From the IMG/VR virus record IMGVR_UViG_3300028379_000001, positions 4,186 to 68,185 of that record: a stretch of DNA of 64,000 nt; one strand, given 5' to 3'. The notes beneath the pieces are model-generated. The model did not search any database. It was not told the DNA's origin and saw nothing but the letters and a program-made list of their open reading frames with translations. Positions 1-64,000 of this stretch are shown one piece after another. Source of the stretch: a virus (lineage: Duplodnaviria; Caudoviricetes). Made by a program: the position numbers and the translations under genes. The number at the start of each line of letters is the position of its first letter. Within the stretch, counting starts at the first letter, position 1.

Positions 1-1821
1 CATCTCCTCATCCCGTCCCCGCCCCTGGCGCATGGCGATGGTCTGGTACCCGGCGCGACCGGTCAGGTCCCCGCAGGCGATCAGTGCGATTGCGTTGGCC
101 ATGAGGCTCTTGCCGGTACCGGCTGCGGGCGCCTCGATGATGTGGAGCGGGGTCGGTCCGGAGATCAGATCCCGGCAGAACGGCAACAGCAGCGCCGCGT
201 AGAACCCGGCGCGGTCGGCGTCCCCGACGAAGGGGAACGACCGGATGACCTTGTGGATGTAGTTGTGGGCGTACTTGACCTGCTCGTCGGACGGCGCAGT
301 GACGGCCTTCTCCACGACCGCTGCCATCTGCGGGTCCATGTCGAGAAAGACCCGCGCGCCCTCGTGGTAGCCGTTCGACTTGACCAGTTCGGGCTTGCCG
401 TCGACCATTGCCCAGAACGGCGTTCGGACGACGCCCTTGAGTTCCGGGAGGGCCGTGTAGCGGGAGTGGTCCGCTAGCATGGACTTTAGGACGGAGTCCG
501 GCGGGTTGGTAGGGACGGGCACGGGCTCCTCGCCGCCGATCGTCCGGTACCAGTCGACGTGCCGCGCGACGATCATGCGGAGCGAGTCGACGGTGACGGA
601 CTCGTGGTAGCCGTGCCGAAGCTCCTTCAGCTCCCCGCCCGTGTGGTACACGCCGTAGCCGCCGCTGGACTCTGTGGGACGGATTGCCTCGTACGAGATC
701 GCCATGGCCTCGGGCGGGTAGTAGGTGGCGATGTCGATGCGACGCTTGGGCTTGCCCTCGGGGGTCAGCTCCGTGCAGAAGCACACAGCCCCGATGTACT
801 CGCCCTTGTCGATGAGGGCCATGACCTTCTTGACGGCGGAGTCCCGCTGCCGAAGCCACTCGTCCAGGGCCTCCCTCGCGCCCCGAGCTGTCCCGTCGCG
901 GTCGTCCCGGCCTACCTCGGCTAGGAAGGCGTCCTGAAGCCGCTCCGCCGCCGTAGCGAGCCCCGGATGACCCTCCGCGCTAAGCGCCGCGAGCCGATAG
1001 AACCCGGCGGTTACGGTGTCGTGCGCAGAGGTGGACGACTCGACGTCGGCGATGACCTCTTCCAGCACCGTCAGCATCAACGCGCAGGGCTCGCCGCCGC
1101 GCTCCTCGATCCACTCGTTGACCTTGCGGACGGATGCGGTCTTGCCGCCGAGGTTCTTCTCCTTGAGCGCCTTGGACCAACGACCCTTGGAGAGGGCTTC
1201 GACCCAGTCCGGCGACAGATCGGTGAAGTCGGCAGCGTCCGGCACCTCCAGCGAACCGAAGCCCTCCAGGCGTTCGCCCGGCGCATACCACTGGTACGGG
1301 ACCGGTTCCCCGGCCTCCGCCGTCAGCTCCGGGTGGATCGAGGGCGGGGCGACGATGTAGCGATGGCCGACGTGGATGGTCTCGATGCCATCGCCGAGCT
1401 TGCCTGGCCATGCCGGACCCTCGGGCACGCGGTAGATGCGGATGCCGGAGAGCCCGTCGGCGCGGGCCGTCGTGACCCAGGTGGCGGGAAGCTCCCCCAG
1501 CTCCTCCTCCAACCGATCCAGAGAGTCCCGGCCGTCCTTCTTGTACGCATCGACGTCGATCCCGAGGAACCCCGGCGCGAGCCAGAGCGCCACGTTGGCG
1601 TTCTTGTGCTTGCTGTCGCCGAGCCAGGCGTCCAGCTGCTTCTGCGTGGCCTTGGAATAGTCGTTCTTGAAGCCCGTGAACCCGGTGGGCGGGGACTTCT
1701 TCGCCTTCGCAGGCAGCGGCACCGGGTACATTCCGGCGTCGTGGTAGGCGCGGGCCGTGGTGACGAATGGAGCCCGCAGGCTGAGGTTCGTGACCCTGGA
1801 CTTCCGCTGTTCGGCTGCCAC
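1..1821 (-). CDS. Bifunctional DNA primase/polymerase fused to a P-loop helicase domain (runs off window end)
   Basis: Translated by hand (not in ORF track): GTG at 1821 after GAGGAG. N-terminal prim-pol motifs (YPVPLPAKAKKSPP, FLGIDVD, HRYIVAPPSIHP) and Walker A EAPAAGTGKS near the window edge; frame open to position 1. Confidence 0.85.
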   Translation of the reverse strand, partial: MAAEQRKSRVTNLSLRAPFVTTARAYHDAGMYPVPLPAKAKKSPPTGFTGFKNDYSKATQKQLDAWLGDSKHKNANVALWLAPGFLGIDVDAYKKDGRDSLDRLEEELGELPATWVTTARADGLSGIRIYRVPEGPAWPGKLGDGIETIHVGHRYIVAPPSIHPELTAEAGEPVPYQWYAPGERLEGFGSLEVPDAADFTDLSPDWVEALSKGRWSKALKEKNLGGKTASVRKVNEWIEERGGEPCALMLTVLEEVIADVESSTSAHDTVTAGFYRLAALSAEGHPGLATAAERLQDAFLAEVGRDDRDGTARGAREALDEWLRQRDSAVKKVMALIDKGEYIGAVCFCTELTPEGKPKRRIDIATYYPPEAMAISYEAIRPTESSGGYGVYHTGGELKELRHGYHESVTVDSLRMIVARHVDWYRTIGGEEPVPVPTNPPDSVLKSMLADHSRYTALPELKGVVRTPFWAMVDGKPELVKSNGYHEGARVFLDMDPQMAAVVEKAVTAPSDEQVKYAHNYIHKVIRSFPFVGDADRAGFYAALLLPFCRDLISGPTPLHIIEAPAAGTGKSLMANAIALIACGDLTGRAGYQTIAMRQGRGRDEEM

Positions 1822-1947
1822 CGCTATACTCTCCTCACATACCCTGTTCAGGGGGTCTGTACCAGGCCCGGTCGCGAGGAACCCCCGCCCTCGTGACCGG
1901 GCCTGTCTCGTGTCGGCGGACCGGGGAGCGCGCCGAATCCTTCGATT

Positions 1948-2559
1948 CTACTCGGTCGCCCCTACCATCACTCCTGGTCGAAGGTCTCCCGACGGCAGGT
2001 ACAGATGCGGCCACGCCTTCCCCCGAAGGGCGCCGCTCTCCTTCGCCCGGCGCAGGAAGACGATCGAGTGCCGATCCCCGTCCCGCGCGTGTTGCTGGGC
2101 GCCTGCCCTCTTGTAGAGGCCCCACCGCTTCAGCCGCTCATCGGTCGCGGTGCCCTTAGCCTGGGTGGGCGTCTGCCGGTGGAGCGTCTGCTCCATGCCC
2201 GACATCTCGATTGCCCACTCCAACCCAGAGGTCAGCCGCACCGGGGACAGCAGCTCGCGGTTCTTGGACATCTTCCGAAGGATGAAGTCCTCGATCACAA
2301 CCGCTGCCCCCGGCCATCGACCGAGCGCGTCCCGCATCAGGATCTTAATGCATTTCCGTTCCTCCTCCGCTAGCTCGCCTGCGCTGGGCTTGTCCTTGTC
2401 CGGGATGGCCCGGACCTGTCCGTGTGTCCAGTGCTCGATGTTGCGCAGAATGGAGACGTCATCGTGAACCAGTGCCTCGGGGTGCACAACCATGACGCTC
2501 CACCCGGTGGTGCCACCGGGGTCGATTGAGATCACCGTGGGGGCGGTGACGAGTTCCAT
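1948..2559 (-). CDS. RuvC-like Holliday junction resolvase
   Basis: MELVTAPTVISIDPGGTTGWS (acidic IDPG motif), VVIEDF, QHARDG; start re-called to ATG 2559. Confidence 0.8.
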   Translation of the reverse strand: MELVTAPTVISIDPGGTTGWSVMVVHPEALVHDDVSILRNIEHWTHGQVRAIPDKDKPSAGELAEEERKCIKILMRDALGRWPGAAVVIEDFILRKMSKNRELLSPVRLTSGLEWAIEMSGMEQTLHRQTPTQAKGTATDERLKRWGLYKRAGAQQHARDGDRHSIVFLRRAKESGALRGKAWPHLYLPSGDLRPGVMVGATE

Positions 2560-2561
2560 GG

Positions 2562-2846
2562 TCAGTCCTGGCCTGCCGGGGCGAGCACGACCGTCGCGCC
2601 GTTGGCCCAGGCGACGAGCGCATCCCGTCCGTTGATCTCGTAGGCGGAACGCGCGTCGGCCCGAGCCTGGTCGTACCCGGCCCGCTTCAGCTCGATCGCC
2701 CGAGCCGGGCTGTGCGCCTCCTGGAGCGCCTCCCACAGCTCCCACACCGCCGACGTGGTCGGCCGGACGGAGGCGACCTTGCCGTCCGGGTCGAGGGTCT
2801 GGAGCTGGTAGTGGTCCGGACCGAGCTTCGCAACCTGAACGTTCAT
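2562..2846 (-). CDS. Hypothetical protein (94 aa)
   Basis: ORF abutting neighbours, GC3-rich codons. Confidence 0.7.
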   Translation of the reverse strand: MNVQVAKLGPDHYQLQTLDPDGKVASVRPTTSAVWELWEALQEAHSPARAIELKRAGYDQARADARSAYEINGRDALVAWANGATVVLAPAGQD

Positions 2847-3052
2847 CAGTATCCCATCTCCTCCAGGGACGTACCCTGGAACTTGTGACGCTTGCCGTCG
2901 ACTTCGGTGACGTGTTCCGGCAGGCAGTGCTCGTGGATCAGGACGTCCCCCTCGTCCTCGGCGGACGGAACGAACCGGACTGTGTCTCCGGGCTCGATGG
3001 CGTCACCGGCTGCGCAACGACCCGGATAGCGCGCGGCAAATCCTTCTGCCAT
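2846..3052 (-). CDS. Small hypothetical protein (MAEGFAARYPGRC...HEHC), possible metal binder
   Basis: ATG 3052 after GGAG; stop overlaps next start. Confidence 0.6.
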   Translation of the reverse strand: MAEGFAARYPGRCAAGDAIEPGDTVRFVPSAEDEGDVLIHEHCLPEHVTEVDGKRHKFQGTSLEEMGY

Positions 3053-3249
3053 TTCTCCACTCTCCCCACTCGGTGCATCAATAGGATGTGCTGGACAACG
3101 AGCGCCAACATCAACAACCACTGTTGGATGTCGGCGCGGAACCCGGCCAGGAACCCGACCCCAACGACCACAAGCAGGCCGTAGAGGAAGTTGGTGCCAA
3201 ACCTCAGGGCGAGATCGGACGCAGTCCGACCCTTCCACAATCGGCGCAT
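2938..3249 (-). CDS. Putative membrane protein
   Basis: Two hydrophobic stretches (FLYGLLVVVGVGFLAGF, WLLMLALVVQHILL); C-terminus overlaps next gene. Confidence 0.45.
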   Translation of the reverse strand: MRRLWKGRTASDLALRFGTNFLYGLLVVVGVGFLAGFRADIQQWLLMLALVVQHILLMHRVGRVEKWQKDLPRAIRVVAQPVTPSSPETQSGSFRPPRTRGTS

Positions 3250-3340
3250 CGCAACCAGTCCCCCTTCCGCGTCGGCTGCATCCCGTTGGCCCGGTGGTAC
3301 CCGCGCAGCCGACACCGCAGGTACCGCAGCGGATGCCTCA

Positions 3341-3535
3341 TCAGTCCTGCCACCCGACTCTGTAGATATGGTCCACCTTGACGGACACGCGCTCGAACGC
3401 CCACGGGAAATTGATCCATACGGGTGGCTTCTTGGACAGGATGACGTCCCGAAGAGAAAGGATCTCGTTGGACGATAATGAGTTGTTGGGCTCCAGCTCC
3501 CAATTATGCTGCCCGGCCGCGATCGTCAGCTTCAC
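3341..3535 (-). CDS. Hypothetical protein (64 aa)
   Basis: ORF track; coupled stop/start overlaps. Confidence 0.55.
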   Translation of the reverse strand: MKLTIAAGQHNWELEPNNSLSSNEILSLRDVILSKKPPVWINFPWAFERVSVKVDHIYRVGWQD

Positions 3536-3645
3536 GAGCAGACTCCAAGAACTGCGTCGAACTTCCCGAGCAGCACCAGGAAAGTCAGCATGGCCGCAAT
3601 GGACACGAGCGCACCCGCGATCGGCGCCGCGTAGTTCGGTTTCAT
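3532..3645 (-). CDS. Small membrane protein (MKPNYAAPIAGALVSIAAMLTFLVLLGKFDAVLGVCS)
   Basis: Hand-translated; ATG overlaps the ThyX stop (ATGA). Confidence 0.5.
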   Translation of the reverse strand: MKPNYAAPIAGALVSIAAMLTFLVLLGKFDAVLGVCS

Positions 3646-4967
3646 CGGGCCACCCGCGCGGCCTTCTCGTTCAGCAGCCACTCGACCGGGAAGATCGGCA
3701 GGACCTTGATGCCGACGCCGTCAGAGTCGAATGGAGCAATCAGTGGCGTCTCCCAATCGTCCGACTTCCGTCCGGCCTCTTCGTTCGCGTCGACCCGTTC
3801 CCGGATCGCGCAGTAGCGGTCGGACTTGGCTTTCATGGTGCACTTGTTCGCCGAGTAGCAGACCGGCCGGAAGCTCGCCGCGATCAGCTCATACTGCCAG
3901 CGGTTCGGGTGGTCCTTCGGCAGGTACTCCCGGAACGCCCGGGCCAGCTCGATGAACACCGCGCGCCACTCGAACTGGGCCTGTGTGCAGAGTCGGTTCC
4001 CCGCCATCCGCTTCAAGCTGCCGAGGTCGATGTGCTGGTGGACGCGGGTCAGCACGTTCGTCGGGAGCAGACCCCGCGCGTGCTCGGCGGGCATCCCGTC
4101 CTCGATCAGATAGTTGTAGTTCTCCGCGATCGTCTCGATCGTGTGATCCCACAACGAGCGCCAGTTCTGCGCCTGCGACCGGTTGATGTCCGGATCGACT
4201 CCGTCCGCCTCGCACTGCGCCCGGAACTCCGCGTCCGGAACTGTCCCCTCCAGGGACGGCGGGAGCTTGACCGCGTCGCCCGCGTCCTCCTTGACCGCGA
4301 AGCGCATTGACTCCTGGGCGTAGCCCGCGAGCCGAGTCCGCACGAGCTGGTGCGTGAAGGCACGGGTGACGTTCTCGAACAGGATCGAGACCTGGAACCA
4401 TTCGAGTGGCGCCTGCGACAGGAGCGAAACCGTCGCCGCCTCCCACGCCTCCCGCCGCTCCGCGTCCGAGACGTCCGCCGGGGTCCGGTAGACCTTGCCC
4501 GTGTACATGCCGTTGACCATCGCCATCACGCCCAGCGGGTCCTCCGGGGCGCACGACAGCGTCACGATCGGCTTCTGCGGGTCGGAGTGGGCGGGCGCCG
4601 ACCACATCGCCACGTCGGCCCACTTCTGGACCTCCTTGGTCTGCTCCGGACCGCACAAGTTGCGACTGTGCTTCTGGCCGTCGATCGTCCGGAACCGCTC
4701 CTCGGGCGCCAGGATGATCTCCGCGCAGGCGCAGCCTTCGTTCGGGAACAGGATGTCCACCTCCTCCTGCGTCGGCATCGGCTCGTCGCCCCAGTGCGAC
4801 TGCCAGGTTATCTCGTCGTTCCAGTCGGGGACCGCCGCGATCATGTCCGCGCGGCTCGGCTTCCCGTAGCTTCCGGTCCGGCCGTTCTCCCGCGCTTCGG
4901 CGTACGCTCGGTGCGCCGGGGTGTCCGTGTAGGGGTTCTGGTGCGGCTTGTCGTGCGGTCCAGTCAT
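3642..4967 (-). CDS. thyX: ThyX-like FAD-dependent thymidylate synthase, enlarged and divergent (441 aa)
   Basis: TRAFTHQLVRTRLAGYAQESMRF (RHRx7S motif with H to T), ARGLLPTN, NRLCTQAQFEWR; start ATG 4967. Confidence 0.8.
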   Translation of the reverse strand: MTGPHDKPHQNPYTDTPAHRAYAEARENGRTGSYGKPSRADMIAAVPDWNDEITWQSHWGDEPMPTQEEVDILFPNEGCACAEIILAPEERFRTIDGQKHSRNLCGPEQTKEVQKWADVAMWSAPAHSDPQKPIVTLSCAPEDPLGVMAMVNGMYTGKVYRTPADVSDAERREAWEAATVSLLSQAPLEWFQVSILFENVTRAFTHQLVRTRLAGYAQESMRFAVKEDAGDAVKLPPSLEGTVPDAEFRAQCEADGVDPDINRSQAQNWRSLWDHTIETIAENYNYLIEDGMPAEHARGLLPTNVLTRVHQHIDLGSLKRMAGNRLCTQAQFEWRAVFIELARAFREYLPKDHPNRWQYELIAASFRPVCYSANKCTMKAKSDRYCAIRERVDANEEAGRKSDDWETPLIAPFDSDGVGIKVLPIFPVEWLLNEKAARVAR

Positions 4968-5401
4968 GACTTGCCCTCTCCGATTCCGGCCGGCACCATC
5001 GCGGTTAGAATGGTGATGACCATGTTTGCCAGCTTCCGGTCTGACGTGTTGAGCTTGGTGTCCATGCCCATGATGTTCATGGCGTCGGCGATCATGTCGA
5101 AGCCGAGTTCGTAGCTGGAGCGGATGTTCTCCCCCGCTGCCCGGTCCGTGACGCTCTCCACGAGAGCGGGATGAACCTCCGGGTAGCAGCCCCACCTCGT
5201 GTGGGTCCGTCCGTCCTCCGTGTAGGACTTAACGCCGGGGGCCAACTTGATGTCCTGGGCGCAGAGGCACATGTCCATCTCGGGGACCGCGTGCCCGTTC
5301 TGCAGGGACTCGGGGAGGCCCGCGAGCGGGTTGAAGCCGATGCCATCGTTGGACCAGGCGCGCGCCGTCCGCCTGAATTCGAGCGCGTTGTGGGAACTCA
5401 T
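4964..5401 (-). CDS. Hypothetical protein (145 aa)
   Basis: ORF track; RBS GGAGG; overlaps thyX start. Confidence 0.7.
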   Translation of the reverse strand: MSSHNALEFRRTARAWSNDGIGFNPLAGLPESLQNGHAVPEMDMCLCAQDIKLAPGVKSYTEDGRTHTRWGCYPEVHPALVESVTDRAAGENIRSSYELGFDMIADAMNIMGMDTKLNTSDRKLANMVITILTAMVPAGIGEGKS

Positions 5402-5455
5402 CTTGCCTCCGATTGGTCTTCCGGTAATGCTGGGGAGTTGCGGTATTCTATCCTA

Positions 5456-5695
5456 TTAGTCCTCTGGCTCCCTCCTGCCCCACCGGTCGTGGGCCCAAAA
5501 CCCCGTTACGACCAGCGCGACCAGGGCGAGAAGGCTGAGCCAAAGGTAGCCGTACTGGCCAAAAACCGTGATCGCGAGCCAAGCTAGTCCGCTGACGGCT
5601 TCTCCCATTGGTACTTCTCCATCCATTCCCGTGAGCCAATGTAGCGCCGATCGCGCTGCTTCTCGTGCTCCCAGTTCAGCCGGTACAGCTCCCAC
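5456..5695 (-). CDS. Membrane protein
   Basis: Hydrophobic segments LAWLAITVFG and WLSLLALVALVVTGFW. Confidence 0.5.
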   Translation of the reverse strand: MGAVPAELGAREAARSALHWLTGMDGEVPMGEAVSGLAWLAITVFGQYGYLWLSLLALVALVVTGFWAHDRWGRREPED

Positions 5696-5713
5696 ATGTC
5701 GCAGTGCCGGCAG

Positions 5714-8700
5714 CTAGGCCGCCTCCCCTTCGGGTGGCCCCTCATCCTCGTCCTCCTCTCCTTGGGGGATGACGATGAGGCCCTTGACGGTGAGTGAGAC
5801 GCCGAAGCCGGACCGCTTGAGTCCTTGGGTGATGACGACGTCTTGCATTGGAACGATCTCCTCGACCATCTTTCGGTAGCGGGGGAAGTCCCAGCGGTTG
5901 ATCTTGAGGTACACATCGTCGTCGCCGTCATCGTAGCAGTGGAGCGTGACGGACTTGACGAGGTGCGGGTCTCGGGTCCGAGCCAGGATCTCGTCGACCG
6001 TGTCCCCGCTCCGGGCGCGCTCGTCCTCGATCAGGTCCTTGTACTCGACCTTCCGGACCACGCCCATCCAGATCAGCTGGCAGTCGCGGTCGCGGGGGAT
6101 CTCGTGGGACCGGTGGGTCGGGGTCGGGAGCCCTCGGAAGTCGACCCGACGACGACGGATGCCGTCGCGGATAAAGTCGAGGGTCTTCGCGGTCAGCTCG
6201 ATCGCGAACGGGTCGTCCTGCTCGGCGAACTCCTGGATCTTGGCGGAGGTGGTCGGGCCGACCCCCTTGACCGCTTCGTACGCCACCCAGTCCTCCGCGC
6301 CGTGGGCGTTCTTGAAGTCGATCATCGCCTTGGACATCTTGGCGCCGACGCCGTGGATCTGCACGAGCCCCGCCCGGATGCCGCGTTCGTCGGTCAGGTC
6401 CGGGCTCCAAGTAATCTCCGACAGCTGGGGATCGGGCGGGAGGACGTTGAAGCCGTTCTTTACCGCGTCGTTCAGGAGGCGCGGGCGCCGCTGCTCGCGA
6501 GCCTTCTTGTCGTCGCCGACCTTCTGGAGCTGGGCGGCGTAGAACTCGCGAGGGTAGTGCTGCTTGAGGTACTGGCACCAGAAGCCGAGCATGCTGTAGG
6601 AGATGCAGTGCGCGACGTTGAACGAGTAGGTCGCCGACGTCACCATGAACTTCCAGATCCGATCGGCCAGCTTCCCGTCGATCCCGTGCCCGTTCTTGGC
6701 GCCCTGGATGAACATCTCCTTCATGTTGTTCATGTGCGCCTCGCCGAGCTTCTGCGAGATGGCCCGGCGGATGTCACCGATCCGCTCGACCGGGAACCCG
6801 CCGATGTCGCGGACGATCTGGAGGACCTGCTCCTGATAGATGATCTGGCCGTAGGTCCCTTTCGTGTACTGCCACACGAGCGGGTGCAGGTGATCGGGCT
6901 TCGCCCGGCCGTGCTTGACTTCCATGTACTGCGCGGTCATCCCCGAGAATAGAGGGCCAGGCCGACTAAGAGCATTGATATCAGCAAGGTGCATGAAGTG
7001 GTCCGGAACCACGCCCGCGTTAACCAGCCGAGTGGCCCGACCCTCGAATTGGAAGATACCAACAACATCACCACGGCGAAAAGCATCCATAGTGCGCTGT
7101 TCGTCCAGAGGAACAGTGTAAAGCTCGGCAAGGTCCATCCCAATCATCTCAAGGACGAGGTCGATCATGCCCATCGTGGACAACCCGAGGAAGTCCATCT
7201 TGAGCATGCCCAGATACTCGCCGTCCTTCTTGTCGTAAGCCAGGACGGAACGCTTGTGCCCGTTGATCTCTCGGGTGTAGACGGCGGACGTATCCGAGAT
7301 CGGCGCGTTCGAGAGGACGATGCCGGCGGCGTGCACCGACATGCCGCGCATGTTCCCCTCCAGTAGCGTCGCCTTCATCAAGTCCGGGAACTTGTCGACG
7401 GCGGCCCGCGCGGAGGGGAACATGTCGATCGAGTCCGACAGCGAGTCGTCGGCCCGCGAGTCTCCGCCCGAGCGGTCTAGGACGACACTCTTGACCGCGT
7501 CCTCCGCGTACTTGGGGATGTTGTAGACGCGGGCGACGTCCACCACCGAGTTGCGCCCCTTGTACTTGACGAAGTTTCCGATGTTGGCCACACGATCCGC
7601 GCCCCATCGTCGCACAAGATACTCGCGTACCTCTTCCCGTCGGTTGTCGGCGAAGTCAAGATCAATGTCGGGCAGGTCCATTCGGCTGACGTCGATGAAC
7701 CGCTCGAAGACCATCGTCGGGAACTGAATCGGGTCAACCTCCGTAACCCGTAGCATGTAGAGAACCACGCTAGCGGCAGCAGAGCCACGAGCAGGCCCCA
7801 CCGGGATCGGACGGGGTCGAAGATCCTTCGCCCACCGGACCGCGTCCGCGACCATGAGGAAGTAGTCATTGAAGTCCTTGTCGTCGATGTGCCCCATCTC
7901 ATAATGGAGCTTCTCCACGTACGCCTTCGGGTCCGCCTGCATGCGGGGGTTGGTAGGGAGCCGGTAGCGCCAACCCTCCCGAAGCCATTCCCACAAGGTC
8001 TCCCGCGCCGTCCAGCCGTCTTCCAGCGGGAAGCGGAGCGGTTCGTTCTTGGGGAGCGTCAGGGTGCACCGCTCGGCGATCTCGCTCGTGTTGAGGATCG
8101 CCTGCCATGCGTCCGACGGGCTCAGGCCCGTCGCCATGAGGTCCGCGTACACCTCGTAGTCACTCGTCGGGTACGTCAGCAGGATGTCGTACTCCCAGCC
8201 CGCTTCCACAGAGTCGACCGTCCCGCCCCGGTGCGCGGCGTGGAGGATCTTCTGCATCTCGTTCTGCGAGCCGTAGGGGTAGTGGACGTCAGCGGTCGCG
8301 ACGAGGGGCACGCCGGTTCGACGGCTCAGCTCGGCGAACGCGGGGTTGAGGGTCCGGGCTCGTTCCAGTCCCGGGAACCTCTGCACTTCCAGATAGTACC
8401 CATCCCCAAACAGAGATTGATACTTCCGCACGACCTTCTCGGCATTGGACATGTCGAACGTGGACGCCCGATTCCGGCGCTCCCCGAGACTCTTCCCGCC
8501 CAGGAGGGTGCACGACAAGTGTGAGTCCGCGCAACCAGAAGTCGCGATCAGACCTTCCGCGTGATTCGCGAGCATCGGTCCGTGTACTGTTGGCCATTGG
8601 TAGAACCCTTCCTCCCAGGATTCACCCACCAGTTCGTTGAGGTTGCGGAGACCTTCCGGAGTCTCCGCGATCAGCGTCTGGTGGAACTTCTGCCGCGTCT

Positions 8701-8941
8701 TCGGCGGCGCGGCGTACGCCTCCAGACCGAAGAGGGGCTTGATCCCCGCCCGGTCGGCGTTCTTCTCCAGCTGGACCCATGAGGAGACGTTCCCGTGCTC
8801 GGTGAGCGCGAGAGCATTCCCGCCAAGCTCCACGATCCGGTCGACGTGCTCGGAGACCTTGCCGTAGCCGTCGCCGTAGCTGAATGTCGAGTGGGCGTGG
8901 AGCGGGACGAACTTGCGTGCGTACTTCTTGCTGATCCCCAT
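5714..8941 (-). CDS. dnaE: DNA polymerase III alpha subunit (DnaE-type, PHP + polymerase + HhH + OB)
   Basis: PHP motifs LHAHSTFSYGDG, ALTEHG, ATADVHY; GPARGSAAAS; catalytic PDIDLD; KMDFLGL; FNVAH; 1075 aa. Confidence 0.95.
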   Translation of the reverse strand: MGISKKYARKFVPLHAHSTFSYGDGYGKVSEHVDRIVELGGNALALTEHGNVSSWVQLEKNADRAGIKPLFGLEAYAAPPKTRQKFHQTLIAETPEGLRNLNELVGESWEEGFYQWPTVHGPMLANHAEGLIATSGCADSHLSCTLLGGKSLGERRNRASTFDMSNAEKVVRKYQSLFGDGYYLEVQRFPGLERARTLNPAFAELSRRTGVPLVATADVHYPYGSQNEMQKILHAAHRGGTVDSVEAGWEYDILLTYPTSDYEVYADLMATGLSPSDAWQAILNTSEIAERCTLTLPKNEPLRFPLEDGWTARETLWEWLREGWRYRLPTNPRMQADPKAYVEKLHYEMGHIDDKDFNDYFLMVADAVRWAKDLRPRPIPVGPARGSAAASVVLYMLRVTEVDPIQFPTMVFERFIDVSRMDLPDIDLDFADNRREEVREYLVRRWGADRVANIGNFVKYKGRNSVVDVARVYNIPKYAEDAVKSVVLDRSGGDSRADDSLSDSIDMFPSARAAVDKFPDLMKATLLEGNMRGMSVHAAGIVLSNAPISDTSAVYTREINGHKRSVLAYDKKDGEYLGMLKMDFLGLSTMGMIDLVLEMIGMDLAELYTVPLDEQRTMDAFRRGDVVGIFQFEGRATRLVNAGVVPDHFMHLADINALSRPGPLFSGMTAQYMEVKHGRAKPDHLHPLVWQYTKGTYGQIIYQEQVLQIVRDIGGFPVERIGDIRRAISQKLGEAHMNNMKEMFIQGAKNGHGIDGKLADRIWKFMVTSATYSFNVAHCISYSMLGFWCQYLKQHYPREFYAAQLQKVGDDKKAREQRRPRLLNDAVKNGFNVLPPDPQLSEITWSPDLTDERGIRAGLVQIHGVGAKMSKAMIDFKNAHGAEDWVAYEAVKGVGPTTSAKIQEFAEQDDPFAIELTAKTLDFIRDGIRRRRVDFRGLPTPTHRSHEIPRDRDCQLIWMGVVRKVEYKDLIEDERARSGDTVDEILARTRDPHLVKSVTLHCYDDGDDDVYLKINRWDFPRYRKMVEEIVPMQDVVITQGLKRSGFGVSLTVKGLIVIPQGEEDEDEGPPEGEAA

Positions 8942-8984
8942 GGGTCCTCCTTCGGGTCTAACGACTCGCCGTGCTCGCGATTCG

Positions 8985-9572
8985 TCACTCTTTCGAGTGA
9001 ATCGCTTCCTGGCGGAACAGGTCCAGGATCAGGAAACAGGCGCCGATGATGTCCAGAATCATCTCCTCCGGACCCTCGTGGTTCATGGGCTTGCCGTCCC
9101 AGAGCGACCTCTCCAGCTTGGCCATCTTCCGGTGCAGCCCGACATACTCGCCCTTCGGCCCGAGCCCGGTCCGGTGCTGGTCGCCATAGTCGGCGTTCTT
9201 CGGCAGGAAGTGCCCGAGCACCTGCGGCACGATGTGCTCGACGATGTCCTTGGCAGACTCGGTCGCGTACGGCGCCTGCTCCCGGCCGCCGAGCACATCC
9301 GAAGCCGATGCGTACCGGCCGCCGAGCGCCGCCTTCTCCTCGGCGGAGAACCGGATGCACGGCAGTCCGACCGTCCGGTGCACCATCCAGATTTCGGCCG
9401 GATTGCCGCACTGGCACCTCTGCTCGAAGGGCGGCGCGGGCTCCTTCGGCTGGACCCACTCGGGCGGGGTCGCCTGCTCGATGAGATCGGCGACGTTGAT
9501 CTGGGGCCTCTCGTCGGTCACGGGCTCTCCTCCGAACGGACGCGCGGCGTCACGGACGCACTTCTCACACAC
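8985..9572 (-). CDS. Nucleotide-modification-associated domain 1 (DUF1599/MazG-like helical) protein
   Basis: C-terminal KNADYG...LHRKMAKLERS...EEMILDIIGACFL pattern; alternative GTG start at 9521 has a strong GGAGGAG RBS. Confidence 0.6.
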   Translation of the reverse strand: MCEKCVRDAARPFGGEPVTDERPQINVADLIEQATPPEWVQPKEPAPPFEQRCQCGNPAEIWMVHRTVGLPCIRFSAEEKAALGGRYASASDVLGGREQAPYATESAKDIVEHIVPQVLGHFLPKNADYGDQHRTGLGPKGEYVGLHRKMAKLERSLWDGKPMNHEGPEEMILDIIGACFLILDLFRQEAIHSKE

Positions 9573-9573
9573 A

Positions 9574-10179
9574 CTACGCCTCCTTATGGAGCTGGGACAC
9601 GAGCACCAGGTTGCGCTCGGTCAGGCCGAAGATGAAGTTGGCTCCGACGTGCAGCTTCCACGGCCTGCCGTCCCCGCCCTCGGCGGCGTGGTCGTACTGC
9701 CGCTCCGAGAGCACGTTGCGCCAGGTGTCGATCGCGTACCGGGTCTTGTGCATTAGGCACTCGTTGGCCAGCTGACCCATGTAGTGCGGGTGGATCAGGG
9801 TCACGACCCCGCCCGGCTCCAGCACGCGCTCGATCTCGCGGAGCGCCCGGACGACCGCCCAGTCCGCGAGGTGGTCCAGCGTGTGGTAGATCGCGACTCG
9901 TCCCACAGACTCGGACTCGTACGGGATGCGCCAGCGGGTGCTCTCGGTCGCCATCGCGTCCCACTCGGGGTACTCGATGTTGTCCCAGCCATCGATGATC
10001 TTCTTGCCGGCTCCGAGCTGGATCATGTGTCCGCCGACCATCGGCGCACTCGTCCACTCGATCCGGTCCCGGACCATCGCGATGTCGATGTGGTCCCAGA
10101 CCGACATGGGCTGCGGGAACTCGCGGACTCCCTTGTCGTCCTCGGCCGGAACAGCGTTGTGGTTCATGTAGCGGGTCAT
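9574..10179 (-). CDS. Class I SAM-dependent methyltransferase
   Basis: IQLGAG motif I, YHTLDHL...ALREIERVLEPGGVVTLIHP; start ATG 10179. Confidence 0.8.
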   Translation of the reverse strand: MTRYMNHNAVPAEDDKGVREFPQPMSVWDHIDIAMVRDRIEWTSAPMVGGHMIQLGAGKKIIDGWDNIEYPEWDAMATESTRWRIPYESESVGRVAIYHTLDHLADWAVVRALREIERVLEPGGVVTLIHPHYMGQLANECLMHKTRYAIDTWRNVLSERQYDHAAEGGDGRPWKLHVGANFIFGLTERNLVLVSQLHKEA

Positions 10180-10994
10180 ACCTTCTCCTCCGATTCGTGC
10201 AGGAACATGAGCTGCTGGGCGTCGGCGTACGCCTCGTGGACCAGGCGCTCCCGGTCCCACCGCCCGTACCGGCCTAGGTGCTTGATCGAGGGCCAGCAGT
10301 CGCAGTTGTGGCTGAGGGGCTTCCGGACCTCCTTGACGCCGGGCAGCAGCGGCATCTTGATGTGACCGGGCCACTCGACCGTGCTGTGGCCAAACATCCG
10401 GCTCACCCGGTACCAGGAGACGTCGGCGGTACCGTTGTAGTCGATGACCTCGTCGGTGCCCTCGATCGGCGACTTGCCGAAGGTGCTGTCCCCGCTCGCC
10501 CAGATCATCGTCTCGCGGAACTGATGCGCGGAGTTGACACAGAGCGCCTTACGCGGGATGGTGTTGATGATGAGGTCCGCGTGCTCGTACATCGTGTTGA
10601 ACATCTTCTGCAACTCGTCGCGGTTCGGCCGGAACTCCATGTGCTGCACGAGGTCCGAGTACCACGTCCACAGCGACTTGTAGGTCCCGCGCAGGTCCCA
10701 TGCGACGTGCGCGTCGTCGCGGAGGTCGTCCGAGATGTGGCCGTCCCACATTTCCCCGTAGACCTTCCGGAGGTAGTCCTCCGGGCTCCCGCTCATCCGG
10801 TACCGGATCACTCGGGGCTCGCCCGCTTCCTCGACGAGTCCGGGGATCGGCTGGTGGAGGTACTGCGCCCCGAAGATCGGGGATGGCCGCTTGACCGAGA
10901 ACAGTCGCACCTCCGCTTTCCCCGCCGTCGAGTTCAGGATTGAGTGCGCTGCGACGAGTCCGACCGGACCGCATCCGAGGATCGCAACCTTCAT
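10176..10994 (-). CDS. FAD/NAD(P)-dependent oxidoreductase, UDP-galactopyranose mutase-like ends
   Basis: Rossmann MKVAILGCGPVGLVAAH; C-terminal HLGRYGRWD...HEAY; start ATG 10994. Confidence 0.75.
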   Translation of the reverse strand: MKVAILGCGPVGLVAAHSILNSTAGKAEVRLFSVKRPSPIFGAQYLHQPIPGLVEEAGEPRVIRYRMSGSPEDYLRKVYGEMWDGHISDDLRDDAHVAWDLRGTYKSLWTWYSDLVQHMEFRPNRDELQKMFNTMYEHADLIINTIPRKALCVNSAHQFRETMIWASGDSTFGKSPIEGTDEVIDYNGTADVSWYRVSRMFGHSTVEWPGHIKMPLLPGVKEVRKPLSHNCDCWPSIKHLGRYGRWDRERLVHEAYADAQQLMFLHESEEKV

Positions 10995-11176
10995 GCCTTG
11001 TCTCCCTTCCAGAACGGGCATCGGGTCGTCCCGTTCCGACAGATTACTTTGGTCTTGCTGACCACCCAGTGGACGTGCACCCCGGCCTCCAACTCCTCCA
11101 AGTACTGCTCTTTCAGCTGCGGCAGTCGGTGAGTAATCTTGGCGGTTGCCGGCGTGTACACCCTGGGAAGTCTCAC
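10991..11176 (-). CDS. Hypothetical protein (61 aa)
   Basis: ORF track; 4-nt overlaps on both sides. Confidence 0.6.
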   Translation of the reverse strand: MRLPRVYTPATAKITHRLPQLKEQYLEELEAGVHVHWVVSKTKVICRNGTTRCPFWKGDKA

Positions 11177-11757
11177 TGGACCGTGACCTCCCGCGTGTCG
11201 AGGTCGATCGCGAGCGCATCCGGCAGGACCCGCTCGCCGTTCGCGAGCCGGGGGACGTCCGCTTTGCTGACGTACAGCTTGTAGCTACCGTGGTCGTCGT
11301 TCAGCGGCCACAAGTACGGCATGTCGTCGGGGGTACCGGGGAACTGCTCGCCGTAGTGGTGTTCCGCTTTGCGGAGGAGATTGGAACGATGCGACCGGAG
11401 CACCCACAGGTCATCCAGCCAAGCCGGGCGGGCGACCGGAGCCGTCAGGAGCTGGCCGGGCTCGCTCGGCACCATGCCGTACTCCTGCGCCAGCTCGGCG
11501 AACTTGCCCCAGGTCGTGTCGTTGTGCCCGCGCTCGATCCGCCATTCGTGCGCAACAAAAAGGCCGTACAGGACCAGGGCGGGCTCGTAGCCCTCCCACA
11601 TCCGTACGGCCGGGTGGTTCGCGTATCCGTCGGTCTCGCCACGGAGCACCGACAGGATCTGGATCGTCTCGGCTCGCTGCTTTTCGAGCCGGTCGTTGTC
11701 GAGTGCACGCATAGTTTTGGCGTGCGTCTTGTGCGTGACAAAGGTCTGCATCGTCAT
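11173..11757 (-). CDS. Pyrimidine-dimer DNA glycosylase (T4 EndoV-like / MSMEG_6728-like)
   Basis: MQTF...LDNDRLEKQRAE...GYANHPAVRMWEGY...SHRSNLLRK...PYLWP pattern. Confidence 0.8.
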   Translation of the reverse strand: MTMQTFVTHKTHAKTMRALDNDRLEKQRAETIQILSVLRGETDGYANHPAVRMWEGYEPALVLYGLFVAHEWRIERGHNDTTWGKFAELAQEYGMVPSEPGQLLTAPVARPAWLDDLWVLRSHRSNLLRKAEHHYGEQFPGTPDDMPYLWPLNDDHGSYKLYVSKADVPRLANGERVLPDALAIDLDTREVTVQ

Positions 11758-11902
11758 CCTCCGATAAGAACTAGGCTACCGGCCGGGCCGGGGCTTCCGG
11801 CACCCGGCCCGACCGATCGCCTAGCGTGAGCCTAGTCGGTGACGCTCACGGCGTCTACCCATCAGGCTACCGTTCGCCGCGCGAGCGACGCCGTTCGGGT
11901 GA

Positions 11903-12871
11903 TCAGAACGGCGGCTCGTCGGTCTTCGCGCGACGCTTCGCCGCCGGACGGGCCTTCGCCGCCGGGGCCGACTTCCCGCGACCGGAGGGCGCGCGACGGG
12001 CGGGCTTCGCGGGCTCGGGCTCCTCTTCCTCGTCGTCCTCCTCCTCGGGCTCGTCCTCCAGCTCGTCCTCGTCCTCGGGCTCCTCCTCGTCCTCCAGGGG
12101 GAACTCCGCCTCCAGGATGGCCTCGATGATGTCGTTGTCGGTGACCTTCGTGGTCACGCGGAGGTCGGAGGGCTTGATCTTCTTCAGCTCCGTCCGCGAC
12201 ATCCCCTCCAGCTCGGCGCGACGCTCCTCCAGCTCGTCGTCCTCGCCCTCCTCCTCGGCGTCGTCGTCCTCGGGCTCGGCGTCGTCCTCCTCCGCCTCCT
12301 CGTCGTCGTACTCCTCGTCCTCCAGCTCCTCGTCGTCCTCGTCGGCGACGACGGGCTTGGGGGCGTCGGTGATCGGGATGAGGGAGTTGATGCGCAGCTG
12401 CTCGTCGCCCTCGTACTTCTCCTTGCTGGTGTTGGCGGCGACCTCGATCGAGTCCGGAACGTTCCACGTCCCGATCTTCTTGATCATGCCCTCGCCGTCG
12501 CCCTCGGTGACGACGTTGCCCGCCCAGAACGCCTTCAGGACGGCCTTCTGCTTGGCGTCGGTCAGCTTCGTCCCGGCGAGGATCGCCAGGAGGAACTGGT
12601 TGACGCGATTGGCGTTCTCCTTCTCGCAGGTCCGGTACAGCCAGCCGGACGCGCCGTTGTACTGGGCCTTCTTGGTGCCCGACGGCTCGGCGATCTCCAG
12701 CACGCACTTCATCATCGGGGCGCCCGCCTTGGATTCGGTCGCCTCCAGACGCTTCAGGTTGAAGCGGTACACGCCCTTGGGCGGGACCGGGCCGTCGTAG
12801 CCGATGATCGTGTCGCTGGGGGCCTCGTCCGCGAGGTCCTGCCCGAAGCCAACCGCATTCCACTTGCCCAT
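11903..12871 (-). CDS. ssDNA-binding protein-like (DUF669-type) with long acidic tail
   Basis: PPKGVYRFNLKRLEATESKAGAPMMKCVLEI; Asp/Glu-rich linker; ends DEPPF. Confidence 0.7.
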   Translation of the reverse strand: MGKWNAVGFGQDLADEAPSDTIIGYDGPVPPKGVYRFNLKRLEATESKAGAPMMKCVLEIAEPSGTKKAQYNGASGWLYRTCEKENANRVNQFLLAILAGTKLTDAKQKAVLKAFWAGNVVTEGDGEGMIKKIGTWNVPDSIEVAANTSKEKYEGDEQLRINSLIPITDAPKPVVADEDDEELEDEEYDDEEAEEDDAEPEDDDAEEEGEDDELEERRAELEGMSRTELKKIKPSDLRVTTKVTDNDIIEAILEAEFPLEDEEEPEDEDELEDEPEEEDDEEEEPEPAKPARRAPSGRGKSAPAAKARPAAKRRAKTDEPPF

Positions 12872-13713
12872 TACGCTGTCCTCCGCTTACTCGGGGCCGG
12901 TCGGCGGGTTGCCGTCCGGGTTGTGCCTGCTCGCCGCGCGCTTCCGGTAGCGCGGCGAGTCGTCGTTGCGCTGGATGAGATCATGTCGCGGATCTCGCCC
13001 AGCTTGAGGTCGTCCGTGTGGGGAGCGAGGACACCGGAGCGGTCCTTGCCTGTGTACGGACCATCGGGCTTCCAGGTGATCCGCCGAACTTCGCGGGTCC
13101 GGTCGGAGGTACGGCTCTTGATCTCCTTGACCGTCATGCGACCGAAGCACGTCATCAGACCAGAGATGTAGTGGCTGACCTCCCCCTTCGATCCCTTCAC
13201 CTGCGGCACGACGATCTCATCGCCGTCCGGGGTCTCCAGATTCATCGGCAGCGCCGTGAACAGGACGTCGACTGGCATGTTGCACAGCATCTCCACCTTC
13301 CTCTTGAGGATGAGGTGGCCCTTCTGGTAGTCCTGGATCGCCGGGATGTAGGCGTCCCGACTGGAGTTCTCGGACACCGCCTTCTCGACGATCGAGACCA
13401 TGATGATCTCCTGGAGCATCGTCAAGCCGTCGACCACGAGCCAGCGGTACTTCTCGTGACCACCGGCCTTGAGCCACTTGGTGATCTCCTCGAAATCCTC
13501 CAGGCTGTTTACTGCGACCGTGCTTGCCTTCGACCCCGCCCGGCTAGCGCTCATCGTGCCCTTGTCGGACGCGATGATCAGTCCGTCGTCGGCGGTCCCG
13601 GCGAACACGGTCTTGCCGACGCCAGAGTCACCATACACCAACAGGTTCAGGGACTCGTCCAGATCGGCGAGCTTCTGGATCTTCGGCATCTTGGCCGAAG
13701 GCGCGGGTGCCAT
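12871..13713 (-). CDS. AAA-family ATPase (AAA_24/Sak4-like)
   Basis: LLVYGDSGVGKT Walker A; LVVDGLT Walker B; beside SSB and exonuclease. Confidence 0.85.
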   Translation of the reverse strand: MAPAPSAKMPKIQKLADLDESLNLLVYGDSGVGKTVFAGTADDGLIIASDKGTMSASRAGSKASTVAVNSLEDFEEITKWLKAGGHEKYRWLVVDGLTMLQEIIMVSIVEKAVSENSSRDAYIPAIQDYQKGHLILKRKVEMLCNMPVDVLFTALPMNLETPDGDEIVVPQVKGSKGEVSHYISGLMTCFGRMTVKEIKSRTSDRTREVRRITWKPDGPYTGKDRSGVLAPHTDDLKLGEIRDMISSSATTTRRATGSARRAGTTRTATRRPAPSKRRTA

Positions 13714-13895
13714 CAGAATTCCTCCTCTCCGCTACTCTCGTCCATCGCGATGATGTACGCTTCCAGCTCCTCGACGGCCCCGACGATGTGATCCCGGTCC
13801 CGCTTGGAGATCCGCTCCAGGCCGTGCTGACGGATCGCGCGGGCCTTCACGTCCCGGAGGTGCTCGACGCCCCGGACCTTCAACGGCAGGGCCAC
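13713..13895 (-). CDS. Hypothetical protein (60 aa)
   Basis: ORF track; tight operon packing. Confidence 0.65.
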   Translation of the reverse strand: MALPLKVRGVEHLRDVKARAIRQHGLERISKRDRDHIVGAVEELEAYIIAMDESSGEEEF

Positions 13896-13898
13896 GAC

Positions 13899-14216
13899 TC
13901 ACTCCTCCTCGGTCTCGTCCTCGGCGTCTCCGAGACCCAGGAAGTCCTCCAAGGACATCCTCGGGGGCAGGAGCGCGGCCTCCAGGACCACGATCATGTT
14001 CTTCTTGAGGTCCGGAAGGTTGTACTTCTCCCGCACGATCTTCGTGAGCGCCGTGTGGGCGGAGGCGACGGACGTGGACTTCACCTCCTCGAACCGGTGG
14101 TTGGCCTCGTCGGTCGAGTCCTTCGTGTAGTTCACGTACGTCATCGCGTACCGTCGCGACTTGGACTTGCCCTTGGGCGGACGCGGTGTGCGCTCGCCGG
14201 GCGGTGGTAGTGCCAT
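13899..14216 (-). CDS. Hypothetical protein (105 aa)
   Basis: ORF track; tight operon packing. Confidence 0.7.
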   Translation of the reverse strand: MALPPPGERTPRPPKGKSKSRRYAMTYVNYTKDSTDEANHRFEEVKSTSVASAHTALTKIVREKYNLPDLKKNMIVVLEAALLPPRMSLEDFLGLGDAEDETEEE

Positions 14217-14548
14217 CAGTAGTCCCTCACTCTCATGCCCTTGGGCGTCTTCATGATGTTGGGTTCCGTCTTCATCCCCACGTCCGAACGGATCTTCCGG
14301 GCCGCGCCGAGCATCGCGGTCATCTCCCCCTCGGCCCGCTGCCAGGCGGCGGCCTGTCGTTGGGCAACCTCCAGATCCTCCTGGCGCTCCTTGGCCACCA
14401 CCTCGAACATCTGAACCTGCTTGGCGGCGTACTCGATCCGCTTGGTCAGTTCGTCCTCGATGAGCAGGGATGCCTCGTCGGCGTACTCCCCTGCGCCGCG
14501 TTGGGCGGGCGGCTCCTCGCTCCGCTCGAACTCGTCATCGCCCTTCAT
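14216..14548 (-). CDS. Coiled-coil hypothetical protein
   Basis: Start re-called to ATG 14548 (MKGDDEF) after GAGGG. Confidence 0.65.
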   Translation of the reverse strand: MKGDDEFERSEEPPAQRGAGEYADEASLLIEDELTKRIEYAAKQVQMFEVVAKERQEDLEVAQRQAAAWQRAEGEMTAMLGAARKIRSDVGMKTEPNIMKTPKGMRVRDY

Positions 14549-14715
14549 CCCTCTCCCTCTCTCTGGCCAGGGAGCCGAATCCGGGGTGGACTCGGGACTC
14601 GCTGGACCTGTCGGAACATGTCCCGGTGGATCTTGGTCAGGTAGATCGCGGTCCACATCGCCGCGCCGCTACCGAGGATCTGGGCGATGAGGATGAGGAT
14701 CTGGAACAGGGTCAT
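14545..14715 (-). CDS. Small membrane protein
   Basis: MTLFQILILIAQILGSGAAMWTAIYL. Confidence 0.55.
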   Translation of the reverse strand: MTLFQILILIAQILGSGAAMWTAIYLTKIHRDMFRQVQRVPSPPRIRLPGQREGEG

Positions 14716-14773
14716 CGCTTCGTCCTGCAGATGCACTTCTGGCGATGGCATCGCTCGCACAGCTCAACGAAGC

Positions 14774-14989
14774 TCACGTCTCTCGCTCCCAGCGACCGTT
14801 GACCAGCTCGCAGTCGACGTTGTCGGAGACCTCGATCTCGACCTCCGCCCCAGCCGCCGCGACAGCCATCTGCTGCTCGGTCGGCGGCGCGAGGTCCGCA
14901 CACGGGTTCCGGACGTTGCATCCGGTCAGCCCGGCGGCGACCGAAGCGAGCACGAACAGGGAGAGTGGAGCCTTGATGAACCACTTCAT
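14774..14989 (-). CDS. Small lipoprotein
   Basis: MKWFIKAPLSLFVLASVAAGLTGC: signal peptide with lipobox LTGC. Confidence 0.7.
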   Translation of the reverse strand: MKWFIKAPLSLFVLASVAAGLTGCNVRNPCADLAPPTEQQMAVAAAGAEVEIEVSDNVDCELVNGRWERET

Positions 14990-14991
14990 TG

Positions 14992-16038
14992 CTACGCTGC
15001 CTTTCTGTAGGGTCCGTACGGGTCTTGCGTCTTGAAGGTCCAGTCCCGGAGGTCCTGCCAGTCCCCGCCCTCCTCGTGTAGCTCGCACATCGTCTTGAAC
15101 GGGCAGGACTCGCATCCGAACGGACCCTGCTGGGGGTTCTTGTAGACGAGTTCCGGATTGGCCTTCATCCGGTTCATCTCTTTCACCTCCAGCACGATCC
15201 GGTCGTGCTGCTGGCGGCGCGCTTCGGCGGACCGGGCGACCTCGTACCGGGCGAGGACGGGCGCCTGGACGCCCTGCTGCTTGGAGACGGAGCCGTCCTT
15301 GTTCAGGCGCTTTCCGTCCTCGTTGACCGGGCGGGAGTCGACCTTGTAGACCTCCTTGCGCATGAAGTTGTAGGTGATCTCCTCGATCGGCGACTGGCCC
15401 GCTGCGAGTCGGTTGAGCGACTCGAATGTGAGGTATGAGCCCGCCTGGTCGTCGAGTGCGAGGTGCCCGAACTTGATCATGGACGCGGTCTTGTGCTCGT
15501 CGATCTTGACCCGGTTGTAGTCCTCGACGTCGATGTACACGCCGTCCATCGTGTAGAAGTAGATGGCCAGCGGCGAGCCGTCGTGGTCGTAGATGACCAT
15601 CTTCCGGGTCTGCTCGGTGGCGACGTACTTCTTGTGGGGGTCCTTCCCGTACGTGTCGACGTAGTGCTCCATCATCGCGACCCCAAGATCGCGCGCCTCC
15701 ACGTACTTCGTCGTGTCCGTCGTCGCGTCGTAATCCCGTACGATGATCGGGATCTCCGCGTCGGCGTACTTCGCCCAGGACTTCGCCGGGTGCGGCCCGC
15801 GCTTGAACCCGAGCTGGTACCAGTCGGCCAGAGCCTCGTGGATGCCGATGCCGAACCAGAAGTTGAACCCGACCGGACCCTTCGGCACGAGCCCCATCCG
15901 GTAGCCCCACCACCACTTCTGCGGGCACTGCCGCCAGGTCGTCCGCTCGGACGTCCGGAGCGTCGGCAGCCCATCGGGGAGCGCGCCCTGGTGCGTGTAG
16001 AGCGACGCCTGATAGTGCATCGCATCGTTCTTGCTCAC
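14992..16038 (-). CDS. Cas4/RecB-like PD-(D/E)xK exonuclease
   Basis: LRTSERTTWRQCPQKWWW, FGIGIHEAL, MDGVY...IDEHKT, QAGSY, C-terminal CESCPFKTMC; GTG 16038. Confidence 0.85.
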   Translation of the reverse strand: MSKNDAMHYQASLYTHQGALPDGLPTLRTSERTTWRQCPQKWWWGYRMGLVPKGPVGFNFWFGIGIHEALADWYQLGFKRGPHPAKSWAKYADAEIPIIVRDYDATTDTTKYVEARDLGVAMMEHYVDTYGKDPHKKYVATEQTRKMVIYDHDGSPLAIYFYTMDGVYIDVEDYNRVKIDEHKTASMIKFGHLALDDQAGSYLTFESLNRLAAGQSPIEEITYNFMRKEVYKVDSRPVNEDGKRLNKDGSVSKQQGVQAPVLARYEVARSAEARRQQHDRIVLEVKEMNRMKANPELVYKNPQQGPFGCESCPFKTMCELHEEGGDWQDLRDWTFKTQDPYGPYRKAA

Positions 16039-16202
16039 GGCTTGCACTTCCCCTCGGTGTGCGTGTACTTCTTGACCAGCTTGACGGCGGTCTTGCTGCC
16101 CTCCAGCTGGATGTCCTTCCACTCCGTCTCGTACACGACCTCGTTCTTCATGAGGGCGGCGCCGCACTTCTGGCAGTAGTGCCCGCTCGGCTGCTCAGGC
16201 AT
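16035..16202 (-). CDS. Small zinc-ribbon-like protein (MPEQPSGHYCQKCG...)
   Basis: Hand-translated; CxxC; overlaps flanking stop/start. Confidence 0.55.
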   Translation of the reverse strand: MPEQPSGHYCQKCGAALMKNEVVYETEWKDIQLEGSKTAVKLVKKYTHTEGKCKP

Positions 16203-16704
16203 CGTACTCCCCCAGCGGCTCGGTAATCGCCGCGACGTAGATGGCGGCGATGTCCTTGTCGTCGATGAGCCGAGCGTCCGGCGTCTCCCAGTAGCTCTGG
16301 TTGGGCGGGTGGTTCGCGGCGTAGTTCGCGATGAACCGGCGACCGTCCCGAAGGGACAGGCGGTACTTCCGTCCGATGACCGGGTTCATCACCCGCGCGC
16401 CGACTGCCTCGCCCCGGTCGATATCGGCGGCGACTTTCGGGCCGTACTTGTGAACTTCGGCGGCGAGCTTCGACAGTCGCTCCAGTTGACGGCGCATGTC
16501 CTTGCTGCGGAACTTCGCCTCCATCCAGTCTCGGATGGTCGGGTGCTCCGCGTACTCAGATTCGTCGCAGTCGGCGAGGAACTGGCCGACGCGCTCGATC
16601 TCCTCGGACGAGAGACGTCCGGTGTTCTCTGCGATCCGCACGACTCGGCGGAACAGCTCGATGGGGACCGCGTCCGTCACGATAACTCTCGGCATACTGA
16701 CCAA
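16195..16704 (-). CDS. Hypothetical protein (169 aa)
   Basis: ORF track; RBS GGAGG upstream. Confidence 0.7.
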   Translation of the reverse strand: MVSMPRVIVTDAVPIELFRRVVRIAENTGRLSSEEIERVGQFLADCDESEYAEHPTIRDWMEAKFRSKDMRRQLERLSKLAAEVHKYGPKVAADIDRGEAVGARVMNPVIGRKYRLSLRDGRRFIANYAANHPPNQSYWETPDARLIDDKDIAAIYVAAITEPLGEYDA

Positions 16705-16745
16705 ACCCTCCGATCTTGGGTGTCTTCCGGATCACCCATCAAGGT

Positions 16746-16918
16746 CACTCAGAGAGACGCCGGGGATTCCGGACCTCCGCCAGGGAAGACCCGGCGCCTT
16801 TCTGAGTGCCCCCGCCCGGTCCATGAGCGGTTCCCGTCGTACAGGATCATCTGGATCCCAACCACGCGGGCGGGGGTGCCCTTACGGGCGACGCCGGGGG
16901 CGGGAGACCCCCGGCGCC
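16746..16918 (-). other. Densely base-paired intergenic element (four abutting stems); terminator plus possible structured RNA
   Basis: Stems 16746-53/16801-08, 16756-64/16790-98, 16809-18/16867-76, GCCC-GTAA-GGGC, and 16890-900/16908-18. Confidence 0.5.
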
Positions 16919-16925
16919 ACTTCCC

Positions 16926-17507
16926 TCAGAACTCGGCCTCGGCCGCACCCGTCGAGCGGCGAGCCGCCTTCGGCCGGGTCGACGCGGCCGGGCGCGCGGC
17001 CCGACCCGAGCCCCGCGCGGGCCGACCGGCGGGCTTCGCCGCCGTCTCGGTCGTCGCCTTCGCGGCGCGGGTCCGACGGGCGGGCTTGGCCGGGGCCTCG
17101 TCCTCCTCCTCGGTCGCGGCGGCGCGGGTCCGTCGCGCGGGCTTGGCGGCCTTCTCGGCCTCCTTGGCCTCGCGGGCCTTGGCGCGGTCGGCCTTCGCAG
17201 CCTCGCGGGCCTCGGCCGCCGTCTCGGCCTCCTCCTCCTTGCGGGCGGCCTCGGCCTCCTTGAACTCGTGGTTCTCGGGGGACCGCTGGTGGAGCGAACG
17301 CCACCGGAGGGCGTACGCGGCGGCGTCCATGGCCGCGTCGAACTCCTTCTTGGTCTTGAAGGCGTCCTCGCCGCCCATCCGCTCCAGGACCCACTCGGCG
17401 AAGTGGGTGTGGAGCGGTCGGTGGCCGTTCTCGGTGACCTTCTCGACGTCGGCGGCGTAGTCGATCTCGTCGCCCTCGGGGATCTCGTACTTGCGCTCTC
17501 GTGCCAT
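16926..17507 (-). CDS. Protein with Ala/Lys/Arg-rich histone-like tail, likely DNA-binding
   Basis: AKPARRTRAA repeats; own promoter upstream. Confidence 0.75.
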   Translation of the reverse strand: MARERKYEIPEGDEIDYAADVEKVTENGHRPLHTHFAEWVLERMGGEDAFKTKKEFDAAMDAAAYALRWRSLHQRSPENHEFKEAEAARKEEEAETAAEAREAAKADRAKAREAKEAEKAAKPARRTRAAATEEEDEAPAKPARRTRAAKATTETAAKPAGRPARGSGRAARPAASTRPKAARRSTGAAEAEF

Positions 17508-17566
17508 CTAACTGCCCTCCATGGGGTCCGGGTTTCGGGTGTTTCGTTCTTCCCTGGTAGCAAGAA

Positions 17567-17630
17567 CGCTACTCTGGGTCGCTCAGGAAGTCGAGACTTT
17601 TCTCAACTTTTCTTGAACTTTTTCTTCAGA
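17567..17630 (-). promoter_or_regulatory. Sigma70-type promoter with phased A-tracts
   Basis: Minus strand TCGACT-17 bp-TAGCGT, preceded by AAAAGT repeats at 10-11 bp spacing. Confidence 0.6.
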
Positions 17631-17913
17631 GCCTGGTCCGGGGGCGGATCGGCGGTGCCGGCTTCTCGCCAGTGACCCGGATTCGACTCACGCGGGAGGC
17701 TTCCTCCCCGTCGTGCTCCGGTCGCCGCGCGGACGTCCGGCCGTTCGCCTGGAGCTTGAACCGCTCCGCCTGTCGCCACTTCTCGACCGTCTCCAGCGCA
17801 TCCCGCGCGGCGCGCTTCCCGCGCAGGTGCCAGCCGATCCACACGGCCGCCCCGATCGCGCCCAGCACAGCGAGTGCTAGGCACACCCAGCGCAGCCATT
17901 CGTCCACGTTCAT
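17626..17913 (-). CDS. Membrane protein
   Basis: MNVDEWLRWVCLALAVLGAIGAAVWIGWHL; ATG overlaps helicase stop. Confidence 0.6.
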   Translation of the reverse strand: MNVDEWLRWVCLALAVLGAIGAAVWIGWHLRGKRAARDALETVEKWRQAERFKLQANGRTSARRPEHDGEEASRVSRIRVTGEKPAPPIRPRTRL

Positions 17914-19973
17914 CCTCCGATCAACAGACGCTTGGCATAGTCGACCCCGCGCCGCTCGTCCAAGAGCCGGTACTGGATCTTGTCCTTGCCATCCGTCACC
18001 GCCGCTATGTGCTCCTCTATCGTACCGCGACTCCGGACGTACCAGTACGTCGCGGGTGGCCTGGGGGATGAGGGGTCGAGCGCGCGGGAGATCCGGTGGA
18101 TCCGGTCCTCCACCTGCTCCTGCTCGGAGGGGTCCCAGGTCTCGTCCATCACCACCATGTCGTCGGCCGCGTCTAGGGTCAGAGAGACCCCGCCCGCGAT
18201 CGTGTTGAGGAAGAACAGGCGCGGTCCGCCCGGCTTCTGGAAGGTGGCCTTGGCGTTGGCTCGCGCGGCGTTGTTCGTGTCCCCGGTCAGGATCAGACTC
18301 GGCACCCCGAGCCGGTCGCACTCCGCCTTCATCAGCTTCAGGAGTGGCGTCTGCCACGCGGCGATGATGATCTTGCCCTCGCCCCAGGCTTCCTTCGGCC
18401 GCCAGATCCCGCGCTCGCGCAGGAACTCCTGGAGCCAGTCCCACTTGTTGCTCGGCAGCATCGGCTTGTACCGCTTCACCCACTCGTCGAAGCTCTCGCC
18501 GGGCACCCGCTTCAGTACGTGCTCGACGTCCCCATACGCGCAGGCCATCTGCTTGCAGCGGGTCATCTCGGCGAGTAGCCCTGCCGCCGTCAGCGACCCA
18601 GACTCCAGGTGGACTTCGGCGTCCTCGACCATCTGGTCGTAGGCGACGCGCTGCTTGCCCTCCATGTCGAGCCAGACGCCCACAGGGCCGGTCTTGTCCT
18701 CGGCGTCCAGGTAGTTACCCGCGTAGACCTTCGCGGGCAGCTGAGGGGCCACCTCCGCCTTCGTACGGCGGATCATGTAAGCGTCGATCTCCCGCCCGAA
18801 GCCCTTCGTTGCGGAGGCGTGCTGGTCGCCGATCTCCTTTGACCATTCGCCATCCACGACCTCGAACCAGCGGTTCACCCAGTCCCAGTAGGCGCTGTGC
18901 TGCTTCGGCGCCAGCCAGTTCAGCGAGCCCCACAGGTTGAGCGGGTCGCCCTTGAGCGGCGTCCCGGTCAGGTTTAGCTTCATGGAGTGCTCGCTGTGGA
19001 CCGGGAGCTTCTGGACGTTCCGGCGGAGCTGCGACTGCTTGTCGGCTACGCTGGAGCTGGTGGGCAGGATTCGGTGCCCTTCGTCCACGATGATCGCGGA
19101 CCAGTCATGCGCCGTGAGCGCCGGGAACCGCATCTCGTCGGTCGTGATCGTCTTCGTCGTTGCGCGGGGGATTCCCTTCTCCTCGTCCTTCCAGTACAGG
19201 GGCTCTGGCGTCCCGTCCGGACGCCACGCAATGTCGGTGCGGGACAACGTGTATCGGTCGAGCTGGAGCGACTCGAAGTTCATGAAGCACCAGGTCCGCT
19301 CGTCCGGGTTCTCGTGTGCCTCCTTCCAGAACGCATCGAGTTTCGTCCGTCGGGTCGGCGTGTCTCCGTCCACGATGTAGTACGCCTCGTTGGGGAACCA
19401 GGCATCGAACTCGTCCGGCCATGTCATGTTCGACGCGGCCGCAGGCGCCAGGACCAGGATCGCCCCGACCGTCTCGTCCTCGACGATCGCTGCGGTAGCC
19501 TGGAGCGTCTTGCCGAGCCCCGGCTGGTCGGCGATGATCGCCCGGCGAGCGCGGATGGCGAACCGGACGCCGATCGTCTGGAACGGTCGCTCGTACATGG
19601 CCTTGGCCATGTCGGGGTACTCCCGCTCCAGGACCGGCAGGTCCAGGCGCTTCGCCGCCATAATCTCCTGGAGATCCTCGCGCCGTAGCTGCTCCTCCTT
19701 CGCCCAGGCCCACAGGTCCGGGTGAATCTCGATCTTGTAGTTGTTCTTCTTGGTGAAGACCAACCGGAGGTCGAGACAGACGCGGTAGGAGAGGGCGTAC
19801 GTGATCACGCCCGGTTCATTCCTCCCTACGGCCTCCCGGGCCCAGGAGCGAGCAGCACGGGACTCGCTGAACCCCGCTCCGGGGATCGCCTCGGCGAGCG
19901 TTTTGAGGCTCAGGATGTTGGCCGCAGCCATCCAGATCCGGCCGCCGCTTCGGTTGAGGTGTAGGGTGGGCAT
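17910..19973 (-). CDS. SNF2/SF2-family helicase
   Basis: IIADQPGLGKT, IIVDEGH, LTGTP, GVSLTL, EQEQVEDRIHRI. Confidence 0.92.
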   Translation of the reverse strand: MPTLHLNRSGGRIWMAAANILSLKTLAEAIPGAGFSESRAARSWAREAVGRNEPGVITYALSYRVCLDLRLVFTKKNNYKIEIHPDLWAWAKEEQLRREDLQEIMAAKRLDLPVLEREYPDMAKAMYERPFQTIGVRFAIRARRAIIADQPGLGKTLQATAAIVEDETVGAILVLAPAAASNMTWPDEFDAWFPNEAYYIVDGDTPTRRTKLDAFWKEAHENPDERTWCFMNFESLQLDRYTLSRTDIAWRPDGTPEPLYWKDEEKGIPRATTKTITTDEMRFPALTAHDWSAIIVDEGHRILPTSSSVADKQSQLRRNVQKLPVHSEHSMKLNLTGTPLKGDPLNLWGSLNWLAPKQHSAYWDWVNRWFEVVDGEWSKEIGDQHASATKGFGREIDAYMIRRTKAEVAPQLPAKVYAGNYLDAEDKTGPVGVWLDMEGKQRVAYDQMVEDAEVHLESGSLTAAGLLAEMTRCKQMACAYGDVEHVLKRVPGESFDEWVKRYKPMLPSNKWDWLQEFLRERGIWRPKEAWGEGKIIIAAWQTPLLKLMKAECDRLGVPSLILTGDTNNAARANAKATFQKPGGPRLFFLNTIAGGVSLTLDAADDMVVMDETWDPSEQEQVEDRIHRISRALDPSSPRPPATYWYVRSRGTIEEHIAAVTDGKDKIQYRLLDERRGVDYAKRLLIGG

Positions 19974-20786
19974 CTACTTCACCGCCACCAGGGCGTCGAG
20001 AGCCACCGAGCGGAATCCTGTTCCCATGTAGTCCACAAACATGAGGATACGGCGTCCTGTGGACGAAGTCGAGATTTTCAGGTGTCGGTTGTGGATCTTC
20101 TCGACGCCCTTGGCGTCGACGGAGCTGTCGGGCGGTATCACCGCCGTCTCCTCCTCCCCGGAGAAACTGTTGACCCAGACCAGGGTGCCGCCGACGACGG
20201 CGTCCAGGATCTCGTCCTCGTCGTCGTCGAGTCCGAAGGGGATGTTGCGGCGGGTCGGTCGCTTCTGCCGACGGCGCCGGGGCTCCTCCGCTGCCTCGAT
20301 TACGTCGGCGGGATGCCCCGCGATCCTTCGTAGGGCATCGGCCAGGCTCCCGAGCCGCAGCGAGTACGAGTCCATCGTCCACGCCGACAGCACAGAGTCC
20401 CACGCGTTTAGCTCCCAGACGGCAACGATGAACTCGGCGTCACGCGACAGCTCCAAGCTCTGGCCTCGGTCCACGACGTCCCAGCCGTGCTCCTCCGCCC
20501 ACGCCCTCGTTACGTCGATCTTCCGGTCGAGCGAGTCCCGCATGCCGATCTTGGGGATCTCGACCGTCGGGCGGGCTCGCTCGGCGAGGCAGGGCAGGAA
20601 CACGGTGTGCTCCAGGGCATACGCATCCCCGCCCGGCGACTCGTGGGCCCAGGCATCGACAGCGGCGCCGTAGGGATTCGCCGCGTCGACCATGTCGTCG
20701 CCCTCGTAGTCGGCCCACAGGATGTCCCGGCAGGACTTCCCGTGGATCTCGGCGCGACCGTCGCGGTAGATAACCTGGTACTTCAC
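19974..20786 (-). CDS. Hypothetical protein (270 aa)
   Basis: ORF track; RBS GGAGG; abuts helicase. Confidence 0.75.
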   Translation of the reverse strand: MKYQVIYRDGRAEIHGKSCRDILWADYEGDDMVDAANPYGAAVDAWAHESPGGDAYALEHTVFLPCLAERARPTVEIPKIGMRDSLDRKIDVTRAWAEEHGWDVVDRGQSLELSRDAEFIVAVWELNAWDSVLSAWTMDSYSLRLGSLADALRRIAGHPADVIEAAEEPRRRRQKRPTRRNIPFGLDDDEDEILDAVVGGTLVWVNSFSGEEETAVIPPDSSVDAKGVEKIHNRHLKISTSSTGRRILMFVDYMGTGFRSVALDALVAVK

Positions 20787-20977
20787 GATGCCTCCTTCCG
20801 GGACCAGTAGTCCATGCAGATTCGGACGACGATCGCGTGCTGGATCGTGATGCCGGTGTAGAACAGGGGCGGGACCGCCCGGCCTTCCTGGATGTACTCG
20901 ACGGCGGAGGAGTGGACGAACACGTAGGGGTGCGGCGTCACGGCATCCAGAGCCATGCTCATCCAGAAGTCATCCAT
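20783..20977 (-). CDS. Hypothetical protein (64 aa)
   Basis: ORF track; overlaps neighbours by a few nt. Confidence 0.55.
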   Translation of the reverse strand: MDDFWMSMALDAVTPHPYVFVHSSAVEYIQEGRAVPPLFYTGITIQHAIVVRICMDYWSRKEAS

Positions 20978-21317
20978 CCTCCTCCTCCGGTTCGTATCGG
21001 TCGCGCATCTCCTGCTTGACCTCTTCCATCGCCGGTCCGATCTCGGCGTACGGGTTGGTCATTTTGGCGATGCACCAGGCGAGCGTCGCCAGCTTGCCCT
21101 TCTGCTCGTAGTAGCTAGATGCCTGCTCCGCCAGGCCCTCAGAGTCCTCGATTCCGCCGTCCGCCAGGGCTTCCGCCAGGCTTTCGATCTCGACGAATCC
21201 CTCCCCCTTGGCGTGCATGTCCACGAACTTGGCGTACTGGGCGTCCGCCTGCTCCCAGAACATCTCCATGATGGAGCGTCCGGCGTTGCTGTGCTCCTCG
21301 CGCGGGTCCTTGGTCAT
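20970..21317 (-). CDS. Hypothetical acidic protein (115 aa)
   Basis: ORF track. Confidence 0.7.
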   Translation of the reverse strand: MTKDPREEHSNAGRSIMEMFWEQADAQYAKFVDMHAKGEGFVEIESLAEALADGGIEDSEGLAEQASSYYEQKGKLATLAWCIAKMTNPYAEIGPAMEEVKQEMRDRYEPEEEDG

Positions 21318-21499
21318 TCGTCGTCTCCTTGGAAGAATCGGTCGTCGAGCGCCTCCATTGCCACCTGGATGTCGTCCAGGCGGGCCGTTACAGTCTCCAG
21401 GTCCTCCGGGGTGATGTCCTCGACGTCGACACCGTCCTTCAGATCCTCGGCGATGTCGATGATTCGGTCGAGCTTCTCAACCGCCGTCATTCTCGCCAT
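21314..21499 (-). CDS. Hypothetical coiled-coil protein (61 aa)
   Basis: ORF track; RBS GGAGG. Confidence 0.65.
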   Translation of the reverse strand: MARMTAVEKLDRIIDIAEDLKDGVDVEDITPEDLETVTARLDDIQVAMEALDDRFFQGDDE

Positions 21500-21662
21500 C
21501 TCGGCCTCCCCTCGCGTAGTACTGCTGGTTCCAGCGGATCGCGGACAGCTCCATCTTGATCTCGTGGAGCAGCTTCCGGATCGCGGAGATGGTCGAGAGG
21601 AACCAGATGACCGCCGCGAAGTACGCGGCGACCCGGACCCAGTCCCAGATCTCAGACAACAC
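21477..21662 (-). CDS. Small membrane protein
   Basis: WDWVRVAAYFAAVIWFLSTISAI. Confidence 0.5.
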   Translation of the reverse strand: MLSEIWDWVRVAAYFAAVIWFLSTISAIRKLLHEIKMELSAIRWNQQYYARGGRDGENDGG

Positions 21663-21750
21663 CGAACATCGCCCCCAGGAACCAGATGATGGCGAAAACC
21701 GCGCCGAGGCAGGCCACGAGTCCCAGGGTCCAGAACGTCCGCTCGCTCAT
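21652..21750 (-). CDS. Small membrane protein (32 aa)
   Basis: MSERTFWTLGLVACLGAVFAIIWFLGAMFGVV. Confidence 0.5.
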   Translation of the reverse strand: MSERTFWTLGLVACLGAVFAIIWFLGAMFGVV

Positions 21751-22688
21751 CCGCCGACCGCCTTCCGCTCGGCCCCGCCGACGCGGTTGCTTCCGTCGGT
21801 CATGTCCACCGAGGCTCCAGCTTCCCGTCCCAGACGCCCCGCGCGCTCGTCCGTGACCTGGGACTGACGACCGATGGACCCCGTGCCGAGTCCGCCGGGG
21901 TATGTCGCCGCCACGAGGTCGTCGATTGCCGTGGCCTCCCTGCGGAGCACCAGGCCCACCCCCGCCCCGGCGTCGGCCTCGGCGCGCTCCTGCGCCAACT
22001 TCATCCGCCACATGCGTTCCACGATCTCGTTGCGGAACCCCGCCGCGTAGCTCTCCCGGTACTTGGCGTTGCTCTGGGTGAGGTTCGCCCGCTCCACCCC
22101 GGCGTCGCGGCAGGCCCTTGCGTACAGCCGCTTCATCTTGCCGTTGTCCTTGGGCGGCTCCGCCACCCCGGCGAGACTCCCGGCCGCCCGGCCCTTCTGC
22201 CAGATCTCCTTCCACTTGATTCCGGCCTCCGCCAGGTTCTTGATGTTCGTGCCCTCGTCGGTCGACAGCTCCCACTTCGGGAACAGCTTCGTGCTGAAGG
22301 TCAGGTAGCTCCCCGTCCACAGCATCCGGAGGTACGCGACATCGTCGGGGTACCCGAACAGCGCCATCTTGCTGTTGTAGAACCCGTACTCCGTCACGAG
22401 CCGCACCCCGGTCAGCGTGGCGTAGGCGCTGATGACGGTCTGGTGGACGTCCTTGAACGGGTCGTCGCTGTCGATCCAGGCGATCCTGTCCATGATCGGA
22501 ACGGACGCCTTGGGCTCCGCCGCGCCCTTCGCCGCCTCCCGCATCTTCAGCATGACGCTGTCGATCTTGTGCTTGTGCTTGAGCTGGTTGGCCTTCATCA
22601 GGAAGGCTTCCCGCTCGGCCGGTCCCGTGCCGGGGTGGTTGGCCTGGTTGATCAGCCCCTGGATCCGGTCCAGGATCTTGTCGCTCAC
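21747..22688 (-). CDS. DUF2786-type protein
   Basis: MSDKILDRIQGLINQANHPGTGPAEREAFLMKANQLKHKH N-terminus; YRESYAAGF. Confidence 0.7.
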   Translation of the reverse strand: MSDKILDRIQGLINQANHPGTGPAEREAFLMKANQLKHKHKIDSVMLKMREAAKGAAEPKASVPIMDRIAWIDSDDPFKDVHQTVISAYATLTGVRLVTEYGFYNSKMALFGYPDDVAYLRMLWTGSYLTFSTKLFPKWELSTDEGTNIKNLAEAGIKWKEIWQKGRAAGSLAGVAEPPKDNGKMKRLYARACRDAGVERANLTQSNAKYRESYAAGFRNEIVERMWRMKLAQERAEADAGAGVGLVLRREATAIDDLVAATYPGGLGTGSIGRQSQVTDERAGRLGREAGASVDMTDGSNRVGGAERKAVGG

Positions 22689-22726
22689 GATTTCCTCCGA
22701 TTCGAGGGCCTCCCGGCCCGCCGAGT

Positions 22727-22759
22727 AGAACGATACCCTGTGACGCTTCCGGCGTCTAT
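22727..22759 (-). promoter_or_regulatory. Early promoter with GACGC-N5-GCGTC palindrome
   Basis: Minus strand TAGACG-17 bp-TATCGT; palindrome at 22742-22756. Confidence 0.75.
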
Positions 22760-22763
22760 AGGG

Positions 22764-23294
22764 CTATGCGACCGCGTCTCGCCAACCCATGTTCTTGGCG
22801 CAGGTGTCACCCATCCCGCGAGCGCGGGACGAGTCCTTTGTCAGGGTCTTGTGGCAGTGGCCACAGCGCCCGATCTTCTTGCCGTAGGTGAGCATGGCCT
22901 CCTGCGGGTCGCGCGCGATCTTGCGCATGACGCCGATCTCTGCTGCGATTCCCGGCAGGCGGTGGAAGTCTTCGGAGGCCTGGACCTTGATGAAGGTGTA
23001 CCCCGCCCACTTGCCCTCGGTCGGCTTGTCCACCTCGTAGAAGGCCAGCTTGCCGTCCTCGCGGGGAACCGCGTAGTACCCTTCCGGGATCTGTAGGGAT
23101 AGCTCCCGTTTGATCTTGAGCATGGCGGACCGATCCGCGTCCCGTCGCTTGATCGCGGGGCGAACGTGGGCGGGGCTCTCGAAGCCCAACTGCACCGATC
23201 CGTCCCGGTCCGGCACCTTGTCCCCCTTCGCCTTCGCGCACGAAACCACATGGTTGCGGTTGACGTCCTCGGTCTTGCAGTATCCGCACTTCAC
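22764..23294 (-). CDS. DUF6011-type zinc-finger protein
   Basis: C-terminal CGHCHKTLTKDSSRARGMGDTCA; N-terminal CGYC. Confidence 0.75.
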   Translation of the reverse strand: MKCGYCKTEDVNRNHVVSCAKAKGDKVPDRDGSVQLGFESPAHVRPAIKRRDADRSAMLKIKRELSLQIPEGYYAVPREDGKLAFYEVDKPTEGKWAGYTFIKVQASEDFHRLPGIAAEIGVMRKIARDPQEAMLTYGKKIGRCGHCHKTLTKDSSRARGMGDTCAKNMGWRDAVA

Positions 23295-23324
23295 TTCGGG
23301 CCTCCCGGTCCGTTCGATACCTTG

Positions 23325-23353
23325 AGCTTACGCCATGACGCCCTCGGCGTCTA
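23325..23353 (-). promoter_or_regulatory. Early promoter with GACGC-N5-GCGTC palindrome
   Basis: Minus strand TAGACG-17 bp-TAAGCT; palindrome at 23337-23351. Confidence 0.75.
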
Positions 23354-23357
23354 GTCC

Positions 23358-23603
23358 CTAGTGGTACGGGGAGGGGCAGACCCCGCCCCGGACCGTCATG
23401 CCGCAGGCCTTCCCGGCGACCTTGACTGCGCAGGGGTGCGGCTTCGCCGCCGCGCCGGACTTGATCCCCTTGTCGCCGGTCGACTCCGCGCGGTCCATCA
23501 GGTTCTTGCAGCACTTCCCGACCTGGTGCGTGCCGAGCCCCGGCCAGCGCCTCGTGTACGTCGCGGAGGTCCGCTTCCCACAGTAGGTGCACCGCTTCGC
23601 CAT
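23358..23603 (-). CDS. Cys-rich small protein (MAKRCTYCG...)
   Basis: ATG overlaps previous stop; 7 Cys. Confidence 0.6.
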   Translation of the reverse strand: MAKRCTYCGKRTSATYTRRWPGLGTHQVGKCCKNLMDRAESTGDKGIKSGAAAKPHPCAVKVAGKACGMTVRGGVCPSPYH

Positions 23604-23836
23604 CAGGCGGCCCTCTCCGTCTCCTTCAGCAGGCGCTCCTGCGCGCCGGTGAGGCTGTCGACGATCCGCTCCACGACGGTGTGCCGCTTCGCGGCGAGGT
23701 AGTCCGCCACCCGCTCCTGCGCGGCGCGCCCGTAGTTCGAGAACACGGCCAGCGTGTCGCCCTTCCCCTTGACCGAGCGGGCTCGCACCACGGTCTCCCG
23801 ACCGGTCTTGCCGTCCACGATCACCTTGACCTGCAT
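23603..23836 (-). CDS. Hypothetical protein (77 aa)
   Basis: ORF track; RBS AGGAGG. Confidence 0.7.
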   Translation of the reverse strand: MQVKVIVDGKTGRETVVRARSVKGKGDTLAVFSNYGRAAQERVADYLAAKRHTVVERIVDSLTGAQERLLKETERAA

Positions 23837-23991
23837 GGTTCCTCCTGGTTGCTTGTTTGGGCATTAGGAGGGAGTGCCCGCCGGGTGGTCCCCGGTTACC
23901 CCGGCCCGGCAGGCGCGATGGGGTGACCAAGCCCCATCCTCCCATCATTAGTTGTACCGCCGGGCGAGAATCCCCGCCCGGCGGGTCGTGC

Positions 23992-25367
23992 TCAGGCCTT
24001 CCGGACCTTTCCGACGCGATCCACGTCACCCTCCGACTGCGCCAGCTCCTCGGCGCGCTCCGCCGTCGCCGCTTCGACGGACAGCCACTCCTTGTTGCCG
24101 TCCTTGTCCCAGGTCTCGACGCGCCACTTCTCGATCTTCACTTCGTTCCTCTCAGTCTCCGAACAGCAACCTAGCGAAGGCGACCGTCCACGCTCCGACC
24201 CAAAGCACCGCTGCCATGAGCACCCCCGCGAACAGCCAGATCTGCTCCGTGGCGCCCTCGGGATACTCCACCATCCATCTCGCCCCGAAGCCGAGGATGA
24301 GAGGCCCGCCCCCGAAGACCATAACGATGCAGAAGAACATCCCAAGAGCGCGCATTACCCCTCCTTGTACTCGATCGTGACGTCCTCGTCCCACTCCAGC
24401 CCATCGGCAGAGCGGGCGATGACTGCTTCGTCGCGGGTCTCGTAGAACCGGCCGCGCCGCTTCCCGTTGTCGCAGACGTAGTAGCCGCTGCTCGGGTTCT
24501 CCATCATTCCTTCAGCTCCTCGATCTGGATGGAGCCCTTGAGGGCGATCGGCTCCGCCATCTCCCGGACCTCCTGCTCGTTCTCGGCGTAGACGACCGCC
24601 TGCCTCCCCATCTTCTCGGCTCCCTCGCGCCACTTCACGTGGTACTTCGGCATCAGACTCGTGCCTCCTTCACCGTCACCTTGACACCCGTCGGCGGGTT
24701 GTCGACTAGCCTGCGGCTCAGCTCCGCGCAGGGGTCGCACCAGTCGTACGTCTCGGTCACCGAGGTCAGGTTCGTCTCCATCGTCACCGTGGCGACCGTG
24801 TCGACGGGCGAGTTCTTGCAGCTCTGGCAGGTCTGCTTGGCCATCAGATTCCGGCTCCCTTCGGGAGAGCGGGCTGGTAGCCCGCGTTGGTCATGACGGG
24901 GCAGAGCTGCGTACCGTCCTTGTGGCGCCATCCGAGACGCGCGGGGTCGGTTCCCGGCGCGATCGTGTCGGTGGGCCTCCCGCCCTCGATCGGCTCCATG
25001 CACTCCGAACACACCCACGTGTAGCCCATCAGTACGCCCCCTTGCCCTTCTGGATGTGGCGGCCGCAGCCGCAGTCGAACTCTTCGGAGGGGTCTCCGTA
25101 GCAGAAGTCCAGGCCCCCGCCCTGGCCGTACGTCGGTCCGATCCGATCCGGCGTCGCCCAGCCGGACTCTACGCCATACACGACGTCGGCCGAAGTCAGG
25201 AAGACGTACTTGAACCAGACGGTATCCCCGACCTTCATCCACTCGCCCGTGCGGAGGAACCTGTCGAGGTTCCCGCTGTCGGTCGAGGACTCCTTGCCGG
25301 AAATCGCGAGCCCCTTCCGGGTTGCCTCCAGCATCTCCAGCTCGCTCACGTCGCCAAACTTCATCAT
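23992..25367 (-). other. Array of seven early microgenes: 23992-24141, 24152-24355 (membrane), 24355-24507, 24504-24653, 24653-24844 (CxxC x2), 24844-25029 (CxxC), 25029-25367
   Basis: Starts re-called by hand; most overlap the previous stop (TGATG/TAATG). Confidence 0.7.
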
Positions 25368-25407
25368 CGCGGGGCCTCCCGGTCCGTCGCTCTCTCTTAC
25401 AAGTACA

Positions 25408-25467
25408 AACTTACTCCGCGACGCGGAGGGCGTCTATCCCCCGATTGGGTGACGCCCTCCGCGTCTA
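25408..25467 (-). promoter_or_regulatory. Tandem GACGC-N5-GCGTC palindromes; downstream copy is a promoter
   Basis: Palindromes at 25420-34 and 25451-65; TAGACG-17 bp-TAAGTT for the first. Confidence 0.7.
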
Positions 25468-25502
25468 GCGAGCCGCCCCGCTCCCCAGCGGGCGGCGTGG
25501 TC

Positions 25503-25580
25503 CTACTTTCCGGGGCAGGCGTGCTTCTCCAGGTCCGCCACGCTCTTGAACTTCTTCCCGCAGCCGCTGCACTCGATCAC
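25503..25580 (-). CDS. 25-aa C2H2-like zinc-finger microprotein (MIECSGCGKKFKSVADLEKHACPGK)
   Basis: GTG 25580 after GGGG/GAG; Cx2Cx3Fx5Lx2H consensus. Confidence 0.55.
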   Translation of the reverse strand: MIECSGCGKKFKSVADLEKHACPGK

Positions 25581-25594
25581 TCGATCACCCCCTC

Positions 25595-25933
25595 TCAGGA
25601 GAGCAAGCTCTCCATGTAGATCACCTCTGCCTCGTCGCACTTCTCCTTGAGCTTGTGCGTCCGCTCCGCGCCGAGCGCGCGCTCCACGGTCTTCCAGACC
25701 TGGGTCAGGCTCCCTCCGTTCTCGTACAGGTAGAGCACTCCGTGCTCCAGGATGTCGGCCTTGTTCCGAGATGGCGCCCCGGTGATCCCGCGCAGGTTCT
25801 TCGCGGGCGCCCCCTTCGAGTGGCGGAGACCGGTCGTGATCTCGACGCACACCGCCGACAGGAGCCGCACGAAGTTCATCTGCATCGTGAGGTCGCCCCG
25901 CAGGTCGATTCGGCCGTCCTCGTGGAACTTCAT
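25595..25933 (-). CDS. Hypothetical protein (112 aa)
   Basis: ORF track; RBS GAGGAG. Confidence 0.7.
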   Translation of the reverse strand: MKFHEDGRIDLRGDLTMQMNFVRLLSAVCVEITTGLRHSKGAPAKNLRGITGAPSRNKADILEHGVLYLYENGGSLTQVWKTVERALGAERTHKLKEKCDEAEVIYMESLLS

Positions 25934-26052
25934 CTGGTGATCCTCCTCTGGACGACCCTCCCGGCCATCCTAGCGCCCCGCGCGGCGTCGATTCCGCGTC
26001 CCGTCCTAGCGCCGGTCCGGCTTCGGTCGGGGCTTTCCCTCCAACAACTACA

Positions 26053-26081
26053 ACTCTACGCTCCGACGCCCTCGGCGTCGA
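26053..26081 (-). promoter_or_regulatory. Early promoter with GACGC-N5-GCGTC palindrome
   Basis: Minus strand TCGACG-17 bp-TAGAGT; palindrome at 26065-26079. Confidence 0.7.
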
Positions 26082-26099
26082 TAGCCCGAACGGGTGGTG

Positions 26100-27247
26100 C
26101 TACCCCTCCGCTACGCCGCTGTCCTCGGCGCACTGGTCGTGAAGCTTTCCATGCTCCCCGTAGTCGATCAGGTCCCCGTCGACCGCCGAGCCCGGCATGT
26201 CGCAGGCGTCGCACTTATCGGCCATCAGCCCTCCTCCTGCCAGTTCCCCGCGCCATGCTGGGAGTTCATGAACTCCGCCATCACCTTCCGCGCGTCCTCG
26301 CGCCTCACGGCCTCCCCCTGGAAGTAGTCCGACGACCAGCGGCCATCCTTTCCTCGCACCCGGAGGTAGAACTTGTGGACCTCCATCAGACCAGCTCCTT
26401 GCGCACGGGGTCCGTCCCTTGGAGCGAGGGGCAGGACGGGTCGCAGTAGAACCCGGCCGGGGCTCCGCAGCCATCCTCGCAGTCGATCGAGAACATCTCG
26501 CAGTCCTCGTCCGGCACCTTCACGTACTTCGCGCCCGGCATATCGGCCGGGGTCGGCGAGTCCGACATCAGACAGTCCTCTCCGTTGCGTAGCCAAGCCG
26601 GATAAGCCAGGGGCCGATCGTCGCGTGGATCTTCGCGCGGGAGACCTCGGCGATCGACCCCGGATCGGGGTACTCCCCGTCCATCGACGCGACCTGGTAC
26701 CGATCCTCCTCGCCCATCCGGGCCACGACGAACGGGAGTGGTCCGGTCGAGAGCTGCGTGAAGCACGCCATGCCGGCCTCGATCCCGGTATACATCGGAA
26801 CCGTCAGCGTCGGCCGGTCCTCCGTTCCGAACGCCTCGATCGAGAAGTACAGGTCCAGCAGGAGCGCAAGCTCCATCACGTCCTCGTCCGGGTCCGCGAA
26901 GTTCCGCAGCTTCGCGACGGGCCGCCCGTCGACCCATTCCCACGGACCGCCGTCGAACGTTCCGTCGCCCATCGTCGGCGCGGTTCCGTACCCGCCGTAC
27001 AGCTCAAACTTCGTCCAGTCGACGTCGATCATCAGCCCTCATCCTTCCGTCGGATCTTCGCGATCTCGCGCGCCGGTCCGGCGAACATCACCGTCGGCCA
27101 TCCCCCGCCCGTGGCTCCGGCAGGAGCCGAAACGGACCAGGAGACCTCACGCGGGTCCGCGCCCGCTTCGGCGAGGTAGACCGCTACGGCGGTCTCGATC
27201 TTTTCCCCCGCGTCGACCACGACAGGGACATTCACAGACTCGAACAT
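26100..27247 (-). other. Array of five early genes: 26100-26225, 26225-26386, 26386-26568 (Cys-rich), 26568-27032, 27032-27247
   Basis: All linked by TGATG stop/start overlaps; starts re-called by hand. Confidence 0.7.
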
Positions 27248-27389
27248 GGTTCTCCTAAGGTCGGAGGGCTCGCAGGAATTTCGGCAATAGGTTCGTACGC
27301 TAAGGCGCGCAGACTCCTGTCCCCTGACGGGTCCAGTCGTCTCTAAGGGAGGTCTTAAGCCCTAGCGGCGCGGGTGCGCCGCCGGGGGT

Positions 27390-27575
27390 CTAGCGGGGGA
27401 CGACTCGGGTGTAGTGGCGAGGAACCTCGCCGTAGGCGGTTCGGAGGACGACGACCGGGCCGGTCGGCCGGTGGCGACCTTCGAGGCGCACGACGGTCCC
27501 GACGACCTTCGGACCGGCACCGACGATCTCGACGGGACGGCCGACGTAGAACTTCGAGGTAATTCCGGAAAACAT
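27390..27575 (-). CDS. 61-aa early protein, SH3-barrel-like pattern (MFSGITSKFYVGRPVEIVG...)
   Basis: ATG 27575 after TAAGGAG; hairpin GCGGCGC-GGGT-GCGCCGC (27365-82) follows the stop. Confidence 0.7.
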   Translation of the reverse strand: MFSGITSKFYVGRPVEIVGAGPKVVGTVVRLEGRHRPTGPVVVLRTAYGEVPRHYTRVVPR

Positions 27576-27583
27576 GGGTCTCC

Positions 27584-27781
27584 TTAGGACGTAGCGGCGC
27601 GGAGTCGAGAGGTAATCGGGGAGACCTCTTCGGCGGTTTCGACGCCGAATTCGAGGAGGGTCGCCCCGGCCGCCGTAGAGACGGCGGACCAATCGTAGTA
27701 GAGGAACCCGAGGATTCGGGAGAGGTACCGAGCGATCTCGACGTCCCCGACGACCGGGACGGAGAAGTAGAAGGTAAGGAT
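27584..27781 (-). CDS. 65-aa early protein with predicted ATC start
   Basis: TAAGGAG-6 nt-ATC; (M)LTFYFSVPVVGDVEIARYLSRILGFLYYDW...RAATS; GC3-rich; no in-frame ATG/GTG/TTG; absent from ORF track. Confidence 0.6.
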   Translation of the reverse strand: MLTFYFSVPVVGDVEIARYLSRILGFLYYDWSAVSTAAGATLLEFGVETAEEVSPITSRLRAATS

Positions 27782-27791
27782 AGCGGTCTCC

Positions 27792-27875
27792 TTAGGACGG
27801 ACGGTCGGCGATCCGACCGACTACGTAGAGGATCGAGAAGAGGACGACGAACGTTACGATCGGCGCGAAAATTAT
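27792..27875 (-). CDS. 27-aa single-TM early protein with predicted ATA (or ATT) start
   Basis: TAAGGGGAGCC-ATA; (M)IFAPIVTFVVLFSILYVVGRIADRPS; its TAA lies within the next RBS. Confidence 0.55.
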   Translation of the reverse strand: MIFAPIVTFVVLFSILYVVGRIADRPS

Positions 27876-27913
27876 GGCTCCCCTTAGGACGGAGCGGGAC
27901 GGATTTCTACGGA

Positions 27914-28237
27914 CTACCAGCAGAAGCAGGTTCGGGGGACGTAGACCTTCATCCCGCAACCGGGGCACGGCGTCGCCCGGTCGATTCGGCGTTCGATCGA
28001 CTCGGCCCGCTTCGTCGCCGCCGACTTAGGCTTAGGCTTAAAGCGGATCGGAGCCCCGATAGGGGTCCCGTAGAAGCCGGACGACCGGACCCGGAAATCG
28101 ACGTCGGGACGAGTCCCCGCCGAGGACGTCGATCCGACGTTCCCCTTCGAGAATCCTCCCCCGGTACGGGGCGAGGCGACGATCTTTCGAGTCCCGTTCG
28201 GGACGAAACCCGGAGCGTTCTCGTATCCCTCGATGAT
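27914..28237 (-). CDS. 107-aa first early protein with C-terminal CPGC...CFC, predicted ATC start
   Basis: TAGGGAGAGCC-ATC; (M)IEGYENAPGFVPNGTRK...TPCPGCGMKVYVPRTCFCW; absent from ORF track. Confidence 0.65.
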   Translation of the reverse strand: MIEGYENAPGFVPNGTRKIVASPRTGGGFSKGNVGSTSSAGTRPDVDFRVRSSGFYGTPIGAPIRFKPKPKSAATKRAESIERRIDRATPCPGCGMKVYVPRTCFCW

Positions 28238-28253
28238 GGCTCTCCCTAATCGG

Positions 28254-28296
28254 CGGCCTCCCGGCCGATCCTCCGAACCGGCCTCCCGGCCGATCC
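28254..28296. repeat. 18-bp direct repeat CGGCCTCCCGGCCGATCC x2 in the 5' leader of the first early gene
   Basis: Copies at 28254-28271 and 28279-28296. Confidence 0.85.
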
Positions 28297-28312
28297 GCTT
28301 CGTTCCGTTCCT

Positions 28313-28616
28313 AGCTTAGCGGTAGACGCTTCCGGCGTCTACCCCCTCTTTCGAGGGCCGACCGGCGAGCCGGTCCCGGAGGGAGTCTAGCCTATCGACT
28401 CCCTCGGCGTCTAGCGGCTCCCGTTCCGTCCGGCGACCCTAGTTCGCCGAAGATTCCCGGGATACGACCCCTTAGGGGGCCGAACCGCTACCGAGAGGAT
28501 CGTACCCTATCCGCGCTAGTCGCGTCTAGGGGGCTCGTCCCCCGCCCCCGACCGGCCCCTTAGCGGGTCCGTTCCTCGGCGACGGGGATAACCTTACGGG
28601 ACGCTACCGGCGTCTA
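28313..28616 (-). promoter_or_regulatory. Cluster of three GACGC-N5-GCGTC sites with leftward early promoters
   Basis: 28325-39 (TAGACG-17-TAAGCT, perfect GGTAGACGC/GCGTCTACC inverted repeat); 28397-411 (one mismatch, TAGACG-18-TAGACT); 28600-14. Confidence 0.75.
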
Positions 28617-28639
28617 CCTAGAACTTTCTTATCGCCGCT

Positions 28640-29290
28640 GGTCCGCTGGCGAGTCGCGACCTCGGCTCGCGCGGGATCGTTTTCCGCGCGCCAGGGCGCG
28701 TTGTGCGCGCGCGGTTCCTCCCCTGGCTTCGGCGGAGGCGTACGCCCGCCTCCGAGGACGAGGTACCGCGCGGGATTCCATTGTCGCGGGGCATGCGCGC
28801 GGATCCAATTCCGCGCGTCGCACCCGCTCGCCCGCGCGAGAAGCGGAACCGGGCGGGATTCTGTTGTCGCGACGTACGCGCCCGGTGCCTATGTAGTCGC
28901 GCGTATGCCCGCCCGCCCGTAGAGACGAACCGCGCGCGGTTCCTTTGGTCGCGTACGGAAAAGGGGGAGGGGGAGGGGCTTTAGGGAGGGGGAGGGGGAG
29001 ACGCGATGCGGCCGCGCGGGGGTATCGCGCGCGTCAATCGCGCACAATCGCAGGCGCCCGCGAACGGCGGCGCGCCCGCACCACCAGATCCCTTGGGAGG
29101 GATACTGGGTGGGTCAGTTTAAGTATCCCTGTGCGAGCGCGGCGAGCCTGCGGGGCGCGCGATCGGCGCAGAGTATCTGCGCCGCTACCGCCCGTAACAT
29201 GAACCAGCCCCGCAGCTCGGAGGGAGACTGCGGGGCTAGCCCAGCGGCGACAGGTCTCGGGCCGGAAGTCCCTCAAACGATCCGTCGCGG
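28640..29290. other. Non-coding CGCG-rich block with palindrome, repeats and G-run tract; candidate genome terminus/packaging region
   Basis: GAACCGCGCGCGGTTC palindrome 28927-42; 19/22 repeat 28767-88/28850-71; G-runs 28963-28998. Confidence 0.5.
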
Positions 29291-29304
29291 TCTACTCTAC
29301 CTGA

Positions 29305-29592
29305 TCAGCCGACAGCGGTCGAGCTGGCACCGCCCTTCTCACCAGGCTTGACGCGCCACTGGTGCTTGGCCGCGTAGGACGCAGCGAAGCCGACCAGAGC
29401 GGGCACGAGCGGCAGGATGAACCACTCCAGGGCGTCCGGAACCGCCTCCAGCAGCAGCGCGTTGTTGTCGGCCGTCGAGGCGTCCGTGATCGCGAGCAGG
29501 ACCACAGCCGAGAGGTAGAACCCGAGGACTCCGAGCTTGGTCTTCGGCTCCACCTTCGACGTGTCGGCGGGCTCGGGATTGATCGTGGTCAT
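29305..29592 (-). CDS. Holin
   Basis: Two TM segments; directly downstream of the endolysin; ATG 29592 after AGGAG. Confidence 0.75.
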   Translation of the reverse strand: MTTINPEPADTSKVEPKTKLGVLGFYLSAVVLLAITDASTADNNALLLEAVPDALEWFILPLVPALVGFAASYAAKHQWRVKPGEKGGASSTAVG

Positions 29593-29600
29593 GTCGTCTC

Positions 29601-30347
29601 CTACTTGTAGCCGTACTTGGCCATCTCGCTGTACGTGTTGGGTCCGAGGACGCCATCCGCCACGAGCTTGGATCGGGACTGGAACTCCTTGACGACCTGG
29701 ATCGTCACCGGCCCATACCGCTGGGCCGCGCGGTTCGCGTCGAGAGGGATCTTGCTGTAGACGGGGAACTTGGTGTTGAAGAAGTTCGCCACCTCCCAGA
29801 CGTCCCCGCCCGTCATTCCCTCGACGAGGGTCCGTGCGCCGCCGATCGGATAGGTGGTGCCGGGGATGGGGTTGTTGTTGCGGAGTCGGTTCGCGACCAC
29901 GCCAACCTTCGCGGCGTTGCCCTTGATCTCGAAGTGCATCTCGTCCGGGGTGCCGGTGAAGTTCCCGCCCCACTCGACGACGTTGTCGACCTCGGCCAGG
30001 ATGCGCTTGATCTCGCGGACCTGGTCCGGGGTGAAGGTGCCCCGCTTACCGTTGGGGTGCCGAGTGGCGTTCGCGTCGCCCGCCGTCGCGCTCGCGTGGC
30101 ACGAGAGGTTGTTGGCGTTCCGGTTCTGCCGGTAGTTGTAGCCCCAGTCGTCGGCGTCGTGCCAGCCCGGCTTCCAGATCGGCTCCACTCGATCGTGGAA
30201 CTGCTGGAAGACGTAGGACAGGACGGTGTGGACGTCGCCGGTCCGCACGCCAGGAGCGAAGCTCTCGCCCGCGATGACGAGCGGGGTGATCCCGCCGAAG
30301 TCCTTGGGGTTGGGGCTGGCTGTCCAGCCGTTGTAGCTGGTCTCCAT
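29601..30347 (-). CDS. Endolysin: M15-type peptidase plus peptidoglycan-binding domain
   Basis: WGYNYR...LSCHASATAGD...WGGNF...DEMHFEI; C-terminal YGPVTIQVVKEFQSRSKLVADGVLGPNT. Confidence 0.9.
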   Translation of the reverse strand: METSYNGWTASPNPKDFGGITPLVIAGESFAPGVRTGDVHTVLSYVFQQFHDRVEPIWKPGWHDADDWGYNYRQNRNANNLSCHASATAGDANATRHPNGKRGTFTPDQVREIKRILAEVDNVVEWGGNFTGTPDEMHFEIKGNAAKVGVVANRLRNNNPIPGTTYPIGGARTLVEGMTGGDVWEVANFFNTKFPVYSKIPLDANRAAQRYGPVTIQVVKEFQSRSKLVADGVLGPNTYSEMAKYGYK

Positions 30348-30411
30348 CTGGCTCCTCTCATGAGAGCAGGGGGCCAGCCCGAAGGCCAACCCCCTGCTCA
30401 GACTTCAGACG

Positions 30412-30801
30412 TCAGCGCTCGACGTCCGTGCCCTCGGTCTCGGTGACCGGGGCGTCGTCGGTCGGGGCCGACGTCTCGGGGGCCGCCGGACCCGCCGGGT
30501 TGGCGTTCGGGTCGACGGGGTTGCCGCTCTGATCCACCGGGAGGTGCGACGGCACCGCCGGGGTCAGCGAGTCGAGCCGCGCGGTGAGCCGGGACAGCTC
30601 CGTGGCGTCGGTCTCGTCCTCGGCCGCCTGCCAGGCCTCCACCTTCTCGATGGCCTTCTCCAGCGCCTCGCGGGCCGCCTTCTCCTTGGCTCCAGCCACT
30701 GTGTCCTCCATGTTCTGCTCCGCCCAAGACAGCATCGCGGCGATCGGCTTGCTGATCTGTACCGCGATCCATCCAACGACGAAGGCGATCCTTCGTGTCA
30801 T
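30412..30801 (-). CDS. Lysis-cassette protein with N-terminal hydrophobic segment
   Basis: Start re-called to ATG 30801 after GGAG. Confidence 0.65.
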   Translation of the reverse strand: MTRRIAFVVGWIAVQISKPIAAMLSWAEQNMEDTVAGAKEKAAREALEKAIEKVEAWQAAEDETDATELSRLTARLDSLTPAVPSHLPVDQSGNPVDPNANPAGPAAPETSAPTDDAPVTETEGTDVER

Positions 30802-30830
30802 GACGTCTCCTATTCTACCGGGGTCGCCCA

Positions 30831-31709
30831 TCATCCTCCGTCCGGCACACAGGCCACGATCTCGACGAAATCTGCAGTGATGTCTGGCGCGGATCGAGCG
30901 AATGCCTGCTGCTCGGTTGTTCCCTCGGGGCAGGTCGGTCCCGCCGGTCCCACAGGACCAATCGGCCCAATCGGCCCAGGAACCGTCGAATCCGCCCCGT
31001 CCTCCCCGTCGGCCCCCTTCGGGCCGGGGACGATCGAATCCGCCCCGTCCTCCCCGTCGGCCCCCGGTTGACCAGCAGGACCCACGCAACGGGGGTCCGT
31101 AGGGAGGCAGGGAGCCCCGTCCCGCCCCGGCAGACCGGCCGCCCCGGCGGCGCCTCGGAATCGGTCCGAGGTCTCCATCCGGGCCAGAACGTTCAGGGTG
31201 ACGGCGTCGATGATGGCGCCCTGATCGACGACCCCGCCCGGCGCTGCCTGTTCGACGACGGCCGGGATGTTGATCGGGGCCAGGCCTGCCTTCTCGCGCT
31301 CGATGTTGGTCGCCTCCAGAGAGGCCACGGTCGAGAACAGCAGCTCATCCCGCGCGGCGCCCGCCCCCACGTCCCGGCTCACGAAGTAGGTGAACACGTA
31401 GCCGCCAACCACAGCCAGAGCCAGGAGCGCGATCAGGACCCTCTGGCCCCGCTTCCGCTGGCTTTTCTCCAGGTCGAAGTCAGCCTGATTCGGCGCTTCG
31501 CTGAGGCCTTGCAGGTTCTCCCGAGCCTGGCCAAGGACCTCCTGAATTCTGGTCTCTGACAGGCGCTCGCTGTCGGTGGCGCCCCGCATCAGCGGGAGGT
31601 TGATGTACTCGGTTCCCAGATCGGTCGACTCGGGGGAGGAGGGGGTCTGTGTCTGCGCTTCCCCAGGCACCGCCTCCAGATGACTCCGTCGTGCGTGCGT
31701 ACCGCTCAC
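30831..31709 (-). CDS. Membrane-anchored protein with collagen-like Gly-X-Y repeats
   Basis: TM VLIALLALAVVGGYVFTYFV; GADGEDGADS x2 encoded by a 32-bp direct repeat (30986-31017, 31034-31065); start uncertain. Confidence 0.7.
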   Translation of the reverse strand: MSGTHARRSHLEAVPGEAQTQTPSSPESTDLGTEYINLPLMRGATDSERLSETRIQEVLGQARENLQGLSEAPNQADFDLEKSQRKRGQRVLIALLALAVVGGYVFTYFVSRDVGAGAARDELLFSTVASLEATNIEREKAGLAPINIPAVVEQAAPGGVVDQGAIIDAVTLNVLARMETSDRFRGAAGAAGLPGRDGAPCLPTDPRCVGPAGQPGADGEDGADSIVPGPKGADGEDGADSTVPGPIGPIGPVGPAGPTCPEGTTEQQAFARSAPDITADFVEIVACVPDGG

Positions 31710-32118
31710 GAGGGTTCCCTGTTCTCTGTTCCAGAAGTTCTCGAAGTTGGTCCATCTGTTCTTGCAGGGAGCTTATCTGGCGTTCCATGACAGATATTGT
31801 CCCGGCCTGCATTCGCAGACGTTCGTCCTGCTTGTCGATGATCTCGCGATCTTCGGCCCGCCTCTTCCGAAGGTAGGCCAACTCATCGTTAGCTACATCC
31901 AAGAGGCTGTCTGTGGTCTGAACTACTTTGTTGTTGGAATCGTTGGCGTGATCGCGGTCTGTTCGCTTCTCCTGCCGACCCATCCAGTACTGTCTGGCGA
32001 GGTAGGCAAGAATGGCGAGAGCGAATCCTGCGGGCGTTGAAATCGCAGGATTCGAGATCAGGTCCGCGACCCCGCCGGGATCGGTCGCAACCGGCTCCAC
32101 GGGCGGGGCGGCGATCAC
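31480..32118 (-). CDS. Membrane-anchored coiled-coil protein
   Basis: TM AGFALAILAYLA then heptads; GTG overlaps previous stop; long 3' overlap with next gene. Confidence 0.6.
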   Translation of the reverse strand: MIAAPPVEPVATDPGGVADLISNPAISTPAGFALAILAYLARQYWMGRQEKRTDRDHANDSNNKVVQTTDSLLDVANDELAYLRKRRAEDREIIDKQDERLRMQAGTISVMERQISSLQEQMDQLRELLEQRTGNPRERYARTTESSGGGAWGSADTDPLLPRVDRSGNRVHQPPADAGRHRQRAPVRDQNSGGPWPGSGEPARPQRSAESG

Positions 32119-32795
32119 GTCGGAACTGCCGCTATGTAGCGCCTGGCGAATCCCGCCAGACCAGTCCCTCCGCCTCTTCGGTACATGGCGTTGGCGGTGT
32201 AGGTTGCCCCAGGAGTCAGCCCTCCGATCCGAGCGGTCAGCCCGACCTCGATTGAACCGTTGTCGTTGGACGGGTTGGTGAGCTGCCACTTCTCGACCGG
32301 GGCGACCTGCTGGGCCCCGCCCGAGGTCCGGACCTCGAAGCCCATGTTGGCGAGAGTCCCGGCTGTGGTTCCGACTAGGGCCGTCTTGATGCTGATGATC
32401 GCAGCCCCGGAGTCCGAGGCAATGAAGGCGGCGGACGGCCCGCCCGCGAGCGCACCGAATGCGGCTGCGGTGGTCTCGATGTAAGTGTCGATGTATCCGT
32501 CTGCCGAGATTCCGGGGTACTTGACGGTGCCGGTTCCGAGCTGCCCTATGATGACGTAGGACCCGCCAACCGGCATCATGACGACCCGAGTCCCCGGTGT
32601 CGGGGTGAAGCCGAGCGGAGTGTATGCCTTGGTGGAGACTACGGTCTCGCCGTCGAACACCACTCGGGCATTCCCGGTACCGCCGTAGTCCTGGTCAATC
32701 GTGGCCAGTCGAATCTGGCCTTCCTTGGCAACGTCGTTGGAGCTATCGAGATAGACCCCAACCGCGTCCATGAACCTATCGGGTGAGGTGACCAT
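32115..32795 (-). CDS. Minor tail protein
   Basis: Start re-called to ATG 32795 (TAATG overlap); PTPGTRVVMMPVGGSYVIIG OB-like segment. Confidence 0.7.
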   Translation of the reverse strand: MVTSPDRFMDAVGVYLDSSNDVAKEGQIRLATIDQDYGGTGNARVVFDGETVVSTKAYTPLGFTPTPGTRVVMMPVGGSYVIIGQLGTGTVKYPGISADGYIDTYIETTAAAFGALAGGPSAAFIASDSGAAIISIKTALVGTTAGTLANMGFEVRTSGGAQQVAPVEKWQLTNPSNDNGSIEVGLTARIGGLTPGATYTANAMYRRGGGTGLAGFARRYIAAVPT

Positions 32796-33913
32796 TAGAC
32801 GCTCACCGTCCGACGGATCGAATGTGTCATTCCGGCCCCCTGGAGAAGGTCGAATGCCCACTTGGTCTCGTTCCACTTGCCGGTGATGGCGAGATCATCG
32901 TGGACTAGGTCGTACACGTCATTCGAGTCGTGGAACGGCATGAGGCCGGTGGCGAACTCGACGGACTCGAAGATATTGCCGTCTTCCTCGCGGTAGCGTT
33001 CCGCCTTCGCGTTCAGGAGGCCCTGGGTGGGGACATCCTCGTCTGTGATGACCCGAGTGATCGTGCGACCTCGGTTGACTGTGGAGGTCGGCGAACTCGG
33101 GTCGGTGTTGGTGATCTCCGCCCGGAGCGGGGTCGTCTCGGGGTTGCTCACGATCAGCACCCAGCGGTTCGGCACCCGGTAGAGATCCAACGTCTGCTCG
33201 ATGTCCGGCAGGATCACAGACCTGACGTCTGTGGCGTACTCGAACTCCGACGTCCGGCTGCTGGGTATGACGTACGGAATCGCACGGGCGACTCCATTCC
33301 CGTCGAACCACAGCGAGGTGTAGTTGACCCGCCCCAGGAGGTCGGCGATGATCTGGTACTTGGTGGTTCCGGGCTCCCACTCGATCGCCGTCGTCGTCAC
33401 AGCGGCATTCGCGGGAATGTTCCATGATACGATGCCGGGCGTGTTCGTCAGCACCTCGATCACCGCAGCGATGATGTTCTGGTTGTTGCCGACGTAGTAC
33501 CGGCCGCTGACGGTGTCCTCCTGGAGGACCATCGTGGCGTCGTATGCGTCGATGTCTCGGGTGACGACTCCGGAGATGTCGGCCTTCCGGGTCGGCGTCG
33601 TCATGAGGAAGACTCCAAGCGGCCATTCGGCATAGCCGCCATCCGACATCTTGATCCCCGCCCAGGGCTTGATTCGCTGGGTCAGGAAGTTGATGTCGCC
33701 ACGATCCTGGATGGTGAACTTCGCCGTCCGCTTGATCTCGGCAAGGAAGTCCTGCTCCACATGCCCGGCGGCCACATTGGTTAGCTGACGAACGAGCACA
33801 TTGGCCGACGAGAGCAGCTCATAGCGAAATCGCCACTCCCGTCGGCCCCGAATTCCACGGAGCGCATACAGAACATCAGCGGCTGTGTAGCCGTTGACAG
33901 CCAAAGACTGCAC
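32795..33913 (-). CDS. Minor tail protein (hub/Tal-like)
   Basis: 372 aa; position in tail operon; WFDGNGVARAIPY. Confidence 0.75.
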   Translation of the reverse strand: MQSLAVNGYTAADVLYALRGIRGRREWRFRYELLSSANVLVRQLTNVAAGHVEQDFLAEIKRTAKFTIQDRGDINFLTQRIKPWAGIKMSDGGYAEWPLGVFLMTTPTRKADISGVVTRDIDAYDATMVLQEDTVSGRYYVGNNQNIIAAVIEVLTNTPGIVSWNIPANAAVTTTAIEWEPGTTKYQIIADLLGRVNYTSLWFDGNGVARAIPYVIPSSRTSEFEYATDVRSVILPDIEQTLDLYRVPNRWVLIVSNPETTPLRAEITNTDPSSPTSTVNRGRTITRVITDEDVPTQGLLNAKAERYREEDGNIFESVEFATGLMPFHDSNDVYDLVHDDLAITGKWNETKWAFDLLQGAGMTHSIRRTVSV

Positions 33914-33927
33914 CGCTCCGCTCCCTC

Positions 33928-35400
33928 TTAGTCCTCGATGCCCGGAAGGGCCTCATCGTAGTCGACCCTGTTCAACAAGAAGGATACCTCGTATCCGCCC
34001 TGGTCCAGGTCTGTCATCGTCCAGTCCGTCGGGATCGCGAACAGCTTCCGGCCCCGCCCGTCGCGGAACAGGACGACCTCGGCATCTTGGCCAATTTCTC
34101 GAGCCCTGGCCACCTTGGCCGCGACGTCTCCATCCTCACGGATGATCTGGGAGGTGATCTGGATGGACTCAGCCCGAGCCTCTCCAACGTCGTACACCGG
34201 GTACTGCCGGCCGACGAACTGGAGCGAGGTCTTGGCCCGATCTCGCGATTCCTGGCGTCCGACACCGCCATAGGGGAGGCGGAGTGTCGCGCCGGGGTTG
34301 GCCGGGGGATGGATCCAGGCTCCGCTGAAGCTCGTGGACTGGACCTCGGAGTTGGACCACTCGGACGCAGTCCCCTCGGGGTCCGGCGGGGCAGGCGGAG
34401 CCACCGGAGTTCCCGGATCGACACCAGCCGGAGCAACACCAACGATGACGTCGTCGGTCCCCGAACCCACCGCGTTGGTGGCGGTGTAGCGCAGGGTGTA
34501 CGAGCCAATCACCGTCGGGGTCCAGGACAAGGCTGCCGCTGTGCCGATGGTCGAACCGACTCCAGTTGGCCCAGCCACAATCGTCCAGGCGCGGGAGGTG
34601 ATCGTCGAGCCGTTGTTGTTCTCGGTCGCGGTCCGGTTGAAGGCGGTGTTGACGACGTGCGCGGCGTCGGCGCCCGAATCGACGCTCGGGGCAGCCGTCG
34701 CAGAGGTCCGACGGATCGCGAACATCACGCCGCCGAAGCCATACGTGTACGGCTCGTTGGCGGCTGCCGCAGTCTTCAACTGCGCGGTCCGGACGCCGGT
34801 CGCCGAAGTCGTGACGGCCTTGGAGTAGGCGAACCGGGCTTCCTGGAAGTTGTTGCCGGCGTGCACCGGCATGTGCTCGGCGAACCAGGCCTGAACCGGG
34901 TCGATCATCGGTCCCGGACCCCAAGCCTCGGGATTGAACTGGATCACGCCCCAGAACGAACACAGGTAACCCGTCGCGTCGGTCGAGGTGACCGACGGGA
35001 GGGAGATGAGGCCCCCGCCCGCGTTGCCCTGGGCCTGTCCGCCGGACGTCACGCCCGAGCAGACCGTGTGCTCCCCCTGGCAGGTGACCGCGAGCCCGGC
35101 GCTGTCGGAGGCGCCGGGGACCGGGAGGACGATCGAGCGCGCCCCGGTCGGTTGCCCCGCCTTGACGATCCCCCGCCAGATGACGATGTTGACGTTGCCG
35201 AACTTGACGTTGGAGACGGCAGCGGCGTCCCAGGTTACCCCGGCGTCGACCGGGGCCACCATGTCCGTCGTCAAGGCGTAGTTCGTCGTCAGCAGCGTGA
35301 AGATCGTGTCCCCGGCTGCTGTTGTGGCGGGGGTTGCGACCGTGAGGTCGTCGGTCTGCGATGGGGCGAGCGTTACGCCCCGGATTGCCGGCTCAGCCAT
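33928..35400 (-). CDS. Minor tail protein (beta-rich, PKD-like middle, Dit-like C-terminus)
   Basis: 490 aa; AWTIVAGPTG...GSYTLRYTATNAVG. Confidence 0.7.
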   Translation of the reverse strand: MAEPAIRGVTLAPSQTDDLTVATPATTAAGDTIFTLLTTNYALTTDMVAPVDAGVTWDAAAVSNVKFGNVNIVIWRGIVKAGQPTGARSIVLPVPGASDSAGLAVTCQGEHTVCSGVTSGGQAQGNAGGGLISLPSVTSTDATGYLCSFWGVIQFNPEAWGPGPMIDPVQAWFAEHMPVHAGNNFQEARFAYSKAVTTSATGVRTAQLKTAAAANEPYTYGFGGVMFAIRRTSATAAPSVDSGADAAHVVNTAFNRTATENNNGSTITSRAWTIVAGPTGVGSTIGTAAALSWTPTVIGSYTLRYTATNAVGSGTDDVIVGVAPAGVDPGTPVAPPAPPDPEGTASEWSNSEVQSTSFSGAWIHPPANPGATLRLPYGGVGRQESRDRAKTSLQFVGRQYPVYDVGEARAESIQITSQIIREDGDVAAKVARAREIGQDAEVVLFRDGRGRKLFAIPTDWTMTDLDQGGYEVSFLLNRVDYDEALPGIED

Positions 35401-35411
35401 TACTCACTCCC

Positions 35412-38400
35412 TCAGAAGTCGTATTCGCGGTAGAACGCAATGTCGAACGTCGCCTCGCGAAGTCCGCCATCCCCGGTGAAGTTGTCGAGCTGCGCGACGT
35501 AATGGCCGATCGGCATTGCCTGGATCGCCGAGCGCGTTCCGGGAATCGCCCCGCCCGACTCGGTGTACCAGAGTTCTCCGTCCACCCAGCACTTGACGTG
35601 GTTCTCGGTCCACTCGAATGCGAAGTTGTGGAACTGCGTCATGTCGACGCCGTTCTTGATGTTGTGCTCCTGCTGAATGGCGACGTTCGACGGGTGCGGG
35701 TAGTGGATGTACGCCTCGGCGTTCTGCGCGTCGGGGTCGGTGTACTCCACGAAGTCGTACTCACCGCGAACCGGCCAGTCGTACGGGGGCTCCTGCGGCC
35801 AGATGATGTGCAGGACGTGGTACTTCCCGCCCGTTGTCCCGATGTTCCGGGAGCGGGACCGCACCTCCCATCGGCCGTACTGCCGGTCCCGCTTCGCCTG
35901 GACCCAGCCGGTGTCGCCGTTCGGGTAGCCGTGCAGCGTCATCATGCCGTTGCCGACTGTGGTGCAGTAGGCGACGCGGCGACCGTTGCCGTTGTGGCCG
36001 TCCATGCCCTCGACCGGGGCGTTGTTCCACTTCGCCGGGTTGGGGGCTCCGGTGTAGCCGAACTCGTCGGACCACGTCGCGTTCGGAGTGCCCCAGTTGA
36101 GCAGGCTCGCCGCCGTAATGCCGTCCTCGCCGATCCCGCCGCCACCGGGGTTGCCGGGGTTGCCGGGCTCCTCAGCGCCGTAGCCCGCCGCAATCGCGCG
36201 AGCCTTGTAGACGTACTGCTGCTTGCTGGCCACGGTGTAGTCGTCGAAGGTCCCGCTCGGCGCGCACAGCCCGATCACCTTGAAGGTGGAGTCGGCAGCG
36301 CCGAACTCCTTGCGGGCGATCTGGTTGGCGAGCGTCGCGGGCGCCTCCCCGATGGCGGGCGGGTTCGTGCAGCGGACCCGGATGAACCCGGACTGCTTCT
36401 CTGTGGTGATGGTCGGAGCGAGCGGGTTGTCGTAGTCCGGGAGCACGAGCCGGATGCCCGCCCCGGAGGTCTGGCCGTTGGAGTCGAGGACGGTCACCTC
36501 GATCCGGTACCGGACGTCACTCCACAGGTTCGTCAGCTGTCGCTCGGTCGCCGTCGAGGACACGAGCGCCGTGTCGGAGTGCAGGACGTTCGAGGTGTCG
36601 TTGTAGACCCGGACCCGGTAGCCGTTCTGCGTGATGGCCGGGTTGGTGTTCGTGTAGGTCCACTTGATCAGCAGGCTCTTGCTCGCGAGCGACTCCAGGT
36701 CCGTCGCGGGCTGGGTGATGACGACCGACCCGCCCGTCCCGGAGGTCGTGAACGCGACCCACGCGGACCACTGGCCCTCGGCGTCCACCGAGTCATAGGC
36801 CCGGATACGCATCTGGTAGCTGGTGTCGTTGGAGAGCGTGTTCGAGGGGATCACCCTCTGGTACTGCGCGCCGCTGACCTGTGTTGGCGCGACCTTGCCG
36901 GAGTCGTAGACTGTCGCGCCGGTCGAGACCCGGCGCACCTGGATCTGCGCGCTCGTGGGGTAGTCGCCGCCGTCCGCGTCGTTGTACTGGAACGTGACGG
37001 TCTTGGCCACCGTGGCGTTGTAGGACCCGATGCCGATGTTCGTCACCGGACCGGGGGCCGTGTTCATTGACGTGTCGCGGAGCGAGATGAGCGCGACCGG
37101 CGCGCCTCCGCCGTCCTGCATCGCGACATCCACGATTACGCACTTGGTGTTGATCTTCTGCCGGGGGACGCGGATGGACTCGATCGAGGAACCGGACGGC
37201 CCGAGCGGGGTCGGCGTGAACTGGAAGCTGGCGTCCAGTTCGTTCGTGAACAGGTTCCAGCGGACCTTCCGGATCAGCCGCGAGTTGTTCGCGTCCCGGT
37301 AGTACACCCACAGCCAGTTCGTGAAGACCGAGTCCCGCACGATGTCCCAGGCCTGCGACCTCTGCAGCACCTCGCGACTCGGGAAGCCGGTCAGGCCCTG
37401 CTGGGTGAGGTCGATCTGCTGGAAGATCGTGTCGTTGGACTTGAGGTAGACGCCGATGTGGCCGTGCCGAGCGATCGCGTAGTAGTTCGGCGAGTCCCCC
37501 ATGTGGGGCAGCCGGATCTTCGCGTCCGGATCGTGCGGCGAGTTCGTCGAGAAGGACCCCGAGACGAACGACGGGGTGCCGAGCGACGCCTGCGCCGTGG
37601 GGACGGACGCCTTTCCGACGGCGGACCGCTCCAGGTCCGATCCGTTGCCCGCCTGGATGAAGGAAGCCACGCGGATCTCCGAGCCGTCCGCGATCGCATC
37701 GAGCCCGGTCCCCGACGAGTTCATCGGGCGCCACGTCGCCCCCGTCGACAAGATGTCGGCGTACTTGGAGTAGGCGTACCGCGTCCCGCCCCCGAACAAG
37801 TAGTCCAGGTTCATGTTGGAGATGCCGAGCTGGTTCTTGCCCCACTGGCCGTCTCGGTGCGAGTGGAAGACGACCAGCTGGCCCAGGGAGGACCGGTCCG
37901 AGTTCGGGAACCAGCACGCCTGGAAGTTGTTCGGCAGGGCTCGGTGGGTCTGGTAGGTGCCGAGCGTGTTGTCGCCCATCGTCGTCGGCGTCCAGTACTG
38001 CCAGGAGAAGTTCCCCAGGTTCTTGTAGCCGTTGACGTTCCAGTACTTGACCCCGGAGTTGTGGTTGCCCTGGAGAGCCCCGCGCATCCCGACGACATAG
38101 ATGTTGTCGGCGTCGTCGCGAGTGATGGAGAAGGTCTGGTACCCGGCGCCAACCTGGTAGTACTGGGAGTGCTCGCCGACGGTTGTCGGGAGCTTGTGAA
38201 TGAGGGTCGGCGACGTCTGGTGCGGACGCTGGTAGTAGAGCCGCACCCCGCCCGCGAGGTCGTTGCGGAGGAAGACCGCCGTTCCGTCGGACAGCTGGAT
38301 CGAGCTGCCGCCGACCGCGTTGAGCGCGTGCCGCTTCTGGGTCCGGAGGATGACGGTCGGCTTGCGGTTGGTCTCGATCTCCCGGTTGGCCGGGTTGATC

Positions 38401-39023
38401 CAGAGCAGCCGGAACGTCGTCCCGCCGGGGAAGTCCCGGAGGCTCGTGAAGGTCGTGAACAGCTCCTGCTGCGCGACGCCAGCCGTCAGGTTGGCCTTCA
38501 CGTTGAGCAGGAACTGCTCCCCGCCCGCTTCGAGCAGGTTCGCCGTCGAGGGATCGAGCTGGATCTGGTAGTACTCGTAGTCGTACAGGAAGTTGTCCCG
38601 TAGCGGCTCCATGTCTCGCCAGGAGCCCGACCCGAGCGGGAAGGTCGTCGGGGAGGACCAACCCTGCAGCGAGTCGTCGCCCGAGACGTTGTACTGCGAC
38701 CCGAACAGCGACAGGCGCAGGCTCGCGCTCACCAGCTCCTCGTTGGAGTAGACCTGGAAGCCCTTCTCCGGCAGGAACTCCGCCCAGCTCTGGAACAGGC
38801 GGAGCACGTGCGCGCCGGGCGCCTCCCCCATGAACCCGCCGACGGCCATCTTCTGGCCGCTGATCGGGTCGGAGCCGGGATCGGTCGTGACGTCGGTCCC
38901 GTTCCGTGCCTTCCGCATGAAGACGATCGGCGTGCCACTCCAGGGGCTGTCCGGATAGGACTCCGTCCCAACCGACTGGAGGGAGCCATCGTTCAGCTCC
39001 GCGATTGTCAGTACGACTGCCAT
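35412..39023 (-). CDS. Large minor tail protein with FnIII-like repeats and C-terminal GH16 domain
   Basis: WSDEF...GRWEVR...GEYDFVEY (ExDxxE)...FHNFAFEWT...WVDG; YQMRIRAYD-type FnIII strands. Confidence 0.85.
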   Translation of the reverse strand: MAVVLTIAELNDGSLQSVGTESYPDSPWSGTPIVFMRKARNGTDVTTDPGSDPISGQKMAVGGFMGEAPGAHVLRLFQSWAEFLPEKGFQVYSNEELVSASLRLSLFGSQYNVSGDDSLQGWSSPTTFPLGSGSWRDMEPLRDNFLYDYEYYQIQLDPSTANLLEAGGEQFLLNVKANLTAGVAQQELFTTFTSLRDFPGGTTFRLLWINPANREIETNRKPTVILRTQKRHALNAVGGSSIQLSDGTAVFLRNDLAGGVRLYYQRPHQTSPTLIHKLPTTVGEHSQYYQVGAGYQTFSITRDDADNIYVVGMRGALQGNHNSGVKYWNVNGYKNLGNFSWQYWTPTTMGDNTLGTYQTHRALPNNFQACWFPNSDRSSLGQLVVFHSHRDGQWGKNQLGISNMNLDYLFGGGTRYAYSKYADILSTGATWRPMNSSGTGLDAIADGSEIRVASFIQAGNGSDLERSAVGKASVPTAQASLGTPSFVSGSFSTNSPHDPDAKIRLPHMGDSPNYYAIARHGHIGVYLKSNDTIFQQIDLTQQGLTGFPSREVLQRSQAWDIVRDSVFTNWLWVYYRDANNSRLIRKVRWNLFTNELDASFQFTPTPLGPSGSSIESIRVPRQKINTKCVIVDVAMQDGGGAPVALISLRDTSMNTAPGPVTNIGIGSYNATVAKTVTFQYNDADGGDYPTSAQIQVRRVSTGATVYDSGKVAPTQVSGAQYQRVIPSNTLSNDTSYQMRIRAYDSVDAEGQWSAWVAFTTSGTGGSVVITQPATDLESLASKSLLIKWTYTNTNPAITQNGYRVRVYNDTSNVLHSDTALVSSTATERQLTNLWSDVRYRIEVTVLDSNGQTSGAGIRLVLPDYDNPLAPTITTEKQSGFIRVRCTNPPAIGEAPATLANQIARKEFGAADSTFKVIGLCAPSGTFDDYTVASKQQYVYKARAIAAGYGAEEPGNPGNPGGGGIGEDGITAASLLNWGTPNATWSDEFGYTGAPNPAKWNNAPVEGMDGHNGNGRRVAYCTTVGNGMMTLHGYPNGDTGWVQAKRDRQYGRWEVRSRSRNIGTTGGKYHVLHIIWPQEPPYDWPVRGEYDFVEYTDPDAQNAEAYIHYPHPSNVAIQQEHNIKNGVDMTQFHNFAFEWTENHVKCWVDGELWYTESGGAIPGTRSAIQAMPIGHYVAQLDNFTGDGGLREATFDIAFYREYDF

Positions 39024-42000
39024 CAGGTTGCCTTCCCGGCCCGAGCGGTCTGCTCGACCTTTCCAAAGAACTCGCTAACCGACTTCATCTCCGCCACGGT
39101 CTTGGCGTCTATCGTGACCGAGACCGGCCCGGTGATTGTGGTTGTCGGCTGCCCGCCCGTCGCCTCGTTCTTGCCCTTGCCCCAGGTGATCTGGTTGAAA
39201 CCAGGCGGGATTGCCTGGATCGCGGCCTTGGTTCCGTTCCCGACTGCAGCCTTGTCCTTGGCGTAGGACATGTTCACCGCGCCCTTGATCGAGATCATGT
39301 CCTTGTCGATGGCGGACTTGACCGCGTCGCTCATCTTAAGCGCGGAGGTCACGACGGTTTTGGTGTTGTCGGCGATACCGTTCGCCAGACCGTCGACAAC
39401 CATCTCGCCGAGCCACGCCATCAGCTTCGACGGGCTCGCGACCCCGAAGAAGTCCTTGACGGCGTTCCAGGCTGCCGTCGCCTTCTCCATAAGGAAGTCC
39501 TTGATCCGGTTGCCGAGAGCAGCCAGACCATTCATCAGGCCGTTCACCATGTTCCGGCCGAGATCGGCCAGACGCCCCGGAAGGGACTGGAGGAATCCCA
39601 TTACCTTGCCGGGCAACTCCTGGAAGAACCGGATGACCTCGTCGACCTTCGCCTTGATGACGGCGGAGAAGATCATCATGTAGGCGCGGATTCGCGCGAC
39701 GAGGTTGTTCCACCAAGTCAAGATGCTGTTGATGAACTCGGAAATCTTGGAGATCACCCAGGTAGTGAACTCCTTCACTGGGTTGATGACGTTCTCCATC
39801 ACCCAGTTCCAGGCGGCCTCGGTCGCGGCGACGACCGTGTCCCAGTTGGCGATGATGAGCGCGACGAGCGCGATCACCGCCGCAATCACCCAGCCGATCG
39901 GGCCGAGCGCGATGAACCAGGCAGCCGCCATCCGCGCCGCGTTGACGAGCGACTGGACACCCATCAGCACCCAGCCCGCGACAACCGTAGCCGTCGTCAC
40001 CGCCCAGCTCGCGATCATCCCGGCCGTCGTGATCGCAGTCTGGACCAGCCAGGTTGTCGCGACTCGAATTGCGTTCGTCGTGGCGGCGAGCGCGATAGCC
40101 GCGTAGTGCAACCCGACCGCCAGGGCCATCCGCGCGTTCTGTGCGATGACCTGGGCGACGTAGAGCGTCGTCTGTGCGATCCAGACGGCGGCCGTCTTGA
40201 TGGCGTTCGCCGTAGCCGCCAACGCGATGCCCGCGTAGTGGAGCCCGAGCGCGAGCGCCATCCGGGCGTTCTGCAGGATCACCTGCGTCGCCATCAAGGT
40301 CGACTGCGCGATCCACACTGCCGCAGTCTTGATCGCGTTCAGGGTCGCCGCCGCTGCGATACGGAGGTAGTGCGCGGCGACCGCGACCGCCATCCGGAGG
40401 TTCTGGGCGATGACGGCGGCGACATACCGCAGCGTCTCCGTGATCCAGATGACCGCGATCTGCGCGGCCTTGGATGCCGCCTGGATCCCCATCATGACCC
40501 AGCCAGCGACCACCCGCGCGATTCCGACGATCCAGGCGGCCACGATCTTCGCGACGTTGGCGATTGTAGTCGCCGCCATCACGACGTGGCCCCAGATCCA
40601 TCGGGCGACGCCGACGACCACCTGCTTGATGAGGGTGCCGATGAACTTGAGCACCATCAGCTCGCCCGAGCGGAGGTTGCCCGTGAACAGGCGGGCCGCG
40701 AATCCGGCAACCGCAAACACAGTCTTGACCGTGTCGAGCCCGACCTTGAGGAGGAAGATCGCCCCTGTGAAAATCTTGGCGGCAACGAACAGTCCGGCCA
40801 GGACAACCGCGAAGCTCACCATTCCAGAGAAGATGTATCCCAGGAGCGGCGCGATCGGGGTGAGCGCTGTCCCAAGCGCAATGAACACCGGGGACAGGAC
40901 CTTGATGCCGGAGATGATTCCGTCGATCAGCCCGCCCGACATTGTCTGGGCGATTGGGGCGAACTTCTCCAGAGCGGGCAGGACGTACTGGACGAAAGCG
41001 TCGCCGAGCTTCTTGGCGTTCTCGGCGAACTTGTCGAAGTACGAACCAATCAAGCCAAGGATTCGAGAGCCCTCGGCGGACTTCAGGAACTCGTTGAACT
41101 TGGTCGTCATGTCGGCGACCTTCGACAGGAACGATTCCTGCTCGCCGCCATTCAGGCCCGAGAAGATCGTCGTCAGCGCCGTGCCGACGTTCTTGACGAT
41201 CGTCCAGAGATCCTTAAATGCCTGGATGCCCTCCAGGATCCAGGTCTTGATCTTCGCGGTGCCCTCGGCGGAGTACACGAAGTCCCGGAACTTGTCCGCT
41301 GCGGCGCCCGCCCCGCCCGTGAGGCCGAGCAGAACCTCAGACCCAATCTCGCCAATCTTCATCAGAGCGGCAAAGATGGGCTCGATCGCGCGGAGCAGGT
41401 TGTTCAGAACGCCCGCCGAGTTTCCGAGGAAACTGGCGATCGTGTTCTTGCCCTGGAGCGAGTTCATGAATCCGGTGACCTCGCGGGCCGTCCGGTTCAT
41501 GTCGCCGGCAACTGTAGTCAGCTGCGTCTTCAGGATCGGCAGGTAGTTCTTGCCGAGGGCCTGGATCTCCTTGCCCAGGTTCTTGAACAGGCTCTCCTGG
41601 ACTGCCTTCTGGAGTTCCTTGAGCCCCTTCTCCTTGATGTCGCGGAGGGCGATGGCGGCTTCCCGCGCGGCGGGAGTCAGCTTCTTGATGGCCTCGGCGA
41701 ACTTCGCCGGGTCCTCCGTCGCCTTCATCGCGTCGCCGAAGCCCTGGACGCCGAGCTTGATCGCGCCGAAGGCGAGGACGGCCGGTCCGATCGCGGCCGG
41801 GGCGAGCCCGATGAGACCGGAGAGCTGCTGGATGGCCTGGGCGAGTCCGGCGACGAGGTGAATCGCACCAGCCGCAGCGGCACCCACGCCGCCGATCAGC
41901 CCGAGCCACTTGGCGACCTGCTTGACGAACTTGAGCTGCTGGAGCGTGAAGACGAGGGAGAGCGCCGCTCCGGAGACTGCGTGAATTGGGCCGCCGAGCT

Positions 42001-42709
42001 TGTTCAGCACGCCGCCGAACTGGTCGAGACCCTTGGTGATTGTGCCGATGACGGCGAACTGCCGGGTGGAGCGGGCAAGGATGCCGAAGCTCCCGCCCAG
42101 CAGCGTCAGCGCGGCGGAGAGTTGGATGCAGCGCTGGATGACGGACGGGAAGTTCTTGGCTTCCTCGGGGATAACGCCCATCGTGAGCGCGAGGGAGCGG
42201 AGGATGTTGGTTGGGCCCTTGAGGCCCGCTAGCGTCATACCCTGCCGGGAGAGCATGCCGGTCGTGAACGCGACGGCGCCCGACAGAACACCGAAGGTCT
42301 GCGCCAGTTCTTGGATCGTGTTGTCGATCGCGTTGGCGTTGTCTACGATGCGCTGCCGGGCGCTAGCCATACCGGCGCCCCAGTCACGCATGTGACCGAG
42401 GATGGTGCCTGTGGCGTCACCGAACTTCTTGGTTAGTTGTCCGAAGTCGATCGCGGCGAGCTGCTGCCGGATGCCGACGGACTCGCGCTGGACCTGGGCA
42501 GACATCCCGCCCAGGTTCACGTCCTTCGCGGCCGTCCCCATCGCCTGGGCGTCGCGGGTGAACCTCGCGCGGAGCGCCGAGAACTGGTCCATCAGCGCCC
42601 GCGCGCGGGACTTCACATTGTCGAGATCCTTGGCGGCCTGACCGGTGCCCTTGTCCTTGTAGTCGACGACAATCTTGCCGTGCGCCGTTCCGAGATCATA
42701 GTCGGCCAT
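39023..42709 (-). CDS. Tape measure protein
   Basis: 1228 aa, Ala/Gly-rich helical, periodic W/aromatic repeats; follows chaperones. Confidence 0.95.
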   Translation of the reverse strand: MADYDLGTAHGKIVVDYKDKGTGQAAKDLDNVKSRARALMDQFSALRARFTRDAQAMGTAAKDVNLGGMSAQVQRESVGIRQQLAAIDFGQLTKKFGDATGTILGHMRDWGAGMASARQRIVDNANAIDNTIQELAQTFGVLSGAVAFTTGMLSRQGMTLAGLKGPTNILRSLALTMGVIPEEAKNFPSVIQRCIQLSAALTLLGGSFGILARSTRQFAVIGTITKGLDQFGGVLNKLGGPIHAVSGAALSLVFTLQQLKFVKQVAKWLGLIGGVGAAAAGAIHLVAGLAQAIQQLSGLIGLAPAAIGPAVLAFGAIKLGVQGFGDAMKATEDPAKFAEAIKKLTPAAREAAIALRDIKEKGLKELQKAVQESLFKNLGKEIQALGKNYLPILKTQLTTVAGDMNRTAREVTGFMNSLQGKNTIASFLGNSAGVLNNLLRAIEPIFAALMKIGEIGSEVLLGLTGGAGAAADKFRDFVYSAEGTAKIKTWILEGIQAFKDLWTIVKNVGTALTTIFSGLNGGEQESFLSKVADMTTKFNEFLKSAEGSRILGLIGSYFDKFAENAKKLGDAFVQYVLPALEKFAPIAQTMSGGLIDGIISGIKVLSPVFIALGTALTPIAPLLGYIFSGMVSFAVVLAGLFVAAKIFTGAIFLLKVGLDTVKTVFAVAGFAARLFTGNLRSGELMVLKFIGTLIKQVVVGVARWIWGHVVMAATTIANVAKIVAAWIVGIARVVAGWVMMGIQAASKAAQIAVIWITETLRYVAAVIAQNLRMAVAVAAHYLRIAAAATLNAIKTAAVWIAQSTLMATQVILQNARMALALGLHYAGIALAATANAIKTAAVWIAQTTLYVAQVIAQNARMALAVGLHYAAIALAATTNAIRVATTWLVQTAITTAGMIASWAVTTATVVAGWVLMGVQSLVNAARMAAAWFIALGPIGWVIAAVIALVALIIANWDTVVAATEAAWNWVMENVINPVKEFTTWVISKISEFINSILTWWNNLVARIRAYMMIFSAVIKAKVDEVIRFFQELPGKVMGFLQSLPGRLADLGRNMVNGLMNGLAALGNRIKDFLMEKATAAWNAVKDFFGVASPSKLMAWLGEMVVDGLANGIADNTKTVVTSALKMSDAVKSAIDKDMISIKGAVNMSYAKDKAAVGNGTKAAIQAIPPGFNQITWGKGKNEATGGQPTTTITGPVSVTIDAKTVAEMKSVSEFFGKVEQTARAGKAT

Positions 42710-42721
42710 CCGACAGGGCTC

Positions 42722-42958
42722 CTATCCTGACGCGGGGTCTCGATATCTGGCGGCTCCCTCCGAGCGCAACCACCTATTCAGAACCATCTGGGCCGCCATT
42801 TGTGCGCCCTTCTCCGACTTCTTCCGGGATTGTGCCTTCTCAATCTCGGACTCGATCTGCGAGCCGACATTGTAGATTGCACGGTCGAAGTAGAACGACG
42901 TGACCGGGTGGCGGAACCCGGCTAGCTCACTCGGCCTCTGACTCAGATCCTTCGCCAT
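42722..42958 (-). CDS. Tail assembly chaperone C-terminal (frameshift) extension
   Basis: ORF in +1 frame overlapping the end of the upstream chaperone. Confidence 0.65.
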   Translation of the reverse strand: MAKDLSQRPSELAGFRHPVTSFYFDRAIYNVGSQIESEIEKAQSRKKSEKGAQMAAQMVLNRWLRSEGAARYRDPASG

Positions 42959-43526
42959 CTTCCACAGCGTCCACAGGCGACTTGGACTGCTCGCGAAACC
43001 TGGCCATCTCCTCGCTGTCCATCCCCTCCATTGCCCAGGCGAGAATGTGCATCTGGTCCATCATCGGGATGGCGTCGGTGTAGACGACCCCATCCTCTCG
43101 ATCGGCCGGATCACGAGTCACCCAGTCGCCCGAATCGTCCTGGACCAGGGACGACTGGATCGAGGGCTTGATGACGATCTCGGGGAGCATGAGCGCCATG
43201 ATTCGACCCATGGCCTTCATCTCGTCCTTGTTCCCGAGCATGGCCTTGGTGGCCGCCTCTTTGGCGGCCTTCTCCTGCGCCTTGGTCATCTTCTTGGCCG
43301 GGCGGGAGGACTTCCCGGCGGGGAGCGCGGGCTTGCCCTTGGCGGGCTGGGTGACGTTGGCGTCGACAGCGGGGGCGATGGCGTCGAACTCGTCCATCAA
43401 CCCCGCGCTGACGATCGCACTCATGTCGATCCGCTTCGCCAACACCAACGCACCACTCGGGCACGTCAGGTCGGAATACGGAGAGCCGCCCCACGCGGGG
43501 GCGCTGTACTCGGTCTGAGCTGGCAT
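42927..43526 (-). CDS. Tail assembly chaperone
   Basis: Between major tail protein and tape measure. Confidence 0.8.
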   Translation of the reverse strand: MPAQTEYSAPAWGGSPYSDLTCPSGALVLAKRIDMSAIVSAGLMDEFDAIAPAVDANVTQPAKGKPALPAGKSSRPAKKMTKAQEKAAKEAATKAMLGNKDEMKAMGRIMALMLPEIVIKPSIQSSLVQDDSGDWVTRDPADREDGVVYTDAIPMMDQMHILAWAMEGMDSEEMARFREQSKSPVDAVEDGEGSESEAE

Positions 43527-43565
43527 CCTTGTGCTCCTTCGCTCTGGTTGTTAGACCGGGGACGA

Positions 43566-44165
43566 CTACGGGGTGTCGTTGTCCTCGGGGTCGGGCAGAA
43601 CCGCCGCGCCGATCGCGACGGCCGTCTGGTTGTGGACGAGGTCGTACAGGATGTCGTCGCCCTCGCCGTCCTCCAGGAGGGGGAGCGCCTGGCCGGACCC
43701 GGAGGTCAGGAAGAACTCGCCATCGGCGAACTCGCCCTCCAGCTCCTCGGTGACGCGGCAGCGGTACAGGATGCCGTGGATATCACCGCCCGAGTCCGAG
43801 ATGGCCTGGCCCTCGGTGTAGAACCACGGCCGAGCGTCCCGCCCGCACTTCCTGTAGATGCGCTTCACGTTGGGGGTGGTGCCGGACTCGATGATCTTGC
43901 CGCCGGACATCACCTTCCAGACGTCGAGCGACAGACCGCCGGACTCCACCTCCCACTCGACGATCGCACCGCGACCACGCGTGGTCACGACCCGGTCGTC
44001 ACCGCGCAGCTCCTCGAACTCCTCTGTCTCAGAGAAGCTCAGGGTCCGCGCGTTGGGGAGGTCGACGCTGGTGCCGGCGAGCGTGCTACCGCCGGCATCC
44101 GTGTACGGCGTCAGCTTGACGTCCCGGAGCCCGTACGGCAGCGCCGTGGGGATCGGTGTGGTCAT
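43566..44165 (-). CDS. Major tail protein
   Basis: PYGLRDVKLTP...LSFSETEEFEELRGDD...SGGLSL pattern; synteny. Confidence 0.85.
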   Translation of the reverse strand: MTTPIPTALPYGLRDVKLTPYTDAGGSTLAGTSVDLPNARTLSFSETEEFEELRGDDRVVTTRGRGAIVEWEVESGGLSLDVWKVMSGGKIIESGTTPNVKRIYRKCGRDARPWFYTEGQAISDSGGDIHGILYRCRVTEELEGEFADGEFFLTSGSGQALPLLEDGEGDDILYDLVHNQTAVAIGAAVLPDPEDNDTP

Positions 44166-44350
44166 TCCTTCTCCTTCATCGGGTTCTTGTACTTCCGGGT
44201 CTCGATCAGCTTACCGGTGTGTAGATCGAACCGGTGAAGCACCACAACCCCCGGCTCTGCGCCGCAACGACTCGACCGGCACTTGACCTCCAGGACGTTC
44301 CCATCCACGACGCCAAACAGAATCGAGTTGTCGCAACGAAGTTCCATCAC
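44162..44350 (-). CDS. Small Com-like zinc-binding protein
   Basis: MMELRCD...LEVKCRSSRC resembles the Mu Com pattern. Confidence 0.45.
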   Translation of the reverse strand: MMELRCDNSILFGVVDGNVLEVKCRSSRCGAEPGVVVLHRFDLHTGKLIETRKYKNPMKEKE

Positions 44351-44613
44351 GCCGTGCTGACGATCTCGTCTCGCGGCTTCGGCGACGGCTTGGGATCGTC
44401 GTCCTCCATGAGAACCGCGAATCGGTCGTCCTCCGCACGGAAGTACCGAATGGCGTCGTCGGTGAACTTGTCACCAAGAACGGTCATCCCATTCAGCGCA
44501 TCCCACTGGACTGTCGCCTGGCCGAATACCTTGGCCACCTTCCAGTCCGCCTCGGTGATGCGGCAGGTCGTCGCCACACCGAGATACTTCACGCACTTGA
44601 CCTTCTCGGCCAT
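44347..44613 (-). CDS. Hypothetical virion-region protein (88 aa)
   Basis: ORF track; RBS GAGGAGG. Confidence 0.7.
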   Translation of the reverse strand: MAEKVKCVKYLGVATTCRITEADWKVAKVFGQATVQWDALNGMTVLGDKFTDDAIRYFRAEDDRFAVLMEDDDPKPSPKPRDEIVSTA

Positions 44614-44651
44614 GGGGACCTCCTCTCGTATGGTCTTATTCTATCCGATTG

Positions 44652-45077
44652 CTAGCTTGCGACGACCTTGTAGGCACAGTTCTTGGTAATGGTCTTGTAG
44701 CCCTCGTCGTTCAGGTTCGCCGACATCCCTTGGTACGTAACCTGGTCCAGGGTTCCGTCGGCCCCGTCAACTCCAGTCGCCGCCATCAGGAGTTCCGTCA
44801 CCCGCTCCAAGACCTTTCGCAGAACCAGGAAATCCCGCGAGGTCTCGCGGTCCTGATGGGCCCACACGGTCAACTGCTCCGAGCGGCCGAACTGGTTGAA
44901 GACTGTGGTCTCCTCCTCCCACCGCAGGATCAAGAACGGGCCGCCCCCGCGCGGCGGAGTGTCGAGCGCCTGCGCGTCCCAGACGCGGTTGGCGTTGATC
45001 CCGTACACGTTGTACAGGGCCTCGTCGGTCGTCAGCAGAGTGAAGACTGCGGCCTGCGCACTCACATTCGCTCCCAT
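44652..45077 (-). CDS. Tail terminator-like protein
   Basis: Size, synteny, LTVWAHQD. Confidence 0.65.
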   Translation of the reverse strand: MGANVSAQAAVFTLLTTDEALYNVYGINANRVWDAQALDTPPRGGGPFLILRWEEETTVFNQFGRSEQLTVWAHQDRETSRDFLVLRKVLERVTELLMAATGVDGADGTLDQVTYQGMSANLNDEGYKTITKNCAYKVVAS

Positions 45078-45415
45078 AGTCCATCCAGGAGCAGAGTCAG
45101 CTCCCGGCTCGCCTGCCGCAGCGCGGGCAGGATGATCTGGTACTTGCCGGAATTGGCGACTTCGAGCCAGATTCCGTACGACACTGCGTGCGCCAGAATG
45201 AGCTCGAATCTACTCCGCCCGTGCGCCGTGACAGCGTGGAGGCCGGTGCGCGCCGCTGCGGTCTGATCAGTCCAAGGCGCATTGCTCTTCATCCATCCTG
45301 TAGACCGGGCGGCCTGGAACGAGAACGCAGCGCGAATGGCGAGAATGGTCTTGTCGTCCAGCTCCGCCAACTCGCGCTGAATGTTGCGGTCGTCCCAGTC
45401 CATCCGGATGTCCAT
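45062..45415 (-). CDS. HK97 gp10-like neck protein
   Basis: APWTDQTAAARTGL...YGIWLEV motif. Confidence 0.75.
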   Translation of the reverse strand: MDIRMDWDDRNIQRELAELDDKTILAIRAAFSFQAARSTGWMKSNAPWTDQTAAARTGLHAVTAHGRSRFELILAHAVSYGIWLEVANSGKYQIILPALRQASRELTLLLDGLWERM

Positions 45416-45416
45416 G

Positions 45417-45863
45417 CTACCCGCCCGTCAGAGCGTCGCCGTGCGCCTCGACGACCGCACGGAGTTCGTAGCCGTTCCGGGGGATGATCGCGGTGACCTC
45501 CCAGCGCTGGCCGCGCTCGTCGTTCCAGAAGTCGCCGGTCTGCACGTCGGCGTCCCACTCGCCAAGCAACACGTACTCCACGCGCCGCTCGGTCCCGTCT
45601 TCGGTCCGCTGCTCGATCGAGCCCCCGGCGGGGCTCTGCATGATGAGCTTGAAGGTCTGCAACGGGGTCTGAGCTGCTCCCTGCCGCTTGATTCCGCCTC
45701 CGGGCGTCCGAACCGACCCCGAGCGGGTCAGCGACAGGGAGATGGGGTCTGCCTCGATGAACGCCTTGGTGTTGAGACGGTTGATCCACAGCTCCGCCGA
45801 CCGGTCATCCGGCGTCGCGACGGGCGGCGCCGGGGTCTCGGGCGAACTCGGGATGTACACCAT
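45417..45863 (-). CDS. Head-to-tail stopper-like protein
   Basis: Synteny; DVQTGDFW...RWEVTAI. Confidence 0.6.
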   Translation of the reverse strand: MVYIPSSPETPAPPVATPDDRSAELWINRLNTKAFIEADPISLSLTRSGSVRTPGGGIKRQGAAQTPLQTFKLIMQSPAGGSIEQRTEDGTERRVEYVLLGEWDADVQTGDFWNDERGQRWEVTAIIPRNGYELRAVVEAHGDALTGG

Positions 45864-45864
45864 G

Positions 45865-46197
45865 TCAGATCCTCACGATGGCGCCGTTGCGAGCCCGCCC
45901 CTCGGTCGCCACCTCTTCCTCGGTCTCCTCGGCGTCCGCGAGCGCACCCCACTTCTCCGCGAGCGCGCTCATCCGGGCGTAGATCGCATCGTTCCCGCGC
46001 GACGACCCGGACTCCGAGATGTTGACGAGCGTGATCACGTTCTGCGCGCGCTTGGCCCAGTAGACCGCGATGATGCGGGTGGGCGTCTGACCCACGACGT
46101 CCAGGCGCCGCACGATCTCGACCTCCCCGAATCCGTACGCGGTCGCGTCGTCCTCGATGTTGTCCTTGACCTTGGCGATGTCAATGGGATCTGCCAT
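45865..46197 (-). CDS. Head-to-tail adaptor-like protein
   Basis: 110 aa helical; synteny. Confidence 0.6.
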   Translation of the reverse strand: MADPIDIAKVKDNIEDDATAYGFGEVEIVRRLDVVGQTPTRIIAVYWAKRAQNVITLVNISESGSSRGNDAIYARMSALAEKWGALADAEETEEEVATEGRARNGAIVRI

Positions 46198-46205
46198 GAT
46201 TCCTC

Positions 46206-47732
46206 CTATGCCGCGAGTACGTGATGATAGCGGCCCGGCTCCATCGGGGAAGGCGGGATGTCGGCGAATGCGTACACGTCCATCATTGCCTGCAGTCCGG
46301 TCTCGACTGCTCCAAGCGTATTGGAGTAGGTCAGGTTACCGGACGACGGGGACGGCGAGCCAGAAGCCAGCGCGGTATCCCAGCAAGCCATTGATATGTT
46401 GTAGCCGTTGCCCGAGATGAAGGATGCCGGGCTCGCGGTCAGTGCGGCGAATGTGCTTCCGGGCTGCGACACGACCGGAGCAGAGATTGCCGTGTTGTCG
46501 CGAGTCGACGTGATGAGGAGCAGTCGGTCCTTGGTGTAGAAGGCCGGATTGGTCCAGGTGACCGACGGGTTGTTGACGGCGGTGGCCCAGTTGTCCCGAT
46601 ACCACCAGTCCGCGCTCCACGTCACGTTCGCCCGCCCGGCTTCGGCGCGGTAGGCGACAATCGTCGCCAGGATGACGCGCTGAGCACTGTTAGTGCCGCT
46701 GGCGAACGACGCGATTGTCGGCGCGCTCATGCCTGCGGTCGCGAGCTTCTTGAACACGGTCAGGCGCGTCCGGCCCGTGCCCTCGGCGAAGCTCTCGGAT
46801 GCGGCCGTGTTCCAGAACGTGAAGTGTCGCTCCCACCCTGCGGGCGTGTCCGGGATAACGACCTGGCCCGTGTCCTCCCGCCCGGCGGTCGCGACGGACG
46901 GGCTCTTGTTGGCGACGATGCAGTACAGCATGTCGTCGGCGGCCCACCCGGTCGGCATGTTCGGGACGACCGATGCGCCCGCGCCCGAGCTGACGGTTGC
47001 GCCCGCGCCGACGCGGGTGATGTTGATCTGCTCCTGCTGGACGGGCTCGGTTGTGCTGGCGGACTTGAGCACGAGCGAGACGCCCCGCCCCGGCGAGCCG
47101 TTCGCGTTCCCGGCCGTCGAGGTCGCGGCGACCCCGTTGGAGTTCCCGGCGCCCATCGCGAGCGTCGCGGTCCCCATCGACATCCACTCACCCGAGGAGT
47201 CACACTGTTCCGTGTGCCCGGCGGGCGGCGTCCAGACAGGCGTGCCGGTCTTGGCCGCGTCATACCAGTACTTGTGATAGAAGCGGACCACGAGCGAGTC
47301 CGCTTCCGGCACCGTCACGTCCGGGCATTCGACCGTCAGGTCTCGGGTCGCCTGGTTTGTACGAGTCGGAGCGACCGACGGAACGATGTCCGCGCCGGGC
47401 ACCTTAATCATGTTGACCTGGAAGGAACCGGCGGCCCCGCCATTCTGCTGGAATGTGTAGACGGTCGGATCGCCCGTCTGCCACTTCTTCATCAGGACGG
47501 CAGAGAGTCCCGTGTCTCCATCGCCCGTAGCCTCCCGAGGGAAAGTGGCTACGGCCGCAAACCCGCCATTGCCCGTGATTGCGGTGGCCGTGACGTTGTC
47601 CTGCGTCAGTCCCGCGTATGCGACGAGGATGTCGCCGTCTGCCGTTCCGGTCGGAACGGTAACGTCGCGTTCCGTAACGTTCTGGCCCGACGCCATATCC
47701 GCCGTCGAGCCAGCAACCGCACCGAGCGGCAT
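46206..47732 (-). CDS. Beta-rich virion appendage protein with two related domains
   Basis: VTVPTGTADGDILVA and PNMPTGWAADDMLYC repeats. Confidence 0.65.
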   Translation of the reverse strand: MPLGAVAGSTADMASGQNVTERDVTVPTGTADGDILVAYAGLTQDNVTATAITGNGGFAAVATFPREATGDGDTGLSAVLMKKWQTGDPTVYTFQQNGGAAGSFQVNMIKVPGADIVPSVAPTRTNQATRDLTVECPDVTVPEADSLVVRFYHKYWYDAAKTGTPVWTPPAGHTEQCDSSGEWMSMGTATLAMGAGNSNGVAATSTAGNANGSPGRGVSLVLKSASTTEPVQQEQINITRVGAGATVSSGAGASVVPNMPTGWAADDMLYCIVANKSPSVATAGREDTGQVVIPDTPAGWERHFTFWNTAASESFAEGTGRTRLTVFKKLATAGMSAPTIASFASGTNSAQRVILATIVAYRAEAGRANVTWSADWWYRDNWATAVNNPSVTWTNPAFYTKDRLLLITSTRDNTAISAPVVSQPGSTFAALTASPASFISGNGYNISMACWDTALASGSPSPSSGNLTYSNTLGAVETGLQAMMDVYAFADIPPSPMEPGRYHHVLAA

Positions 47733-49099
47733 CAGGTCGCGCTAACCGTGCAAGACGCCAGGATCCAGGCGCCAATTCCGGACTCGTACTCCATCGTCGC
47801 CAGCATGACCTGTCCGGCGGGGATCGCGACGGTGCGGGAGGTGATGCCCGTCGAGGTCCGGACGGCGGCCGGGAAGACGAAGTTGCGAGTGGCGGTGACG
47901 GCCCGAGCGACGACACGGAGGATCTGGCCGTCGACCGGGTTGGAGATCGTGTTCAGGCCCGAGTCGTGGTTCAGGATGAACTTCAACCGGAGCGGAGCCC
48001 CGGCCGCGCCGTTCGCATCTACGTTGTAAGTTCCCGCGCTGGCGGTTGTGTTCTCGGACAGAGCCGTCATCACGCGCGGGAGCCGCAGCGCATTCAGCGT
48101 CCCGACCGAGACGTCCGCCGCGTCGTGTGCGTGGGACGCTAGCTCAGCGAGCGGCTGCTTGCCGGACACGAGCGAGCCAACGCCGTTCGATGCGCCCCGC
48201 GCGGTGGCGAGCATCTTCGCGTCGAGTTCCGCCTGGAGCCCGGTTACGTTGGAGACGGCGTGCGTGTGCCCGGTTGCGGACTTCGCGTCCAGAGCCGCCT
48301 GCAGGCCGGTCACGTCCGAGACGACGTGGCCGTGGGACGTGTTAGCCTTGCCCGCGAGCCCGGAGGTGACGTCTGCCGCCTCCGCCAGGCCCGTCACCGG
48401 GCCAGTCCGCCCGTTCACGGACGAGACCGGAGACGCCGGGTACGTCATCGCCCGCCAGTTGGCGAGGGTGGACGACGGCTCCGCGATGAGCTGGTAGTCG
48501 ACGCCCAGGTCCGTCCGCGACGCCCAGTCCCCTCGTTGCCCCGAGAGCGCGAGCATAGCCGCCTGACTCCCGACGGCGCCTAGGAACTCCGTTAGAGCGA
48601 TAGCGGGCAGCTGAGCCTGCGGGAGCTTGCCTCCTGAGTCGAGGGAGGCCGGGCCGTTCGCCTGTCCGAGGGTGGACGCGGCGATGTAGCCTGTGAGGGC
48701 GTCGGTCCCGCCCGGCACGTGCGACGCGGCGTGCGCGAGTGGCGTTCGTGCATCCGTCAACCGCGCGTCGTCCCGGCGGACCGGGTGGGTGACGAGGTTG
48801 CCGACGGGCACGGCCGGGGCGGTCCCGAACGTCTTGGCGCCGTTGATGGTCTCGGCGCCGGTGTTGTGGACGACGGCGCTGTCGGCCGCCTTCGCGTCGA
48901 GCGCCGCCTGGAGACTGGTGACGTCTGCGATCGCGTGCGTGTGCACCGTGTTGGCCTTGCCGGTGATCGCGGTTGCGACCTCGGCAGCGGTCATGTACTG
49001 CGGGTGCGGATCGGCTGCGGCCTCGTGCGGGCCGATCGGTGCGTCTGAACCGGCTGGCCCCTGTGGGCCGCGCAAGTTCCCTACAGGAGTCCACCCCAT
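47732..49099 (-). CDS. Fibre protein with HTHxIxDVTGLQAALD repeats
   Basis: Three HxH-V/I-xx-VT-LQA-LD repeats; short collagen N-terminus. Confidence 0.75.
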   Translation of the reverse strand: MGWTPVGNLRGPQGPAGSDAPIGPHEAAADPHPQYMTAAEVATAITGKANTVHTHAIADVTSLQAALDAKAADSAVVHNTGAETINGAKTFGTAPAVPVGNLVTHPVRRDDARLTDARTPLAHAASHVPGGTDALTGYIAASTLGQANGPASLDSGGKLPQAQLPAIALTEFLGAVGSQAAMLALSGQRGDWASRTDLGVDYQLIAEPSSTLANWRAMTYPASPVSSVNGRTGPVTGLAEAADVTSGLAGKANTSHGHVVSDVTGLQAALDAKSATGHTHAVSNVTGLQAELDAKMLATARGASNGVGSLVSGKQPLAELASHAHDAADVSVGTLNALRLPRVMTALSENTTASAGTYNVDANGAAGAPLRLKFILNHDSGLNTISNPVDGQILRVVARAVTATRNFVFPAAVRTSTGITSRTVAIPAGQVMLATMEYESGIGAWILASCTVSAT

Positions 49100-49102
49100 G
49101 GC

Positions 49103-49747
49103 TCAGTCCAGCCGGTAGACCTGGCCGTCGGCCAAGTCGATGTAGTGGTCGCCGAGAACCTGCCCGGAGACCGTGCCGGGTGCGCCGGTACCAGAGGTGA
49201 CGCGGTTGCCTCGCGGTCCCTGGGTACCGGTCGTGCCCTGGATGCCCTGGATACCTTGGATGCCCTGGTCGCCCTGGTCCCCCTTGTCACCCTTGACGCC
49301 CTGGATACCCTGGTTGCCCTGCGGACCCTGGGGGCCGTCGTCGCCAGTGACACCCTGGATACCCTGGATACCCTGGGGACCCTGCGGCCCCCGGAACTCG
49401 ACACCCGAGCCGTTCGGCGGGAACGCCGTCCCGGACCAGATGTAGAGCTTGCCGTCCGCGTTGACGAGGTACCCGTCACCCGCATCGCCCGCGCCGAGCC
49501 CGCTCGGCAGGTTCGCGTACGTCGCGACGGAGCCCGCGATCTCGATACCGGCGCCGTCCTCGCCAGCAGGACCATCCGCACCCGCCGGGCCGGTCGGACC
49601 GGTCGCACCCTGGACTCCCTGGATGCCCTGAGGCCCCTGCTCGCCCTGTTCGCCGGGGATACCCTGGATACCCTGGATACCCTGATCACCGGTGTCGCCC
49701 TTGTCACCCTTCGGACCCTTGACGGATCCAACTACAACCCAAGGCAT
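49103..49747 (-). CDS. Collagen-like (Gly-X-Y) fibre protein
   Basis: Two long GXY tracts around a small globular domain. Confidence 0.85.
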   Translation of the reverse strand: MPWVVVGSVKGPKGDKGDTGDQGIQGIQGIPGEQGEQGPQGIQGVQGATGPTGPAGADGPAGEDGAGIEIAGSVATYANLPSGLGAGDAGDGYLVNADGKLYIWSGTAFPPNGSGVEFRGPQGPQGIQGIQGVTGDDGPQGPQGNQGIQGVKGDKGDQGDQGIQGIQGIQGTTGTQGPRGNRVTSGTGAPGTVSGQVLGDHYIDLADGQVYRLD

Positions 49748-49756
49748 TGCTACTCC

Positions 49757-50173
49757 TTAGCGCAGCTGGTACAGGATACCAGTCTCGTTGTCGTGGTACA
49801 TGTCGCCGGGTCCAGAGCCGAGCACAACGCCCGGAACTCCCTCGCCGTTGAACCAGTCCACAATCGGATGGTCGGATGTGCCGCCGCCACCAACGCCGAT
49901 CGCCGGGTCTTCCGGATGAATGGGCACGAGCACCGAGATCACTCGACCATTGATGAAGAGTCCGTACCCGCCCGGCTCCGCGAAAAATGCCAGGTTGCCG
50001 TACTCATCGGTCGCCGTCGGATTGGACGCGAACTCGGTCTTGGTCTTGTCGGTGAAGAGGGACGCAACCGATCCATCGCTGTTCAGAACGGTCGCGCTCA
50101 CGTTGCGCGCCGGACGACCGTCCGGCAGCTCGAATCCTTCGGGGCCGTACAGCCCCGCCAGTGTGGTTGCCAT
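49757..50173 (-). CDS. Small beta-sandwich virion protein
   Basis: NPTATDEYGNLAFFAEPGGY. Confidence 0.65.
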   Translation of the reverse strand: MATTLAGLYGPEGFELPDGRPARNVSATVLNSDGSVASLFTDKTKTEFASNPTATDEYGNLAFFAEPGGYGLFINGRVISVLVPIHPEDPAIGVGGGGTSDHPIVDWFNGEGVPGVVLGSGPGDMYHDNETGILYQLR

Positions 50174-50184
50174 GTGCCCTCCCT

Positions 50185-50223
50185 ACACAAAGGCGGGGCT
50201 GACCGTTGCCAGCCAGCCCCGCC
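50185..50223 (-). terminator. Rho-independent terminator after the capsid genes
   Basis: 10-bp stem 50192-201/50214-23 followed by TTTGTGT on the minus strand. Confidence 0.7.
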
Positions 50224-50236
50224 CGTTGATGATCGG

Positions 50237-50539
50237 TCAGTCCGTCTCGGGACCGGCCTCGATGAGCCGCTTCTGGAGTTCGGCCTTGTTGCCGGTCGTG
50301 GCCAGGTCGCGCTCGCTGAGAGCGTCGCGCAGCTCCTCCACGTTCAGCTCCTTGACCTCGTCCTCCCAGGTGAACTCCTCGGAGCCCTCCTGCTCGTCCG
50401 TCGCCCCCTGGGGAGCGGAGGGCGAGCTGGACGAGAAGCGACGATCGTTCTGGAGCACGAGGTGTCGACGACCCCGCGCCAGCAGGTACGCCCGATCCTC
50501 GGTGTTCAGCTTCTTGGTCAGATCGACCTGGTGGCTCAT
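50237..50539 (-). CDS. SAP-domain protein
   Basis: LNVEELRDALSERDLATTGNKAELQKRL matches the SAP motif. Confidence 0.75.
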   Translation of the reverse strand: MSHQVDLTKKLNTEDRAYLLARGRRHLVLQNDRRFSSSSPSAPQGATDEQEGSEEFTWEDEVKELNVEELRDALSERDLATTGNKAELQKRLIEAGPETD

Positions 50540-51864
50540 GCGACCAGCACCCCGTTGTTCGCGTACGCGGCGGGCGGGTCGTACGTCGAGGACGTACCGT
50601 TGCCGCCGATCATCATGATCGCGGCGCCACCGCGCTGACGGATGCCCGTGCCGAACGCGCGGGCGTAGTAGCTGTCGATCAGCGGGTACCGCTGCTGGTT
50701 GCCCGGCAGCAGTCGCAGACCCCGGTAGAGCGGGTTGGCGTGCTCACGGAGACCGACCGGGTTCTGGAGATCGCCCTCCCCGCCCGAGCCGAGCAGGACG
50801 ACGTACCCCGACGGGATGAACGCCTCCTCCACGATCAGGATGCCCGCGTACGAGCCGATGACGGGGAGCCCGTTCCACGACGACGGCGGCTTGGAGCCGA
50901 TGAGACCGTCGGCGTTCGGGACGATCATGGTCGGCTGTCCGTCGGCCGGGATGAAGTCGAACGTCGCCTCGGCGCCGTTGTTGTTCTCCACACCCGCCTT
51001 GAACTTCCGGATCTCCTTGATCTCGTCCCGGTTGCACAGGAGGACGAACGTGGTGCCCTGCTCGATCCCGTACCCGTGGTGGGCGACGTTCTCGTACAGG
51101 TCCTCCAGGTCGTCGGAGTCGATCACGCTCTGCCCACTGGTCATGTAGTGCGAGTGGGTGTTGTCGAACGTGATGTCCTTCCACTTCGGCGGGACCGCGC
51201 CGTCCTTGCCGTTGTACAACGAGAACACCGTGTAGTTGTTCTTGTTGATGTCGGCGTCGCGGTTGTCGTCCTGGAAGAGCGCCTCCATGACCTTCTTGAA
51301 GATCAGGCGGTTGTCGGCGCCGAGCGCCTGCTGGTGCAGGTTCTCGATCTGGCGGGCGTCCGCGTCCCGGAGGAACTTCCAGGTGTAGCGGGTCGCCAGG
51401 TCGTAGTCGTGGAAGTCGTACGCCAGCTGGAAGTACGAGATCGCGGCGCGCTGCCCCTGCGGCTCCCCGAACTCGGAAGCCATCTCGAACGTGCCCTCGC
51501 CACCCTGCGGGACGTTCTCGATCAGCTGCGTCACCGGGAACGTCATGAGAGCGACCAGCGCGGCCCGCTTCTCGTTGTAGACGTCGAGGACGAGCTGGAA
51601 CTCCTCCCACATCGCGTTGAGGTCGATGCCGTCGTTGGTGGCGGTGACGATGTCACCCTGGGTCATGTAGCCGCCGCCCTCGGCGCCACCGATGCCGGGC
51701 AGGTACCCGATCGACGCCAGGGACAGCATCTCCTTGCCCGTCATCGGGGACGAGCCGATCGGCCCCTCCCAGATCTTCGGGGTCAGGATCGGGTGGTTGG
51801 CCAGGGACAGCTCCATCTGGTACCGCGCGTAGTCCTTGGACAGGCGGTTCATCTTCACGCTCAT
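50536..51864 (-). CDS. Major capsid protein
   Basis: 442 aa after scaffold/decoration genes; EMASEFGEP, YDLATRYTW, YARAFGTG. Confidence 0.85.
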   Translation of the reverse strand: MSVKMNRLSKDYARYQMELSLANHPILTPKIWEGPIGSSPMTGKEMLSLASIGYLPGIGGAEGGGYMTQGDIVTATNDGIDLNAMWEEFQLVLDVYNEKRAALVALMTFPVTQLIENVPQGGEGTFEMASEFGEPQGQRAAISYFQLAYDFHDYDLATRYTWKFLRDADARQIENLHQQALGADNRLIFKKVMEALFQDDNRDADINKNNYTVFSLYNGKDGAVPPKWKDITFDNTHSHYMTSGQSVIDSDDLEDLYENVAHHGYGIEQGTTFVLLCNRDEIKEIRKFKAGVENNNGAEATFDFIPADGQPTMIVPNADGLIGSKPPSSWNGLPVIGSYAGILIVEEAFIPSGYVVLLGSGGEGDLQNPVGLREHANPLYRGLRLLPGNQQRYPLIDSYYARAFGTGIRQRGGAAIMMIGGNGTSSTYDPPAAYANNGVLVA

Positions 51865-52277
51865 CAGGCACCCACCGCCGCGCCCTCGTCGACAGAAACG
51901 ACGAGACGCCCCTTCTCGACCGTGTGGCCGACGTAGATCCCACCCGTGGCGGCGGCCTGGACCGCGCCCGTGGTGGCGTTGACGTACACCTTGATGCCCG
52001 GCGCGGCGAGCGCGAGGGGCGCAGCGGGGATACCCGCCACGTCGAACTCGACGATCTCGCCCCGCTTCATCGGGTCGACCGGCTCGCGGCCCGCCTTGAC
52101 GATGCGGGTGAGGATCAGAACACCGATGATCCCGGTGGCGCCCGCGCCCTTGACGATGCGACCGGCGTTGTTCAGGCCCACGCCGACGACCTTGTTAAGG
52201 TCGGCGGCGAGCCAGTCCGCCGCCAGGAACGCGCGCGTCCCCGACATCTTCGAGTCGTACTTGTCATACTTGGCCAC
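51864..52277 (-). CDS. Capsid decoration/cement protein
   Basis: 137 aa, Gly/Ala/Val-rich beta protein between scaffold and capsid. Confidence 0.65.
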   Translation of the reverse strand: MAKYDKYDSKMSGTRAFLAADWLAADLNKVVGVGLNNAGRIVKGAGATGIIGVLILTRIVKAGREPVDPMKRGEIVEFDVAGIPAAPLALAAPGIKVYVNATTGAVQAAATGGIYVGHTVEKGRLVVSVDEGAAVGA

Positions 52278-52308
52278 GAGTCGGTCTTCCCTTCTTCTCG
52301 GTGGCTAG

Positions 52309-53025
52309 CTAGCGCCGAAGCTTGTACTTCTTCGCCATCTCTTCCCGACGCTTGTTCTTCTCGTCGGGCTGCCCGCTCTGCGGGCTGTGACCGCTGGCAC
52401 CATTCTGGGCGCCGGTCCCGTTCTTGCTGTCCTTGTCCTTGTCGTCCTGCTGAGTCTTGCCCTTCAGCAGGAACGGCTTGTCCTTGGACAGCTTGGTCAG
52501 GGCATCCTTGACGCCCTTGACCTTGCCCGTCTCCTGGTCGACGTCGAGGTCGTCCATGTCCACGAGCTGAAGCACCACCTCGGGGTCGTGCCAGGTGAAG
52601 CCGGGGTACTGCAGGATGGCGTTGGCGATCTTCCCGCGAAGGTTCTCCTTCTCCAGGTGCTCCAGCTTCTGCTGGGCCACCTGCAGGTCACGCTGTGCCT
52701 TCTCCAGCTCCGACCTCTCGGCGTCGTCCATCTCCTGGAGACGCTTCTCGGCCTTGCCCTTGGCCTCGTCCGCCGCGTTCAGGCGTCGAAGGATGGTGTT
52801 GTAGTCCTCCTCGGAGTACATCTTCGGCTGGATCGCAGCGCCGTCGCCCGAGGGATCTCCCTCGGGGTTGGCGTCCTTGTCCTTGTCCGAGTCAGTGCCC
52901 GAGTTGCTGCCGTCTCCGCCATCGTTGTCGCCGTTCTCGGCGCCACAGATCAGGTAGATCGGGAAGCCGGTGGACGTGACACCAAGGACGCGGGTCATCC
53001 GCGACTTGGCGAGCATCTTGCTCAT
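52309..53025 (-). CDS. Scaffolding protein
   Basis: Start re-called to ATG 53025 after GGAGG; acidic linker, coiled coil, KLSKDKPFLLK. Confidence 0.8.
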   Translation of the reverse strand: MSKMLAKSRMTRVLGVTSTGFPIYLICGAENGDNDGGDGSNSGTDSDKDKDANPEGDPSGDGAAIQPKMYSEEDYNTILRRLNAADEAKGKAEKRLQEMDDAERSELEKAQRDLQVAQQKLEHLEKENLRGKIANAILQYPGFTWHDPEVVLQLVDMDDLDVDQETGKVKGVKDALTKLSKDKPFLLKGKTQQDDKDKDSKNGTGAQNGASGHSPQSGQPDEKNKRREEMAKKYKLRR

Positions 53026-53093
53026 TAAGAGTCCTCCAGATTGGTGCCAGACTTGACGGTTCATAATGATACCGGATCGCAGACCAATCACGA

Positions 53094-54020
53094 TCACCGG
53101 TCGAAGTTGTAAGTCTCCTTCAAGTACCCGTCCCAGTCGCCACTGACGAGACGGTCGAGGAATGCGCCGGGCTCCATTGTCTTGGGGAACGTGTAGCACA
53201 GGCACTGGGGGTGCGGTTTCGCCGGAACCTCGCCGAGCGGGAAGACGCCCTTGCCGAGCTTGGAGTGGTCGCGGCGGGCGTACGTGTCGCAGATATCGAC
53301 CGTCGGATGCGAGCCCGAGAGGTTCCACTGCATCCCCTCGTTCCACGGCTTGTCCTCGTTGTGGACGATGGTGACGGCGTGGTACGCGTTGTTGATCTCG
53401 GTCCGGGCCAGACGCTTCGCCGCGTAGCTCGCGCCGCCCTTGACGTTCGGGTCCACGAACGCCACAACCTCGTCGCGGAGCCGGGCGACGGTTGCGCCCC
53501 GCCCGAGCGCGGCGTCAATCCGGCTCTCGACCCAGCCGTCGGTGAGCGCCTGGGTCTTGTAGACCTGCTCCGAGAGCGGGATGCGGGACTTGTAGATCCG
53601 CGCAATCATCGCCTCCACGTTGAAGCGCCCGGCCTCGGTGATCGACTCCTTCATCGCGGCGCGCTTCTGGGCGGTGATGTTGAGCTTGAGCAGCGGCGCG
53701 TCCCAGTCGAAGCTCGTGCGCAGAGCCTCGGTCGCCGCGTCCGCCTGGCCCGCGCGGAGGAGGTCCCCCATCAGGTTCCAGAAACTCGACAGCGTTCCGG
53801 AGATCGCGGTCATGCTCGCCATGAGCTGCTGCGAGCGGACGACGGCGCCGATCGACTCCAGGTCGCCGAGCGCGTCGAACTCGTTACGCGCTGACGCCAT
53901 CGCTTCCCGCAGGCGTAAGTCCACCTGTGCGTCGTAGCGCCACTGTAGGCGCAAGTACCGGGTAAGCCATATCCGGGAGTCCGATTGTCCCGTCGCGCCG
54001 GATCGGTTGGGCGTTGTCAC
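53094..54020 (-). CDS. MuF-like minor head protein
   Basis: AKRLARTEINNAYH...DICD...PHPQCLC. Confidence 0.85.
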   Translation of the reverse strand: MTTPNRSGATGQSDSRIWLTRYLRLQWRYDAQVDLRLREAMASARNEFDALGDLESIGAVVRSQQLMASMTAISGTLSSFWNLMGDLLRAGQADAATEALRTSFDWDAPLLKLNITAQKRAAMKESITEAGRFNVEAMIARIYKSRIPLSEQVYKTQALTDGWVESRIDAALGRGATVARLRDEVVAFVDPNVKGGASYAAKRLARTEINNAYHAVTIVHNEDKPWNEGMQWNLSGSHPTVDICDTYARRDHSKLGKGVFPLGEVPAKPHPQCLCYTFPKTMEPGAFLDRLVSGDWDGYLKETYNFDR

Positions 54021-54381
54021 TGGTAATCCTCCACTCGTACACGTCCTTGAAAGTCACAATCCAGTAGCGCCAGGCCGGATAGTGCCAGCCCTCCAGATCG
54101 CCCTTGCTCGGCCGCTCCCGCCCGCGTGGGTGCGAGTGGTAGATCCCGATGACGTCCTCCAGCTTGTCCATCATGATGTCGACGGTCTGCTTGGGGTCCA
54201 TTGTGAAGTTCTGGTCCGGCTTGGAGTGCGTGTTCCGGATCGGCCAGACCGTGAAGTCCTTCATCACAAATCCGCACATCTCCGTCATGCCCCGCGTCTT
54301 CGCCATGCTCACAAGCGCATGGGCAACCTCTTCCGGCATTACCCTGAAAGTCGGGTCTGTCTTGTGCCAGGTTGACGGCAT
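54017..54381 (-). CDS. JAB/MPN (Mov34-like) metalloprotease domain protein
   Basis: EMCG...NTHSKPDQNFTMDP...GIYHSHPRGRERPSKGD (ExnHxHx10D). The ORF track runs this frame to 53884, so the C-terminus overlaps MuF. Confidence 0.8.
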
Positions 54382-54398
54382 TGTTCCTCCGATATGGA

Positions 54399-54429
54399 GG
54401 ACCGGCCCTGTGCGTAGCAGGGCCGGTCC
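54399..54429. terminator. Perfect 12-bp hairpin upstream of the JAB gene
   Basis: GGACCGGCCCTG-TGCGTAG-CAGGGCCGGTCC. Confidence 0.55.
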
Positions 54430-54440
54430 AGTTCAGGGGG

Positions 54441-54506
54441 TCAGCGGTTCTTCTTCTTGCGTCGGTCCTTCTTGCCCCGGCCGCCCTTCGCCTTTCCTCG
54501 CGCCAT
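54441..54506 (-). CDS. 21-aa protamine-like peptide MARGKAKGGRGKKDRRKKKNR
   Basis: ATG after GAGGAGGG; competes with overlapping 54433-54633 ORF. Confidence 0.4.
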   Translation of the reverse strand: MARGKAKGGRGKKDRRKKKNR

Positions 54507-54610
54507 TCCATCCCTCCTCTCCAACAATCCAGTCACGCCACGCTCCGAGCATTCGGGCCAGGAGGTCGTCTCCCGCCCGGGCGCCCTCACGCGACAGCCG
54601 CGTCAGCAGC

Positions 54611-55195
54611 TCATCGCTTGACTCGGGTGCCACTGGTCACCTGGCGATTGGACTTCCGGGTGGTCTTGCGGGGCTTGCGGGGCCGAGGCGCCGCAACCTG
54701 GATGGCGTCTCCTGCGGTGAGCGTGGAAGGCACCCCCTTCGCTGACGATCGGGTCCGAGCGCGGCGCCGGGGCGAGCGCCCGTTCGCGGCCGGACGAGTC
54801 TGGATCTCGGCGTCTCGCCGAGTCGCCGGGGTCGTGGAGACTCGGAAGTTCGGCTTGAAGTTGACGCCGCCCGCTTGGATGCGGAACTGGTTGACCTGGA
54901 TGTCCTCGCCCTTGAAAATCTTGGCGATGTTGGACTGGCCACCCTTGTCGCCGAACCGACCGGCGATGTTGTCGATGCCTCGGTTGATGACGGAGCGGCC
55001 GATGTCCGAGCCGTTCACGCGCTCGACTCGAACCAGAGCGCCAACGTACAACTGCGCCCGGCCCGGCAGGACCGGGACGCGAACGCCAGCGTTGTAGGAG
55101 ATCGACCGAGTGGACAGCCGGACGCTCTGCGACAGCTTCGGTCGGAACCGACCGTTGGGGTAACGGGGGTGCTCAGCAGCGTTCCAGCGCGCCAC
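54611..55195 (-). CDS. Basic Arg-rich head-region protein
   Basis: GTG 55195 after AAGGAGG; EHPRYPNGRF motif; R/K-rich tail. Confidence 0.7.
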   Translation of the reverse strand: MARWNAAEHPRYPNGRFRPKLSQSVRLSTRSISYNAGVRVPVLPGRAQLYVGALVRVERVNGSDIGRSVINRGIDNIAGRFGDKGGQSNIAKIFKGEDIQVNQFRIQAGGVNFKPNFRVSTTPATRRDAEIQTRPAANGRSPRRRARTRSSAKGVPSTLTAGDAIQVAAPRPRKPRKTTRKSNRQVTSGTRVKR

Positions 55196-55224
55196 GGGTC
55201 CTCCTTGTTTGGGGTCCCTTGATT

Positions 55225-56727
55225 CTACCGGGCAGCCGTCGCGCGCCGGGCGGAGAGGAAGTGATGGACGCCCTTGGCGACCGCGTCCACGATGTCGTCG
55301 TTCTCCACATTCGGGTATGCGATCTGCTGCTCCTCCAGAGCGGTAAGTCCGGGCGCGTGGAAGACCCACTCGCGCGTGTAGTAATCGTGGAGGTCGGCGA
55401 TGCGCTGGATCTTCGGCGCGTGCTCGTGCGGAGTGAGAACCTGGACCGATCGAGGGAGCGGGAGGATGCGGACCTTGACGAAGTCGCCGCCCTGGTTCAC
55501 CTCGATGATGACTGTGGTGATGTCGGGGTGCGTCCGGATGAACCAGTGGACCAATTCGCGCAGCTTGTCGGGGCGGAGCTTCACGCCCCGCGCCCATTCG
55601 ACCATAACGCGACGCTGCGCCGGATCGCTCGCGAGTAGCGCAATGCCGGTGTAGTCGGAGGTCTCCTTGGATGTGGTCGCCGGGTCAATCACGAGCACCT
55701 TGTGCGAGGACTGGAAGTGCGCATCGTAGCGGAAGTCATCCCGGTCCCAGAAGCCCGAGCTTGTGGAGAGCGGCTGGTTCTGCATGTTGAGGGCGAAGGT
55801 CCGGGTCCGGCGCATCGCGCCCAACTCGTCCGCGTCCCACCGTACCGGCCAGAGACTGCGCTCTACGCCCTTCTCGTCGCGGTACAGCGCCGGGTAGTAC
55901 CGGCACTTGAAGTTCTCCTCCTCGATCCACTCCGCGACCTTCCCGCCCGTGGCGGATCGCACGACGTCGTGGATGATGGAGTCGTACATGACGGTTGTCC
56001 CGACCATCTCGACCGCCGCGTTCAGGTTCATGGGCAGGATCGCGTCGAGGATCGTCCGGAGGCGCTTCTCCTTGGCGCCGAGCCCGTAGCGGGCACCGGG
56101 CGGCTCGACATCATCCAGGCACAGGAGATCCGGGCGCATCGTGCCGGACTTGAGCCCGAGCGTCCGCGCGTCGATCCCCTTGGCGATGATCGTGTGCCCG
56201 CCCTTGCTGTGGAACTCCGTGGAGTTGTCGGTGTCCGAGCGGTTGCCGCGTCGGAGCGCCGGGGCGCACAGGTCGGGGTAATCTGTGATGAGCCGGGGGT
56301 TGGTCTCCAGCTCCTTCTTGAGGGAGCGGAAGTGCTCGAATGCCTGCCCACCCGCGTCGCTGAACAGTGCGGGGAAGTGGCGGTGTCCGTGGGCGAGCGC
56401 CCACATCGGGAGGATGCCGAAGTCCCAGGTGGATTTGCCCGAGTGGCGAGGAGCGGACCACGCGCGGCGGTGCTCGCGGTTCCCGAGCGGGTTCCGCCAG
56501 CGGAGAGCGTTCTGTGCCATGTCTATGTGGAGCTGGTTCAGGCTGAACCGGTTCTTGGTCTCGCTGGATCGGAGCCAGTCCGGCATGTACACGAACGCGA
56601 ACAGGAGCGGGTTGTCCCGAGTCACCGCCCGCCGGTATTCCGGCTCATCCATGTAGTCCGGGTCGAGTCCCCGGACGAGGGAGTGGATGGCGAAACCCGG
56701 CGGGTGGTAGATGTAGTTGTCATCCAT
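55225..56727 (-). CDS. terL: Terminase large subunit 2 (complete)
   Basis: Walker A APRHSGKS, Walker B LLCLDDVE, VGTT, nuclease VIDPA...SDYTG...NDDIVDA. Confidence 0.9.
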   Translation of the reverse strand: MDDNYIYHPPGFAIHSLVRGLDPDYMDEPEYRRAVTRDNPLLFAFVYMPDWLRSSETKNRFSLNQLHIDMAQNALRWRNPLGNREHRRAWSAPRHSGKSTWDFGILPMWALAHGHRHFPALFSDAGGQAFEHFRSLKKELETNPRLITDYPDLCAPALRRGNRSDTDNSTEFHSKGGHTIIAKGIDARTLGLKSGTMRPDLLCLDDVEPPGARYGLGAKEKRLRTILDAILPMNLNAAVEMVGTTVMYDSIIHDVVRSATGGKVAEWIEEENFKCRYYPALYRDEKGVERSLWPVRWDADELGAMRRTRTFALNMQNQPLSTSSGFWDRDDFRYDAHFQSSHKVLVIDPATTSKETSDYTGIALLASDPAQRRVMVEWARGVKLRPDKLRELVHWFIRTHPDITTVIIEVNQGGDFVKVRILPLPRSVQVLTPHEHAPKIQRIADLHDYYTREWVFHAPGLTALEEQQIAYPNVENDDIVDAVAKGVHHFLSARRATAAR

Positions 56728-57202
56728 CGGTCTGCTCGCGCTCCTGCTGTTCTGCCTGCATCTGGAAGGCCTGGATCATCTCCCGAATCTCCAGGTCATG
56801 CTCGGTAAGGGCGGCGACGTGGCCCTGGAACTTGGTTGGTGCGTCGAGGCCCAATAGCTCGCGCCGACTCTTCAACAACCGATCCAGAACCACCAGTGCC
56901 TTGAGCTTGTCCACCGGGTCGATGATCTGGCGCAGCGCCTCGATCCCCTGATGGTACAACTCGTCCAGTTGCTGGACTGCGAGAATTCGTTCCTCTTCCG
57001 CGCCAGGCGGGGCATTCATCCGCAGCCCCTCCTTGAACAGCTTGTGCGCTGTCGAGGTGGAGCAATTCAGCTTCTCGGCGATGAGGGGGAACGTCGCCCC
57101 ATCACGCCGCATCTCCCAGACGAGTCGAATCTGCTCGGCGCGCTCGACCGGATCGGGGTTGGGGTGGTTGATGGATTGCCCCAACCTCCGCTCGATCGCC
57201 AT
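56720..57202 (-). CDS. HTH protein, probable terminase small subunit
   Basis: MRRDGATFPLIAEKLNCSTSTAH HTH; SRRELLGLDAP; overlaps TerL2 start. Confidence 0.7.
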   Translation of the reverse strand: MAIERRLGQSINHPNPDPVERAEQIRLVWEMRRDGATFPLIAEKLNCSTSTAHKLFKEGLRMNAPPGAEEERILAVQQLDELYHQGIEALRQIIDPVDKLKALVVLDRLLKSRRELLGLDAPTKFQGHVAALTEHDLEIREMIQAFQMQAEQQEREQTDG

Positions 57203-57296
57203 TCCGCGCTGCCTATCCTCCGATTATGTAGCTTCCGGCTACAGGTGTTCGTGCGTGAATCCTAGCAGGAGTATGAACAGAATGCACTCCTGGCTG

Positions 57297-58691
57297 CTAG
57301 CTATTGTCGTCAACACCCCGCTTAGTGTAGTGGCCGGTCTTGATCCACTCTCGCATCTCGGCCTTCGTCATCGAGTCGAGATCCACCGGCGAAGGCCCGC
57401 CCGGCGGAAGCGCGACGATCTGGTTGGACTCGTTGAACTTTGCCTCCAGATCCTTCAGCCGTCGGATCTCGCCGCGTCGCTTGAACTCCAGCGCCTGATA
57501 CGTGCCGAGTTCCCGCCCGGCGGACACGGCCGCGTGCGCGTGGCGCTCGGTTTCGCTCCGCAGATTGTCGGCCTGCTTCCGCAGTCTTCCGATGGTCTTC
57601 TCGCCGATGTTGTGCAGGAGCTGCCACTGGTTGCTACGCGACTCCAGATGAGCGATACGCTCCGCGTGTTCGGCACGCCGATCCTGCCACTGGAAGTGCG
57701 CCTGCCACTGGAGCCCATAGATCGCCATCGCGTAGACGAACATCGCCGTGTTGAAGAGCGCCATGCTATCCACGCGGCCCCTCCATCAGTCGCAGGATCG
57801 TGTAGCAGATCATCGCGGTCACAATCAGCCAGAAGACGTAGCCGATCGCATTGTCGAGGACTGCCTGCCAGCCGAACATCGTCATCAGTGCCGCTTCCTC
57901 TCCAAGTACAGGAACAACCCAATCACGCAGATCAGGAACACGCCGCCGGACACGAACGTCGCGGTCCACTCCCCCGCCGTCACAGGGAGACCGCCGAAGT
58001 TCCAGCCGACCTTAGTCATCTCCCATCGCCCCCGCCCGTGGGCCGTTCTCCAGCATCTCGGGCGGGGGCGCCTGGAATCCGGCGGCCTGCCTCGCGCGCA
58101 GGTGCTCCAGTCGCCGATCCTCGGCGGCCTTCTCGCGGATGGCGTTCTTGGTCAGGACGAACCACCCCAGCGACATCAGCAGGAACAGGATCGCGGCGGC
58201 GAGGATGTGGAACATGAACCCGACGATCGCCACAAGGGCGACCCCGGCCCCGAGCAGGACATAGGCCGGTCCCTTGAGGCCGGGGTCGAGCCCCTGCAGC
58301 GGATCGAACTTCATGCTACTCCTGCTCTCCTAGGTTGTGTCCGCTCGGCTTCGGGCGGGTGTTGTACGGGCACTCGGGGTGCAGACAGGCTTCCTTCTTG
58401 GGTCCGCCCACGAGCCCCTTCACACACTTCCCCGGGCACACCGGGTCACTCGTCGTGTTCGTCGTCTGGGACACTGTTGAACTGCCTCCACTTCAGCCAT
58501 GTGTCGATCAGGGCGATGGCGATGGCCAGGGCAGTGAACACGACCACGTACCGGAACACTCCGAGCCGATCCGGCAGGAGGTTCCCGAAGTAGACCGTTC
58601 CCACGTACAGCCCCAGCAGCACCATCAGGCAGGCCCACGTCACGAGCGCGGACCGGACCAGGTAGCGGCGCCAGTCCAGAAGCTCCTTCAC
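57297..58691 (-). other. Cluster of membrane/coiled-coil small genes: 57297-57773, 57766-57885, 57885-58019, 58012-58314, 58446-58691
   Basis: Hydrophobic segments; overlapping stop/start codons. Confidence 0.6.
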
Positions 58692-59524
58692 AGACCCAGC
58701 CCGCGCTCGTAGCGGCTCGCCCGCTTGTCCATCACTTCGCGGTCGACTCGATCACCCGGCCCTGCGATCCGGTCCCGGCTTCCCGCTCCGCCTTCACCGG
58801 CGCGGGCTCGGCCGCTGGTGTCACCGGGCCTGTACGTACTGCATCGGGCACAGCAGACACCCGCTCCCGTTGCACAACCTTCCGTGCACGATCCGGCACA
58901 GTTCTCACACCTCTCATTGGCCATCTCTGTCCTCCCGGTTAATAGCGCGCCGCGCGCCGTCCAGATCATTTCTTCTGGTATTCCTTGCAGGTCTGTTTGG
59001 GGTGCGTAGACCAACAGATCACCGCACAGTCCCAGCACTCCTGGCAGTAGACGTCGGAGTCTCCCGGCGCCCAGTCCTCCTTCTGTCCGCATTCACATTC
59101 GCATGCGCACTCCTTCTTCTCCTTCCTGCTAGCCATCACGACTCCCGGTGTGGCTTGTTGGTCGCGCCGCAAATGAGCGGGTCGACTGCGGTCGACGCCA
59201 CCCATTGCTGCAGGGACATCGAGAAGAAAAGCGGCCGATCACAGTCTACGCAGCGGGGCCTCTCCTCAGCCACGAAAGTCCGCCTCCAACGAACGCGCCG
59301 AGACCAAGAGCGGCTTCGTCGGGACCGCCTTCCCCATTCGCTTCGCGCACGGGGCGCAGAAGATCCCTCGGAGCCCATCGACCGTCTGGGCCTTGCCGGG
59401 CTCGCCGCAGATCTCGCACTGCCCGCTAGCCACGGCAGTCAACCCTGCACCAGATCTTGCCGTCCACGAACACGAAGACATAGGTCTCCTTGCCGCACTT
59501 CCAGCACTTCGCCAGCATGCTCAT
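58688..59524 (-). other. Five tandem Cys-rich microgenes: 58688-58924, 58966-59136, 59136-59273, 59266-59433, 59426-59524
   Basis: CxxC/CxC motifs in each; coupled starts. Confidence 0.65.
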
Positions 59525-60308
59525 CCGTTCGACCTCTTCTCCTTCAGCTCCTCCAGACTGGGCCACTTGTGGCCCTTGTCGATCATGACGGCGTGGAACA
59601 GGCCGATGTTCAGCGGCGGCTCGCCCTCCCCCGCCCACTGCCAGTTGTCCTGGTAGTCGGACCAGGCCCACCGGATCTCGACGTCCTCGGGGTTCGGATC
59701 TCCCGCCGACGCGAGGAGGTTCTGCACCGTGACCTTGACCGCGTCGTCGCCGTACATGATCATTGCCTCGCGGCCGATCGCGGCAGTCCGGTACGTCTCC
59801 ATCACGCGAGGTCCGCGAGCTGGTCGCCGATGCGGGCGTTGGCGTTCTCTTCCAGCTCCTTGGCGAAGGCCCGAGCCTGCATGATGACCGGCTTCATCAT
59901 CAGCTCGGTGCCGTTCTCCTTGGCCTCGTGCTCGACGACATCGGCGCCCTTCCGGATGAGCGGGACCACCGCCAGGATCACCATCGGGTTCCGCAGGGTC
60001 TTCGGCAGTGCGGTCTGCTTCTGTCGGCTCACGTCTTACTCCTCCGTAGTGGCTTCCGGGCCACGTGTGCGCGCCCCCGGCGTTCGGGGCCACGATCGGT
60101 CTGGGTTCTGGTGCTTGAGTGCTTCCTGGACCTCGTCCACCGGCCATCCGATCACCATGCCCGGCGAATACCTCGTCATGGTCTTACGGGTGGAACCGGG
60201 GTGGGAGTGGCCCAACATCTCGTGGACCAGTTCCTTCGGGTAGACGATGAATGCACCCTCGGGAACAAACATCATCACTCCGGGGTCCTTCTGCTTCTTC
60301 TTGGTCAC
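59521..60308 (-). other. Three hypothetical genes: 59521-59802, 59802-60032, 60036-60308
   Basis: ORF track; starts re-called. Confidence 0.65.
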
Positions 60309-60344
60309 ACGATCGGTTCCCTTCCTCCCCGCTTGACCCTCTCA

Positions 60345-60385
60345 ATGATAGACGCCCCCGGCGTTTTACGCTAGGGGCGTCTATC
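60345..60385 (-). promoter_or_regulatory. Two degenerate GACGC-N5-GCGTC sites forming a hairpin, with TATCAT -10 candidate
   Basis: 60351-65 and 60367-81, one mismatch each; upstream of the 60308 operon. Confidence 0.55.
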
Positions 60386-60405
60386 AGGCCTTACTCAGGA
60401 ACCGG

Positions 60406-60654
60406 CTACTTCCGGACCTTCGAGCCCTGGGTGTTCGACTTCGCTCCGGGCCATACTCCGGTGTACCGCTTGTGGAACTTCGCGCAAACACCCTTCGCCT
60501 GTCCGTCGCTCATTCCGTGCTTCCGGGCCTGTCGAACGCAGCGGGTGAAGTCCCCGCCCGTGCCCCAGCGGATACGCTTCCCGACCTTCCCGCCGGGGGC
60601 GTACGCCTTCTGGAGCTGAGCCGGCATTCGGCTCGCCGTACTACCCTTCGCCAT
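60406..60654 (-). CDS. Small basic protein (WGTGGDFTRCVRQARKH...CAKFH)
   Basis: ORF track; K/R-rich. Confidence 0.7.
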   Translation of the reverse strand: MAKGSTASRMPAQLQKAYAPGGKVGKRIRWGTGGDFTRCVRQARKHGMSDGQAKGVCAKFHKRYTGVWPGAKSNTQGSKVRK

Positions 60655-60932
60655 TACTCCTCCTCGTCGATCACGACGTTGCCGAACTGGAACAGCTCCA
60701 GCCCCTTGTGCAGGAGACCGATAGCGGCGGTCGACCTGCAGTGTCCGTGCCGGAAGGCCAGACCGAACCCCTCGCCGTCGGTCTCGCCCTCGTCGTCGAG
60801 GGTGATCCCCTCGATCACCACAACGTAGTCCACGAGCGTTTCACGGGGCAGGAGCTTGTACGCATCCACAACCCGATCCATCGCCTCGTCGAGGGCCTTG
60901 TCGGCTGCCTTCTGTGCCAGCGTCTTAGCCAA
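60654..60932 (-). CDS. Hypothetical protein
   Basis: Probable TTG start at 60932 after GAGGAG. Confidence 0.55.
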   Translation of the reverse strand: MAKTLAQKAADKALDEAMDRVVDAYKLLPRETLVDYVVVIEGITLDDEGETDGEGFGLAFRHGHCRSTAAIGLLHKGLELFQFGNVVIDEEE

Positions 60933-61179
60933 AGTTCTTCTTGCTCCTCGCGAGGGCGTTCTTGGCGGCCTTGGTGGTGGCGCGCTTGCCGACGGCCTTG
61001 TTCCGAACGCCGGGACGGCGCCGCTTCTTGGCTCCGACCTTCCCGCCCGAGAGGTTCTTCTTGGCCTTCTGCTTCTCCTCGTCCTTGCGCGCCTTGTTCT
61101 GCTGGATGGTCTCGACCTTCTCGCCATCCGACTTGTGCGCGAACTTCCCATTCTTGGATCGCGTGTACCTACGCGCCAT
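60925..61179 (-). CDS. Highly basic protein (MARRYTRSKNGKFAHK...)
   Basis: RBS AGGAG; about one third K/R. Confidence 0.7.
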   Translation of the reverse strand: MARRYTRSKNGKFAHKSDGEKVETIQQNKARKDEEKQKAKKNLSGGKVGAKKRRRPGVRNKAVGKRATTKAAKNALARSKKNFG

Positions 61180-61384
61180 CGGGCTTCTCCTGGCTCGGCT
61201 GGTTGTTGACGGAGCCCCAGTCGGGAGGCCGGAAATCGGCCCTTAAATGCTCCGTAGCGGTTTCAGGCCTCCGGGAGGACCCGGAAGACGTTTCAGGAAG
61301 GCTCTGACCACATGAGGGGCACGTGCCGCGCCTTCTCGATCGCTTCTCGTGCCGCTTCGCGTCGCGTTCGGCTCGACTACTCAC
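61169..61384 (-). CDS. Hypothetical basic protein with CPSC
   Basis: Overlaps portal stop. Confidence 0.45.
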   Translation of the reverse strand: MSSRAERDAKRHEKRSRRRGTCPSCGQSLPETSSGSSRRPETATEHLRADFRPPDWGSVNNQPSQEKPDGA

Positions 61385-62879
61385 TCGGGACCACCTCCTG
61401 GGTGTCGTTGGCGCCGAGTTCCGCGTTCACCCGCTCGGCGAACGGGTCCGCCGTCAGCGACTTCTGCTCGGCGAGGACTTCGGCGCTGTCGGCGCTGATC
61501 TCCAGGCCCAACCGATCGATCAACATCTGCCGGCCTTCGGCGATCGTGATGAGCTTGGCGGTGACGAGGGCGGTGACTTCCTCGATCACCCCCGCCCGGT
61601 TGATCGGGAGCGGGTCGCCAAAGATCGTGGCCACGGAGACCTCGGTAGTGATCCCCTCGTACGCGGCGAACCACATGCGCGCGATGTCGAAGAACATCTG
61701 GTCGTAGATCCCGATCATCGCCATCTCGCGCTCGGCGTTCCCGGCGAGGATCGGGGAGAGCTGGAACTGGAGGGAGATGCCGGACTCCGCAACCGCGACG
61801 TCCACCTTCCCCATCGCGATGTCGGGGACGCCGACGCCGGTCGCGCCGCTGTCTTCGAGCAACTTGATGTGGTCCTGCGAGGGGGCCACGCTGCCAACCC
61901 CTTGCAGCCTGCCCACCACGCGGCCCTGTGGGACCTCGGTCATCCGGAGCGGACCCAACTCCCACGCGGTCGGCTCGCCTGCCTCGTTGATCGGCGGAGC
62001 CGCGTCGGTCCAGTAGCCGCCGAGCCCCGACATCACCAGCGCCAGATCCTCGTCGGAGATGGACTGGTTGATCGCGGCCAGCACCAGCTCGATACCGCGC
62101 ACGAGGCTGTGCCCAAACTTGCCGTTCTGCGACTCCCCGTTGGGGATGTGGTAGACGGGCAGGCTCGTGATCACCGGAGGCAGCTCGGTTGGGTTGACGA
62201 GTTGCTGGACCTTGGTGATGTCCGTAGGCTCCAGGTTCCGGTCGTCCCACTTCCCGATCTCGAACAGGGCCAGCTCGGTCGTGATGGAACCGGTCTCGGT
62301 CTTCCGGTAGGTCTGGACCCGCGCGAGTTGCTTGTTGTCGTCGTTCGGGTCCTTCACCGTGTCCACGAGATGACATCCGAGAACGCGCGTGTCGTTGTCG
62401 GGGTCCATGATCGGGAAGTACTGCGAGGGGTGGACCTCGTGAATGGAGATCCGTTCGCCTTCGGGCTTCGCCGGGTCCGCCGTGATGTGCCAGATGACGT
62501 CGCCCCGGATGAGGCCGTTGCGCTTCTGGGAGATGTACTTGGTGTAGAACCGCTCGCGCTTGAAGAGGGCGGCGAACGCGTCCTCGACGAGCTGCTTGTC
62601 GCCGTCGGTTCCGCCCTCCCCGGCCTCGACGACGAAGTCCATGTCCACGCCCAGGAAGCGGTTCGTCGCCTCGACGATCTTCCGCGCGCTCGGGAGGTAG
62701 ATCGGCGCTTGGTCCTCGCCGCGCTGGAGCAGTCGGAAGGTCTCGGGGTGGTTCCAGTACATCTGCTCATACAGGTTGTACGCGCGGATGCGGTTCTGGT
62801 CGAACTCGGGCAGTCCAGCAGCGGCCTGTTCCTGGAAGAACGGGACGGCCGAACTGTACTGATGGTAGGTTGCCATCAC
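61377..62879 (-). CDS. Portal protein
   Basis: 500 aa directly after TerL1; RIRAYNLYEQMY, YHIPN...FGHS, ESGISLQFQLSP. Confidence 0.9.
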   Translation of the reverse strand: MMATYHQYSSAVPFFQEQAAAGLPEFDQNRIRAYNLYEQMYWNHPETFRLLQRGEDQAPIYLPSARKIVEATNRFLGVDMDFVVEAGEGGTDGDKQLVEDAFAALFKRERFYTKYISQKRNGLIRGDVIWHITADPAKPEGERISIHEVHPSQYFPIMDPDNDTRVLGCHLVDTVKDPNDDNKQLARVQTYRKTETGSITTELALFEIGKWDDRNLEPTDITKVQQLVNPTELPPVITSLPVYHIPNGESQNGKFGHSLVRGIELVLAAINQSISDEDLALVMSGLGGYWTDAAPPINEAGEPTAWELGPLRMTEVPQGRVVGRLQGVGSVAPSQDHIKLLEDSGATGVGVPDIAMGKVDVAVAESGISLQFQLSPILAGNAEREMAMIGIYDQMFFDIARMWFAAYEGITTEVSVATIFGDPLPINRAGVIEEVTALVTAKLITIAEGRQMLIDRLGLEISADSAEVLAEQKSLTADPFAERVNAELGANDTQEVVPSE

Positions 62880-64000
62880 ATTCTCCTCTGCCTGCGCTTG
62901 TTCCCAATTGTAGCGCGGTTGTTGCGGCTCATACCGCTATCCGCTGGCGTGCCTTCCCAGCCCGCGAAGAACCGCCCAAGCGCCTCGGGTGTGTGGTCGT
63001 CCTTCTTCATCGGGTTCTCATGAGCCTCATCGCCAAGGATCGACTCCTTTCGGTCGGGATAGCGATATGCGAGGAACTCACGGATCGTGTTCGTGCATCG
63101 GCGGTGGAACCGAAGCCGGGGTAACCGCTCCGTATGGCCAACTGGCAGATGCCGCAGGTCCTTGCGTGGCTTGAGTGCTTCGCGGATAGCGTCGAGGCGA
63201 TGCTTGAGCTCCCCGCCCGTTCCGCCGCCAGACGGGATGCGGAGGATCTTCTCGATCTGGGCATTGTCCCCAGGCGCTGCCGGATCTCCATAGAACATCC
63301 GTACGCCACGATCCAGCTGGCGCTCGCGAACAGTCTCAGCGAACACATCCGGCGTCATCTCCCTCTCGTAGACCTCGTCCAGTACGTCGATGTTCCCCCA
63401 GGGGTCGATCTGTATGTAGAGCCAGACCGAAGGGTTCCGATACCCCGCATCGCACGCAGCATAGTGGAGATAGGACGGCTCGTAGGGAATGTCGTCCACG
63501 TGCCACTCTTCGTCGAACTCCTTGAAGACGCGGCCGACGAACTCGGTGAAGTCGGCGCCGATCTCCTGCATGAAGGCGTCGGGCGTGAGGTCGTTCAGCA
63601 TGCCCACGATCTCGGAGTCGATCACGAGCCCGAGGTGTTCCGCGAGTTCTTCGGCGTTGTGGCGATTCTTCGGCGACTTCTGCAACTCGACGACCTTGCG
63701 AACGTGTTCGCCGATCGTCGGGGTCTTGTAGACGTAGGGGTTCATCCAACTCGGAACCCGCCAGGAATCCCATTCGGAGTAAGCCGGGTCCTGGCCCTGC
63801 TGCCATCGCTTGTAGAACCAGTTCTTGCCCTCCGGGGTGGACGTCATAAGCGCCCAGCCGTCGAAGTCGGCGAGCATGGGTCGAATGTACTTGACCCAGA
63901 CGACCTCCTTCAGCTTCGCAGCCTCCGCCAGCACCACTCCGTGCAGTCCTTCGCCCACCAGAGTGTCAGGGTGCTTGGCAGACTTAGCATGAAGCTGGAA
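62876..64000 (-). CDS. terL: Terminase large subunit 1 (5' end outside window)
   Basis: LVGEGLHGVVLAEAA Walker B, TSTPEG coupling motif, nuclease ACDAG and KKDDHTPEAL. Confidence 0.9.
   Translation of the reverse strand, partial: FQLHAKSAKHPDTLVGEGLHGVVLAEAAKLKEVVWVKYIRPMLADFDGWALMTSTPEGKNWFYKRWQQGQDPAYSEWDSWRVPSWMNPYVYKTPTIGEHVRKVVELQKSPKNRHNAEELAEHLGLVIDSEIVGMLNDLTPDAFMQEIGADFTEFVGRVFKEFDEEWHVDDIPYEPSYLHYAACDAGYRNPSVWLYIQIDPWGNIDVLDEVYEREMTPDVFAETVRERQLDRGVRMFYGDPAAPGDNAQIEKILRIPSGGGTGGELKHRLDAIREALKPRKDLRHLPVGHTERLPRLRFHRRCTNTIREFLAYRYPDRKESILGDEAHENPMKKDDHTPEALGRFFAGWEGTPADSGMSRNNRATIGNKRRQRRM

Follow-up and report, generated by a model that had tools for sequence, protein, structure and literature searches.

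Why should more than a kilobase of a phage genome do almost entirely without the dinucleotides CA and TG? The question is raised by a segment of IMG/VR virus record IMGVR_UViG_3300028379_000001, a 100%-complete genome of 68,185 bp; the window analysed is a stretch of 64,000 nt of this record, and all coordinates are positions in it. The phage that carries the segment is uncultured, high in G+C and of soil type. A first-pass annotation had counted ten CA or TG dinucleotides in 27577-28638, and our recount agreed exactly: seven plus-strand CA (observed/expected, O/E, 0.11) and three TG (O/E 0.05), with none between 28238 and 28638. As the annotation had also noted, the seven CA are coding-strand TG in codons where it is unavoidable (Trp, two; Cys, four; Met, one), and the three TG adjoin start codons, which we find to be ATA and ATC. 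The sharp edge proposed at 28639 is there too. The fade proposed near 27400, however, is right for plus-strand CA only; plus-strand TG, which is CA in the sense of the mRNA, stays at O/E 0.2-0.3 as far as ~26400. The purged DNA thus comprises two zones:

Zone A, 27390-28638, minus strand: CA and TG both purged, on both strands, from the promoter array through gene gA.
Zone B, 26389-27389, minus strand: sense CA depleted, sense TG normal; spans genes g5, p154 and p60.

Zone A contains 17 CA/TG where ~140 are expected, and with these sites left the avoidance falls short of absolute. The longest gap free of CA/TG in it measures 402 bp (28237-28639), where ~85 bp would be the expected maximum, and the four longest such gaps in the 68,185 bp scanned (402, 268, 185 and 115 bp) all lie inside the purged zone. 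We found no comparable island or outlier for any other dinucleotide class in the genome; the CA/TG-poor stretches at 11904-12059 and 16946-17087 are low-complexity coding sequence, rich in D/E or in A/R/K. When synonymous codons were shuffled with the proteins kept, the observed CA/TG totals were reached in none of 5000 shuffles for each gene. Codons ahead of an A-starting codon never end in C (0 of 38, versus 43% in large genes), and His and Gln are avoided in the encoded proteins. The avoidance is visible in the non-coding leader, within codons, at codon junctions, in the choice of amino acids and in start codons, and reflects selection on the nucleic acid rather than on the proteins. Indeed, G+C is essentially that of the surroundings (65.1% versus 66.5-67.8% in the flanks) and the O/E of CG (1.42) and of TA (1.42-1.48 versus 0.54) are both raised, which argues for selection and against one-way or RIP-like mutation.

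Several other readings of the composition were tried and rejected: avoidance of pause sites, since CG is enriched; avoidance of a flexible DNA step, since TA is enriched; use of optimal codons, because avoiding the C|A junction disfavours codons that end in C, and because the purge extends to the non-coding leader; and misreading of a modified base during sequencing, which would give a much larger gain in TA and would not be confined to one locality. The first-pass annotation had allowed that the segment might be an assembly artefact. This is excluded, as five independently assembled contigs, four of them of 50-200 kb, all carry the gene for one and the same 61-aa protein, gA.

What the purge covers can be read from the features of the locus:

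P1, 28587-28616, minus strand: promoter, -35 element TAGACG at 28611-28616.
P2, 28499-28528, minus strand: promoter, TAGACG, N18, TACGAT.
P3, 28384-28413, minus strand: promoter, TAGACG, N18, TAGACT.
P4, 28313-28341, minus strand: promoter, TAGACG, N17, TAAGCT.
28254-28296, minus strand: 5′-UTR motif CCGGGAGGCC, two copies, a small GC hairpin.
gD, 27914-28237, minus strand: ~107-aa protein whose C terminus bears a zinc ribbon (CPxCG...CxC).
gC, 27792-27875, minus strand: 27-aa hydrophobic peptide, described as a membrane peptide.
gB, 27584-27781, minus strand: 65-aa acidic protein.
gA, 27390-27575, minus strand: 61-aa basic protein that starts at ATG; purged only in part.
27362-27384, minus strand: GC-rich hairpin directly after the gA stop, where the two-strand purge ends.

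The promoters belong to a host-type family defined by TAGACG, a 17-18 bp spacer and TAnnnT; four of them in tandem, then four small genes, make up a predicted layout of pre-early type. A simple sigma-70 and terminator scan reported no promoter and no relevant terminator, having missed the family promoters because it expects TTGACA, and an Rfam search of 27000-29600 gave nothing above threshold. The -35 element of P1 overlaps the palindrome GACGC-N5-GCGTC and has an A/T-rich stretch immediately upstream, and P4 is nearly identical to a promoter on L064, a contig of the relative described below. The CCGGGAGGCC motif is also found 3′ of other promoters of the same family; since promoter family and motif are common to the rest of the genome, the zone is native rather than imported. 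It begins at the upstream edge of P1, where the first TG lies 22 bp upstream of the -35 element, and stops at the hairpin after gA, so that the zone coincides with a transcription unit, essentially all of it predicted to be transcribed from the first promoter. Because no family promoter lies between this hairpin and g5, it may serve as an attenuator or stabilise an RNA end. The segment forms the front part of the first early operon of the phage, and solely from its position and promoters we infer that it would be immediate-early.

The annotation had placed the purge at the head of the early region and regarded it as selected; both points are supported, and the purge is larger than first claimed. 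Its further step, that the depletion acts at the DNA level, does not follow, because essentially the whole zone would be transcribed from the first promoter and is prolonged by a tail of ~1 kb on one strand. In this tail (zone B) mRNA-sense CA is found 14 times versus ~58 expected, the most depleted context being ACA (1 versus 12.6 expected), and NTG is missing from the antisense strand only. Within it, p154 has seven CA versus 19.1 expected, a count reached in none of 2000 codon shuffles, with a normal count of TG. Such a tail points to a strand-specific reader, either of RNA or of one strand during transcription. The promoter DNA itself tells a different story. Copies of the family elsewhere carry 3-5 CA/TG per 58 nt, and their spacers contain CA/TG; all four copies in the leader are free of it. 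In the part of P1 that is not transcribed the count is 0, whereas six other copies average 3.5 (Poisson p ~0.03), which would be easier to explain with a reader of duplex DNA than with one of RNA.

We noted that three of the small genes are themselves altered by the ban. The putative start of gD is ATC-ATC after GGGAGAG, with no NTG codon before Met93; that of gC is ATA (or the next codon, ATT) after AAGGGGAG; and that of gB is ATC after AAGGAG. In each case a Shine-Dalgarno motif lies 2-6 nt before the ATC or ATA and upstream NTG codons are absent, and translation, as predicted from the sequence, must begin at ATC or ATA. Gene callers miss all three because they lack NTG starts, but homology identifies them as real genes: gD is 32% identical to an ATG-started gene on contig L064, and gC and gB are 46% and 47% identical to an ATG-started peptide and a GTG-started gene, respectively, on contig L065. 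The small proteins had no match in Pfam or PHROG, and for gD an Atlas look-up yielded no more than generic leads to small zinc ribbons, all below 0.9. A structure model of gA is all-beta; its confidence is low (mean pLDDT 65.8), which makes it unsuitable for fold searching. That selection strips His and Gln from the proteins and swaps ATG for ATC or ATA suggests that each CA or TG is costly at the start of infection.

Could this cost lie in expression itself? A ban on TG removes the usual start codons in six frames and spurious internal or antisense promoters, including TTGACA-type -35 elements and the TG of an extended -10. It follows directly from the sequence that without TG no frame has an NTG, and the family's -35 is TAGACG rather than TTGACG; zone B, free of NTG on the antisense strand alone, agrees as well. 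The real genes, however, lose their own NTG starts in the process, at a cost to expression, and the relative keeps ATG and GTG. Spurious promoters are rare at 65% G+C (the simple scan finds none in shuffled sequence either), the ban is absent from the phage's other operons, and effects this weak would hardly strip His and Gln from proteins. We consider a purge for the sake of clean expression very unlikely.

The only detectable relative is represented by two short metagenome contigs (L064 and L065), and these keep the purge, with no CA/TG in the first 444 bp and 31 versus 160 expected overall. Its proteins are 70% (gA; protein P0002), 47% (gB), 46% (gC) and 32% (gD) identical to those described here, and its gene order differs. 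It retains ATG, ATG and GTG starts for the homologues of gD, gC and gB. Its asymmetry is reversed (sense TG O/E 0.12, sense CA 0.25), so that no single simple strand rule fits both phages. The annotation had made its case depend on relatives sharing the depletion; the one relative does, whereas Nocardia phage P3.1 and mycobacteriophage PLot are without it. Wider searches added little. An endolysin-anchored search of IMG/VR returned 60 loci, none of them syntenic and none purged save that of an unrelated phage (L054), which is depleted of CA/TG genome-wide (O/E ~0.4-0.5) apart from one island of normal composition. IMG/VR and JGI metagenomes gave nothing useful when queried with gD, the 154-aa protein, the SNF2 helicase, the gA alignment or the 23-base promoter pattern. 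No match to gD or p154 turned up when 50,697 phage records were searched by tblastn. Exhaustive HMMER searching with the profile of gA recovered just itself and low-complexity matches, and the gB homologue as query found only itself.

The presence of the purge in a relative diverged to 32-70% protein identity indicates that it is maintained, since neutral drift would have erased it. This bears on a non-adaptive origin, by import from a CA/TG-poor donor or as the trace of local mutation by a RIP-like process or a deaminase. Whole phage genomes can be CA/TG-depleted, like that of L054, and TA is enriched as it would be after CpA-to-TpA mutation; fungal RIP likewise leaves a deficit of CA/TG and an excess of TA. 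RIP, however, lowers G+C and destroys genes, whereas here G+C is not lowered, CG is enriched as much as TA, and the reading frames are intact and conserved. The C-to-T change, G+C loss and gene decay of such hypermutation are not what the zone displays, and it uses the genome's own promoter family and 5′-UTR motif. Taken with the relative, this leaves a non-adaptive origin highly improbable.

Our best guess, a tentative one, is target avoidance by the first-expressed operon. Expression of this operon would have to start on the incoming genome while that is still naked and no phage protein has been made, and the operon would have been stripped of a very short element targeted by a cleaving or base-modifying activity in the infected cell; its products, or later events, would then make the remaining genome safe. 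That a related phage observes the same ban suggests that some activity in infected cells reads CA/TG, in DNA or RNA. The one-strand tail suggests that the putative reader recognises single strands and not the duplex; it would see the mRNA or, alternatively, the non-template strand once displaced. Recognition on this scale has a precedent in phage-host conflict, where DarT reads a short (2-4-nt) context on single-stranded DNA (PMC11543638); the phage T-dioxygenases and Mom, discussed below, are further examples. Against target avoidance, if the reader acts on DNA, cutting or damaging any other part of the genome would do equal harm, and P3.1 and PLot manage without a purge.

A rival reading, which the first-pass annotation had proposed as one of two options, is that the zone is first-entering DNA that escapes a duplex-cutting defence before anti-restriction proteins are made. 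The models are the first-step-transfer region of T5 and the leader of T7 (promoters A1-A3, gene 0.3), which lack defined 4-8-bp restriction sites and form the physical leading end of the genome, in T5 within the terminal repeat. Like the zone, these segments are first-expressed, carry several strong host-polymerase promoters and small early genes, and are poor in sequences by which a host nuclease might recognize them ahead of any countermeasure; the tandem promoters and small genes here recall A1-A3 with gene 0.3. All genes of our phage are co-oriented, a 660-bp gene-free region with three iterons spaced 81-83 bp and a C-rich tract precedes the zone and could hold a genome end, and the purge in zone A is two-stranded and takes in the non-transcribed DNA of P1. 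The zone differs from T5 and T7, though, in banning a whole dinucleotide down to the start codons, in its one-strand tail, which a duplex reader would not predict, and in lying mid-genome. The two ends of the contig overlap by 127 bp and close it on itself, and we found no evidence in the genome sequence for a fixed first-injected end. Such an end is unlikely because the large terminase, portal and capsid are kin (43%, 37% and 49% identical, respectively) of those of PLot and cluster D mycobacteriophages, whose genomes are circularly permuted (PMC9387249).

Nor does the zone resemble ordinary avoidance of restriction sites. Any known restriction system needs a target far longer than a two-letter step, and no defined site of 4-8 bp is singled out: every CA/TG context is removed. 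Nine kinds of palindromic hexamer without CA/TG are kept in the zone, among them GAATTC, GGTACC, TACGTA, GACGTC, CCCGGG, TCCGGA and CGGCCG (five times). Besides CA/TG, CGCG and GCGC are depleted. Phage avoidance of restriction sites and palindromes is genome-wide and site-specific; it shares with the zone the removal of short targets at synonymous sites, but the zone is local. The option of first-injected DNA is weakened by these results, and we regard it as quite unlikely.

The annotation's other option was that the phage modifies its own DNA, at T in TpG or A in CpA. Modification would follow replication, and a site-free first operon would then let unmodified host RNA polymerase start on the modified incoming genome, and family promoters that bear CA/TG would have to wait for early proteins or for replicated DNA that is still unmodified. 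Several observations suit this model. Phage enzymes that modify DNA typically have a specificity on the dinucleotide scale, the one-strand tail clears TG from the template strand, which is the strand the polymerase reads, the DNA of P1 is purged too, and the CA/TG in the spacers of outside promoters would give a built-in difference in timing. Enzymes of this scale exist: a 2026 paper describes phage T-dioxygenases that prefer NTC or NTG (PMC13229309), so that TG is a documented target, and Mom acts at SAS (PMC13219725). The annotation had called TG/TC contexts established for the thymidine hypermodification of phages M6, ViI and phiW-14, but a 2018 paper states that these motifs "are not yet known" (PMC5889632). 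Our phage has no homologue of the T-dioxygenases or of Mom. Indeed, Tet_JBP, ParB_N, N6_N4_Mtase and TGT were unmatched in six frames of the complete genome, and no DNA-modifying enzyme of a recognised TG/CA-context family is predicted from it. A candidate nucleotide-modification operon with a flavoprotein, a SAM-methyltransferase and a glycosylase-like protein adjoins dnaE, but the methyltransferase is of the small-molecule type, and the flavoprotein, the methyltransferase and p195 are shared with the purge-less PLot and/or P3.1. The replication genes 20 kb downstream are normal in CA/TG and must likewise be read from parental DNA, and sense TG, on the non-template strand, is purged 800 bp past the last promoter, which the model does not need. 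Self-modification is thus weakened and, in our judgement, unlikely.

Returning to target avoidance, a parallel for zone B is the MazF endoribonuclease, to which mRNAs without ACA are resistant: the transcript escapes an RNase through a missing 3-nt site, and ACA is the context most depleted in zone B. Unlike the MazF case, all CA contexts are depleted in the tail and all UG contexts also in zone A, and we know of no toxin with so broad a CA/UG specificity. To our knowledge, no bacterial counterpart of CpG sensing by ZAP has been described, nor does any known bacterial defence, RNase or phage modification account for a two-letter target. CpG depletion in vertebrate RNA viruses, read by ZAP (PMC10191365), is dinucleotide-level avoidance driven by a host factor, as proposed here, but it is eukaryotic, RNA-level and genome-wide. 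The annotation's statement that no purge of a whole dinucleotide has been described agrees with our literature search, which found no published description of such a CA/TG purge.

A weaker form of the signature occurs in E. coli phages. In the Wifcevirus ECML-117 (NC_025441), positions 6600-8400 have a CA+TG O/E of 0.24-0.5 versus 1.16 for the genome. This island resembles the zone in being local, in lying over small genes and in its raised CG and TA; it differs in that the depletion is 2-4-fold rather than near-absolute and ATG starts are kept, and its host, morphology and genes are unrelated to those of our phage. These unrelated E. coli phages resist restriction systems by no protection mechanism known to us.

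It is possible, though we would not count on it, that bacteria or their resident elements have an undescribed sensor of CA/UG (TG) on single strands that unrelated phages evade convergently, or else that the zone is an unmodified island amid an uncharacterised TG-context modification. If a single-strand CA/UG sensor exists, it would be a prokaryotic counterpart of ZAP acting in the first minutes of infection, and phages of Actinobacteria and of E. coli would have converged on writing the first operon without the CA/TG step. If the zone is instead an unmodified island, it would double as a timer between immediate-early and delayed-early promoters. With the signature present in a diverged relative and, more weakly, in unrelated E. 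coli phages, the CA/TG purge may be a general and overlooked layer of phage-host conflict. The purged island also provides a built-in negative control for searches of context-specific DNA modification.

The first-pass annotation had counted by hand an extreme shortage of CA and TG dinucleotides, and its counts were exact: positions 27577-28638 hold 7 CA (observed/expected, O/E, 0.11) and 3 TG (O/E 0.05). All seven plus-strand CA are coding-strand TG in Trp, Cys or Met codons, and all three plus-strand TG adjoin start codons, as it had reported. The genome's four longest CA/TG-free gaps (402, 268, 185 and 115 bp; longest expected, ~85 bp) lie within the purged minus-strand zone, ~27390-28638. 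The other nine dinucleotide classes have no comparable outlier, and the remaining CA/TG-poor stretches of the genome are only low-complexity acidic or basic coding sequence. The G+C content of the zone is unchanged, while CG (O/E 1.42) and TA (1.42; window TA 0.54) are both raised; in addition, CGCG and GCGC are 4-5-fold low and CTA/TAG 4-fold high. The features of the zone and its promoter family are as follows.

28616 (P1), 28528 (P2), 28413 (P3) and 28341 (P4), minus strand: tandem promoters, TAGACG, 17-18 bp, TAnnnT
26081, 25467, 25436, 23353, 22758 and 11857, minus strand: further copies of this promoter family, all intergenic
22707-22716, 23299-23308, 25373-25382, 28255-28264 and 28280-28289, minus strand: 10-mer CCGGGAGGCC
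27914-28237, minus strand: gD, zinc-ribbon protein, Shine-Dalgarno upstream
27792-27875, minus strand: gC, 27-aa hydrophobic peptide, Shine-Dalgarno upstream
27584-27781, minus strand: gB, 65-aa acidic protein, Shine-Dalgarno upstream
27390-27575, minus strand: gA, 61-aa basic protein, Shine-Dalgarno upstream
27362-27384: GC hairpin downstream of gA

An assembly artefact was ruled out, because an identical gA protein is present on five independently assembled contigs. When synonymous codons were shuffled according to the genome's own codon usage, the observed totals were reached in 0 of 5000 shuffles per gene. CTG, TTG and GTG, used at 40%, 6% and 29% in the genome, are unused in gB-gD; His and Gln are absent (~12 expected); and none of the 38 codons ahead of an A-starting codon ends in C, versus 43% elsewhere. 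The evidence is solid both for the depletion and for its being selected.

Along the minus strand, the zone starts 22 bp before the P1 -35 hexamer, and most of the four promoters overlap a GACGC-N5-GCGTC palindrome. The four leader copies contain no CA/TG per 58 nt, versus 3-5 in the six non-leader copies. The CCGGGAGGCC motif is a small GC stem capped by a GGGA loop. It lies in 5' UTRs 35-60 nt downstream of promoters of this family, twice downstream of P4 and also downstream of three others. The window has 6 exact copies where 0.8 would be expected, and the motif may act as a leader hairpin, either stabilising transcripts or binding a factor. Since no NTG codon is available at or upstream of the N-termini of gD, gC and gB, these genes are predicted to have to start at ATC, ATA (or ATT) and ATC, respectively. 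In public assemblies of the phage, ~1.7 kb from the lysis genes to gA carries no gene calls, because gD, gC and gB lack an NTG start; spurious plus-strand ORFs begin at the sole plus-strand ATGs (27874, 28233). The most fitting description of the unit is that it forms the front of the first early operon and is written without CA/TG. That the ban serves expression hygiene by excluding every NTG triplet is, we think, very unlikely.

Import or mutation as the origin is hardly credible. An imported module is rejected because the promoters and UTR motif are common to the rest of the genome. With G+C unchanged, CG raised and the genes intact, RIP-like mutation is rejected as well. Ordinary restriction-site avoidance is likewise out, as nine kinds of CA/TG-less palindromic hexamer are present in the zone.

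Searching 5.8 billion protein clusters with gA yielded a single relative (70% identity), located on two short metagenome contigs that overlap, L064 and L065. Besides the TAGACG promoter family and a long leader, these carry homologues of all four genes (gD 32%, gA 70%, gB 47% and gC 46% identity), in the order gD-gA-gB-gC, unlike the window, and with starts ATG, ATG, GTG and ATG, respectively. In L064 the first 444 bp are free of CA/TG, and the overall count is 31 versus 160 expected; sense-strand TG occurs only in start codons, in Cys codons and in a single Val and a single Leu codon, and CA/TG density is normal again downstream of the gC homologue. The comparison indicates that the purged genes are real genes and that the ban has been actively kept in both lineages, because a neutral compositional relic would have decayed at such divergence.

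Strand-split counts revealed a one-strand tail. mRNA-sense TG is normal again at ~27250, whereas mRNA-sense CA stays at O/E 0.2-0.3 down to ~26400 and its fade is complete only by ~25000. In codon shuffles of the downstream genes g5, p154 and p60, CA was 1 versus 4.3, 7 versus 19.1 (reached in 0 of 2000) and 2 versus 6.0 expected, with normal TG counts. Every CA context is low in the tail, ACA (1 versus 12.6) and TCA (2 versus 12.0) being lowest. The tail stops close to the next family promoter (26081), and the stretch from gA to g5 has none; the hairpin that follows gA therefore may not terminate the operon. In the relative the asymmetry is reversed (sense TG O/E 0.12, sense CA 0.25), so CA and TG can be banned separately and strand-specifically, which argues against a single symmetric reader of duplex DNA. 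The non-transcribed part of P1 is also CA/TG-free (Poisson p ~0.03), which counts against a pure RNA reading. We tentatively favour, at somewhat less than even confidence, target avoidance: early in infection, an activity that sees single strands would read a short context on them, and the first operon would avoid its target.

An unmodified island within a self-modified genome, as first proposed, appears unlikely. Phage enzymes with a 2-3-nt context do exist, as shown by T-dioxygenases preferring NTC or NTG (PMC13229309) and Mom acting at SAS (PMC13219725). However, the premise that TG/TC targeting by thymidine hypermodification is established is unsupported as stated, because the M6 and ViI motifs were 'not yet known' in 2018 (PMC5889632). 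Six-frame searches of the genome detected no Tet/JBP dioxygenase, ParB, N6/N4 DNA methylase or TGT-type transglycosylase. One operon bears on this reading.

8985-11757: operon upstream of and adjoining dnaE; T4-endoV-like glycosylase domain (PF03013), probable flavoprotein, SAM methyltransferase, phrog_10271 protein of unknown function

The probable flavoprotein has weak matches to flavin enzymes and the methyltransferase is of small-molecule type; these two and the phrog_10271 protein have homologues in Nocardia phage P3.1 and/or mycobacteriophage PLot, both purge-less. Neither P3.1 nor PLot has a counterpart of the glycosylase-like gene.

The record (68,185 bp, bases 4186-68185 forming the window) has ends sharing a 127-bp overlap, is 100% complete by CheckV and belongs to the terminal-repeat class in IMG/VR; it is 65% G+C, with all genes on the minus strand. 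The DnaE-type polymerase shares 58% identity with the P3.1 enzyme and 55% with those of cluster D mycobacteriophages; against PLot, identity is 43% for the large terminase, 37% for the portal and 49% for the major capsid protein. By these identities the phage is judged a distant uncultured relative of P3.1 and cluster D actinobacteriophages. The purge is not a family trait, as neither the first 40 kb of P3.1, including the unannotated gap at the syntenic position behind the lysis genes, nor the first 50 kb of PLot has a CA/TG island. That 1.1-kb gap (2230-3321 of P3.1, between lysis and early genes) has normal CA/TG; a promoter array of comparable kind, or small genes missed by the annotation, may lie within it.

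Along transcription, structural genes are followed by the endolysin (29601-30389), a 660-bp gene-free region, the zone, many small early genes and replication genes. Two features occupy the gene-free region.

28757-28947: three iterons of ~24-50 bp with a ACCGCGCGGGATTCC-like core, at spacings of 83 and 81 bp, immediately upstream of the leader
~28961-29000: 40-bp C-rich (plus-strand G-rich) tract adjoining the iterons

This array may be an origin, a pac site or a set of binding sites for a regulator, and the region could in principle hold a genome end, as would suit first-entering DNA that escapes a duplex-cutting defence. However, the zone lies mid-genome, and the phage's packaging and head genes are similar to those of cluster D, a group with circularly permuted genomes (PMC9387249); we regard such an escape as quite unlikely.

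We found no published description of a local dinucleotide purge in a phage. In Escherichia phage ECML-117 (NC_025441), an island at 6600-8400 covering small genes gp17-gp19 has CA+TG O/E of 0.24-0.5 versus 1.16 for the genome, with CG at 2.1-2.2 and TA at 1.2-1.4; the promoter-like -35 hexamer upstream of gp17, TTTACT, is likewise without TG. The unrelated phage contig IMGVR_UViG_3300011115_000480 (47% G+C, endolysin-anchored locus) has a genome-wide two-fold CA/TG depletion (O/E ~0.2-0.6) with CG and TA raised. It encodes an N6/N4 DNA methylase (10775-11737) and contains one 1.2-kb island (6600-7800) where CA/TG is normal or high and CG low.

Follow-up and report, generated by a model that had tools for sequence, protein, structure and literature searches.

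The stretch of DNA analysed here (the window) is 64,000 nt long and corresponds to bases 4186–68185 of one 68,185-bp metagenomic viral contig; coordinates refer to the window throughout. Positions 27584–28237 contain three apparent genes that begin with neither ATG, GTG nor TTG, which raises the question of whether these are real genes, where their translation begins, and what became of their canonical start codons. The original prediction was that three hidden genes start here at ATC or ATA, and that selection against TG was strong enough to have replaced the start codons.

Organization of the g1–g6 region

All coding-like ORFs of the phage genome are on the minus strand, to which the window features described below also belong. 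In this orientation the structural genes are followed by an endolysin gene (30389–29604; PHROG 1512, E=2.6e-40, with Peptidase_M15_4 and PG_binding_1 domains), a holin-like gene, a non-coding gap of ~1 kb, and then genes g1 to g6. Three ORFs of 107, 27 and 65 aa do fill 27584–28237. The proposed start of g1 (27914–28237; 107 aa) is ATC at 28237, or a second ATC at 28234, and its stop is TAG (27916–27914). g2 (27792–27875) codes for a 27-aa single-TM peptide with a proposed start at ATA 27875, although the next codon, ATT, could also serve, and g3 (27584–27781) codes for a 65-aa orphan with a proposed start at ATC 27781. The last two codons of both g2 and g3 are TCC-TAA, the TAA falling within the SD of the following gene (27794–27792 in the g3 SD, and 27586–27584 in the g4 SD), just as had been described. 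The TAG of g1 is followed by nine more in-frame sense codons leading to a TCC-TAA within the g2 SD (27884–27916); these codons, which end like g2 and g3, may be what is left of a formerly longer g1, or they may extend it by read-through.

g4 (27390–27575; 61 aa) starts with ATG behind the same CGTCCTAAGGAGA cassette, lies at the downstream edge of the TG purge described below, and was also called, again at 61 aa, when the phage was assembled independently. g5 (27032–27247; 71 aa) also has an ATG start; its TG content is normal but sense-strand CA is still purged, and the end of the CA purge, at 26772, falls within g6 (27032–26571).

Upstream of g1 there is a leader (28238–28690) that has neither TG nor CA, shows an excess of TA (odds 2.2), and contains promoter-like TAGACG/GACGC-N5-GCGTC motifs. 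The proximal promoter-like element, TAGACG-N17-TAAGCT at 28313–28341, was read by eye and is ~75 nt upstream of the g1 ATC; the TAGACG-N17-TAGATT/TAAGCT geometry recurs in a related contig (L063) at 9648–9676 and 11347–11375. A generic scan of the region for sigma-70 promoters and terminators found no promoter and nothing useful. The g1 5' UTR contains two copies of an 18-nt tandem repeat, GGATCGGCCGGGAGGCCG (28251–28297), each of which can form a CGGCC-GGGA-GGCCG hairpin, and an Rfam search of the leader returned a sub-threshold chance match only. In the upstream half of the gap (28940–29000) are poly-C tracts, CTCCCCCTCCCCCTCCC and CCCCTCCCCCTCCCCC, together with the motif CCAAAGGAACCGCGCG; a G-rich counterpart of the tracts with two copies of the CCAAAGGAACCGCGCG motif is present at L063:9190–9420, and similar repeats are at L061:1–70. 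Possible roles for this part of the gap are as a replication or packaging signal (an origin or packaging site) or in the binding of a regulator.

The first 127 nt of the contig are identical to its last 127 nt, which is most likely the k=127 overlap that an assembler leaves when a genome is circular or permuted; the IMG/VR class of the record is complete with direct terminal repeats (DTR). An identical g6 protein is carried by four contigs of 68.0–68.2 kb.

g1, g2 and g3 have the properties of genes

The ribosome binding strings that had been reported are exact: TAGGGAGAGCC-ATC for g1, TAAGGGGAGCC-ATA for g2 and TAAGGAGACCGCT-ATC for g3, compared with TAAGGAGACCC-ATG for g4 (27575) and TTAGGAGAACC-ATG for g5 (27247). 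The SD cassette CGTCCTAAGGRGA that precedes g1, g2 and g3 is also found before the ATG gene g4, and the spacers following GGAG are 4 nt (g1), 2–4 nt (g2) and 6 nt (g3). SD strengths of −7.4 to −8.2 kcal/mol are like those of g4 and g5 and ordinary for the genome, with an equal or weaker SD present in only 12–16% of its genes when the best-SD start is taken for each gene. We therefore reject the idea that a strong SD offsets a weak start codon, the SDs being average, and for the same reason output from AUH codons may be very low.

Coding potential was scored with a codon log-odds model trained on 18 long ORFs of the genome. The scores per codon for g1, g2 and g3 are 0.24, 0.40 and 0.42, positive in the proposed frame only, and those of the ATG neighbours g4 and g5 are 0.31 and 0.34. 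Each of the three ORFs is thus supported independently of its start codon, in the case of g3 by the coding score and the cassette only. The hidden genes are very probably real, with g1 being conserved and g2 having ATG-started counterparts; it is very likely that g1 and g2 are real genes whose N-termini coincide with the ATC and ATA, and probable that g3 is a real gene with an ATC start.

Pfam and PHROGs searches with g1 to g6 identified no family, the exceptions being weak PHROG matches of unknown function (E=0.024) for g4 and for a 112-aa ORF at 25598–25933. g1 has an N-terminal FVPNGTRKI motif and a C-terminal CPGCGMKVYVPRTCFCW Cys knuckle. Its predicted structure is mostly disordered (pLDDT 61.5), with the conserved linear motif in a disordered N-terminal half, a helix at residues 73–87, and the CxxC-x9-CxC knuckle, which is replaced by a basic tail in three homologues. 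g1 may bind Zn, judging only from the CxxC...CxC arrangement, and from gene position g1, g2 and g3 are plausible candidates for anti-defence or host-takeover roles.

No canonical start codon is available

The claim that these genes have no usable ATG, GTG or TTG start holds. The first in-frame canonical codon of g1 is Met96, and the g3 frame has none. The only canonical codon in the g2 frame is GTG 27968, which is 31 codons upstream and inside g1; it has no SD, and the 31-codon extension scores −0.64 per codon, so we do not regard it as the g2 start. A survey of 114 coding-like ORFs across the genome found g1 and g3 to be the only ones for which no canonical codon could serve as the start (g2 falls below its size filter), and in an SD scan of the genome every other SD+ATH frame had a canonical start within it or shortly behind it. 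That Ile codons should by chance occupy the appropriate position after each of the three SDs has a probability of ~1e-3; ATA accounts for just 7 of the 507 Ile codons in the genome.

Homologues were sought in order to place the N-termini. A word-indexed search identified P0001, a g1 homologue of 102 aa with 50% identity (E=1e-16) whose last 20 residues are identical to those of g1. When 1.84 billion representatives were searched exhaustively with a profile, the full-length homologues P0002 and P0007 came to light, as well as P0005, P0006, P0008, P0009 and P0010, which share the N-terminal (D)FVPNGxRKIRA motif. All eight homologues begin with Met, 4–19 residues ahead of the FVPNGxRKIRA motif, whereas the window has ATC there, 10 aa from FVPNG. 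The DNA could be read for seven of them, and the start codon is ATG in six and GTG in one, each behind an SD.

g2 aligns from N- to C-terminus with a 31-aa ATG-started peptide encoded at L063 10533–10628 (z=5.1, 0/500 shuffles), the two reading IIFAP...IADRPS and MAYAP...YADRTFGRR respectively, which places I1 of g2 opposite M1 of that peptide. A second counterpart in the alignments is a 27-aa ATG ORF, not called as a gene, at L061 925–1008 (z=4.1–4.9), which sits behind gTAAGGGGAccacc, the window equivalent being cTAAGGGGAgcc; both counterparts are small membrane peptides. A conserved GGGCCATAAA element, preceded by T(C/A)GGAC-N15, follows the g1 homologue in intergenic DNA (L061:878–887 and L063:10366–10375) and resembles GGAGCCATAAT at the g2 start. 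Its frame matches that of the following ATG in L061 but not in L063, and part of the GGGCCATAAA/GGAGCCATAAT similarity may represent a cis element rather than a start. No g3 homologue was found in any search, including the ESM Atlas.

For g1 and g2, then, the proposed start aligns with the homologue Met at SD spacing, a comparison for which g3 has no homologue, and no canonical codon is able to give the conserved N-terminus. The g1 and g2 starts have the same CC-AUN context as those of g4 and g5. The only sense-strand CAs left between 28639 and 27577 are those in gcCAtCAtc at the g1 start and gcCAta at the g2 start, and that they persist where almost all others have gone suggests a functional constraint on them.

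No ATH start is seen in the seven g1 homologues or the two g2 homologues. A database of called proteins cannot include homologues with ATH starts, and since all the relatives came from such databases, a contrast in which only this phage uses ATH is a biased one. The expectation that homologues in phages without the purge start with ATG is borne out to the extent that genes keeping TG start with ATG or GTG, subject to the same bias. DNA-level scans found no further relatives: there was nothing from blastn of 26500–29500 and tblastn of g1, g3 and g6 against phage GenBank records, from scans of IMG/VR, JGI metagenomes and GTDB genomes with g1 or a g1+P0001 alignment, or from exact-pattern scans with the third base of the start codon left free. 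IMG/VR loci anchored on the endolysin were rejected as relatives, being non-syntenic and without the purge.

CA and TG are purged from the early region

The original prediction spoke of a purge of TG. The local depletion of TG is real, but it is the CA/TG step that is purged and not TG alone. From ~28690 to 27577 the sense strand is almost without TG or CA, and every avoidable TG is gone from 1.06 kb. In this stretch the odds are 0.04–0.06 for CA and 0–0.18 for TG, and over the purged region as a whole those for CA are 0.04–0.22; the remaining genome has values of 0.92 (CA) and 0.97 (TG), so that a sequence common elsewhere in the genome is depleted locally. A skew in base composition can be rejected as the cause of CA loss, since AC, CC and AA are normal; TA is raised.

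Expectations for g1, g2 and g3 were obtained by fixing the amino acids and drawing codons from genome usage. TG occurs 7 times versus ~21.5 expected and CA once versus ~22. The seven TGs are those of Cys (4), Trp (2) and Met (1) codons, the minimum possible, and CTG, GTG and TTG are each used zero times although genome-wide CTG provides 41% of Leu and GTG 29% of Val codons. A codon beginning with A is preceded by C at 2 of 41 junctions, one of them a concatenation artefact, compared with 45% genome-wide, and the 199 aa of the three products include no His or Gln (P=1e-5).

The full sense-strand CA purge extends over 26772–28639 and is longer than that of TG, which is back to normal from g5 on while CA remains low down to 26772. 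It ends abruptly inside g6: codons 1–87 contain no CA, where 8.6 are expected, and no His or Gln, whereas codons 88–154 contain six CAs and three His+Gln residues. An edge that coincides with no gene or transcript border hints at a distance-based cause acting at the DNA level or at a recombination joint.

The purge is shared by related phages

A set of related contigs (L061, L063/L064 and L065–L069) shares the layout of tail genes, lysin, holin, a gap of 1–1.5 kb, a g1 homologue and small early genes; one contig carries a WhiB gene, a hint that the hosts are actinobacteria. In all eight lineages, the window and seven related, neither TG nor CA occurs in the leader that precedes g1 or its homologue, and TA is over-represented there. 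Loss of sense-strand CA is the more widely conserved part of the purge and runs further than that of TG. In L061 and L063, sense CA is nearly absent for 1.75 and 2.5 kb respectively (odds 0.16–0.17) while TG is normal or raised (1.13–1.19), which shows the purge to be strand-specific, with the template strand being the one without TG.

The g1 homologues of L066–L069 have observed/forced TG counts of 2/2, 7/6, 2/2 and 10/9, and have kept ATG or GTG. The window is thus the extreme end of a continuum in which a full synonymous TG purge is common in the family and start-codon TG is lost only here. As four equally TG-purged lineages keep ATG or GTG, the purge permits the loss of start codons and does not force it. 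The proposal that selection against TG replaced the start codons is accordingly well supported as a permissive cause, but such selection was not sufficient, given the starts of L066–L069 and the ATG codons kept by g4 and g5.

A separate instance of depletion was encountered in L053:1–10595 (IMGVR_UViG_3300011115_000480), an unrelated contig of 47% GC found via its endolysin. TG/CA depletion is contig-wide, with a mean of ~29 per 400 nt versus ~50 in its peers and a minimum of 7, TA and CG are raised, and there is a gap in the depletion at ~5200–6000.

Proposed initiation at AUC and AUA and its alternatives

The explanation that we favour, by a little over an even chance for all its parts taken jointly, is that g1, g2 and g3 are the first three genes of an early operon that follows the lysis cassette and a promoter leader of ~1 kb, that they are real and translated from AUC, AUA and AUC respectively, and that their canonical starts were lost through an extreme form of the family-wide CA/TG purge. 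The ORFs, the purge and the homologues with their Met starts are observed directly; initiation at the ATC/ATA codons and the role of the purge as the cause of the change are inferred. Initiator fMet-tRNA would pair with the first two bases of AUC or AUA, with the ribosome placed by the CGTCCTAAGGRGA cassette and its 4–6 nt spacer as for the ATG genes g4 and g5, and at g2 and g3 ribosomes terminating just upstream (at stops 38 and 10 nt away) probably also help. The purge would cover the early promoter leader and the first early genes, and the TG of the start codons, replaceable at a cost in efficiency, would have been lost too.

Precedents make a regulatory origin worth considering, in which the genes are real, ATH was selected because it limits output or ties it to IF3 or growth state (infC, pcnB and Deinococcus dnaA being examples), and the TG purge is coincidental. 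Known AUH starts are regulatory (PMC2830850; 10.1101/063800), nutrient state and ppGpp affect non-AUG mRNAs differentially (PMC5499595), and the four TG-purged relatives with ATG or GTG indicate that the purge does not suffice. We nevertheless think it unlikely, since three adjacent genes have changed together, exactly in the segment without other avoidable TGs, and ATH is found in none of the seven g1 homologues and neither of the two g2 homologues. It is also unlikely that the lineage is losing g1, g2 and g3, with destroyed starts and silent or nearly silent relics, even though AUH codons initiate in E. coli at only 1–2% of the AUG level (10.1101/063800), g3 is an orphan and none of the SDs is strong. 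All three frames are intact with their SD cassettes and coding bias, g1 retains the family motif and a C-terminus of 20 residues identical in a homologue that is only 50% identical overall, CAs are retained at the start sites, and codon choice still avoids CA at junctions, implying continuing selection on an open frame.

Translation beginning elsewhere, at GTG 27968 for g2, at a near-cognate ATC at 28294 for g1, or purely by termination-reinitiation at g2 and g3, seems to us improbable. The GTG is in frame and the g2 and g3 starts are close to the upstream stops, but the poorly scoring extension from the GTG overlaps the conserved Cys knuckle of g1, the homologue Met aligns with the g2 ATA, g1 has no translated ORF upstream from which reinitiation could occur, and ATC 28294 has no SD. 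A similarly low probability attaches to the idea that g2, g3 or both are chance open frames in a compositionally odd leader, with only g1 real: both are short, searches for g3 homologues came up empty, that of the ESM Atlas included, and a TGA-free, stop-poor frame arises more easily by chance in purged DNA. However, TA, and with it TAA and TAG, is enriched and yet the frames are open, the coding score is positive in frame only, an identical stop-in-SD cassette links g2, g3 and g4, and g2 has counterparts in two lineages. Assembly or base-calling errors at the start codons are very hard to credit, although the genome is a metagenome assembly. They would be needed at three separate sites, the purge is systematic and codon-aware, and an independent 68,038-bp assembly of the same phage, with identical g4, g5 and g6 products, likewise has 1.73 kb uncalled across g1, g2 and g3, which argues against a one-off assembly error.

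Possible causes of the purge

Our leading guess is that a host or phage activity reads CA/TG on the first-used (incoming) DNA or on early transcripts. The defence effector CmdT provides an example of a dinucleotide being read on mRNA (10.1101/2024.02.24.581662). A second candidate is modification by the phage of its own T in a TG context; neither promoters nor template strand would then carry the mark, in line with the strand asymmetry. Phage hypermodification is context-specific (PMC8989533) and one phage T-dioxygenase prefers NTG (PMC13229309). Searches of the genome gave no match to ParB (ParB_N) or TGT, and none to Tet_JBP, the last a weak negative as the search controls were silent; neither a T-dioxygenase/ParB pair nor 5-HMUDK or a related pathway, as would mark TG-context thymidine hypermodification, was seen. 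In the suspected modification operon the only Pfam families are Pyr_excise, Thy1 (ThyX) and AAA_24, the remainder being unknowns.

The ThyX gene (3645–5228) is an oversized ORF of 528 aa with the Thy1 domain only at residues 260–437, and an 'EndoV-like' gene (11176–11775) is a Pyr_excise pyrimidine-dimer glycosylase (E=1e-17); the neighbouring proteins of 374 and 211 aa have no Pfam family.

The other two candidates are a requirement for a leader and antisense strand that are free of NTG and hence of start codons, and a context-specific C-to-T mutation, which would explain ATA and not ATC. The change from ATG to ATC is a transversion, and therefore a simple C-to-T or G-to-A process is no explanation for it. 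The defence effector CmdT provides an example of a dinucleotide being read on mRNA (10.1101/2024.02.24.581662).

Discussion

AUC, AUU and AUA starts have been described as confined to rare cases (PMC9094748). In bacteria they include AUU in E. coli infC and pcnB, and ATC in dnaA and ATA in infC of Deinococcus (PMC2830850, 10.1101/063800, PMC5499595), with the ATC-initiated DnaA of Deinococcus deserti verified by N-terminal proteomics (PMC2830850). Initiation at AUA, AUC and AUU in E. coli has been put at 1–2% of AUG (10.1101/063800), and in vitro an AUA mRNA with an optimised initiation region behaves in an AUG-like manner (PMC5499595). The resemblance of g1, g2 and g3 to these genes lies in a near-cognate codon behind an SD, readable by initiator tRNA, missed by gene callers and recognised through the N-termini of homologues. 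The bacterial examples are single and usually autoregulated housekeeping genes, whereas here there are three consecutive phage early genes with starts predicted from sequence, and unlike in the known AUH genes the change falls in a segment from which every avoidable TG has been removed.

The region also resembles the first-step-transfer/pre-early region of T5 in being an early block of 1–3 kb with its own promoters (here putative), small orphan proteins and DNA lacking sequences common elsewhere in the genome. It differs in that the host is probably actinobacterial with high GC, and the purge is strand-specific inside the genes of two relatives (L061 and L063). With phages that modify T in a TG context, through the 5-hmdU pathway (PMC8989533) or the NTG-preferring, ParB-dependent T-dioxygenase 5mYOX176 (PMC13229309), the likeness is that a T standing in TG can be marked by a phage enzyme; the leader and a template strand lacking TG would escape the mark, in keeping with the asymmetry in L061 and L063, although those phages differ from this one in the enzymes for which we found no match (ParB, TGT and, with silent controls, Tet_JBP). 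CmdTAC is an anti-phage ADP-ribosyltransferase system that marks GA in single-stranded mRNA (10.1101/2024.02.24.581662), and an effector of this type, reading a dinucleotide on RNA, is the kind of pressure that could purge sense-strand CA. It reads GA rather than CA, however, and its authors judged escape by motif loss implausible.

A broader proposal, which we hold tentatively and at somewhat less than an even chance, is that this family of phages, probably of actinobacteria, keeps its leader free of CA/TG on both strands and the first 1.5–2.5 kb of early genes free of sense CA, without His or Gln, because something reads the dinucleotide on the first-used DNA or transcripts, and that here the pressure sufficed to turn three consecutive starts into functioning AUC, AUA and AUC codons. 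If true, this would be the first case of dinucleotide avoidance dictating the identity of start codons. Selection against CA/TG would then outweigh both canonical start codons and two amino acids, which gives a measure of its strength. If the codons do initiate, the locus is a natural operon with three adjacent genes on AUC/AUA and a test bed for the tolerance of near-cognate initiation, and phage early genes, where anti-defence functions concentrate, can escape gene callers.

Follow-up and report, generated by a model that had tools for sequence, protein, structure and literature searches.

A second, unrelated TerL with a putative TerS partner in the head operon of an uncultured high-GC tailed phage

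In the textbook view a tailed phage has a single terminase, which defines how its genome is cut and packaged. The cultured Microbacterium phage MortySmith (with JDawG and Aesir) encodes one terminase and shows no insert between its portal and MuF genes; its backbone matches that of the uncultured phage studied here in gene order and in sequence, with identities of 33% for the small terminase subunit (TerS1), 45% for the large subunit (TerL1), 34% for the portal, 36% for MuF, 46% for the major capsid protein (MCP) and 57% for the major tail protein. A second group, comprising the Streptomyces phages Rooney, Gibson, Dryad and KimJongPhill and the Microbacterium phages OscarSo, Wyvern and Isperia, encodes large terminases of the same family as the second large terminase of our phage (TerL2), to which they are 37-41% identical over more than 90% of the length. 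They display the catalytic motifs seen in TerL2 and are paired with an HTH small subunit that falls in the PHROG of its partner, TerS2. In these phages no other terminase is annotated, and the enzyme is encoded upstream of the portal gene, whereas TerL2 coexists with the cognate TerL1 and belongs to a separate subclade. The records of Rooney, OscarSo and MortySmith lack terminal repeats and begin at a gene start, which, going by deposit convention, suggests permuted genomes in both families alike and provides no contrast between them. Terminases of the same broad family as TerS2/TerL2 (36-41% identity) are also encoded by MiniFlayer and MulchRoom, which are capsid-forming Streptomyces satellites (PMC10690885), and this shows that the phrog_38-type terminase travels on parasitic elements of actinophages. 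These satellites have separate genomes of 15-17 kb with their own portal and capsid and terminal repeats of ~1 kb; in contrast, the module described here is accompanied by no portal or capsid of its own, does not form a discrete element and lies on another branch of the tree. A purely functional analogy may be drawn with the SaPI/PICI elements, in which a satellite-encoded TerS redirects packaging (reviewed in PMC10690885): there too a second packaging-specificity subunit takes part in mobile-element conflict, but it resides on the satellite and borrows the TerL of the helper, whereas our phage itself carries a full TerS and TerL. A search of the literature returned no paper that describes a phage with two complete terminases, though such an absence is not proof.

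The window (the whole stretch of DNA analysed) takes in 64 kb from the 68,185-bp circular assembly of an uncultured high-GC phage; the ends of the assembly overlap by 127 bp. Its features relevant to this study are:

50536..54020, (-) strand, ancestral head module, delineated by PHROG and Pfam matches and comprising the next four genes
50536-51864, (-) strand, major capsid protein
51864-52277, (-) strand, decoration/head-fibre-like protein
52309-53346, (-) strand, scaffold
53094-54020, (-) strand, MuF-like protein
53884..54381, (-) strand, JAB/MPN metalloprotease-like protein (Pfam Prok-JAB, E 1.5e-13), upstream of MuF
54611..55195, (-) strand, g54611, a 194-aa protein with an RBS and a GTG start, directly downstream of TerL2
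55225..56727, (-) strand, TerL2, a 500-aa accessory large terminase (phrog_38, E 7e-61)
56720..57202, (-) strand, TerS2, a 160-aa HTH and helical small-terminase-like protein (HTH_23; phrog_645, E 4e-15)
57297..61179, (-) strand, variable block of ~12 small ORFs between portal and TerS2 (GC3 gene calls)
60340..60385, (-) strand, hairpin in the gap between g60406 and g60036 (MFE -49.2 kcal/mol, z -5.15)
61377..62879, (-) strand, portal (phrog_64, E 1e-37; Pfam SPP1_portal), the sole portal of the genome region
62876..64000, (-) strand, TerL1, cognate large terminase of 499 aa, of which the C-terminal 374 aa are encoded here (phrog_2, E 7e-29)

A preliminary description of this DNA had reported two intact, unrelated large terminases in one head module, and this observation is borne out: the two enzymes belong to different PHROG families, both retain their motifs, and each is part of a full pair, TerS1/TerL1 (phrog_10899/phrog_2) and TerS2/TerL2 (phrog_645/phrog_38). 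Two intact TerLs from different families cannot be a product of chance. That description had also named circumstances under which its claim would fall, among them an assembly chimera of two phages, and the source record is indeed a metagenomic assembly. We regard a chimera as exceedingly improbable because the order TerS1-TerL1-portal-small genes-TerS2-TerL2-g54611-JAB-MuF-MCP recurs in independent Logan, JGI, NCBI and ENA assemblies. The co-occurrence of both sets in related genomes, which had been proposed as a check, was recovered in the order of the window in L022 (identities to the window of 78% for TerL1, 54% for TerL2 and 78% for MCP) and L030 (69%, 43% and 77%, respectively), in part in L023, L029 and L024, and with a rearranged order in the relative G1. 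Furthermore, GC content is flat across the window (0.62-0.69), GC3 is likewise uniform, and parts of the head module flank the insert at both of its borders.

TerS1/TerL1 are the ancestral set, common to all relatives including MortySmith. As the preliminary description had it, TerL1 abuts the portal gene, with 4 nt shared between the TerL1 stop and the portal start. The reading frame runs over the reconstructed circular junction to give 499 aa, with the N-terminus at G000:C1:1-~500 bearing the Walker A sequence GRRFGKS. The same description called the second pair complete, but missed that TerL1 has a small subunit of its own, TerS1, encoded upstream of TerL1 at G000:C1:1343-1978 and thus beyond the window (phrog_10899, E 7e-28). 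Orthologues of TerL1 are 45-78% identical in MortySmith, G1, G2, L007-L011, L022 and L030; they conserve GRRFGKS and the nuclease Asp motifs, and their genes precede the portal gene in every relative except G1. By orthology, synteny, portal coupling and motifs alike, TerS1/TerL1 behave as the cognate terminase of a MortySmith-like backbone.

The gene coordinates reported earlier for TerL2 hold, and its motifs were all found: APRHSGKS (92-99), LDDVE (204-208), IDPA (347-350) and DDIVD (477-481). The predicted ATPase residues are K98 in APRHSGKS, D205, D206 and E208 in LCLDDVE and T244 in the GTT coupling motif, and the nuclease acids D348, D358, E409, D478 and D481 are invariant within the TerL2 subclade. 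In a wider alignment K98, D205, D206, T244, D348, E409, D478 and D481 are invariant in 151/151 homologues, the exceptions at the remaining positions being E208 replaced by Q in one sequence (G1) and D358 by H in three. This agrees with the earlier statement that TerL2 has not decayed, and disposes of the reservation that it might be poorly conserved. The same alignment of 151 homologues yielded no signature residues specific to the subclade. Several homologues carry a precomputed Pfam Terminase_6C assignment, and the AF2 model of TerL2 (pLDDT 89.4) retrieved in Foldseek the TerL of PhiV-1 (8dgc_E, 1.9e-20), T4 gp17 (7e-14) and HK97 TerL (7e-12). Sequence and model together thus predict an ASCE ATPase, an RNaseH/RuvC-like nuclease and the fold of a TerL over the whole protein. 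In the window TerL2 does not adjoin the portal gene.

The genes for TerS2 and TerL2 overlap by 8 nt, an arrangement by which they are predicted to be translationally coupled, and a TerS2 orthologue sits upstream of every TerL2 of the clade. Weak similarity to annotated TerS proteins was detected through clade orthologues only (TerS2 of L023 against OscarSo, 7e-8; TerS2 of G1 against Rooney, 4e-4); phrog_645 itself bears the label 'RNase E', and a PDB profile search with TerS2 recovered HTH proteins only (sigma-r4/GerE-like). The adjacent g54611, which shows an N-terminal W..HPR..NGRF motif and a strongly basic C-terminal tail, lies directly downstream of TerL2 throughout the clade and is a candidate third member of the TerS2/TerL2 module. 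It is rare (~20 representative clusters among 1.8 billion proteins), had no match in Pfam, PHROG or Atlas, and gave an AF2 model of low confidence (pLDDT 60).

The preliminary description placed the second pair ~5 kb downstream of TerL1 and the portal and just before the MuF gene; portal and TerS2 are in fact 4.2 kb apart, and three small genes intervene between TerL2 and MuF, encoding proteins of 194 aa, 49 aa and 165 aa, the last being the JAB protein. This JAB/MPN protein is conserved in G1, G2 and the clade and belongs to the ancestral head module, the genes of which are 31-46% identical to those of MortySmith, with the MCP being 63-78% identical in clade relatives. What had been overlooked is that TerS2/TerL2 occupy a variable block inserted between portal and MuF, and that TerL2 falls in a subclade of second terminases. 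Searches of Pfam and PHROG gave no informative family matches for the ORFs of the block; six of them (g60925, g60654, g60406, g60036, g59802 and g58012) are kept in clade relatives according to tblastn against L022, L023 and L030. The hairpin at 60340-60385 was equalled in stability by 0/200 shuffled sequences and may mark a transcript boundary or regulatory site within the block. The GACGC-N5-GCGTC motif at 60351/60367 was considered as an early promoter and rejected, as it does not align with a -10 box; it is read as part of this hairpin. A second hairpin, ahead of terS2, shows no significant stability (z 0.47), and no pac-like repeats or conserved hairpins near terS2 are shared among five clade members. 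We also considered an integrated satellite (PICI, cf-PICI or MiniFlayer-like) and rejected it: the interval of 54.4-61.2 kb holds no integrase, portal, capsid or replication gene, only small ORFs beside the terminase pair, and throughout the clade the block has been passed on together with conserved neighbours.

Phylogenetic analysis of the large terminases, another check proposed at the outset, placed TerL2 in a 25-member subclade with 99% support in two trees. Among the subclade members whose wider context could be read, 6/6 are phages with another, cognate terminase, whereas a second TerL was found in 0/21 large records outside the subclade, a contrast that may reflect only a few evolutionary events. 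The TerL2-type subclade, newly recognized here, provides the extra terminase wherever its context is readable. Its dual-terminase members span at least two, and probably three, unrelated backbones. One of them, a temperate phage of unrelated type, combines a phrog_9 TerL with a phrog_104 portal and an HK97-type capsid and carries the module beside its integrase; another is the provirus G016, which could represent two adjacent elements. The positions of the module are variable and of the moron type, the module following an integrase, closing an early operon or lying within a variable block, and in G1 TerL2 is found 12 nt ahead of the portal gene. Relatives with TerL1 alone comprise MortySmith, G2 and L007-L011. 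TerL2 and TerS2 diverge about twice as fast as TerL1 and MCP: the identity of TerL2 across lineages falls to 38-60%, and the available pairs, at 54-60% amino acid identity, are too diverged for meaningful dS. In IMG/VR, a pattern scan based on the single protein TerL2 gave no close relative, and an alignment-based scan gave 80 loci, none with a MortySmith-like backbone. A scan of species genomes recovered only prophage TerLs from outside the clade (Amycolatopsis, Streptomyces, Pseudonocardia and others), and INPHARED contained no cultured member of the accessory subclade.

Taken together, these data very probably describe a MortySmith-like backbone with a routine TerS1/TerL1 terminase, to which a horizontally acquired TerS2/TerL2 module, probably including g54611, has been added at a hot spot of variation within the head operon. 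Routine packaging would be carried out by TerS1/TerL1, coupled to the portal, with TerS2 being the predicted DNA-recognition HTH subunit, and TerL2 the ATPase and RNaseH-like nuclease, of the added module. A division of labour between end cutting and translocation, raised in the preliminary description, was considered as the leading idea and set aside: both enzymes keep both activities by their motifs, and it is less favoured because relatives with only TerL1, such as MortySmith, are viable and because the module moves between phages whose cognate terminases and portals are unrelated. The comparative data instead favour the interference or alternative packaging that had been raised beside it. 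We tentatively suggest, as a possibility short of an even chance, that TerS2/TerL2 constitute a mobile device of inter-element conflict directed against competing phages or satellites. TerS2 would recognize a packaging (pac-type) site other than the routine one of the phage, most likely that of competing phages or capsid-forming satellites with phrog_645/phrog_38 terminases, whereupon TerL2 would either cut the target DNA in an ATP-dependent manner or initiate its packaging. Competitor concatemers would thereby be sabotaged or capsids diverted, and neither outcome would need TerL2 in place of TerL1 for normal packaging. Speaking for this proposal are the two complete pairs, the relatives with TerL1 alone and the intact fold and catalytic residues of TerL2, together with the unrelated backbones, and the moron-type positions and fast divergence, which are typical traits of accessory conflict genes; the relatives with a sole terminase, moreover, count among them the satellites MiniFlayer and MulchRoom as well as phages with the same hosts (PMC10690885). 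Speaking against it are the fully kept translocation-type ATPase motifs, which go beyond the needs of a simple nuclease, the placement of the accessory subclade on a branch other than that of the known satellite TerLs, and the lack of pac-like repeats near terS2. In this clade, moreover, the module forms part of the late head operon, with the same strand orientation; with this location and the position of TerL2 in G1, a packaging role with the phage's own portal fits equally well.

Such a role, in which the pair would serve as a backup or alternative system for packaging the phage's own DNA, is the main rival. TerS2 would bind a second pac site and TerL2 would dock on the same portal, either as a redundant route that would keep working when satellites or host defences interfere with the terminase, or for a second headful series. 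A complete holoenzyme with conserved motor and nuclease residues (bar the E208Q of G1 and the three D358H cases), shared strand and operon with the head genes, the close apposition to the portal in G1 and retention across deep divergence are all consistent with it, but the subclade pairs with unrelated portals (phrog_64 versus phrog_104), its modules elsewhere lie far from head genes, beside an integrase or at the ends of early operons, TerL1 suffices in viable relatives, and TerL2 evolves faster than the portal that it would have to fit; we consider this reading unlikely, if well short of negligible. A portal-independent role in the DNA processing that serves replication or recombination, such as cutting phage or host DNA early in infection in a site-specific, ATP-dependent manner, is suggested by other backbones that place the module among early or replication-type genes (RusA, Thy1, dCMP deaminase), and by its setting in the window among small early-like genes with a strong hairpin. 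However, we know of no precedent for a terminase acting in this manner, it is not obvious why such a role should call for a TerS partner and full motor motifs, and the module of the clade resides in a late operon, making this explanation quite improbable. Still less probable is a selfish or near-neutral passenger, that is, a captured cassette that persists though of no use to the phage, such as a terminase replacement arrested halfway or what is left of a satellite: horizontal acquisition into variable regions, faster evolution and the lack of a detectable partner portal agree with it, but the ORFs are intact and catalytic residues conserved in spite of the extensive divergence of TerL2, TerS2 and g54611 are retained alongside it, the module recurs on unrelated backbones, and nothing in the window, be it an integrase, flanking repeats or replication genes, sets the module off as a discrete element. 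Returning to the conflict device, the account that unites backbone, accessory module and conflict mechanism is the best overall explanation that we can offer, though held with less than even confidence. The more specific version, in which the subclade (TerS2 and TerL2, perhaps with g54611) is specialized as a mobile weapon or piracy device that shreds rival concatemers, or loads the carrier genome into rival capsids by way of a rival packaging site or portal, is possible but doubtful.

Many studies rely on TerL to mark phages, to predict packaging type and to count viral genomes in metagenomes. The assumptions behind such uses are violated by a genome with two unrelated TerLs, which may also pass for a chimera. 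Here a complete second terminase with intact catalytic residues has been kept across a diversified clade of phages, and the extra pair probably has an undescribed job, for which competition between viruses, resistance to packaging interference and DNA processing are possible uses. Were the subclade indeed specialized as a weapon or piracy device, a packaging motor would here have been turned into an inter-virus conflict system of a new class.

The source record (68,185 bp, of which the window spans bases 4186-68185) is a circular assembly, as its ends share a 127-bp overlap. GC content is uniform at 62-69% across the window, and almost every gene is encoded on the minus strand (GC3 0.8-0.97). 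The genes relevant here are:

beyond 64000 to 62876, minus strand: TerL1, completed over the circular junction as a 499-aa protein with Walker A GRRFGKS
62879-61377, minus strand: portal, with a 4-nt overlap with the TerL1 stop
61179-57297, minus strand: about 12 small ORFs between the portal and TerS2
57202-56720, minus strand: TerS2, HTH small subunit (phrog_645)
56727-55225, minus strand: TerL2 (phrog_38), overlapping TerS2 by 8 nt
55195-54611, minus strand: g54611, 194 aa, first of three small genes after TerL2
54441-54590: 49-aa ORF, second of the three
54381-53884, minus strand: JAB protein, third of the three
G000:C1:1343-1978 in the full record, just beyond the window and upstream of TerL1: TerS1 (phrog_10899)

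The portal-TerS2 block also holds an exceptionally stable intergenic hairpin between two of its small genes (60340-60385; -49 kcal/mol, z -5.15). It overlaps two copies, each with a single mismatch, of the GACGC-N5-GCGTC promoter palindrome seen in this genome, and it has no properly spaced -10 box.

TerL1 and TerL2 belong to different TerL families, with best matches to phrog_2 (E 7e-29) and phrog_38 (E 7e-61), respectively. The detection of TerS1 upstream of TerL1, matching the 'terminase small subunit' family phrog_10899 (E 7e-28) and sharing 33% identity with the TerS annotated in the cultured Microbacterium phage MortySmith, indicates that the genome carries two complete pairs of small and large subunits. 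Both large subunits look catalytically active from their conserved residues and, for TerL2, its predicted structure. All the TerL2 motif strings cited in the preliminary description were recovered, and an alignment of 45 homologues, later extended to 151, revealed no variation at the Walker A lysine, Walker B D205 and D206, coupling-motif T244 or the acidic nuclease residues D348, E409, D478 and D481; a single homologue has Q at E208, and three from outside the subclade described below have H at D358. The AlphaFold2 model of TerL2 (pLDDT 89.4) retrieved full-length large terminases in Foldseek searches, namely those of PhiV-1 (1.9e-20), T4 (gp17), HK97, D6E and Sf6. TerL1 orthologues likewise keep the motifs GRRFGKS and STPEGKNWF as well as three Asp motifs of the nuclease. 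Their Walker-B-like stretch (window ~63400-63500) reads VVLAEAAK, with no Asp, in the window, MortySmith and the related loci L022, L030 and G1, and IFDEAAK in the relative G2; apparently this family accepts Ala where Asp is canonical, or another acid serves. Membership in the TerL family is thus established for TerL2, and membership of TerS2 in the TerS family is partly established. The label 'RNase E' (DNA-metabolism category) carried by phrog_645 is probably an annotation error, as in every case seen (window 56720-57202; L015:13782-14249 in G1; L028:9169-9603 in an unrelated temperate phage) the protein is the HTH small-subunit partner of a phrog_38 TerL. The proteins of both pairs are ordinary members of known families; it is their arrangement that is out of the ordinary.

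The preliminary description had raised the prospect that the assembly is a chimera of two phages. This was not borne out, and such a chimera is extremely improbable, because the order TerS1-TerL1-portal-small genes-TerS2-TerL2-g54611-(sortase)-JAB-MuF-scaffold-decoration-MCP recurs in independent assemblies. These include L022, a 71.8-kb contig from a Logan run (identities: TerL1 78%, portal 62%, TerS2 40%, TerL2 54%, MuF 66%, MCP 78%), and L030 from JGI (TerL1 69%, portal 59%, TerS2 40%, TerL2 43%, MuF 54%, MCP 77%); parts of the order are present on the fragments L023, L029 and L024/L025. In the rearranged relative G1, a 49-kb IMG/VR record, TerS1 and TerL1 are followed by 7 kb of small genes, one encoding a phrog_645 TerS2-like protein, and then by a TerL2 (L015:16857-18434) that lies 12 nt before the portal. 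The G1 TerL2, which has a very long branch, is the homologue with Gln at position 208 (LDDIQP), where all others have Glu; its ATPase could be changed. In all pairs compared, no other large proteins have diverged as far as TerL2 and TerS2, whose amino-acid divergence is about double that of TerL1 and MCP; TerL2 and TerS2 nevertheless remain intact. The sortase gene of L022 (12799-13380) and L023 (7335-7874) lies between the g54611 homologue and JAB, immediately ahead of the MuF, scaffold and capsid genes, where the window has the 49-aa ORF instead.

g54611 directly follows TerL2 without exception in the clade and may be a third component of the terminase module. It combines an N-terminal W-x-P-x-x-HPR-x-x-NG-RF motif with a core rich in beta structure and a C-terminal tail that is very basic; the AF2 model is of poor quality (pLDDT 60). 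The family is tiny, with about 20 representative clusters in 1.8 billion proteins, and our searches detected neither relatives of known function nor a known family.

The backbone is MortySmith-like. MortySmith matches this genome in gene order and, by identity, in TerS1 (33%), TerL1 (45%), portal (34%), MuF (36%), scaffold (31%), a head-fibre-like protein (44%), MCP (46%) and major tail protein (57%); it has a single terminase and no insert in its portal-MuF interval. TerL1 followed by the portal, with no TerL2, is also found in G2, a complete 69.5-kb record, and in the loci L007-L011. This distribution indicates that TerS1/TerL1 is the ancestral pair and that TerS2/TerL2 was acquired and placed in a variable hot spot. 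G2 (L018:1-7400) has 9.5 kb of unrelated cargo at this same portal-JAB/MuF junction, encoding among others a 760-aa protein and one resembling the LtfC beta-sandwich; the junction is a cargo hot spot of the group.

The best cultured-phage matches to TerL2 (36-41% identity) are sole annotated terminases, found in Streptomyces phages (among them Rooney, Gibson, Dryad and KimJongPhill), in the Microbacterium phages OscarSo, Wyvern and Isperia, and in the capsid-forming satellites MiniFlayer and MulchRoom (PMC10690885). Mu-like phages contribute more distant phrog_38 members. In trees of 71 and 151 TerL2-family proteins (IQ-TREE SH-aLRT, FastTree) TerL2 falls in a subclade of 24 to 25 members with 99% support, which contains every dual-terminase case established, including the MortySmith-like clade and G1. 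One member, P0051, was followed over its whole 58,976-bp ENA contig, which is a temperate phage whose head module, at the start of the contig, is unrelated (Terminase_7 TerS, 550-aa phrog_9 TerL with E 5e-81, phrog_104 portal, phrog_1522 MuF/protease and HK97-type capsid protein); its phrog_645/phrog_38 pair lies tens of kb away, immediately behind the integrase and ahead of small early-type genes, Thy1 among them. In the unrelated temperate dual-terminase phage, a 134-aa Phage_zn_bind_8-like protein is encoded between the TerS2-like and TerL2-like genes (L028:9600-10004). In the provirus record G016, one end carries an in-clade pair, and a phrog_9 TerL leads a structural operon of opposite orientation; G016 could represent two adjacent elements. 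This phrog_9 TerL (L119; G016:C1:29789-32356, minus strand) lies in an 855-aa frame, with one TGA within the wider match, which may reflect an insertion, intein or fusion. Two further in-clade layouts, each read over a stretch outside the head genes, are compatible with the second-terminase pattern: a TerS2/TerL2-type pair after an integrase (L027), and a TerL that ends an early operon with RusA and faces lysis and tail genes (L141). We searched 22 large IMG/VR records (12 at least 90% complete) for a second TerL with phrog_2, phrog_9, Pfam Terminase_3 and Terminase_6N; G1, the positive control, was detected, and no second TerL was found in the 21 records with an out-of-subclade gene, the sole additional matches being the TerL2-family gene itself. 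The tally is therefore six of six subclade members with enough readable context versus none of 21 outside, though the positive cases are phylogenetically related and represent few events. Among these events is movement of the module between at least two, probably three, unrelated backbones that already owned a terminase. No in-clade member was present among the cultured phages searched or in species-representative genomes.

By sequence, TerS2/TerL2 is a complete terminase in which the catalytic residues needed to recognize DNA, hydrolyze ATP and cleave are intact. The pair supplements a cognate terminase, is horizontally mobile among phages in variable, moron-type positions, and changes faster than the packaging and capsid proteins resident in the phage, all three being traits of genes in mobile-element conflicts. 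Given these traits, and the sole-terminase relatives in actinophages and satellites of the same hosts, we tentatively favor a putative role against competing phages or satellites, while regarding it as far from assured. TerS2 would recognize a packaging site that the phage does not routinely use, and competitors of the phrog_645/phrog_38 type are its most plausible source; TerL2 would then cut the target DNA or start packaging it, so that the rival is sabotaged or capsids are diverted. No match to the resident portal would be needed, and this would account for a module that functions on backbones whose portals are unrelated.

The main rival, a putative backup or alternative packaging of the phage's own genome via its own portal, is possible if rather unlikely; it would fit the position within the late head operon in the window, the adjacency of TerL2 to the portal in G1 and the fully conserved motor motifs. 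A putative early DNA-processing role is doubtful, and that the pair is a selfish or neutral passenger is a shade more doubtful still. The nearest known concepts are the TerS redirection of satellites (SaPI/PICI) and capsid-forming satellites that bring a terminase of their own. Here, in contrast, an extra holoenzyme resides on the phage itself, and the block in the window is not a discrete satellite, because it has no integrase, portal or capsid and is inherited together with its neighbors. A full-text literature search returned no account of two complete, unrelated terminases in a single phage, nor of a lineage of terminases occurring always as the second enzyme. The second-terminase arrangement is real, conserved and recurrent, and it is experimentally approachable.
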